From assembly GCA_964019425.1 (NCBI GenBank), contig OZ025790.1, positions 496,001-560,000 on the forward strand: 64,000 nucleotides of DNA, given 5' to 3'. The position numbers and the translations under genes are program-made. Positions 1-64,000 of this stretch are shown in pieces; within the stretch, counting starts at the first letter, position 1; each line of letters opens with the position of its first letter. Below the pieces are notes generated by a model. It did not search any database. It saw nothing but the letters and a program-made list of their open reading frames with translations, and was not told the DNA's origin. The DNA comes from Flectonema sp. DT1601. Lineage: Eukaryota.

Positions 1-1677
1 AATAAACCGAGCCAAGCTGGCGCGGGAAGCGACACAAACCGAAAACATGCTCAGCTATTCTTCAACTTAATCTCAAGCATGAGAAAGAACTCTCCACACA
101 AACTTGGAACATCACTCTACGATGTTGCATCAAGTGCATTGGCTGACTACGGAAGAATTGAATTATTTGATGAGCTTCAAAAATGGATAGCATCTGATTC
201 AATCAGAGTAACTCCAGCGATAGTAGCATCTAGACTACGGTGTTTATCGGGTAATAGGAAATATAAAGACGCAAGAGATGCATTCGCTGCTGTGAATGGA
301 ACAAGAATGGCTTTATCACCGATCGTGTTAAGATCATATTTAAAGGCAATCATGAAAGATCCAAAACGAAGAGATGACGAGATTGTTGACATAGTTAAGA
401 AGCTAGTATCCCAACCGGGGATTGCAAAATGTCAACAAATCTACTCAATAGCGATAACGAGTGTGTCGTCTTATGATGTCGCTGCTGCTATAATTGAAAT
501 TATGAATTATGAGGGGGTGCGAGTATCTCCTCAAATCATGAATTCAATCATCAACTTGCTATCAAAATCTGGAGACACTCGCGCAGCTGAAACACTCATA
601 ACGGCAATGCAATCTAAGGAATCTACGAAACCCACGACAGTTACTTATTGTTCGCTAATACAATGCTACAAAGTTTCGAGTCTTCCGTTGTCTGCTGGGC
701 TTGACATTCGCAGGCGAGTTGAAAAACGAAAACTTCCAAGAACTTCACACTACTACTCAGCTCTGTTATCTCTTATTTATACACGTCTGGATGGTCTTCC
801 GAAAGAGACTCAGTCTACAACGGATGGTGTGGTTGCTGATGAAAATTCTAAGCAAATAATAACAAAAACAACTGTAGTAGAACTTGTTGACGACATCCTT
901 AATGAATATATCAGTCTCCATCCAAGAGTTTCTCAAACGAGCCATTGCTGGGGTAAAGTTGCTGAGATTTACGGATCGTTAAAAGAAGCAAAAAAACTTA
1001 ATTCTCACCTACGGAAATGGATGGACGACGGACCTCGACTGACAAAAGGATCGCAAGCAGTAATACTCAGCGCCTATCGACTTCTGGGAGATGAAGGAAA
1101 AATAAATCAAATGAAATTACTTATAAAAGAAAGAGATAATTTCTACACTAATCAAGTTAAGAGACCACTTTCTTGTAACACCTCATTAGAGGTTAAAGAA
1201 ACTGCCGATGGTGTTGATGAAATGTTTACCAAAGGAATAGTAGAAGAACCCTCAGAGTCTCCCACTAAGACAGCTGTTATTTTTGGTTTAAAATCGTTTA
1301 AGACAACTGAAGATGAATTACTCAGCCTGTTACATCGCGTGGGTACTCCAACAGCTTTAGTACTGCTGCACTCGAACAACGATACTTTCTGCCGAGCATA
1401 TGTCATGTATTCCACGTCTAAGGAAGCACAGTCTCTTGTCTTGTTGAATGGAACACCACTTCATGGATCAAATTTAACTATTATTCCATCACGTTCTGAT
1501 TCTTATTTCAAGTTCACACGACAGCTTACACAGAGACTTGCCATCCATCCGTCGACAAAGGCTGCAGTGCAAGCAAAATTAACAACTACACGGTTAAGTG
1601 AGTCTTTGTTTAAGTCACAAGAGCAGTTTAAAAAGATCGTCTCGACGAGTCGCATTAAGAGAAGTATTCGAAGATAG
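1..1677 (+). CDS. PPR-repeat protein with C-terminal RRM-like domain (possibly 5'-partial)
   Basis: Frame is open from base 1 (first ATG at 79). PPR-like motifs (SPQIMNSIINLLSKSGDTRAAETLITAM; PTTVTYCSLIQCY). RRM-like C-terminus (TAVIFGL..TTEDEL..RAYVMY..A..LNG..L.GSNLTI). Confidence 0.7.
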   Translation, partial: NKPSQAGAGSDTNRKHAQLFFNLISSMRKNSPHKLGTSLYDVASSALADYGRIELFDELQKWIASDSIRVTPAIVASRLRCLSGNRKYKDARDAFAAVNGTRMALSPIVLRSYLKAIMKDPKRRDDEIVDIVKKLVSQPGIAKCQQIYSIAITSVSSYDVAAAIIEIMNYEGVRVSPQIMNSIINLLSKSGDTRAAETLITAMQSKESTKPTTVTYCSLIQCYKVSSLPLSAGLDIRRRVEKRKLPRTSHYYSALLSLIYTRLDGLPKETQSTTDGVVADENSKQIITKTTVVELVDDILNEYISLHPRVSQTSHCWGKVAEIYGSLKEAKKLNSHLRKWMDDGPRLTKGSQAVILSAYRLLGDEGKINQMKLLIKERDNFYTNQVKRPLSCNTSLEVKETADGVDEMFTKGIVEEPSESPTKTAVIFGLKSFKTTEDELLSLLHRVGTPTALVLLHSNNDTFCRAYVMYSTSKEAQSLVLLNGTPLHGSNLTIIPSRSDSYFKFTRQLTQRLAIHPSTKAAVQAKLTTTRLSESLFKSQEQFKKIVSTSRIKRSIRR

Positions 1678-1840
1678 AACTTGTCGTTAATAAACATTTC
1701 CACGTGACGTGTTGCGTTAAACAATTATTTCTCTCAGCAGGTGTGTTCCAAAATGAATTTATTAGCAGTTTGATCCGTTGATTTTCTTTTAGTGATGTCT
1801 GTGAGGGCTGCTTTGGCTTTTGGATTCCTCATCTCTCAAG

Positions 1841-1911
1841 TAAGGAAGGCGTTTGAGTGGCTACCTGCTTATACCTGTGGTGGTAGTTGCATAGGTCCCT
1901 ATCCAAGATCA
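1841..1911 (+). ncRNA. Single-hairpin H/ACA (AGA) snoRNA predicted to guide LSU pseudouridine equivalent to yeast 25S Psi1042; copies at 2260-2330, 2679-2749, 3098-3168, 3493-3563
   Basis: Lower stem GGAAGG/CCTATCC; upper stem GTGGCTACC/GGTAGTTGC; AGA at 1906-1908, 15 nt from the upper stem. Pocket strands GTTTGA and ATAGGTC pair with conserved LSU GACCUAU-Psi-C-UCAAAC. Confidence 0.85.
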
Positions 1912-1944
1912 TTGGTGGCATTCCTTATCCGTATTCTTGTTTTC

Positions 1945-2015
1945 TAAGGACCTTCAAATACCTCCGTTGACTTTCTCTTGTAGTCTCTGTGAGGGCCGCT
2001 TTGAGTTCGAGATCA
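1945..2015 (+). ncRNA. Single-hairpin H/ACA (AGA) snoRNA predicted to guide SSU pseudouridine equivalent to yeast 18S Psi1181; copies at 2364-2434, 2783-2853, 3202-3272, 3597-3667
   Basis: Lower stem GGAC/GTTC; upper stems CCTC/GAGG and GACT/AGTC; AGA at 2010-2012, 15 nt from the upper stem. Pocket strands TCAAAT and GCCGC pair with SSU GCGGC-Psi-U-A-AUUUGA. Confidence 0.75.
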
Positions 2016-2039
2016 CTTGTTTCCTTCAATCTGTTTGTG

Positions 2040-2127
2040 TAAAGGTGATGAATGAATACAATTCCGTGTTTCACATGAATACTTAATGAGTTATAAAACT
2101 GTATTCGGGTCTCAACAATCTGATCTG
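2040..2127 (+). ncRNA. Box C/D snoRNA guiding 2'-O-methylation in LSU UGAAACACGGA; copies at 2459-2546, 2878-2965, 3297-3384, 3692-3779
   Basis: Box C GTGATGA 2045-2051; D' ATGA 2075-2078; C'-like TTAATGA; box D CTGA 2120-2123. The 11-nt guide TCCGTGTTTCA (2063-2073) is perfectly antisense to conserved LSU UGAAACACGGA. Confidence 0.85.
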
Positions 2128-3853
2128 CTGGACTCTCGAGAGTTCTTTCTCTTGGAAGCCGCACACACATGCTGTTCATACATGTAGTGATATCCTCCTC
2201 CGACTTCTTTCTAAGGACTTCCGTTGGCTTTCTCTGTATAAGATTCCTCATCTCTCAAGTAAGGAAGGCGTTTGAGTGGCTACCTGCTTATACCTGTGGT
2301 GGTAGTTGCATAGGTCCCTATCCGAGATCATTGGTAGCTTTCCTTATCCGTATTCTTGTTTTCTAAGGACCTTCAAATACCTCCGTTGACTTTCTCTTGT
2401 AGTCTCTGTGAGGGCCGCTTTGAGTTCGAGACCACTAGTTTCCTTCAATCTGTTTGTGCAAAGGTGATGAATGAATACAATTCCGTGTTTCACATGAATA
2501 CTTAATGAGTTATAAAACTGTATTCGGGTCTCAACAATCTGATCTGCTGGACTCTCGAGAGTTCTTTCTCTTGGAAGCCGCACACACATGCTGTTCATAC
2601 ATGTAGTGATATCCTCCTCCGACTTCTTTCTAAGGACTTCCGTTGGCTTTCTCTGTATAAGATTCCTCATCTCTCAAGTAAGGAAGGCGTTTGAGTGGCT
2701 ATCTGCTTATACCTGTGGTGGTAGTTGCATAGGTCCCTATCCGAGATCATTGGTGGCATTCCTTATCCGCATTCTTGTTTTCTAAGGACCTTCAAATACC
2801 TCCGTTGACTTTCTCTTGTAGTCTCTGTGAGGGCCGCTTTGAGTTCGAGACTACTTGTTTCCTTCAATCTGTTTGTGTAAATGTGATGAATGAATACAAT
2901 TCCGTGTTTCACATGAATACTTAATGAGTTATAAAACTGTATTCGGGTCTCAACAATCTGATCTGCTGGACTCTCGAGAGTTCTTTCTCTTGGAAGCCGC
3001 ACACACATGCTGTTCATACATGTAGTGATATCCTCCTCCGACTTCTTTCTAAGGACTTCCGTTGGCTTTCTCTGTATAAGATTCCTCATCTCTCAAGTAA
3101 GGAAGGCGTTTGAGTGGCTATCTGCTTATACCTGTGGTGGTAGTTGCATAGGTCCCTATCCGAGATCATTGGTGGCATTCCTTATCCGCATTCTTGTTTT
3201 CTAAGGACCTTCAAATACCTCCGTTGACTTTCTCTTGTAGTCTCTGTGAGGGCCGCTTTGAGTTCGAGACCACTAGTTTCCTTCAATCTGTTTGTGCAAA
3301 GGTGATGAATGAATACAATTCCGTGTTTCACATGAATACTTAATGAGTTATAAAACTGTATTCGGGTCTCAACAATCTGATCTGCTGGACTCTCGAGAGT
3401 TCTTTCTCTTATACATGTAGTGATATCCTCCTCCGACTTCTTTCTAAGGACTTCCGTTGGCTTTCTCTGTATAAGATTCCTCATCTCTCAAGTAAGGAAG
3501 GCGTTTGAGTGGCTACCTGCTTATACCTGTGGTGGTAGTTGCATAGGTCCCTATCCGAGATCATTGGTGGCATTCCTTATCCGCATTCTTGTTTTCTAAG
3601 GACCTTCAAATACCTCCGTTGACTTCCTCTTGTAGTCTCTGTGAGGGCCGCTTTGAGTTCGAGATCACTTGTTTCCTTCAATCTGTTTGTGTAAAGGTGA
3701 TGAATGAATACAATTCCGTGTTTCACATGAATACTTAATGAGTTATAAAACTGTATTCGGGTCTCAACAATCTGATCTGCTGGATTCTCGAGAGTTCTTT
3801 CTTTCTTTTAAATACCGAAGTTGAATACGGAACTAAGGCCAAACTCTGAGCAG

Positions 3854-3929
3854 GAGGTAGAGGAAGCGATTTCGATAAAAGCCGATTACTTCAGGCTAGA
3901 AGTCGGCAAGGAAGGTTCTCACCAGAACG
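3854..3929 (+). ncRNA. Candidate single-copy AGA H/ACA-like snoRNA, target unidentified
   Basis: Lower stem GGTaGAGGA/TTCTCACC; upper stem GCCGATT/AGTCGGC; AGA at 3924-3926, 16 nt from the upper stem. Lies directly after the snoRNA array. Confidence 0.45.
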
Positions 3930-4034
3930 CCCCTTAACAATTTGTGAGATACGTCTTTGGGGAAGGGAAAGTACCAACTGAGATATAGACAAGATTAGTT
4001 ACGTAGTATTTATTACAGGCACAGATAAAATAAA

Positions 4035-6722
4035 ATGACAGTTGACGAGCAAGTTGAACAACTTGCGTCAGAAGTTGCTAAGCTAAGAGAAGCAGTTAGA
4101 GATGACAAAGTACTCAGAGACAAAGTCTCTGAATTAGAGCGGGTAGCACATGGTCCTAATGCTGGAGGGGGAGGTGTTTGGAAACGTTCATGGGCAGATG
4201 GTCTTGTTGAAGCACCGCCTGATGTTATCTTTGGACTTGCAGCTCGTTATAAAGAAGACAAACATCCTCAGAAAGTAGATCTTGTGGTCGGAGCTTACAG
4301 AACTGAGGAAGGAAAACCATACTTACTGCCGTCAGTTGCAGAAGCTGAAAGAAGATTAGCAGAACAAAGACTTCGTAAGGATTATGCTCCTATTCTAGGT
4401 CTACCAAAATTCCGTCATGCTTCCGCAGCATTAGTTCTTGGTGACGATTCACCAGCTTTAAATGAGGGACGAGTTGCTACTTGTCAGTCACTCTCAGGTA
4501 CTGGTGCTTTATCGTTAGTTGGTTATTTGTATGCGAGATTTGTTCCAATTCAAACACAAGTGTTGTTGTCGAATCCAACTTGGGCCAATCATAAATCTAT
4601 TTTTGATTATGTTGGTTTTAGAAACTTTGTTAATTATCCTTATTGGGATGAGGCAAAGAGAAAGTTTGACTACGAAGGAATGCTTCGTTCGTTGAATGAA
4701 GCACCACAAAGAAGTATTGTTATTCTTCATCTGTGTGCTCACAATCCAACTGGATGTGATCCAACACTTGCTCAATGGAGAGGAATTGGTAGGGTTTGTT
4801 GGGAGAGAAGGCATCATGTTGTATTCGACAGCGCTTATCAAGGTTACGCTTCTGGTGACTTAGAACGTGACGCATGGCCAGCACGTCTCTTTGAAAGAGA
4901 ACTTGGCCTTGAATTCGCCATAACCCAATCGTACAGTAAAAACATGGGACTATACGGAGAGCGTATTGGTTGTTTTAGTTACATAACAAAGACTAAATCA
5001 TCTGCGGAAGCCATCCAAGAACAAGTCAAAGTAATTGCCAGAAGAACTTACAGCAACCCTCCAGTCCACGGAGCACTCCTCGTCACAACAATCTTAAAAG
5101 ATAAAGAATTATCAAAGCAATGGGAAAAGGAACTCTCAGGCATGTCTAATCGTATTATGAAGATGAGAACTGAACTTCAAAAGCACTTAATCAAAAAGAA
5201 GGTACCTGGAAATTGGGATCACATTGTTAGTCAAATCGGTATGTTCTCCTTCACTGGAATGACCAAGGCACAGTGTAAGACAATGGTCGAGAGATTTCAT
5301 GTTTATATGTTGGGTAATGGAAGAATATCAATGGCGGGACTTAACACAAACAACGTCGAGTATGTAGCAAATGCCATGGCGGCATCGATTAGGGCAAACC
5401 CTGCAGCACAGATTGAAGATGTTGGTACTAACGGAGACATTGAAGAAATCGTACCGAAAATTGATCCTTTGAGACTTCCTTCACCATTAGGTCAGTGGAC
5501 ACAGCTGACTGTACCTGTTTCTGATCCTATCTTTGGAGCTTATGAGAAGTATAAGAAGGATTCTCGTGATGAAAAGGTCAACCTTCTCCTTGTCGCTGAC
5601 GGTCGTTCAATTGGAAGCAAATCTCACTTACTACTATCCGTAGCTCAGGCTGAAGAAAATCTCGCTGAAGCAAGAGGGCTAAAGGAATACATGCCTATTG
5701 ATGGTGCAGCAGATTTCAGAAAAGCATCTGCTTCTCTAATTTTAGGAAGTGATAGTCCTGCACTCCAAGAGAACAGAGTAGCGACATGTCAGAGTATTTC
5801 AGGAACAGGTGCATTGTCACTTGTGGCGGCGCTCCTATCAAGATTCTTACCGATTGAGACTAACGTTGTTTTAGCAAGACCTACGTGGTCTAATCATCGA
5901 TCGATATTTGAGTTTTGTGGGTTTCGTAATTTTGTTAATCATCGTTATTGGAATGAACAAAAGAAGAGACTTGACATCGATGGTATGTTAGAAGATCTTA
6001 AGAACGCTCCAACAAGATCAATTGTGATCCTTCAGTTGTGTGCTCATAACCCAACTGGATGTGATCCAAGTAGAGAAGATTGGCGTAGAATCGGAAGAAT
6101 CTGTTGGGAAAAACGTCATAACATTGTCCTTGACTGTGCCTACCAGGGTTACGCCTCTGGTGATCTTGAAAGAGATGCGTGGCCAGCAAGACTACTGGAG
6201 AGGGAGATTGGTTTGGAATTTGCCATCACGCAATCATTTTCAAAACCTCTTGGACTCTACAGCGAGAGAATCGGTTGCCTTTCTTATGTTTGTAAAACTG
6301 AAAGAGCAGCGCGTGCCATTCAATCACAAGTAAAAACTCTTGTGAGAAGAACCTACAGCAACCCACCACTCCATGGTGCTCGAATTGTAACAACTATCCT
6401 TAATGATGCGGATTTAAAAACACTTTGGGAAAAGGAACTTCAAGCGATGGCCTACCGAATTACTCGTCTGAGAGGAGAACTTCTCGCGGAGTTGGAGCAA
6501 CTTAGCACTCCAGGCGATTGGTCTCATTTCACTGATAAGAATGAAATGGGAATGTTTTCTCACACCGGATTGACAAGAAAACAGGTTGAAATGATGAGAA
6601 AAGAACACGCTGTTTACATGTTGAAAACAGGAAGACTTTCATGGCCAGGACTGACGTCGAAGAATATCATGAGAGTAGCCAAGGCTATTGATGACGTCGT
6701 TCGTAATGAAAGTCGTCTTTAG
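4035..6722 (+). CDS. GOT: Tandem two-domain aspartate aminotransferase with N-terminal coiled coil and C-terminal PTS1 (SRL)
   Basis: Two complete class I AAT domains, each with SxSGTGAL, PTWxNH, HNPTG, DxAYQG, SxSK (PLP lysine) xxGLYxERIG, RRTYSNPP and GR motifs. Ends ESRL*. Confidence 0.95.
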   Translation: MTVDEQVEQLASEVAKLREAVRDDKVLRDKVSELERVAHGPNAGGGGVWKRSWADGLVEAPPDVIFGLAARYKEDKHPQKVDLVVGAYRTEEGKPYLLPSVAEAERRLAEQRLRKDYAPILGLPKFRHASAALVLGDDSPALNEGRVATCQSLSGTGALSLVGYLYARFVPIQTQVLLSNPTWANHKSIFDYVGFRNFVNYPYWDEAKRKFDYEGMLRSLNEAPQRSIVILHLCAHNPTGCDPTLAQWRGIGRVCWERRHHVVFDSAYQGYASGDLERDAWPARLFERELGLEFAITQSYSKNMGLYGERIGCFSYITKTKSSAEAIQEQVKVIARRTYSNPPVHGALLVTTILKDKELSKQWEKELSGMSNRIMKMRTELQKHLIKKKVPGNWDHIVSQIGMFSFTGMTKAQCKTMVERFHVYMLGNGRISMAGLNTNNVEYVANAMAASIRANPAAQIEDVGTNGDIEEIVPKIDPLRLPSPLGQWTQLTVPVSDPIFGAYEKYKKDSRDEKVNLLLVADGRSIGSKSHLLLSVAQAEENLAEARGLKEYMPIDGAADFRKASASLILGSDSPALQENRVATCQSISGTGALSLVAALLSRFLPIETNVVLARPTWSNHRSIFEFCGFRNFVNHRYWNEQKKRLDIDGMLEDLKNAPTRSIVILQLCAHNPTGCDPSREDWRRIGRICWEKRHNIVLDCAYQGYASGDLERDAWPARLLEREIGLEFAITQSFSKPLGLYSERIGCLSYVCKTERAARAIQSQVKTLVRRTYSNPPLHGARIVTTILNDADLKTLWEKELQAMAYRITRLRGELLAELEQLSTPGDWSHFTDKNEMGMFSHTGLTRKQVEMMRKEHAVYMLKTGRLSWPGLTSKNIMRVAKAIDDVVRNESRL

Positions 6723-7870
6723 TCGATACCATTCATTTCCCGCCGCTGCTGATTTAGACTTGATGTTAATTTTGTATTAATACCTAAAGTTGTTACTGTT
6801 TTTTACATTGTCAAAGTTTCTCCCCCCTTTGGGTCCACGTGCTACCGAGTCCTTTATAAAAAAAAAAAAAAAAAATTGTATTGAGCTGCACTTTTTGACA
6901 CTCATAAGTGTTTTCCTGCTTAGCTTCACGGCAGTGGTTTGGTGGGTGGGACTCACTGCGTTGTATTATAGACTTCCTACAGGGGTGTTTTTTTTAATTT
7001 ATGTTCTTGTGGGTCAGTAATGGAGTAGGAAAACCACCTCTCTCTACACAATCACTCTTCCCCTTTTTTTTCTTGAATAACCATAATCTGGTGTGTGCGG
7101 AATTTCGTTTTTTTTATTTTGTTAACTTTTTTCTGCTTCTTTACGCATATGCCTCGAAGTAACTATGAATTTTTTTTTTTTTTTTTTTTATATATTCTTC
7201 CTGTGTGCGACTTTCAGTGGCTTTGGCAATGTGCAAAAACTTTCTTCTTCTTTTTTTTTTCCCTTTTGAAGATCTACCTAACTGATACTACGGTGGCCTG
7301 TTGGACTTTGCTAACGAATTCACATTATTTTGTTCCCTTTTTTTTTGTTTTTTTTGTTTTGCGCATAATAAAAAAAAATAGCCCCCTCTTTATTTTTTTC
7401 CCTTCTTCTTTCTCTCTCTATAACATATTCGGTCGAATCCTGTGTATTGTGCGTACTTTACAGGTACACGGTTGCTGTTAAGTGAAGGAACAAAATGGTT
7501 GACGATTAAGCATTAAATTCGTAGTACACATTGCTCCCTGGAGTTTTCCAGTCTGGTGTAAATGTGAATAAAATAGCTATCGTTTTTCAACTAATACATC
7601 GGGGGGGGATGAATCTTAAATAATAATAAAAAAAAAAATAACATATTGCGTACACTTGTTTCATTATGACAAGAAGAAACACGAGGCATTTGCCGGTTGT
7701 GCCTTCTGTTGGAAAAAAGGATAAGAAAAAAAAATTTACCAACGTTTATTTTGTGAAAAGGATGACCAGAAAACGGAATCGCTAACGGGGATGCGCTCAC
7801 TCTTAGCTTGAGCTATGCACCTTGTTGTTTGTTTTTCGTTTTTCGTTTTTTTTGTGAACTGGAGGGAAGG

Positions 7871-7902
<32 letters not shown>

Positions 7903-8268
7903 ACTTAACACAATTCTTGTATAACATCTTTTTTTTCCCTGCGCTGCTTTTGACACATCGCATCCCCTTCCCGCAGGGAGTGTTGGCTTTTTTAAAGAGA
8001 ACATTTTATTTTTTATTTTAGTTAACCGTATCTCTGATACCGAGATGAACTGGTGCAGCTCATCAAAAAAATTATTTCAAAAATACCCCTCTTCAAAAAA
8101 GACTACATTTCCCCCTCCGCAATTAGGTATTTGAAGCATGTGATTTTGTGTGGACGGAATCCAGTCACGATAATTAATATCTAATTAGTTGTGTGTTAAC
8201 CTTTGATTTATGTATCCGTTCTGCAATATTAACTTTTAGGGGAATATAACCAAAACAGACAAATAACA

Positions 8269-19281: not shown

Positions 19282-22151
19282 AAATAAAATTCTCGTCTTG
19301 CACGCACAAACGAAAATAATAATGTCAACAAAAAAAAAAAAAAAAAAAAGTAAGCTAAGTATCCATGTGTGTGTTATGGTAGTACTATGAACACACAAAA
19401 AAAAAAAAAAAAAAAAAAAAAGAAGCATTGAATTCTTTTCCCCATTCTATTCCCATCAATAAGTTTTTGTTTGTTTTGTTCTATTCACCACTCCCTTCCC
19501 TGTTTTCCTTGTTATGTGTTTTGGTAGAGGCCGATGTCATTGCATTATTTTTGTACTCGCTACCTTGCCCTTTTTTTTCTCTTCCTTTTTTTTTAAAAAT
19601 ACCAATTAGTGAGTCGTGTAGGTTTGCAATAGCAAGCTGGCTTATTACTATTTCAGACTACTCTGAGAGTGCTTGGAGTGTATTTCAAGTTTGAAAAAAA
19701 AAAAAAAATAATAATAATTCTCCAAAAAATTAAAACGAAAAAAGAGAATTCTACGACAGCAACACCCGAAACTCTGATGAGTGTTTTTTTTATGTAAGTG
19801 GCCTCTGTCCGTGTGGTGAGGTGCCTAATCTGCTGAGACCGTTTAGGCAGTAAAGAAGAGACGGAATTCTGATGAACTGTTTATCTCTCAGTAATAATAA
19901 TAATTTTTTTTTTTTTTTTTTGAGTGTTTTTGGTAGTTATGATTGTTGGCGTGAGGGAGTTTATTGGAATTCCAATTTCATTTTTTTTTTTTTTTTGCCA
20001 ATCATCTATTTTACTACTTTTTGTTTGATATATTAATATCTCTCCTCTTGATTGTGCGCTTTGCTGTGTACCCCTTACTATAACAAGCGAGTATGGATTC
20101 ACTCGACACTTGATAGATCCTTTTTTTTTTTTTTTTTTTTTTGGGAAGTTTCTACCGTAGTGTCTCTTTTTATTTTATTTTATTTTTTTTGTTTTATTCA
20201 AAAGTTGTTACAAAAAAAAAAATAAAAAAAAACTATTTTGCGCATTCTTCAGAAACACAAGTCCAATAATTTTATCCAAGAGTGGTTTTCAGGGTGGCAT
20301 CGCTTTTAAACGCGTTTGAGCAGCCCTTTTCTAAAGAAAAAAAAAAAATGAAAAATTACAATACGACTATCACCACAAAGCAAAGCGCTGGGTACCTGCG
20401 ACACACTCGCATTTATTTATTCGATATTTTCTTTGTCAATGAATTCACGGTGAAAAAAATCAATTTTTTTTTTTTTTTTTTTGTTTTTTGGTCCGGTGTT
20501 CTGAAGAGCGTGTAATATATAAAGAAAAATAGCATAAAAAACTACATTCGTATTTTGTCTACACTTGGCGTTAACGCTGTGTGTAATAAAATGGCTGTTT
20601 AGCTATTTTTTTTTTTTTTGTACCTACAACCTAATAATACCCTCCCTCGTCGTCCCTTCAGTAACTTTTTTCCTAATCTGATTGCAGCTTATCTCTTTTG
20701 AATACTTGGTTCTTGCTAACATATTTACGAGGAAAAAAAAAAAACTTACAAAAAAAAAAAAAAAAAAAAAACTACTACCTCAAGCTAACTCTGAGCTCTA
20801 TCTAATCACCTATCAGAACGTCTGTGGCAATAGTTCGACTGGAAAAGCTTGCCTTTCGTGATATTCGGTATCCCAGTAAAGCTATTGCAACAAGCCTTTT
20901 TAACGTTCTTCTTCCGATTATTTCCTTTTTTTTTCCTTTGCTTTGCTTTCCTTCTTTTTTTTTTTTTTTTGTTGTAGTTGTCCATTCTTCTAAAGGCTGT
21001 TATCGCTTGGCCTTTGAAGAATCCGAGTCTGACGAGAAGGAAAAAAAAAAAAAAAAAAACTTACTGAATTCCTTTTCTTAATTAAGACGAAAAAAAAAAA
21101 AAAAAAAATTGCTTTTCTCATTTTCTTGCTACCGTAAGTTGCAGCTACTGTTGACGACGTTACTAGGTTGTCGGGTACCAACTCTAGCTTTTCTTGGGAT
21201 TAGTCCTGAAAATAACGTATCGAGCAAAGCTACCCTTATGTTCTACGTGATATTTCTATTCTCACCGAGCTTGCCTTAGAGAGTTGATGTTGCGAAATTA
21301 ATTTTTATTCACAAACAATAAAAGATGTTAATAGGTTTTTCGAAACAATTTCTTTTTTTGAATTGGTGGCTGACCGTGTGTCCTCCGAATCGTTTGATTG
21401 ACACAGTAATAACCCACATGGCTTTGTGTGTATTCCGAGCCTTGTGTTGTTTTTGTAAATATCGTGCAGCAATTATGTAACCTTTTTTTTTTTCTCCTTT
21501 TCTCCCCGCTCAAAAAGTTAGTTTTTTGTGGCTCCGAGTAAAGTCCACATAAAGAAACTCAATGTGATCCGCTATCTCTTTGTTCTCTCTGGTTGCTTGG
21601 AAGGCAATCGTTTTTTACTGGTCGTTTGTTTGCTGGCTGCAGAGTGCTATGAAAAGTCGGCAATCTAAATGATGTCACAGTTAACGAGGGGAGATTAGTG
21701 GTGTTTTGGGACACGGTCCACTCGTGCAAAAAAAAAAAATGAAGAGGAAAAAAAAAAAAACCATTCTTAAGGAAAATAAACGACATCCCGTAATTTCCCT
21801 AACCTCCTTCCCTAGCCCTTTCTGCCGCCGCGTCAGTGCGCGGCAGTTGTGTTTTTTTTTTTTTCTTCTTTCTTTTTTTTCTTTTTTGCAAATACATTTG
21901 GCGTTCCCTGCCTTCCCTTCCCTGCACTTTCCCATTTTATTTTATTTCCCCCCATTTCTCTTGATTTTCTTCTCTTTTTTTTTTTTTTTGTTCTATTGTT
22001 GTTTTGTGTGCATCCATTCAAACTATATTTCCATTTAACTAGTACACAACAATGTTACAGTAAGAGTTCATAAATAGATAATACACGATGTAGTAGGTGA
22101 GTATATGGATAACGTTATTCAATTTGATACAGCTTCCAAAAAAAAACAAAA

Positions 22152-22649
22152 ATGAAATTTCCATTTATACTTTCACTGTTTTATTTATTGATCGTTGTAG
22201 TGTGCCATGTCTCAGCCGTGCAATATACTGTACCAAATTTTTATGAATCACATTCATGGTATTTACCTGTGAATTGTAGTGCTAATTCATCTCGCGTAGG
22301 TGAAGGTAGTGTTGTTAAATTTGGGTACATTGGTAGTTTATTGTCAGCTGGAAGTGAATACTACCCAAGATTATCACCCCATCGAAGATACACGATGATC
22401 GAAAGGGAAATAACAATTGGAAGCCTGCGTAGTTCTCAATTAGGGTTTCGAAGTTCTGATTTAGGTAGCGGAGGAGTTCCTAACTCAGCGTTTGAATTCG
22501 GATTAACCGGCTCATGCATTGGTGAGATCCGACATATTATTCTTCCTCCTCGACTTGTTTTTGATAAACGACGAGTTGACTTAATAAAACTCGGGAACAT
22601 GATGATATGGGAAGTTGAGGTAATGGTCATAGACGGATTAACGTGGTAG
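22152..22649 (+). CDS. Secretory-pathway FKBP-like protein (divergent)
   Basis: Signal peptide; G..V...YIGSL; FEFGLTGSCIGEIRHIILPP; IWEVEVM resemble the ER FKBP fold. Confidence 0.7.
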   Translation: MKFPFILSLFYLLIVVVCHVSAVQYTVPNFYESHSWYLPVNCSANSSRVGEGSVVKFGYIGSLLSAGSEYYPRLSPHRRYTMIEREITIGSLRSSQLGFRSSDLGSGGVPNSAFEFGLTGSCIGEIRHIILPPRLVFDKRRVDLIKLGNMMIWEVEVMVIDGLTW

Positions 22650-22867
22650 CACTTTGTTGTTGAATTTTCTTATTTACATAAGAAAATTTAAATTGTATTG
22701 ATTTTATTCATCTGTGTTGATTGTTTTATATCATTTTTTTTAACCCTTTTTTTTTCTTTTCAATAAAGGAATACTTCCCACGACAAAAAGAGTAGCGCAT
22801 CCGATTAAGTGAGGAAACAAAGGATTGAGGTGAGTCAAAGGGGGGGGGAAAAAAAAACCCAAAAAAA

Positions 22868-24703
22868 ATGGATTGTTTATTATTATTGGATAAATTCATA
22901 CTACTACCAAGAGACAAACCGATTGAGAAAAAACGAAAAAGAGTAGTAACTATCTCAACAGTGGCTGCAGTTGCAATAATCGCAGCAACGTACCACTCAC
23001 ACAACTCCAGCACTGGAAGAATTATTTGTATTGTTACTATGGTTTGCAACACTCTAGGATTATTATTCGTGGTCATAAAAAAGAGTGCTCCTGAAGTTAT
23101 TATTTCTGCTTTGCTATTATTCACTACCATAACAATATTGTTGTTAGACTCACTGAGCATGGTAACCCACGGTACATACATGGTCTCTATAGTAGTGCTG
23201 TTACTTGACATTGCCTTGGCTTGTAATTTAAAAAAATTAACACCAATTGTTATACTGGCTGTTACCACAATACAGCAATTTGTAATGGCAGCTGAGGGTG
23301 CATTTCATTTTGGGATTTCAGACTTTTATAATGTGTCGAATGATGAAAAACGAATTGATTGTGATTGCGAAAATCCTCCTTGTGTTGATGTAGGTGGGAG
23401 TCTTGGTTATTTATTGTTGACGTTGTTCGTTTTTTATTTTGATTTTTATTTTACGAGAAGCTTTGCTGATTCAGTCATAAAAGAGAATGAAAAAATTGAA
23501 TCTTCGATAGAAATAACGAATTCGATAGCAATTCACATCGCAGCTTTTGAAATTGAAGAAGCGTGTGCTGTTCTTCAATCAGCTACAGGATTACCACCTG
23601 GAATTGTCTTCTCTCTCGATAGAGTTTTAGATGCATTGACGCAGTATAAACCATACCTTCCTCAATCATGTTTCTGCAATGATCACATCGTCATTGATGA
23701 CAGCAGTACTTGTATTTCATCAGCTTTATCGTCTGCAAAGTCAACGTCTGTCAGTTTAGTTGAAGGTTCTCAGTTTTCAACTGTTAAAGCGATTTTTACA
23801 AAGTGTTTTGCAACTCTTCTAGTTACCAACTTCAGAGGTTCTTTAATACTTCTTCAGACAAGTATAGATCAGTACACGTCATTACACAGCATTACGACTG
23901 ACACAGCAATATCAGTTTTTGGAAAGTTTCGTGGAGTTGTTGAACTTTTCATCGGAGATCGATTTCATGTCTCTTTCAACGCCGTTAAACAGAAAAACTT
24001 TTGCCATGCGACTTCCGCAGTGAAAGGTGCCGTCTTATTTAGAAAACTAATGAAGGATTTCAACTCAAAATTATCAATAAATATCTCGGTTTCAACTGGA
24101 GCGTTAATAGGAGGCGACCTCGGATCTTATATTTTGAGACGGTTTACTGAAATTGGAAGACCCGCTACTGAGGTTTTCATCATGGAAAGGTTTGGCAGGA
24201 AATTCAACTATTCGCTGCTGTGCAGTAGGCGAACGAGTGATGAGTGTGATCAAAATAATTTGTTTCTGTTACCGAACACGATTTGGTGTTGTGGTGAAGA
24301 AACTCTCTTATTTGAACTAACCCAGAATGGTCAAGAACTATTACTGCAATCTATAAATAAGAAAGATTCCGAGTGGATGTACCACTTGAGTGAGTTAGAG
24401 GAAGATGCTCAAAAGTCTTACAATAAAGACATGATGACTTACCTGAAACAGTCGTTACTCCCATTCCCGAAAAGAGATCGAAAAATCTTAGGCTCTATTG
24501 TCACTGATATGAATGAAATTATGGGACCCCAACCAGAGGAAGACAATATCCATTACACACTTAGGAAGTTGATTTCTTCTCTCAGACAGTTCGATTCACC
24601 TCAGCGTTCTCCGTACCTTTTTGATTTTCAATTTGCTGAAGGATGCGGTACACCAAAATCACATATTCCAACTCGCAGTCCACGAGCACGGGTACTCAGG
24701 TAG
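22868..24703 (+). CDS. Multi-pass membrane class III adenylate/guanylate cyclase-like protein (degenerate)
   Basis: About 6 hydrophobic helices, a YKPYLP helical segment, then LLVTNFRG, FIGD..SFN and G.L.GG.LG cyclase-like motifs. Confidence 0.75.
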   Translation: MDCLLLLDKFILLPRDKPIEKKRKRVVTISTVAAVAIIAATYHSHNSSTGRIICIVTMVCNTLGLLFVVIKKSAPEVIISALLLFTTITILLLDSLSMVTHGTYMVSIVVLLLDIALACNLKKLTPIVILAVTTIQQFVMAAEGAFHFGISDFYNVSNDEKRIDCDCENPPCVDVGGSLGYLLLTLFVFYFDFYFTRSFADSVIKENEKIESSIEITNSIAIHIAAFEIEEACAVLQSATGLPPGIVFSLDRVLDALTQYKPYLPQSCFCNDHIVIDDSSTCISSALSSAKSTSVSLVEGSQFSTVKAIFTKCFATLLVTNFRGSLILLQTSIDQYTSLHSITTDTAISVFGKFRGVVELFIGDRFHVSFNAVKQKNFCHATSAVKGAVLFRKLMKDFNSKLSINISVSTGALIGGDLGSYILRRFTEIGRPATEVFIMERFGRKFNYSLLCSRRTSDECDQNNLFLLPNTIWCCGEETLLFELTQNGQELLLQSINKKDSEWMYHLSELEEDAQKSYNKDMMTYLKQSLLPFPKRDRKILGSIVTDMNEIMGPQPEEDNIHYTLRKLISSLRQFDSPQRSPYLFDFQFAEGCGTPKSHIPTRSPRARVLR

Positions 24704-24879
24704 GTAAGTAGAATGAAAGTAGGAAAAAAAACAAAAAAAAAACACAACCTGACTATTGCCATAGCCTAGTTTTGTGTTGCCATTATGGAAGCGTGTTATT
24801 GAAGTAGTAGTTGAGTGGTTCATGGTTATTTAGTTTATTTTTTTTTAAAGAAGACTCCAGTGTTATTATATAAAAAAAA

Positions 24880-25743
24880 ATGATGCGTCGTGCTGTTTCT
24901 AACGTTGCCCGTCAGGCACGTTTCCAGTCTGCCCCTGCCTGGGCGAAGCCAGCTTTTATTGAAGTGTTTAAGTCTGACTTTGCTGCCATGGAATACCCAG
25001 CTAACGCCGTTGGTGGAGAGTACTTAAACTTTTCAAAATTGATGTACAAAATCGCAGTTTTGGAGAAGAAAGAAGATAAATACATTGCTGACCTTGAGAA
25101 GCTTAAGAGTGCTGACCTTCCACCGTTCTGGAGAACTGAATTAAACATCGCGACCGACAAAGCTTTCGCTGACATGGAACCAGGAATGAAATTCGTATTG
25201 AGATGGATGCAGTCAAACAGTCAAATGGACACTCTCGATGTCGTTGGAAAGATCTTTGGAACATACGTCAGATCGTCAAAGAAGGTTATGCTTGTCCCAG
25301 TTACTCTTGCTGGTCTTCCAGCTGGACAGGTCAGCCAAATCGCTGAGGCCAAGAAGGCCGCTGAGGCCACCCTCGCGGAATACCACGCTGACAAGAAGGG
25401 ATGGAAACTTGAATTCGAATACCTTGTTGACCCTGGTATCATTGATGGATGGAGAATTGAAGTTGGTTCCATTGTTGTTGAAAACATGTCTGCCTACCTC
25501 AAGGAGGCTGACGCAGCTGCCGCAGGAGGAGAAATGGTATGTAACCTTATCCCATCATGTGAGTTGAGATATTCTTATTGTATTATAACAAAACAAACAA
25601 CTAAACAGGTTGACTACACCTCTGGACCATCAGCTGTTGCTGCCGCCACTGTCTGGCCTGAGAACCCGGAAACCTCCCGTCTTCAGGACTGGTGCGATGA
25701 GCTTTCGCTGTACGATGCGGAGGAGGCTGTTATTGGTGCATAG
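24880..25743 (+). CDS. OSCP: Mitochondrial ATP synthase OSCP (delta family) subunit
   Basis: Presequence MMRRAVSNVARQARFQ; C-terminal VDPGIIDGWRIEVG motif. Exons 24880-25536 and 25609-25743 with a 72-nt in-frame GTATG..CAG intron. Confidence 0.8.
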   Translation: MMRRAVSNVARQARFQSAPAWAKPAFIEVFKSDFAAMEYPANAVGGEYLNFSKLMYKIAVLEKKEDKYIADLEKLKSADLPPFWRTELNIATDKAFADMEPGMKFVLRWMQSNSQMDTLDVVGKIFGTYVRSSKKVMLVPVTLAGLPAGQVSQIAEAKKAAEATLAEYHADKKGWKLEFEYLVDPGIIDGWRIEVGSIVVENMSAYLKEADAAAAGGEMVCNLIPSCELRYSYCIITKQTTKQVDYTSGPSAVAAATVWPENPETSRLQDWCDELSLYDAEEAVIGA

Positions 25744-26200
25744 TGTGTTTAGGTTTATATGGAGATTCCATTGTTACGTTGGTTCAACTCTCATAATAAG
25801 GTAATCATCACGAGGACTCGTTTTTTTGAAGTAAAGAATTAAGAAAAAGATAGTAAAGTCCAAAGAAGGGGGAAAAAAAAAAAAAACGAACAAAAAAAAA
25901 AAAAAAAAAAATAGGGGGGTGATTCTTGTGGGACGTTTTTTTTATTTCTGGGAATTTTTTTTTTATTTAAAGTTGTGTGATTTTTTTTCTTCTTTTTTTT
26001 TTCTGTTTATTCTTGTTTTTTTTTTTTCCTTTCCGGGTTCATAGTGGTTCTGTTTTCAGATTACGAGTTTTCTTTTTTTTCTTTATCTGTTATCAATATT
26101 TTTTTTCCTTCTAATATTCACAGCAACATTATAAAAGACAAAGAGAAAGAGAGAGAGATGGAGTGGAAAACATTCCTCTCAACGTGTTAGGTTCTCATAA

Positions 26201-28348
26201 ATGCTTCACAGGAAAATAATAGATACCATTCGTTCAAATGGGAGTACGCTAAAGGAAACTCTAACCCTGATATCTCCTGTTCCGAATATACCTTCAAATG
26301 CTTACCCAAAGTGGAAACCTACCGGCGACTGGGTTAAAAAAATACTCAAAAAAAATATAAAAATAATTGGACCAACTGAAGCCGTCAGTGCAATGCAATA
26401 CATGTCCAAAACTAGGTATAGAGAAAGTGATTTTCTACATAGGCACATTTGCAGAAATTTTGAATTGAAAAAAATTGAGCATCCTGCGATGTACTTAAGG
26501 GTGTATCTGAATTCTTCACAATCACCGTGTGAGGAAACCTCCTCCTTGTTGCTTGAATTGATGGCTGAGAAAATGAAATGCAAGACCCTCCAAGACCCTG
26601 TTGGTGATATTTTCAGAGCAATCATTTCATCATATTACTTATCGAAACGTTTAGTGTGGGTAAATCTATTACTGCTGTCGGCAACATATGTATGCGATTC
26701 TGCTTTAGAGATTGTAGGAGCTTCTGAGTTTATGAACTTCGCGAGTATTGTTGTTCGTACGAAGAACTGTGATGAGGCTATTGAAACCCTCTGTAGGATG
26801 TATTTGAAAAATACGAACTTGTTGACGAATTTATACTTCGTTGAGGCTGTTACTCTTATACGGCATCTTCCTGAAACAGTTTTCAGAGAAGAATGTTTGG
26901 TTTCGTTCTCATTAGAGATGTTAAGTTTCTTATCAAGAATAAAGGAAATCCATTCATCGACGGTACTCAATATCTCAACTGCTTCACAAGTAATCCTACA
27001 GTTGGCTATCAGCTACCGAAATATAGAAATTGATATCCCAAATTCAGTCATTCGCCTCATCCATGAGCTTGTCATCATCGTCGGTAATCCAGAACACTCT
27101 GAGTATATTCGTCAGAATAGTAATGTAAATTCCATCATATGTTGGGGACTAATTCGATTCTGTGTACGAGACTTTCCAGACTTAGGAATACCACACAGTA
27201 ATGCTCCGATTATTAAGCAGAGTGAGAAATGGTTGCTTTTGGATGATTTACTTTATAGGTCATCGGTGATGGATTGTTCAAAAATTAAATTAAACTCTCA
27301 AATTACATCTGGTGGTGGTTTTGAAATTCCAATAATGGGAACTCCTTCAAATTGTGGAAAAACATTTTTCAAAAGTAATCTAACTACTTTAGAAAATAAT
27401 GATTCCACGTCAAATGACAACATCGTTGAATTCTCGAAATTAATGAGACAAACGGCATCTCGTTGTGTCATTCGATTTTTAGAAGGAAATATGTCATCGC
27501 ATTCTCCTACTGATGTCCGCAGAGTGTTATATGCAGCCTCAGCCTTAGATGAGATTACTCTCGACTTACTAGAATACTCTATTGTCTTAGTTGAACGAAA
27601 CTCATCAACATACCAACACCATTCTGATGTTATTGTCAGACTTGTAAATGCGATCTCACTTTGGAAGAGGCCATCAGTTAAAGTTCCTAAAACTACTAAT
27701 TTATTAAATTTAATTATTAAGAAGGACGTCATAAAACCAAAAAATAGCAACTCAACTCAGAGTGAATTGTTATTCCGCGTAAGCAGCTGTCTAAACAACA
27801 AATGTACTCAATGGGATTTGGCTCATGTTTGGATGAACGCTGCAATGAAATGTAACGCAATAGATTTACCTGTAGTTTACAATATTATAAGGAAATGGAT
27901 TTCAGGAGGGATTCGGCTATCGAAATCCAATGCTAGGATGTCATTGTTGAAAATAATTTTTAATAACTACATAAGTCGTCCGAATGAAATATTTGGTTTG
28001 GAAAATCATCTCAGATCTTGTTTACGAAGTCCCTCAGATGATATTCCACTGAATGAAATCAGCATTATCATAAAATGTATTCGAAAACTCGGAAACGAAG
28101 ACCTTCAGAACACTCCTATCACGCCTGGGATTGTCAGAAAACTGTCAAATTATAATTTATCAAGTAAACTTGTTAGTGAGATACTCCGTAATTGCATAGC
28201 TGTTGATGGTCTCTCTGAGACTGCTCAGAGTGAAATACTTAAGTCGCTTACTCGAAAAAAATCAGATTTAGATTTCGTTGTATCAAACCTATCAACAGTG
28301 AATGAATTCACAGAAATCAAGAATCTCATAAACGAGACTAAGAAATAG
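26201..28348 (+). CDS. Hypothetical protein (715 aa)
   Basis: Long ORF on the coding strand; no recognisable motif. Confidence 0.7.
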   Translation: MLHRKIIDTIRSNGSTLKETLTLISPVPNIPSNAYPKWKPTGDWVKKILKKNIKIIGPTEAVSAMQYMSKTRYRESDFLHRHICRNFELKKIEHPAMYLRVYLNSSQSPCEETSSLLLELMAEKMKCKTLQDPVGDIFRAIISSYYLSKRLVWVNLLLLSATYVCDSALEIVGASEFMNFASIVVRTKNCDEAIETLCRMYLKNTNLLTNLYFVEAVTLIRHLPETVFREECLVSFSLEMLSFLSRIKEIHSSTVLNISTASQVILQLAISYRNIEIDIPNSVIRLIHELVIIVGNPEHSEYIRQNSNVNSIICWGLIRFCVRDFPDLGIPHSNAPIIKQSEKWLLLDDLLYRSSVMDCSKIKLNSQITSGGGFEIPIMGTPSNCGKTFFKSNLTTLENNDSTSNDNIVEFSKLMRQTASRCVIRFLEGNMSSHSPTDVRRVLYAASALDEITLDLLEYSIVLVERNSSTYQHHSDVIVRLVNAISLWKRPSVKVPKTTNLLNLIIKKDVIKPKNSNSTQSELLFRVSSCLNNKCTQWDLAHVWMNAAMKCNAIDLPVVYNIIRKWISGGIRLSKSNARMSLLKIIFNNYISRPNEIFGLENHLRSCLRSPSDDIPLNEISIIIKCIRKLGNEDLQNTPITPGIVRKLSNYNLSSKLVSEILRNCIAVDGLSETAQSEILKSLTRKKSDLDFVVSNLSTVNEFTEIKNLINETKK

Positions 28349-28598
28349 CAGTCAGAGGGTGGTCAGAGGGGCAATCAAGTACTACTCTTTTTGCAACGGT
28401 GTACTAAACTGACAGTTATTTTAGTTTTGCTTTCAGTGTGCGAGGCCCTTGATTAAACTTAGATGTTGTTTTTATCAGACTTCATGAGAATTAAGAAATA
28501 ACAAGTCAGAGGACTGTCCGAATTAAAGTTCTGAACGTGTTCCGGAAAATAGTTATTTTTTTTAGTTTATTTTTTTTTTTTTTCAGTTAAAAAAAAAA

Positions 28599-29915
28599 AT
28601 GCAAACTAGACAACTGAATTTAGTCGCCCTGGGTCATATTGATAGCGGGAAATCAACATTGACGGGCAGACTGCTTCAGAGGTTCGGATGTTTTACTGAA
28701 GAAGAATTGGAAGAAACTCGAAAGACAGCAGAAGAACTAGGAAAAGGCTCTTATAAGTACGCTTTCTTAACTGATATTCATTTAGATGAAAGGCATCGAG
28801 GAGTTACAATGATAGGGAAAACAATACCAGTTGAAATAGGGAAGTGGAAGTACTTCGTACACGCGGCTTCAGGACATCGAGACTTTCTTCACAACGTGTT
28901 ATTAAAAGCATTCCTATCTGATGTTTCGATTGTAGTCGTTCCAGTTGATAATTTATCGATGATGTTCGATTCAGAACGCGGATTTGGAAAAACTATGCTC
29001 CAGGTTGTGATGTTCTTAAAACCACAGAATGCTTGCATCCTAATAAACAAAATGGATCTCAGAATGCCTATGACATCATACGATGCAAAACAACAATTCA
29101 ACTCACTGCTACAACAGCATGATATTCAGACAGACATTCCCATCATAGCAGGAAGTGCTTGGACTGGTTCTAACGTAATTGATTCTTGTGAAGAAGAACC
29201 TACTAATGGTTGCACTGTAACTCCTAATCTCTCAGATGATAAAGTAATAATCAATTCTGTTGAATCATATTTAAAGTATGCAGTCAAAGAACCAGACACA
29301 TCTAAACTTCTAACAGAACCTCTGAAATTAATAATTTCTGAATCAACGAGCAACAGAGATAATTCAACATTCAGAGTATTCGGAAAAATAGTATCTGGTT
29401 ACCTAACTGTAGGGGATAGGGTTCAAATTATCACTAGGCGGTTTTCAAGACAAGAAACTTTTACGGTAAAAACAATAATGTGGGGAAAAGAAAAAAGTGT
29501 AAACATCGCTACGGTGAATGCATTTGTTAGTATTGAACTATCGAAGAAAGTTTATAAATTAAAGAAATGTGTTCTACCAAATGGAGGTGCTGTACTACTC
29601 TCTTCAGACAGTCAATTCGTAACAAGTCAGAAGATCAGAGTTAAGACGGTTAAGTTTCATGATAACATAAAACTCATTCCGGGAAAAACACGATTCACAG
29701 CTCTCTGTGGAGGGTTTAAGATGCTTCTCAGAGTAATTGCAATTGACGATGTGATTATTGATTTTGAATCACTGCAGGAAGGCGGTATTGTTGCCACTGT
29801 CGACGACGTTCATTCTAAAATGTTTCTTCTCACCAGCGGTTTGATCGCACTCGGAGGTGATGTTATAGAAATACTCGAGCCTTTCACTGATTCAACGAGA
29901 ATACCAATAAAATAA
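28599..29915 (+). CDS. Highly divergent EF-1alpha/HBS1/eRF3-family translational GTPase
   Basis: GHIDSGKST, ELGKGSYKYAF, ERHRGVT, AASGHRDF, NKMD, SAWTG, plus domain II (GKIVSG.L.VGD). Confidence 0.85.
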   Translation: MQTRQLNLVALGHIDSGKSTLTGRLLQRFGCFTEEELEETRKTAEELGKGSYKYAFLTDIHLDERHRGVTMIGKTIPVEIGKWKYFVHAASGHRDFLHNVLLKAFLSDVSIVVVPVDNLSMMFDSERGFGKTMLQVVMFLKPQNACILINKMDLRMPMTSYDAKQQFNSLLQQHDIQTDIPIIAGSAWTGSNVIDSCEEEPTNGCTVTPNLSDDKVIINSVESYLKYAVKEPDTSKLLTEPLKLIISESTSNRDNSTFRVFGKIVSGYLTVGDRVQIITRRFSRQETFTVKTIMWGKEKSVNIATVNAFVSIELSKKVYKLKKCVLPNGGAVLLSSDSQFVTSQKIRVKTVKFHDNIKLIPGKTRFTALCGGFKMLLRVIAIDDVIIDFESLQEGGIVATVDDVHSKMFLLTSGLIALGGDVIEILEPFTDSTRIPIK

Positions 29916-30168
29916 CCGTATTCTCTTTTTTTTTTTTTTTTTTCATTAACGACATAGAAAACTATTCAGAATAACTGCTACGTTTTCTTTTTTTTCCCTT
30001 CTTTTTTTTTGCATAAGAAACTATTATCGTCACCATTCCTATCCAATTATGTGACCCTGTTTCTTCTATTCAACACTCATTACCAATGAGTGATTTTAAA
30101 CCACTACGTTGATGTGTTTTGTTGTTTTATTTTATATTCTTATTAGGGAGGGGGGGTTGGGTTGGAAG

Positions 30169-31239
30169 ATGGAAATTATCATCAAAAATGTATCCACCGA
30201 TGAGGTCGAAATCGTTAATATAAATCCTGAAGAATGCCTGTCACTGTTTGAGACTCAAATGATGAATTTATTTGGAATGGAAGAAGGAATGTTTGAGTTG
30301 GAATACGAAGGTGAGATTTTAAATAACAAATCATTTCAGAGATTAGATGTGAATTCTGAAATTAATTTACACCCATCGAAATATAGTAAAGCGCTGTTAC
30401 TTTTACAAAGTGCTGGATATACTATTAGCGACATCGATCTCTGTATTAAAAACAACGATGTTGATAATTTCAACCACTTCATCACACTTGATAATTATGA
30501 TCAAAAAACCATTGTTGGTGATGTTTGTGAAAACGGTTTCACTGAAGGGATGAGAACGTTATTTCATAAAACAACTTTACTGAGCAACCTAACTGAGGAG
30601 CTTCAACACGAAGTCGTAATGCAGGCTTCAGGGAGTAACAGTCCCACGGCACATGATGTTGTTGAGTTGCTTATTGAGAATAAATTTGCTACTTTACTTT
30701 GTAATGAGACTGCGTTAGAATCTGCAGCAAGCACTGGAACCCTCCGTACGATGAGACTTCTTGTTGAAACAAATGTTCCGGGTGGCGATCCGACTATTCA
30801 CAATTCCGACTGCGCTCTCAGCGCTTCAGTGTCGTCAAGGGATAAATCAAAAATCGACTTCATGGCTGAAGTACATCCTCACAGTTGCATACCAACCCTT
30901 ATCGCTGCATGTGAACAAGGATGTGTTTACAGTGCTAGTTTATCTTTACGAATGGGAACACATATAAATTCAACTAACTATTTGTCTCATACTCCACTCA
31001 GTAGGGCATGTCGAAGTGGGTTTTTAAATTGTATCGCGTTTTTAATCTGCAAAGGAGCTAACATTGATGTCAGAGACCGTGAAGGAGTCTCACCAATAAT
31101 GGAAGCAACCAGATGTCACAGATGGAGACCTGAAATAGCTGATCTTCTGTACGAAGCTCGGATGCAGAAAAAACGTCGTCAATTTGACAAGTGGAGTTCT
31201 GATCTTATTCAAACAGTCAACCGGAGCTGGTCATGTTGA
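30169..31239 (+). CDS. Ankyrin-repeat protein with ubiquitin-like N-terminus
   Basis: TPLSRAC..G....FLI..GANID..D.EG.SPI..A ankyrin motifs; N-terminal FELEYEG resembles a UBL fold. ATG at 30169 preferred. Confidence 0.8.
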   Translation: MEIIIKNVSTDEVEIVNINPEECLSLFETQMMNLFGMEEGMFELEYEGEILNNKSFQRLDVNSEINLHPSKYSKALLLLQSAGYTISDIDLCIKNNDVDNFNHFITLDNYDQKTIVGDVCENGFTEGMRTLFHKTTLLSNLTEELQHEVVMQASGSNSPTAHDVVELLIENKFATLLCNETALESAASTGTLRTMRLLVETNVPGGDPTIHNSDCALSASVSSRDKSKIDFMAEVHPHSCIPTLIAACEQGCVYSASLSLRMGTHINSTNYLSHTPLSRACRSGFLNCIAFLICKGANIDVRDREGVSPIMEATRCHRWRPEIADLLYEARMQKKRRQFDKWSSDLIQTVNRSWSC

Positions 31240-31841
31240 ATGATGAGCAGTTTTTTTTTCTTTTTTTTTTTTTCTTTTGATAATCAATTGTACTTCTAAA
31301 AGTAGCCATTATAATGATGTGTTATAATTAGCTCGTTGTCTCTCTCTTTGTAAACTGCCAGTATTGTCTTGTTCTTCTGATTGCCAAAAACCCCCTTCCA
31401 CATCAGTGGAAGTAAGAGTGGTTTTTTTTTTTTTTTTGGTCAACAACTTCCAAGCAAGTTTCGCACAAACAAAAAAAAACAATAGTTTGACTAAAAGAAT
31501 GAAGTTGGCTGATTCTCTTTTTTTAATATCAATTTGTGCTTCTAGAAATGGGCTACTGTGTGTTATGGTTTAGCTCTTTGTTTCTCTCTTTTTAAATTAC
31601 TAATATCGTCTTGTTCTTCTGATTGCCTTTTAATACAATCGTATCACCTTCCGCTTCCATAGAGGTAAGAGTGGTGAGTAATTATTGTCCTTGTGGTTGG
31701 TTTTCATTGGTGTTTGACTCTTCTCCTTAAACTATCTTTTTTGTTGATTCAACGTTTTCTTAAAAAAGGAACACTAATCTCAATTAATACCAAAACATTA
31801 ATTACTCTTATCAGGAACTCTCCATTGCCGTTGTCAACAAG

Positions 31842-32544
31842 ATGGAGTCATTAACCAACACTAGAGCCAAGGAGCTCACTAGAGGTCGAGTTCAGAGACT
31901 GAAGGAAAGAAGAATGGAAGCTGATCAGCTTCGACCGAGACCTTCACTTGAAACGGTATGTTCAATAATAATACGTTGTTGAAATCTTATCGACTCTTAT
32001 CTCCGGAAGGCCCCCCCCCGGGGAAGGAAAGTTTAAAATTCTTTTTTAACAACAATACAAAAACAAACAGGGACCATCGTTTGCTAAGAAAGCCTTAAAA
32101 ACTGTAACAAAAACCCTAAAGACTGAAGAACTATGGTGTGGAGCAGGTGCAGCAGCATTTATTGGTTGGTGTGCAATGAAGAAACGTGGAGACAGCTCAA
32201 TTGAAGCCGAGAGACGAGCCTGGATGAAAGAGAACGGTGTGAAGTATTCAGACCTTAAGGGACATCTAAAAGATGAATATGTTGTTGATCATCCTGTTTT
32301 TCTAACTGAAGAAATTACTTTAGAAACTGGTAAAAGACTTAAGCAATTCTCTGTTGGAATGTGCAAGAAGAGACCTGTAATGGATAACGGTCCGGAAGTT
32401 CAATTCCGCTACAAGGATGAGGATGGAAACCGAGAACAAGTAACTCATAAGTGCGCCGTTGGAATCACAGAACCATGTCATCTATTGTTTCAATGGGGAT
32501 GGACTCCAGAACTTGAAGCCAAAGAAAGAGCAGCAGTAGCATAA
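31842..32544 (+). CDS. Hypothetical single-TM protein
   Basis: Exons 31842-31955 and 32071-32544 joined in frame by a 115-nt GTATG..CAG intron; hydrophobic LWCGAGAAAFIGWCAM. May extend further 5'. Confidence 0.7.
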
Positions 32545-32862
32545 TGATAGCTTAACTGCTTTAAGGCCGAGCTAGTAGACACCTCGGCTGTCTGTTGTAC
32601 CTAAAGTGGTCATCTATCCGCCCGATACTTTTCTTTTTAATTAATTCTTAGGACTGGTCTCACAACAGGGAATTGTTTTACAGATTACTTTTTATTCCAA
32701 CGATAAGGTCCATTGTGACCCGTTGCCTTAGATAGCCTTAGTTTATATTGTTTTGGTAATTTGTTATAAGTACAATAGCACTTTCGAGTAGAGGAGTATT
32801 TTTATTTATTTATTACTCTCTAAGATAGGAACACACATGTTTCATCAGTGCGTGAGAAGAAA

Positions 32863-33261
32863 ATGAATTGGAAAGACGAATCTGAAGCAAACCTTAAACA
32901 GTTAGAGGAAGATGAAATGGACTTACAGGAAATAGTTGATAAACAAATGAATAGTTTAGAACAAAAGCTTCGAGAGACTGAACGACGTCGAGCAAAAGCA
33001 GCTATTGAGGATGAAAAGAGATTAGCCATGAACAATGAAGCAGTTCAAGCAGCTGCAAGGGAAGCAATGTATCTACGACAAGCACAGCAACTCCGAGATT
33101 ACACCCGTGGAGTGCCTGTTGTAGAAGAAGAAATAAATTATTCTTTCGAATCTCCAGGATATCAGGCTTATTTTCCAGACGGAAGACTTGTCCCAGATGG
33201 CCCTGTTTCTTACTGGGACGCTCGCACATTACAATTCCCTGACAGCAGTGATGATGAGTAG
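32863..33261 (+). CDS. Small coiled-coil hypothetical protein
   Basis: Charged helical ORF on the coding strand; start uncertain. Confidence 0.6.
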   Translation: MNWKDESEANLKQLEEDEMDLQEIVDKQMNSLEQKLRETERRRAKAAIEDEKRLAMNNEAVQAAAREAMYLRQAQQLRDYTRGVPVVEEEINYSFESPGYQAYFPDGRLVPDGPVSYWDARTLQFPDSSDDE

Positions 33262-33375
33262 AGAACTGTTGGTACCATTTCCATGGATACCAAACTCTAT
33301 AAACCTGTTCAGTGTGTTGTTGTTATTCAAAATACTTTTTTTTTCATCAATCAGATATTTACACTAACCACTACT

Positions 33376-33633
33376 ATGGGAAATCAACAGGGTGCAGGAA
33401 GTGATCTCTGTGGTGACACATGTGACGGAGTAATGAAGAAAGTAGGACCCGCTGCTTGTGCAATGTCCTGGAATGATGGATGCAAGAATCATCCACCACC
33501 TGATGGTTTTAATAAAACGACAACAATTGGTCAATTGTGTCCTAAACAATGTAATGTTGGAGGAAGTGATCCTCATGGGAAAGCATTAAAAGTTAACGTT
33601 CACGGACCACATTTAATGAGAGACGTTAAGTGA
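33376..33633 (+). CDS. Small Cys-rich protein with N-myristoylation-type start
   Basis: MGNQQG start; six Cys ending in CPKQC. Confidence 0.6.
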   Translation: MGNQQGAGSDLCGDTCDGVMKKVGPAACAMSWNDGCKNHPPPDGFNKTTTIGQLCPKQCNVGGSDPHGKALKVNVHGPHLMRDVK

Positions 33634-33849
33634 GATTACACCTCTTATCTTGAGCTTGATTTTTGTCTACGAAAAAAAAAAAAAATTATTTACTTTAAAA
33701 TGCTTCTTTAAGTCTCTCTCTTATGTCTATTTCAGAACCAGGAGGAGAGGAATACCATCCACCACTGAGACTCGCACCGTTCCTTCTCTTATGATTTTTA
33801 TGTTTATTATAAATTTATAATCATCCATTACTTTCCTTACAGTCCACTT

Positions 33850-34800
33850 ATGGCCTCTAGTAAAGATGCTTGGGAATCATTTTGTAAATTAATAAGTAGT
33901 GACCTCACTGAAACTGAAGTGAGTGGATACAGTTTAAAAGAATTACATGTCGTAATGTCTAAGTACGGAGTGTCAAATCCAATTCAGTGTGCGAGAATTG
34001 AAATCTATTGGAGAGTTATGAGAACTAGAAAGATGCCAGCTGCAGAGAATCGAACAAAGCCTCCGACACTCCCACCAACATCAACAATAGATGGAGTTGC
34101 TATTCACAATAGAGCGTTTTCTCTTGAGGGGATTACAAGACCAGTTGGTTCACTCGGTTCTAGAGGTAGAGCAAGATCTCGTAGTCAAGATTCTCGTGCA
34201 ACTGCGAATCCGAATTGTATTTTAATAGACAAGCCGTTAAGATCTCAGAGTAAACGAAGATCACTTACACCGCAAAGATCAACTTCAGTTAGTAACATGA
34301 AAGTAATTACCAGTACTTGTTCTTATAATAATCCTTTACCATCACCAAGAAGAGGACGATCTGTAACTCATCGTGATTGTAGTGTTCCAGCCACAGCTAA
34401 TCCTAACCAATTACAATGCTATGATTATCCTGTAACTCAAAAAGCAAAAGTAAGGTCTCAGTCTCCATCACTTCAGCTACCCATTCGCTCACCCTCACCA
34501 TGTAAGAGAATACTACCTGAAGCGAGTCGTAGAGTTTCTGATGTTGATATCTTTCAGAGGGATGTCACACCAAAATTATTCGGAGGCCCGAAGGGTTCTT
34601 TCTTGTTTACTCTTCAGGCAAAAGCAAAATCATCTCCGCCAACTCCTCCCACTACCGCTCCAGCTAAAAAGAAAACCACATCCTACGCCATGAGATCGTA
34701 CAAGAGTCCTTACGGAACAGAGTATACTCCTCCTGATATTAGAGTGGTTCCAAAAAACTCAACGGCTTCTGTGAGGAGAGGAATGAGGTTCATTGACTGA
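33850..34800 (+). CDS. Ser/Arg/Pro-rich hypothetical protein
   Basis: 316-aa ORF; small helical N-terminal domain; repeated ATANPN motif. Confidence 0.7.
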   Translation: MASSKDAWESFCKLISSDLTETEVSGYSLKELHVVMSKYGVSNPIQCARIEIYWRVMRTRKMPAAENRTKPPTLPPTSTIDGVAIHNRAFSLEGITRPVGSLGSRGRARSRSQDSRATANPNCILIDKPLRSQSKRRSLTPQRSTSVSNMKVITSTCSYNNPLPSPRRGRSVTHRDCSVPATANPNQLQCYDYPVTQKAKVRSQSPSLQLPIRSPSPCKRILPEASRRVSDVDIFQRDVTPKLFGGPKGSFLFTLQAKAKSSPPTPPTTAPAKKKTTSYAMRSYKSPYGTEYTPPDIRVVPKNSTASVRRGMRFID

Positions 34801-35241
34801 GCGGTTTCTTCGTAACTTGTTTCCTTGATCCCAGAGTTATTAAAAGAGAGGAAGAAACGATCTCCTTTTTTTACCCCCTTTACTATTTGTATTGTATTGC
34901 TTTTTTGTATTCTGTTGGGTGGTAACAAAAAAAAAAAAAAAATGTTTTAGTTTTTTTTTAATTAATTCCAATCTTTTTTATTAATAGCTTCACTCCCTTT
35001 TACAGGACTATATTCGCGTGGCCTCCGGTGGCAGTTACTACGTTATCGGTGACAGTCAAAATTGTCTGAGATTGTTGTTCCTTTTGAGCTAACAGTAAGA
35101 CTTGCCTTTTTGTGACTGTTTCACATCACAAATTATCGTTATTGTAATATGGAAGTGTTGTAATATAAGTTAATATTTCTTTCAGTATTTTTTTTTTTTT
35201 TTTTTCCCTTTTCTTTTTTTTTGAATAAAAAAAAAAAAAAT

Positions 35242-36309
35242 ATGACCGCCTGGTGTTACAAAGTAGTCGCGGGATTACTTTTGTTGTATTTTTTAGTGTT
35301 GAGTTCGCTCTCTAAGAAGAGAGGCTTTGATAAGGAGATAAAGGAATTAAAAAAAATTCAAGAGGACCAGCAAAAATTAATTTCTGAACTACAACACTCA
35401 CTACACAAGGCATTGGATGTTAATAAAGTTGACAGTAGATGTAAAGACAACCATATTGAATGTGAGTCTTGGTCAACTTGTTGTCCAAATGGAACTGGTG
35501 AGACAACATGCAGCACCCTCGATTGTGAAAATGATTTCGACACCTGCTCAGGCAGCTGGATGAAAAAAGAATGCACAAGAACATGCGGATTATGTGCTGA
35601 TCAGACCCCACTTTTTGAAAAACAAAAACCAATATTAGCACCTTGGGACAGGCTAGGTCCTGATCATGGAACCCTCTCTGGCTACGATGGAGTAACTTGG
35701 CATAAGTGGCATGCAAAATCACCTCGGGTTGTTTATATAAAGAATTGTTTACGACAGGAACACTACGAAGAGATAAAAAAACTCGCTGAACCCCACCTCA
35801 AGAGATCAAAAGTAGTCCATCCAGTTAACTCATCCGAAACTACTGATCAAGTTAGAACAAGTCAAGGAATGTGGTTACAAGGTAATGAATTTGATTGTGT
35901 TGGAAAGACTCGTTTGTTAGATATCATCAGTACAGTTTCTGGCTATGGTGAATCTCATTTTGAAGCAGTTCAAATACTAAAATACAACCCTGGCGAGTAC
36001 TACATTCATCACTCAGATTGGTTTGAATCAAACATGAAAGCATACCTTGGCACTGCTGGTCAACGTATCGCTACTTCAATAACATTCTTAAACACTATCC
36101 CAATGGATCAAGGTGGTAATACGGTGTTTTCATATTCAACTCCAAAGGTAAATGTAACTCCTGTGGCTGGAGATTCAATTATATTTTACAACATGCATTT
36201 GAGTGGTCGTCCAGACAAAGCATCAGAACATGAAGCTGTTCCTCCACAGCCTGGGTATGAGAAATGGGTTGCTATTATATGGATTAGGGTGAATGAATTT
36301 AGTACGTGA
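35242..36309 (+). CDS. P4H: Prolyl 4-hydroxylase with signal anchor and ShKT-like domain
   Basis: SPRV, RTS.GMW, QILKY..GE.Y..HSD, QRIAT, H...P...G.EKW motifs; CKD....C..W..WMKKEC..TCGLC ShKT-like domain. Confidence 0.9.
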   Translation: MTAWCYKVVAGLLLLYFLVLSSLSKKRGFDKEIKELKKIQEDQQKLISELQHSLHKALDVNKVDSRCKDNHIECESWSTCCPNGTGETTCSTLDCENDFDTCSGSWMKKECTRTCGLCADQTPLFEKQKPILAPWDRLGPDHGTLSGYDGVTWHKWHAKSPRVVYIKNCLRQEHYEEIKKLAEPHLKRSKVVHPVNSSETTDQVRTSQGMWLQGNEFDCVGKTRLLDIISTVSGYGESHFEAVQILKYNPGEYYIHHSDWFESNMKAYLGTAGQRIATSITFLNTIPMDQGGNTVFSYSTPKVNVTPVAGDSIIFYNMHLSGRPDKASEHEAVPPQPGYEKWVAIIWIRVNEFST

Positions 36310-36647
36310 GAAAGACATGTACACAAAAAAAAAAAAAAAAAAAAAAATTATTTTCATTTTTTTTTCTTTCTCTTTCTTCTCTTCGTTTTGTTATGACCGT
36401 GGAGTCTCTCTTATCTGAGGCAGGTATTCCACGATGTCACTCCTGCTTATTATAAGTACATTCAAATCTCAGATACAACAGTATCCCGATTGATTTATTT
36501 TGTTTGACTTTAGAAAAACAACAACAACTTCTATAATAACAATTATTCATTCTATACAGACATCATCCATGAGGGGGGGTATTAAATATAACTTCCAAGT
36601 TTTCACTTTTAGCTTAACAATATATTTCAACAACAGTAGCGTAGGTG

Positions 36648-37745
36648 ATGACGAATTGTGAGATAGTTGTGAACGGCACTAATGGAGTGCATGAAGAAGA
36701 GGCGGTGAGTGAGTTGCTTGAGGAACTGACTGAGATAGGTCTTGGGAGAATATTCACAAAGCTTAATGAAGCGGGTGCGAAGAATCTCGAAGATGTCGAA
36801 AAGATGACTCCAAACGAGCTACAAAAACTAATTCCAGCAGTTGGTAGTCGCAGAAAACTTCTTAATAGCTTAAACCCCGGATGTCCAGCAAGTGGACCAG
36901 CAAGTATTCCTTTTAGAGCCGATCATTTCTCACCACCGAGGACGGGCAGGAGCTCCAGTGCAAAGAAGAGAAAACCAACAGCGCCTATTAAGACGTACGC
37001 TAAAGAGATCTTTAAGGTGTCTCAGAGTTATCGTAGAACTCCTTCTTACACTATTGGTACTGAGTTCAGTACACCTGCTAAGAGATCTGGTTACTCTCAT
37101 AGAGAACATTCCATTCCACGGAAAGGAAAGAACAGCGCGAGAAGTCGCTCTCGTACAGCGGGTGGGGAGACTGAGGATACAACGCTGCCTCCTCCACCAC
37201 CATCGTCAGCTGGAACACCAGTCTTAACAAGTCAGGTTCTTGCAAGAATTAACCCGTCGCTTACTACCACTACTCCTCCTACCCGTACCCGTCCTACCTT
37301 TATATCGAGGAACATAGAAGATATATTCACCCTTCTTACATCTGATTCAGTCGGGTTACCTCCAGACCGTGCGGCAACCTATGAGAAAGTTCTTGAGAGT
37401 AATGCCGTCACTGATCGTATGTTTGTTTTAATTTAGTCGTAGCAGCTACGACCCAAATCATGTTGTTGACTTGGTCTCTTTTCTGAGAAGGGGAATTATG
37501 ATGGCCCCAACTGTTATTTGTTTGATGTCCTTACAATTTATCTTCTTGGGGAAGAAAAAAAAAAAAAAACAGGTCGTACTTTGCAGCTGTTGTCGGACTT
37601 AGATTTGGAAAAGTTAGGAATCCCTCTGGGTATGTTGATTACTCTTAGCAATTAATCTCACACGGAATACAACTAGAGATAGTTATAAAATATAAAAAAA
37701 AATTCAGGTCACCGCAGAAGGATCCAGGCAGCATTAACTTCATAG
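36648..37745 (+). CDS. Protein with N- and C-terminal SAM domains
   Basis: Exons 36648-37416, 37573-37629, 37708-37745. Splicing restores LQLLSDLDLEKLGIPLGHRRRI; N-terminal MTPNELQKLIPAVGSRRKLL. Confidence 0.85.
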
Positions 37746-37994
37746 ACTGCAGATGATTGTATCTGAATAGTCATGTCTTGTCTCACCGCGGGGACAACTT
37801 TTGACAAAAAGAGTTTCTTTTTTTTTTTTTTTTTTTTTTAATGAGTAAACTAAACTTAAGTTCAGCAGCTGTCCAGCAGCTGTACAGGCGATTCGGTTAA
37901 TCGTTTTCAATGTTGTTTACAACGACAATGTCGATTAAATTAGCATGTGGTAATATTATAATAGTAATCTATTAGAAGGGGATGTATCTTTACT

Positions 37995-38026
<32 letters not shown>

Positions 38027-38914
38027 GTATTTCTCTTCGCGTTCCTGTCATCGAAGTACGGTAAAAAAAAAAAAAAAAAACGAATATTATTATGGCTATT
38101 GTTGTTTATCTGAAATAACGGATGAGAAATATGTGGAACCGACGAGAAAAAAAAAAAAAAAAAAAAAAAAAAGAGAGAGAAACTATTTGGGGCAACTACT
38201 TCTGCAAAAGTATCCAAGCCTCGGGGATCTGCGGCATTTCCCTGTTTCTGTTGTTCCATTTTCCTTTTTTTTTCCCCCTTCCTTTTTTTTTTTTTTTTTT
38301 TGCATTTAACAAATATTCATGAGAGCTATAATTATGTTGCGGCAGCACACGTAAACCTCCTTTTAGCTTTATCAGTTTAAGTCGGTTCACGGGGGTTTTT
38401 TCGTGACACAAATAAAACATCAACAAAGTGTTATATTACTATACTATGTTCTGTAGTTTAAGTTAAAGCCAAATTCTTTTTATCCTGTTTGTGAAACAAA
38501 AAAAAAAAAAAATCCTATAGTAACTTTAGCGACCAACACACAACCCTTTAAAAGTTCCTTTTTTTTTTTTTTTTTTTCCTTCTCCCCGAGTTCAGTTCAG
38601 AAATTTTTATCTGTATTGGGGATCCGCAAGTAGAGGCCAGTCGGAAATCACAAAAAGGTAAAACTGTTGCAGTAATGATTGATTGTTTCTGAGGCAGTTT
38701 GTTGCAAATGACACGTTCTCAAGGATACCTTGTGAAGGGTACTGGTGGCGAATAAGACTTGATCGTAATTATTTATTTACAACAGGTTGTGACCCTCAAG
38801 TTAGTTGATGAAGTAGTCTATAGTTGGAAACAATAATAGCTGTAGTGTTAACTTGTGTCTGTTTTGATTGTTATAATACATTTTAATTAGATTAACAACC
38901 ACAACTTCTCAACA

Positions 38915-39895
38915 ATGAAGACCGCCGCCGTTATGCTGATGGGACTCACCGGGCTCGCCCACGGTCTCACCGAAGAGTACGTTCAGTCGAACGCCAAGAG
39001 CATGTGGGCGTCCTTCAAGAGAGACTACAACAAGTTCTACACCCCAGCTGAGGAAGCGAGAAGGTTTCAGATCTTCCAGGACAACATGATGAAGGCCATC
39101 CGTCACGAGAAGGAGACTGGATCCAGCCACGGAGTCAACGCCTTCGCTGACTTGACCGCAGAGGAGTTCAAGGTCAACCACAACCTCCAGGTTCCAGAGA
39201 AGGAGAGCCCAGCCAGCACCTACACCGCTGAGGAGATCAAGAAGGCGCAGGCCACCTCCGTTGACTGGAGAAGCAAGGGAGCCGTCACCCACGTAAAGAA
39301 CCAGGCTCAGTGTGGATCTTGCTGGGCGTTCTCCACCACCGGAGGAATTGAGGGACAGTGGTTCTTGGCTGGAAACACTTTAACATCTCTCTCAGAGCAG
39401 GAACTTGTTTCATGTGACAAAACCGACTCAGGTTGCAATGGAGGGTTAATGGACAATGCTTTCGCTTGGTTGCTTAAGGAGAACAAGGGACAGATCGTAA
39501 CTGAGGAGTCCTACCCATACACCTCGGGAGGTGGTGTGTCGGGAACCTGCAAGGGATACGTTGAGAAGAAGGTTGGTGCCACCATCAACTCCCACAAGGA
39601 CATCGCCCACAACGAGGACGATATGCAGGCCTTCGTGTCCACCAGCGGACCGCTCTCGATCGCTGTTGACGCCGCCAAGTGGCAGACATACACCGGAGGA
39701 GTGATGACCAACTGCTGTGAGTTCTGCACCCTTGACCACGGAGTGCTCATTGTTGGATACAGTGCTGACTACTGGATCATCAAGAACTCTTGGGGAGCAA
39801 GCTGGGGAGAGTCTGGATACATCAGAGTTGCCAAGGGAAGAAACGAGTGTGGACTCAACAAGTCCCCATGCACTTCGATCGTCAACAAGAAGTAA
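38915..39895 (+). CDS. CTSL: Cathepsin L-like papain-family cysteine peptidase
   Basis: Signal peptide, I29 prodomain (GVNAFADLT.EEF), QCGSCWAFS, LDHGV, YWIIKNSWG. Confidence 0.97.
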   Translation: MKTAAVMLMGLTGLAHGLTEEYVQSNAKSMWASFKRDYNKFYTPAEEARRFQIFQDNMMKAIRHEKETGSSHGVNAFADLTAEEFKVNHNLQVPEKESPASTYTAEEIKKAQATSVDWRSKGAVTHVKNQAQCGSCWAFSTTGGIEGQWFLAGNTLTSLSEQELVSCDKTDSGCNGGLMDNAFAWLLKENKGQIVTEESYPYTSGGGVSGTCKGYVEKKVGATINSHKDIAHNEDDMQAFVSTSGPLSIAVDAAKWQTYTGGVMTNCCEFCTLDHGVLIVGYSADYWIIKNSWGASWGESGYIRVAKGRNECGLNKSPCTSIVNKK

Positions 39896-40404
39896 GCAAA
39901 GCAGCTGATGCGCGTGTGGCGCAGCATTCGAAAAAAAACGTTCTCACTTTGACTTCGTCTGTTTGAGAAAACCTTTTTTTTTGTGATACTATATATTTCT
40001 GTTCCAAATTTAATTAAAAAAAATTGCCTTTCTTTTTCCTTCTGAGTACACGCGATTGTGTCCTCTTCTCCCTCTCTATTTCTACAGTTGACTGCGCATT
40101 TGCAGGTTCAGCTTCCGCGTGATAGTTAAAATGTTATTGGTGTGATTGTTGTTCTGCGTTCACTCTTTTCGTAATTATATTTATTTTCTCGTAAGAGCTA
40201 CAGGTGTATAATATCGAGTCATTCACTTTGACAACAACGAAATACAACTTCGCAGGAAGACTACGAGCAAATACAAACTCAACCTAGTAGTATGGAATTA
40301 GAAAATAAAGAATTGGATTTATCTTAAACAATACGGAATATGAATGCAGATCAATTTGCCACTGAATTGTTATTTATTATTGTTATTCATAAACAGAAAG
40401 TAAT

Positions 40405-41370
40405 ATGTCGAAAGCGATTGCTGGTTACCGAAAAGTGGGTCGAGTGTTCTTCGTGATGCTCGACAGGTGTGATTTATCTAAATGGGATCGAGAAACAAAA
40501 CTGGCAGCATTCCAATTGGGTCTCACTTCAATGTCGAAAGTAATAGTAGTGCCTGATATACCAGTTAACAGAGATCTACTCCATGTCTTACATCCCTGGA
40601 TATACCTTGAGGCAAAGACAACTGACGAGTGTAGGGAAATGCTCAAAGTACCAGATGGTGTAAGCTGGCAAGAACTTCGTGACAACATACCTGAACCTGA
40701 TCTCGGTCATCAGTCGAGTGCTATTAGAGTAGCCACTAAGAGAGACAACTTTGTCAGAGAGATCCAGTGGTTGAAGGAAGAAATGAGACAGCGTCTCAAG
40801 ATTAACTATATCAAACCTCTTGATAGACTTGGTATGTTGATGCTTTTTTTTTTTTGTTCTTTGTCCCCCTAAAGAATAATTAAAAACAACAAAACAGATC
40901 CGATGGAGAAAGCAAAGACATTATTTCTATTCGATAATGCTGCTAAACAATATTGGATAAACTATACTAAAGATAAGCTCAGAGATGATCGGAGATTTTC
41001 TCGATTCTACGCTACCCCTGAGAGAGGATTCAACGATCCGTCTACCGGTGATGCTTTATCTATCTTCTTTGAGAAGTCTGGTAGAGGTGACAGAAGTATG
41101 TTTTTTATAATATTCTTAATCGAAAGTAGAAGACTTAAAACAACAATCACACAAAACACAGCAATGTATCAATATTCTCGTGGTGTTCCTTTAGTTGGTA
41201 CCACGCTATCTAAAAACTATCGTCACTCTCGTCTATACTCTCCGCTCACTAATGCTGGCAATCCAAATTCTGATACTCAACTTCGATTAAAAGGTCATAG
41301 ATCTACTTCTGGAGTGTTCTATACTCCGAAGTTTAATAAAGCACCATTTCACACAGCGAAAGCAGCCTAA
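40405..41370 (+). CDS. Probable mitochondrial ribosomal protein uL30m with long C-terminal extension
   Basis: N-terminal LGL....VIVVPDIP.NR.LL..L...I pattern resembles uL30. Exons 40405-40831, 40898-41095, 41162-41370 with two 66-nt introns. Confidence 0.6.
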
Positions 41371-41886
41371 GCGCTGTCACTCTGTGTTTTTGTGTTAATT
41401 GTCATTAAAAGATGAAGCAATCAAATGCTGGTAGGTGGACTTCTCACAACTGTTGGTTAGTACTCTGCAGTTAATTAAACTTGTGTAGGAGAGTAGACTG
41501 ATGAATTATACCGATGGTTTTGAACATGATTATCATCAGCTACTGTTGCTACTTTCAAAAAAAAGGGGACTGCATCATACGACCAAGTTCGAAATTCGTA
41601 AACCAACTCTTTTTTTTTTTTAAAAAAAATGGAGTTTTTTTTTTTTTTTTTTACCAATCCGCCAGTGTTATCCTACATTACCTTTTTTTTAGGAAAAGGA
41701 AAATTATTTTTTGTATTCAAGAAAAAATACTTTTAGTTGGTTTATATTTATTTTATTGTTTCCTTAGGTGTGAGATACACAACGACATTAAAGGAAAGAT
41801 GCAACACCAATGACAATCCTGTTCGTGTAATAATGGTTGTACTCTAATCCCAATACCCCAACACACAGATAAAATAATATTGTAAC

Positions 41887-42327
41887 ATGGCCGATGAAGA
41901 GGACAGTAATTTCGATTGCGGTATTTGTATGGACAAGGCTACAGAGCCAGTTGTAACGCAGTGTGGGCATTTATTCTGTTGGCCATGTCTTGGTAGATGG
42001 TTGTCTAGGGAACACAGTGATTGCCCTACATGTAAAGCTGGTTGTACTAAAGAGAATGTGATACCACTTTATGGTAAGGGAAGGACTCAAACAAACTCGA
42101 ATAACACAAATAATAATCAAGAGCCGGCTAGTGAACGACCCCGAGCAAACAGACCACCCACACCACCTAGAAGGACACCTTTCCCGCAATTTCAATTTAA
42201 TTTTGATTGGCAAGCCTTTCCCGGTTTTCGTGAAGCTCAACAACCCCTGGGATGGAATGATGAAACTAAGTCTGGGCTGTGTTTATATGCCGGTCTTGTA
42301 ATCTTATTGTATCTCATAGTCATGTAA
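41887..42327 (+). CDS. RNF5: RNF5/RNF185-like tail-anchored RING E3 ligase
   Basis: FDCGICMD.A.EPVVT.CGHLFCWPCL..W..CPTCKA..VIPLYG.G, RP...RP, C-terminal TM. Confidence 0.9.
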   Translation: MADEEDSNFDCGICMDKATEPVVTQCGHLFCWPCLGRWLSREHSDCPTCKAGCTKENVIPLYGKGRTQTNSNNTNNNQEPASERPRANRPPTPPRRTPFPQFQFNFDWQAFPGFREAQQPLGWNDETKSGLCLYAGLVILLYLIVM

Positions 42328-55800: not shown

Positions 55801-57391
55801 TCACACGCAATTCATAGGAACAGTTGTTTTACATGACAGTTCTTCTGAGTGTAGTAATTCTGACTCAGGTCTCGCCGATAAATCTCCTGAAAAACAGGCG
55901 GCAGTAGCAGTTGAGTCACCTTCACCTCGGGAATCCCCTTCCAAAGACCAGCTTCAGGAAGCTGTCGAACCTGTACGTGACCCCAGCGTAGAACTGTTTC
56001 CAGGTGATGAAGAACAACAAAAAGATATTTCAAAGCAACCTGTTGATGATCAAACAGATGAAGAAGTTGATCAGCAAGAATCAGACTCAGCAACTGATGA
56101 CTTATGTCTGAGTGAGACTCCTGGTGCTGGTGGAAAGCCACAACCACAAGAAGCTGTCGAAGAACCTGAACAACAAGATGTGGAACCGGAAATGGAAATT
56201 GATTTCAGAACACTACCCGCAGCTCAAAAGAGAGCGCCTCTTGGAGATGATGATTGCCGTCCTTCTAAGAGTGTGTTTTTAAGGATATCAGGCTTACCGA
56301 TTACAAGACCAGTTGATACTATAATTCAAGACTCACCAGTACCAGAAGAGAGTGAAGACGGAGGACCAGAACTGTCACCGATGAGTCAAAAATCAAAAGA
56401 CAACACCCCACCTGAAGCAGACAGTGACAGCAAGCCTGAATCACCGAAGGCAGATCGGCCACCAACACCTCCAGAGATTGAGCTGTCTGATTCTGATATT
56501 CCGAAATGTTCGATTCCAAAATATGATAAATCAGTGATAAGAGATTCATCAAAACATATAAGTTGTGTTTCTATTATAGTTTCTGGACTTCCTAAAGTAA
56601 AGCTATCGAGTCAATCATCAAACGTTGACAGAACTCCTGTACAGTTGGTAGACTTGGTTTCAACTCAACCAGCAGTCGAGGAAGAAATCCAAAAACCTGA
56701 ACGTCCTCCAAAACAGAGAACCGTGACTGCTCCAACAGTCGTCAGTGCTATTGAAGGAAAATCTGAAGAAGAAGTCGCACAAGAGAATCGAATTAAAGAA
56801 GTTTCTGACAAACTGCGTCAACAAGATGGACAGATTCTCTCAGAAGCGACATCAATATTGAAAAAACAAAAAATTGCAGTTCGGAAAGCTGATCGAGAAG
56901 TCATTGCAAACAACTGCTTTCTTCAACCCAACGGACCATCTGGGGTTAGAGTAGTAGTTGAACAGAATAAGTATATTGTTATAAAACAGAAACGAAGAAT
57001 ATTAAAATCACCTCTTCTGTATTGTATTCCAACTTTGGCAACCGCCAGTCCTCAAAATATGGTTCGTGTGAATGGAGAGTTCTTAAGTTTGTTTAATGTA
57101 TTTATACCAAAGGATCAGCCTGCTCATAAAACTGAGTGGATAACGTTGAAGACTGCTAGTCCTCAAGCGGCAGCTGCTGCTGCTAAAAAGTTGGTAGACA
57201 GGATTACGAGTGTTGTTGGTAGGCGGACCTCTGTTATTGAAAAGCAACATCCGTTACCTCAGCAGCAAGAGCAGCAGCAACATCCACAGCAGCCACAGCA
57301 ACATCCACAACCACAGCCGCCACTACCACCGCCATCTGGTCCTCAAGAAATCCGACAACCTGACAGCCAACTACAACAGCGGACACAGTAA
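52835..57391 (+). CDS. RNI-like leucine-rich-repeat protein with long disordered region and Q/P-rich tail
   Basis: Repeated LxxLxLxxNxL/IxxxG units in the first ~350 aa. A short upstream exon (52698-52723, intron 52724-52821) would be in frame. Confidence 0.85.
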   Translation: MRSLVSRQRATTGVEVEDWDSLNSHVATKTCNEICGLFLYQLMMTEKQFSWLSGVVRHLMRQLKKLDLSSVGMEDRNCQELCRSLEGGQIRLVSLKLCGNNLGPASGPSIGHYISSLNGTELTTLRLRFNKLGTSGFLAIVKRLANHPSIRVLDVGTNHITSSGLREAGRSLSCSSNNIRKLYLYGNDISDEGMISLRPYLIHKRANHLSILDLWTCGLGVESGTILGDVCGNQNSLQEIKLSNNTLTDEGTRLLCQGILRGNRRTPLSVLDLSANVIGDDSHTSLISVIKKQKVRTLNIRDNQLSLDPCLLLIQAAVSNKVLHILNIARNHLTITDCDMICVASHACKTCTITFSPFTCDTQFTQSSYQPSNTLTALMSVIDPDAVVSGLDEGEDASNMVISPETREGSPLYIAADPEDDFAPDPIPQSVNPTIVHKKVSLTDIMNSAISVPSPAKDGRSLHVSDIAGVGIELNNDRKKSNYAGNSVKTLSATGGFQTTNNKIDYRVRDQLTDTNAEYPTSVLTDHSAQSSPARRQGFSPSYVIQNNVNSFPMDVPFTNHGGPGQGIEEKIIIRNERSFHQKSFANVSADERVLKMNSDGVNKGNNESKSLHVSEIRQMQSSGGGGGGHDSFESLAAAVASFNPSRYDEGSIQTNELILEPNSNTTPQILGMSELLRSSSPVESYPSYDSKSYLRPDLQPQLIPTNTSNRSLLPEQESFFLQQLSSMPLSSLEAAEQIISRRRQQHSSLSDHILDGTIPQQNTNVGIDLHHNNNNRNVDKSPVPISPQGRRSDVEEDPILLKSNDTQRDLSIEVQSENTPSEEFSVQIIGHHDPTPDPALNQSINQQPASPISRGVSIELVAVAESPRKLNPIIMINSNSSPDGYYRSGSPSPSKGVSKKSVSEPQENSPIVSRTVAERVEDWETRNQSDEERSRTPKRAEVVLSPLSVTPPREESSPVSSRHSPQVESPRGVPASPMADKSPSKSPTHTQFIGTVVLHDSSSECSNSDSGLADKSPEKQAAVAVESPSPRESPSKDQLQEAVEPVRDPSVELFPGDEEQQKDISKQPVDDQTDEEVDQQESDSATDDLCLSETPGAGGKPQPQEAVEEPEQQDVEPEMEIDFRTLPAAQKRAPLGDDDCRPSKSVFLRISGLPITRPVDTIIQDSPVPEESEDGGPELSPMSQKSKDNTPPEADSDSKPESPKADRPPTPPEIELSDSDIPKCSIPKYDKSVIRDSSKHISCVSIIVSGLPKVKLSSQSSNVDRTPVQLVDLVSTQPAVEEEIQKPERPPKQRTVTAPTVVSAIEGKSEEEVAQENRIKEVSDKLRQQDGQILSEATSILKKQKIAVRKADREVIANNCFLQPNGPSGVRVVVEQNKYIVIKQKRRILKSPLLYCIPTLATASPQNMVRVNGEFLSLFNVFIPKDQPAHKTEWITLKTASPQAAAAAAKKLVDRITSVVGRRTSVIEKQHPLPQQQEQQQHPQQPQQHPQPQPPLPPPSGPQEIRQPDSQLQQRTQ

Positions 57392-57667
57392 AGCATTAGT
57401 CAGTATCAAAAAAAAGGTCCGAAATATATTTTAATACCTCCTCGTATTAATCTAATAGAACTGTTCTACTAGCCCTTAATGTTTCGACCCTCCTGTAGTA
57501 GGATTTTTTTTTTTTTTGTGTTTTTTTTTTTTAAAAAAATAAAACATCATCTTGTATCTCAGTTTCTTATCATTTTGTTCCCTTCCCCGGTTATTGTTTC
57601 ACCCCTTTAGAGAAGAATGAAAAAAAAAAAAAAAAAAAAAAAAAATAGTAGTACAAAAAAAAAAATA

Positions 57668-58050
57668 TCAGTTATTCTCAAAATTGCCGACCAAAAAAAT
57701 ACGTACCTCGGAAAAAAGAAGCTTACTAAGCGAAATATTCGATCTTGGATGCAAACTACGAACAGCAGAGCAGGTTGGTTCCGCAGGTGCAAACCGTGTT
57801 GTGGAAAATTAAAACTGTGGGTGCGTTTAACTCATATTTTGACCGCCCATTTCACTCCGGATGATAGATATAAATTTACAGGCTGAGAGTGCCCAACGGG
57901 GGATCAAAAGATTCACAAATTAAGTAACCTGAGGGAGTGTTTTGGTAGATTGACCCAAATCTGGATCAAATAAAAAAAAATAGGAATCATGTTAAAGAAC
58001 AGCTGGGTAAAATGAGCCATTTTGTGGTCGGTAATTTTGAGAAAGACTGA
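57668..58050. mobile_element. Tc1/mariner-type MITE (383 bp)
   Basis: About 31-bp imperfect TIRs (TCAGTTATTCTCAAAATTGCCGACCA versus TGGTCGGTAATTTTGAGAAAGACTGA), with TA on both sides (57666-57667, 58051-58052). Confidence 0.8.
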
Positions 58051-58468
58051 TACGTAATTAGAATGCTAGTTTAACCGACGGAAAAAAAAAAGAAAAACGA
58101 ACGGGAAAAAAAAAAAAAAAAGAAATAATAATAATAGACGATATAGCTTTATGATTTAAACCTTTTTTTTTTTTTTTTTTTGATTTAAGTTTGATTTTTT
58201 CATTGTAGTATCACTTGCACTACACTTTGTTAAAGAGAAATAAACATTCTCGAAAACAATAAAGCTGATTACTAGCATGAAGTGAATTTTTTTTTTTTTT
58301 TTTTTTTTGAGGAGGACAAAAAAAAAAAATTCCGTTTCGTATTATTGGCTATACCAATTTAAGAGTATTGTAATATATATTTTTTCTTTTTTTTTTTTCC
58401 TCCCTCATCTATAAATTCTTTAACACCCATTCTTGTCAGGGAGAGAAGCACGTTAAAAACAATAACAA

Positions 58469-59146
58469 ATGCGTGTTAGAAAATCTCCTTTGGGACTTTT
58501 ATTGTTGAGTATATTTATAGTTGTTGGGTCATTGGTTAGAATGTCTTCAACACAACAAGAGAAAAAGGATAATTTTCAAGGAGAAGCATGGAGGACAGAT
58601 CAAACAATATCAGCAACGACTATTGCTGAGACTAAGTTTGCCAGGTGTGAGAAGCATTCAGTTAGAACGGCGACAGGAAAAGTTATTGACGATTGGCTTT
58701 GGTTTGATGAAGCCAACGCGGTAAATGTTTTAGTTCAAAAATCTGATGGTGACTTTGCACTTTTTAATCAAATAAAATATGGAATACCAAAACCAACATT
58801 AGCATTACTCGGTGGTATGTTAGAATCCAACGAGACTCCTTTAGAAGCCGCAAAACGTGAACTACTAGAAGAGCTCTCACTCACTTCATCCGATTGGATA
58901 TTTCTTGGGACCTACCGAGTCGCTGCTAACCGTGGTGGTGGATACATTAGTTGTTTTCTCGCTAAGATGTGTGTTCGATCATCTCAAAAGGCTGTTGATG
59001 ACGATTTAGAAGTGAGAGATGTAGTTACCGTTTCACAAACCCGACTAAAACAGCTTCTTCTCTCTGGTGAAATTGGAGAAGTAAAATGGGCAGCCACAGC
59101 AGCACTCGCATTGCTACACCTCGGCGAAGATTCTGAAAAAATATAA
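58469..59146 (+). CDS. Nudix hydrolase (ADP-ribose pyrophosphatase-like) with N-terminal hydrophobic segment
   Basis: Nudix box GGMLESNETPLEAAKRELLEELSL. Confidence 0.9.
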   Translation: MRVRKSPLGLLLLSIFIVVGSLVRMSSTQQEKKDNFQGEAWRTDQTISATTIAETKFARCEKHSVRTATGKVIDDWLWFDEANAVNVLVQKSDGDFALFNQIKYGIPKPTLALLGGMLESNETPLEAAKRELLEELSLTSSDWIFLGTYRVAANRGGGYISCFLAKMCVRSSQKAVDDDLEVRDVVTVSQTRLKQLLLSGEIGEVKWAATAALALLHLGEDSEKI

Positions 59147-59430
59147 TAAAAAAAAAATTAAAAAAGAGAGATTTTTGATAATATTATTACACCTACCGAG
59201 TAAAAACTGATTTCTAAAAAAAAAAAAAAAAAAAAAAGAATCGTTGAAGACTTCCTAGTTTTGTTATTGTAACTGTTGTGACCATCACAACCATATTAAC
59301 ACTATTTTACGTGTGATTTTGATTAGGATTCTATCACACTTGATATTGTGTGTTGTGGGTGATCAATGGCGATGAATTATTATTTTTTTTTTTTTCCAAT
59401 AACAGGAATCGTGCGTTGTCGTTATGCTGA

Positions 59431-60129
59431 ATGATTAAGGTAATTGTTATTTATATCTTCTCATGTGTTGTGATTGGTAATGCTGTTGAATGTTTTTTTG
59501 AATCACTCGGTTTATTGAGTAGTTGCAATGGATATTGTACAGCAACACTCTCTGGAGGGAGGTGGGAACGAGGTTGTGAGTTTGACGGACCTTGGGCTGT
59601 AAATTGCAGCAGTCTAACATCACTATCCCCAGCATCATACAAAGGTATCACACCCGCACATGAGATGTGGTGTTGTGGAGTTGACGGATGTAATTTTGAC
59701 TTGTCTAATGCTACACAAGTTGTTTTAAATTCATCAACTGACAACACAAATAACAACGTGACCTGTATAATGTCTTGTACAGGTCCGATGTGTAGTACTT
59801 CTTACAACACGACATTGCAGTGTAGTTGGTGTTCAGTTCAAAAGCTATCAATGAATACTCCTGAGGGAGAGCCTCAGTCATGGTTACATAGTTGTGGATT
59901 GGATCATTTTATAAATTGCACCTCACGAAGTGAAACTTCTGATTTAGTGCAACCGAATCCATCACTTCCCTGGTGGTGTTGTAATTCTCATCGTTGTAAT
60001 GTTCTTCCACACCAATGGGATCCAACTGCCCTTGCTCCGATTGATTTGCCTCCGATTCTGAGAGAGAGCTCAGCCTGTCGGAGTATTGTAAGTCCGATTA
60101 TTTTATTTATTATTTTAATTGTTATTTAG
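59431..60129 (+). CDS. Cys-rich surface protein with two Ly6/uPAR three-finger-like domains, putative GPI anchor
   Basis: Signal peptide; two domains ending WCCGVDGCN and WCCNSHRCN; hydrophobic C-terminus without a cytosolic tail. Confidence 0.7.
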   Translation: MIKVIVIYIFSCVVIGNAVECFFESLGLLSSCNGYCTATLSGGRWERGCEFDGPWAVNCSSLTSLSPASYKGITPAHEMWCCGVDGCNFDLSNATQVVLNSSTDNTNNNVTCIMSCTGPMCSTSYNTTLQCSWCSVQKLSMNTPEGEPQSWLHSCGLDHFINCTSRSETSDLVQPNPSLPWWCCNSHRCNVLPHQWDPTALAPIDLPPILRESSACRSIVSPIILFIILIVI

Positions 60130-60237
60130 GATCGTTTTTAATCCTTTTCAGGATTACGTAACCTGAATATAAGCAACTGTGTTGTGTTGTGTTGTGTGTA
60201 CGTTACTTTCATTTGACTTCAGAGAAGCCTTAACAAA

Positions 60238-61853
60238 ATGGGTACTTCTCTACCAAAACCCGTAACGACAAAGGTCGTTGAAAGAAAAGGAAATAAACTA
60301 TTCCGTGTTGGTGTCAGTTCAATGAATGGAATGAGAGAGAGAATGGAAGATGATCATTCTGTTGAGATGCACGACACTTGGGGATTCTTTGGTATCTTTG
60401 ATGGACACGTTGGACCAGCAGCAGCAGAGTACATGGCACAACGCTGGCCTGAAGTATTAAGAGAAGAGACAATTCCAATTTCTGATGAAAGAATGAAACA
60501 GATCAGTTTAGATTTAGATCAAGAGTTCCTCAAACTTCCAAGTGAAGATGGTAGCACTGGAACCTTCTTGATTGCGAGGAAGCTTGGTTCAGGAAAGTAT
60601 ACTCTTCAAGTTGGTAACGTGGGTGACTCTCGTGTTATCGTCGGAAAAGGTGGTCGTGCTTGCTCTGTTACTGATGATCACAAACCAAACAACGAGGGAG
60701 AACTTCGTCGAATTGAAGAAGCCGGAGGCTCTGTATCAAACGGCAGAGTCGATGGTAAACTCGCTGTTAGTCGCGCCTACGGAGACAGCGAATACAAGAC
60801 ATCTGATAGTAATTTAACTCACAAGGTCATCGCTGTTCCAGATATAGTTCATATCGATTGCGGACCAGAAGATTTTATTTTCCTTTCTTGCGATGGCGTC
60901 TTCGAATCAAACTTCACCAACGAGGAAGTTATTGAATTCGTTACCGAGAAATTAAACGAAACAAACGACCTCAGTGAGATCGCCTCAGCAGTATGCACAG
61001 AAGCATTAGATAGAGGAAGTCATGATAACATTTCATGTATGTTAATACAGTTGGTTGATGGATCAGACTACGCCTCTCTTCCAGATGATAAACAGAAAGA
61101 AGTTATCCACGGACCGTATTCATGCCCAATGTCACAAGCATTCCGCAATGCTTATTTAGGAACTATCGCTCCTTTGGGTATCGAGATTCACGATGCTGTA
61201 GATGCTCGCTATGAACACGTTCTGTCTCAACTACCAAAGAGAATCGCTGAGACAAAAACCGACGGTGACTCATGTGATTTAGAATCCCTCACTGATTCTG
61301 AGCTTCGTAAGATTTTAGTGAACAAACGGAATCGAGTAGTTGATGTGATCCCTCTCAGTCGACAGGATTTGATCAGTCGGTGTGCAGAAGTATGTTCTTC
61401 GTTGTGTATTGCAATTATTCAATGAAATTAAGAAAAAAAAAAAAAAAAAAAAAAACAGAACCCACCCAACGTACCTGACGACATCGTTGAAATGAGAGCA
61501 GAGTTGCAGAGAATGGCCGTCAACGGAGAGGTCCCTCCACCAGTTGTATGTTTTTTTTTTTTAAATTAATGAATAGTTTAGTCTTTTAACACTCGGCTAA
61601 ATAACATAATAACAGGGATCACCTTCTCGTAGTACGTGGTTTAAGAACTTCACTGACGCTGGTCGTGCTCAGCCTCAACAGCAAGATGAACTCTCTCGCC
61701 TTTTGGTATGAAATCTAATCCGTGTTTGTAGTTAAAACTTATTAAATGATAATAATAAATGAACCATCACACCCACAGAGTGCTATGTCAGTTCTTAGTC
61801 GCCCAAGTGGAATGCCGTCTCATATGAATGGAGAAGGACCGATGGGTACGTAA
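60238..61853 (+). CDS. PP2C: Protein phosphatase 2C (PPM family)
   Basis: R..MED, FDGH, NVGDSR, DHKP, LAVSRAYGD, CDG, DN motifs. Exons 60238-61389, 61459-61545, 61616-61705, 61779-61853. Confidence 0.95.
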
Positions 61854-62496
61854 AATGTCATATCAAGTAGCTGTGAGTAGCCTCCTAGCTGACGATAGTG
61901 ATCTGGTCAGAGGCCAGCAATAGTCAATAGGATACAAGGTCCGGGTTATCAATTTTGGGAAGGTCGTTCGGCTAGTTGGAGATTCTCTGTTTTTTTTTGT
62001 AGTTCTTTTTTTTTTTTTTTTTTTTTTTGCTTTCCTTTTCCTTTCCTGTTCCTTTTCATTTTCCTTTTTTTTTTTTTTTGTTTCTCATTTGCGAGCGTTG
62101 TTTGCCTTTGGAAAAAAGAAAAACCATTCCCGATTCCCTGCATGTTCTCACGGCCCGTTTTTTTTATTTTTTTTATTGTTGTTTGTGGGTTTCTTTTTTT
62201 TTGTCAATTTTTTTTCTAGTCCTGAAACATGGCAGGGGCTCACGTGAGGGGCACGCTTTTGTTTCTTTAAACAAAAAACCAATATCGGTAGTACTTGTGT
62301 TTCTTTTTGTTTTTGTCTTTTTTTTTGCACAACAAATGTCAGTAGCTTCGCTGTTGGAGGCAAAAAAAAACTAACAATTTTTTGGCGTATAATTTTACTT
62401 CTCTAAGGTGACGACGTAGAGAAAAGTAATTATCACCGACATCAATAAAGAATTTCCGGTAAGTAAGTTTTTCCACAGAATGCACTATTTATTTCA

Positions 62497-62527
<31 letters not shown>

Positions 62528-64000
62528 TTTTTTTTTTTTTTATTTGGTTAAAAAATTAGTGTCATTTAGGTAAAATTTTTGTTTGTGTTGAAAAGTGTCG
62601 GACTTTTCCCAACTCAGACGGCTAAGTTGCTAGACCCGCTTTGTTACTGAGAAGCATAATTCTTGTTTCAGAGCCCATTGAGCTGACTGGTGGTGCGCTT
62701 TTCTGCTTTCCGCCGACGCGCCTCAAGTAGCTCTGAGTCTTGTTCCCTGAGCTCTGTTATTGAAGTTGGTGGTCTCCACCCGTTTTTTTTATAAAAAAAC
62801 AAAAAAAAAAACGAACGTCTCCTAGAAAAAAAATACAAGTTTATTATGTCTGATTGTAGACTGATTGCACGAGGAGTTCAGGTTAACGTATTCTGGGGGT
62901 TTCCCTATCTTTTTTCCCCCCTCCCTTTCGTTTTTTTTTTGCTACTGCATTATAATAAACATTGTTGAAGAAGGGAAACAAAAAAAAAAAAGAAAAAAAG
63001 TGGAAACCCATCCATGATAGTTATCTGACATCCGGATTTTCAACAACAGAGAGGAGGTGGAAGATGTGATGTGATGAAGAGGGTCTTCCTTCTTCCTTTT
63101 TATTGCTTGATTTGTGTGCTAAAAGCTTTCTTTAAAAATTTCCCGTTTTTTAAAACTGTCCTCTTGCCTGCGTGTATCTTGCCTATAAGATGAAGTTAGC
63201 ACCACATTATAAATTGATGTCTCTGTGGTAGTATACAATAACCGTTGTGGAAACATTTGGCTTTTTTCCCTTTCCCCGTTTCTTTTTTTCTTTTTGTCTC
63301 CCATTCCACTTCCCTTTATTTTTTTTTTTTTTGTTTTGAGCAAATCTTATCGGCAATGAAGTTGGTAACGGAGATAAGTGTTTAAAACAGCTACCACGCG
63401 ACAGCAGGACTGGTATTTAGTTGGCCGCACGTCGGTCGACATTCAGTCATCCTTAGTAACGTAGTGTCTTGGTGGGGAGACTACTGAGGAGTAGTGTCAG
63501 AAGTGTTTCCCCCCTGCTGGTCACAACGCACAGTGTTATTCTTACGTTATCACTACTACGGAATCAGAAACTGAATTTTTTTTTTGAGTGAAGAGTCGTT
63601 AAGAAAATAAAACGAATAGTCAGCTGGCGGAAAGATTTTAGCCAGCCAACGATAACAACAACAATAAAAAAAAAAAAAAAACGAAAATAGTATTGGAATT
63701 GTTTAAAATTGAAGAACAAAAACAAAAAAAAAAAGGATGGAAAAAAAAAAAAAAAAAAAAAAAAATTATATATCGGGTCATAAGTTTTTTTTGCGACCAA
63801 ATTCTGAAAAAAACTTTTGACTGATATATTGAGATTCGAGAACACAATCCTTGTTTCCAGCCTCACATCCCGCCCCCCAAAAAAAAAAAACGAATGTGAT
63901 GTGAGAGAGCTTCACAGATATGATACCTACGTGTGGGTAATCTGATCCAGTGAATGTCTTTAGCGAGTTAATTATTTCTTTTTTTTTTTCTATTTACTAG

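Follow-up and report, generated by a model that had tools for sequence, protein, structure and literature searches.

The 64-kb stretch of DNA analysed here (the window) carries, between positions 1823 and 3802, a tandem array with a period of 419 bp, 4.8 copies and 96% matches (Tandem Repeats Finder). The array is flanked by a PPR gene on its 5' side and an aspartate aminotransferase gene on its 3' side, both on the same strand as the array. Per unit, two putative 71-nt single-hairpin AGA RNA genes (AGA1 and AGA2) and one putative C/D RNA gene were identified, each present in five copies. An earlier note had described this 419-bp satellite as a snoRNA cluster with one C/D and two AGA guides repeated five times; its boxes, hairpins and copy numbers were confirmed, and its reading as a snoRNA cluster is supported. 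Its inventory of the unit was correct for the three five-copy elements but had overlooked decayed copies of AGA2 and the guide in front of box D. The features are listed below.

1823..3802, + strand: tandem array, 4.8 x 419 bp, between the PPR gene (end 1677) and the double-domain aspartate aminotransferase gene (start 4035)
1841..1911, + strand: AGA1 copy 1, single-hairpin AGA guide, pocket strands GUUUGA / AUAGGUC
2260..2330, + strand: AGA1 copy 2
2679..2749, + strand: AGA1 copy 3
3098..3168, + strand: AGA1 copy 4
3493..3563, + strand: AGA1 copy 5
1945..2015, + strand: AGA2 copy 1, single-hairpin AGA guide, pocket strands UCAAAU(A) / GCCGC
2364..2434, + strand: AGA2 copy 2
2783..2853, + strand: AGA2 copy 3
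3202..3272, + strand: AGA2 copy 4
3597..3667, + strand: AGA2 copy 5
2045..2123, + strand: C/D RNA copy 1, box C to box D, with D' AUGA at 2075 and guides before D' and D
2464..2542, + strand: C/D RNA copy 2
2883..2961, + strand: C/D RNA copy 3
3302..3380, + strand: C/D RNA copy 4
3697..3775, + strand: C/D RNA copy 5
1758..1825, + strand: decayed AGA2 paralogue immediately 5' of the array, pocket altered and AGA box gone
2204..2241, + strand: truncated AGA2 paralogue, at the 3' end of every full unit
2152..2203, + strand: hairpin X, without AGA box
1925..2251 and copies, − strand: open reading frame of 108 aa, open in all four full units

Array copies and genomic setting

The copies are not identical. 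Twelve of the first 328 columns vary among the five of them, unit 4 carries a 24-nt deletion and the last unit (5) breaks off after the C/D gene, which fits true tandem copies rather than a single read repeated. Boxes, guides and pockets are free of variable columns; of the 12, seven lie within 107 spacer nucleotides and five within 221 RNA nucleotides, counts that are too small for proof of selection. The C/D gene shows no variation at all, a substitution in the AGA1 stem retains the pair as U-G, and pocket and box are retained in all five copies of AGA2.

Remnants of further AGA2 genes were found next to the intact ones. For both the decayed paralogue in front of the array and the truncated paralogue, whose TAAGGAC begins at 2212, 2631, 3050 and 3445, the similarity score was matched by 0 of 2000 shuffles, pointing to past duplication and loss. 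Unequal crossing-over would account for the increase in copy number, for the deletion in unit 4 and for the AGA2 remnants. Hairpin X bears a weak likeness to AGA1 (60 of 2000 shuffles), its 5' arm is removed by the deletion in unit 4, and 8 of its nucleotides are complementary to an SSU stretch just before the AGA2 target. A role as third AGA guide was rejected, since the AGA box is missing and the matches of 8-9 nt to rRNA are within chance; hairpin X may be a defunct guide or an auxiliary element.

The host had been called a probable diplonemid, and the Vps16 protein encoded in the window bears this out. It is 80% identical to that of Flectonema neradi and 42-47% identical to those of four other diplonemids, and in a quick maximum-likelihood tree (18 of 71 hits, midpoint-drawn) the window and F. 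neradi are sisters with an SH-aLRT support of 100. The Vps16 reading frame enters a GT...poly-T...AG stretch at about 10400-10470, and its orthologues are about 110 aa longer; from the sequence, this stretch is likely a short cis-intron. The + strand holds 26 of the 27 open reading frames of at least 150 aa, in agreement with the claim that the array is co-oriented within a protein-coding gene cluster. Unidirectional gene clusters are described for Diplonema papillatum (PMC10161547). The downstream aminotransferase gene (4035-6722) encodes two full tandem domains in 895 aa; double-form aspartate aminotransferases also occur in several EukProt entries, one of them labelled Sulcionema.

Structure of the AGA and C/D RNAs

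All ten 71-nt elements begin with TAAGGA and carry AGA at nucleotides 66-68, so that they end three nucleotides past the box. The 3' pocket strand begins 15 nt ahead of AGA in both AGA1 and AGA2. The two hairpins of about 71 nt with a TAAGGA start, an AGA+3 end and 15-nt spacing were thus found as previously proposed. When the pockets were held open, AGA1 folded into a 6-bp stem I with a one-nucleotide bulge, a GUUUGA / AUAGGUC pocket and a long upper stem, and AGA2 into a 5-bp stem I including G-U pairs, likewise with a one-nucleotide bulge, a UCAAAUA / GCCGC pocket and an interrupted upper stem. Stem II next to the pocket has 9 pairs in AGA1 and 4 in AGA2. In both, A3 precedes the stem and one unpaired nucleotide (65) separates stem I from AGA. 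The folding energies of the hairpins are no better than those of shuffled sequences (z from -0.73 to +0.38).

These folds can be compared with the consensus for guides of the AGA type (PMC2613932), which consist of one hairpin of 57-91 nt with the AGA box at its end, a mature 3' end 3 nt past AGA and a 5' end 1-3 nt ahead of stem I. An A stands directly before stem I, 1-3 unpaired nucleotides lie between stem I and AGA, stem I has 5-8 bp and is usually perfect, and a perfect stem II of at least 3 bp adjoins a bipartite pocket with 3-9 nt on each side of the U, located 13-16 nt from AGA. A further criterion in that work is expression with destabilisation upon loss of CBF5. AGA1 and AGA2 agree with the excerpted consensus in length, single hairpin, AGA box, A3, unpaired nucleotide, stem II and, on surrogate rRNA, bipartite pocket; among these sequence features they depart from it only by the imperfect stem I. 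Eight other TAAGGA/TCAGGA...AGA strings in the window were discarded, since by eye their folds are unlike guides. In the spacer at 1920-1930 and its copies, TTCCTTA can pair with TAAGGAA at the 5' end of AGA1 in a folded precursor; in this modelled form the pairing is like a flanking processing stem.

C/D guides carry RUGAUGA box C and CUGA box D at their ends with degenerate C'/D' boxes inside, and an antisense element of 10-21 nt adjoins D or D', with the target opposite its fifth nucleotide (PMC5699541). The element of the array has box C GUGAUGA at 2045, D' AUGA at 2075 and box D CUGA at 2120, with a C'-like AUGAGU inside as judged by eye. Its boxes and its antisense elements agree with this description. 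Antisense elements precede both D' and D, which would make it a double-guide C/D RNA. The C/D element that had been noted in each unit was found from box C to box D over 79 nt, in five identical copies. Rfam gave no match at gathering threshold in the window, and the best weak matches were to unrelated C/D families, with 15.7-19.1 bits against thresholds of 35-47.

Predicted targets in rRNA

Pairing was scored against three eukaryotic rDNA contigs delimited by Rfam (L096, L030 and L067), taken from 152 loci and used as surrogates rather than being host rRNA. L096 and L067 had been picked by the D-guide pattern and L030 by the AGA2 target pattern, which makes those cells of the comparison circular. 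The earlier note had named matches of three guides to conserved LSU, SSU and LSU rRNA, and these were the top-scoring sites for the AGA1 pocket, the AGA2 pocket and the D' guide in all three surrogates, except that the AGA2 pairing contains one mismatch. The AGA1 pocket forms 13-14 bp (7-8 + 6) at one LSU site, 15 nt from AGA, a score reached by 0, 1 and 0 of 100 shuffled rRNAs for the three surrogates. The AGA2 pocket scores 10 at one SSU site with 5 + 6 bp, also 15 nt from AGA; the mismatch adjoins the unpaired dinucleotide, and 8, 4 and 2 of 100 shuffles reach this score. For the D' guide, 11 bp were found in each surrogate, and shuffles reach this in 8, 3 and 6 of 100 cases. The D guide scores 14.5 in L096 and L067 (0 of 100 shuffles, but circular), a value not reached in L030. 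On eight LSU sites chosen independently of this guide, its 8-nt core was paired in all eight and a U stood at +5 in four.

When every one of the 2,761 AGA triplets in the window was put through a loose scan, 11 scored at least 13, namely the five AGA1 copies and six others, none of the latter with a 9-pair upper stem like that of AGA1. A score of at least 10 was reached by 320 triplets. AGA1 therefore stands above the background of the window, and AGA2 lies at background. The window contains 38 pairs of box C and box D, of which only the five array copies had both guides at a score of at least 10 (the D score being circular); seven other rows had one such guide.

The predicted target nucleotides correspond to the following modification sites.

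AGA1: LSU U = L. major Psi1093, T. brucei Psi1167, human Psi1769, yeast Psi1042
AGA2: SSU U = L. major Psi1533, human Psi1238, yeast Psi1181
D' guide: LSU Am = L. major Am678 / T. brucei 743 / human Am1310
D guide: LSU Um = L. major Um847 / T. brucei 916

The register was tested with spacing patterns from the human table (PMC6182160), which lists 228 modified positions among 7,090 nt. The patterns around 18S Psi1238, 28S Am1310 and 28S Psi1769 fit the predicted targets only at shift 0, out of 17 shifts and in two of two surrogates. By the same spacing, the pseudouridine targets equal yeast Psi1181 (snR85) and Psi1042 (snR33) (PMC5699541). The T. brucei counterpart of LSU Psi1093 is numbered 1167 in PMC11156624 and 1166 in PMC10662448. 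L. major SSU Psi1533 has been detected by LC-MS and cryo-EM, and T. brucei has no entry for it in the rows excerpted from PMC11156624. The Um847-equivalent site lies 9 nt before a conserved Gm and has no entry in the excerpted human (PMC6182160) and yeast (PMC5699541) tables or among the excerpted Arabidopsis rows (PMC8583080). Arabidopsis Um803 was ruled out as the same site, as it lies 11 nt before Gm814 instead of the predicted 9 nt. Three of the four predicted sites are thus modified in human rRNA too.

Taken at the level of sequence, the strongest argument is that each of the four guides of a unit would be directed at a nucleotide measured as carrying the matching kind of modification. 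This agreement also rescues AGA2 and the D guide, for which the statistics of pairing are weak or circular.

The trypanosomatid guides for these sites (supplement rows of PMC11156624 and PMC13487219) were compared by eye. LM29Cs1H3 / TB3Cs2H2, for LSU Psi1093 / Psi1167 (PMC11156624), have the GUUUGA-G and C-AUAGG pocket in common with AGA1 as well as the closing G-C pair, whereas stems and loop appear unrelated. This likeness could reflect either common descent or convergence on one target. LM36Cs3H2, for SSU Psi1533 (PMC11156624), resembles AGA2 in its 5' pocket UCAAAU, its 14-15-nt spacing and the CCU/AGG opening of the upper stem; it differs by a 3' pocket ACCGU instead of GCCGC and by a U where AGA2 has A, and the Leishmania RNA is much longer. 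In LM35Cs3C3 / TB9Cs2C2, for LSU Am678 / 743 (PMC13487219), the 11-nt D' guide UCCGUGUUUCA is identical, stands one nucleotide before D' and occupies the equal place after box C. The other targets listed for that RNA are LSU 695 and 697, whereas here the second guide would address the Um847 equivalent. Finally, LM27Cs1C2 / TB11Cs4C2, for LSU Um847 / 916 and 858 / 927 (PMC13487219), have a guide in the +5 register of the D guide on the same rRNA stretch. There the Um847 guide precedes D' and is partnered by the guide for 858; here it precedes D and is partnered by the Am678 guide. The two methylation guides that share one RNA here are therefore split over two genes in trypanosomatids.

The overall organisation is alike in the mixed clusters of trypanosomatids, with a single hairpin, AGA, 13-16-nt spacing, a mix with C/D genes, repeats and unidirectional gene clusters (PMC2613932, PMC4855143). 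It differs in that the four counterpart genes are found there in differently named clusters (LM29Cs1, LM36Cs3, LM35Cs3 and LM27Cs1; TB3Cs2, TB9Cs2 and TB11Cs4). Euglena gracilis has multi-copy linked C/D and H/ACA genes (PMC2784804) and single-hairpin guides (PMC2613932), as here. Repeated mixed clusters with single-hairpin AGA RNAs are hence on record for both trypanosomatids and Euglena (PMC2613932, PMC2784804), as the earlier note had stated. The C/D and AGA genes of the array, intermixed on one strand and tandemly repeated, fit the description of the euglenozoan mixed cluster. Judged on sequence, this organisation is the known trypanosomatid/Euglena type, and what appears new is the lineage and the combination of genes.

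Function, expression and evolutionary context

We consider it highly probable that the array is a five-fold amplified snoRNA cluster with two AGA guides and one double-guide C/D RNA per unit, targeting cytosolic rRNA. Each unit would then direct two pseudouridines and two ribose methylations. By analogy with trypanosomatids, RNA polymerase II would read through the gene cluster and yield a long precursor, which is probably trans-spliced and polyadenylated and would then be trimmed to the mature RNAs; the AGA RNAs would load Cbf5/Nop10/Nhp2/Gar1 and the C/D RNAs fibrillarin/Nop56/Nop58/Snu13.

The expression route is the least certain part of this mechanism. The RNAs may instead have no trans-spliced precursor of their own and be released from a host transcript, either the 3' UTR of the upstream PPR gene or a 5'-UTR intron of the downstream aminotransferase gene. 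Such a host is conceivable because no run of T or A in the array gap (1678-4034) exceeds 4, whereas 20 of the 21 other gaps contain one of 9-38; the long poly-T and poly-A tracts usual elsewhere are missing to either side of the array. Gaps were counted between + strand open reading frames, in 23 blocks, with three short or overlapping frames omitted or merged. The array begins 145 nt past the PPR stop, and long 3' UTRs and cis-introns occur in D. papillatum (PMC10161547). On the other hand, pyrimidine-rich AG sites are present at 1791 and 3819, the N-terminus of the aminotransferase aligns with its orthologues and the protein is complete without an upstream exon, and the snoRNA clusters of T. 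brucei are processed from trans-spliced, polyadenylated polycistronic precursors (PMC4855143). We regard the UTR or intron route as unlikely, though as the most serious of the alternatives; it touches only the way of expression and not the identity of the RNAs.

A second alternative accepts the cluster as real and denies AGA2 a working rRNA guide, taking it as an orphan, as a CBF5-independent AGA-like RNA or as a gene decaying like its flanking paralogues. Its pairing at background level, with a mismatch where the Leishmania guide pairs, would be in line with this, as would the two kinds of decayed AGA2 copies, the equivalent site without an entry in T. brucei and the expressed CBF5-independent AGA-like RNAs on record (PMC2613932). 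Yet the predicted U is a pseudouridine in human, yeast and Leishmania, and pocket and box are kept in five of five copies, so that we judge a non-guide AGA2 to be improbable.

The minus-strand frame raises the question of a tandem protein gene with 108 aa per unit, the snoRNA features being incidental. It runs without a stop through each full unit, the 24-nt deletion leaves the reading register intact, and only 13 of 1000 shuffled units contain a frame of at least 108 aa. It is, however, antisense to the gene cluster, four of the five variable codons among copies 1-3 alter the residue, a search limited to proteins 59-189 aa long gave no homologue at E <= 1, and it leaves four guides on modified nucleotides unexplained; a protein gene is thus very hard to credit. 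Equally far-fetched is a functionless satellite. Gene-adjacent tandem repeats in D. papillatum duplicate the 5' region of a gene, one of them with 12 copies of about 400 bp (PMC10161547), and the folding energies here are ordinary. The unit of the array, however, shows no resemblance to the sequence ahead of the aminotransferase gene (equally good scores in 994 of 2000 shuffles), and boxes, spacing and four target matches would be unexpected in a satellite.

As an amplified snoRNA cluster, the array bears on the evolution of rRNA modification in Euglenozoa. Trypanosome-style guide genes would extend to a sister group, the diplonemids, which form the third of the main branches of Euglenozoa. 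In the excerpts of PMC9082867, diplonemid 28S rRNA is contiguous in nine species, none of them Flectonema, and the order in which rRNA modifications and extra spacers originated is called a "chicken or egg" question, one for which data from diplonemids are required. A guide of the Um847 type bears on whether modification came before fragmentation because the diplonemid 28S is unfragmented, and a guide for a site hitherto seen only in trypanosomatids would be one concrete test of that order. Diplonemids with a one-piece 28S may carry extra modifications of the kinetoplastid type, the C/D RNA of the array guiding the Um847 equivalent and joining two guides that are split in trypanosomatids; in that case the fragmentation of 28S would be younger than both the extra modification and the single-hairpin AGA guides. 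We hold this to be close to an even call, leaning slightly against. One common site cannot settle the order, and convergence may have produced it.

Descriptions of diplonemid snoRNAs were not found, including in the excerpted passages of PMC10161547, PMC9082867 and PMC11613528, with thin coverage of subscription papers, and the word snoRNA has no occurrence in the main text of the D. papillatum genome paper as excerpted (PMC10161547). The cluster supplies seeds for cataloguing the diplonemid guide set, and it illustrates that snoRNA clusters of this type can pass for satellites in annotation. A metagenome scan for paired C/D guides gave no match. An LSU pattern derived from the D guide retrieved 114 metagenomic loci, none identifiable as diplonemid, and a scan of viral contigs yielded two short LSU fragments only. 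Within the IMG/VR contig L002, a eukaryotic LSU rRNA fragment at 3093-3280 stands at the end of an RNA-virus-like coding sequence and is probably an assembly chimera. Many of the GTDB bacterial records (L003-L038) contain contigs with eukaryotic 18S/28S, an estimated 390 or so stretches of contamination.
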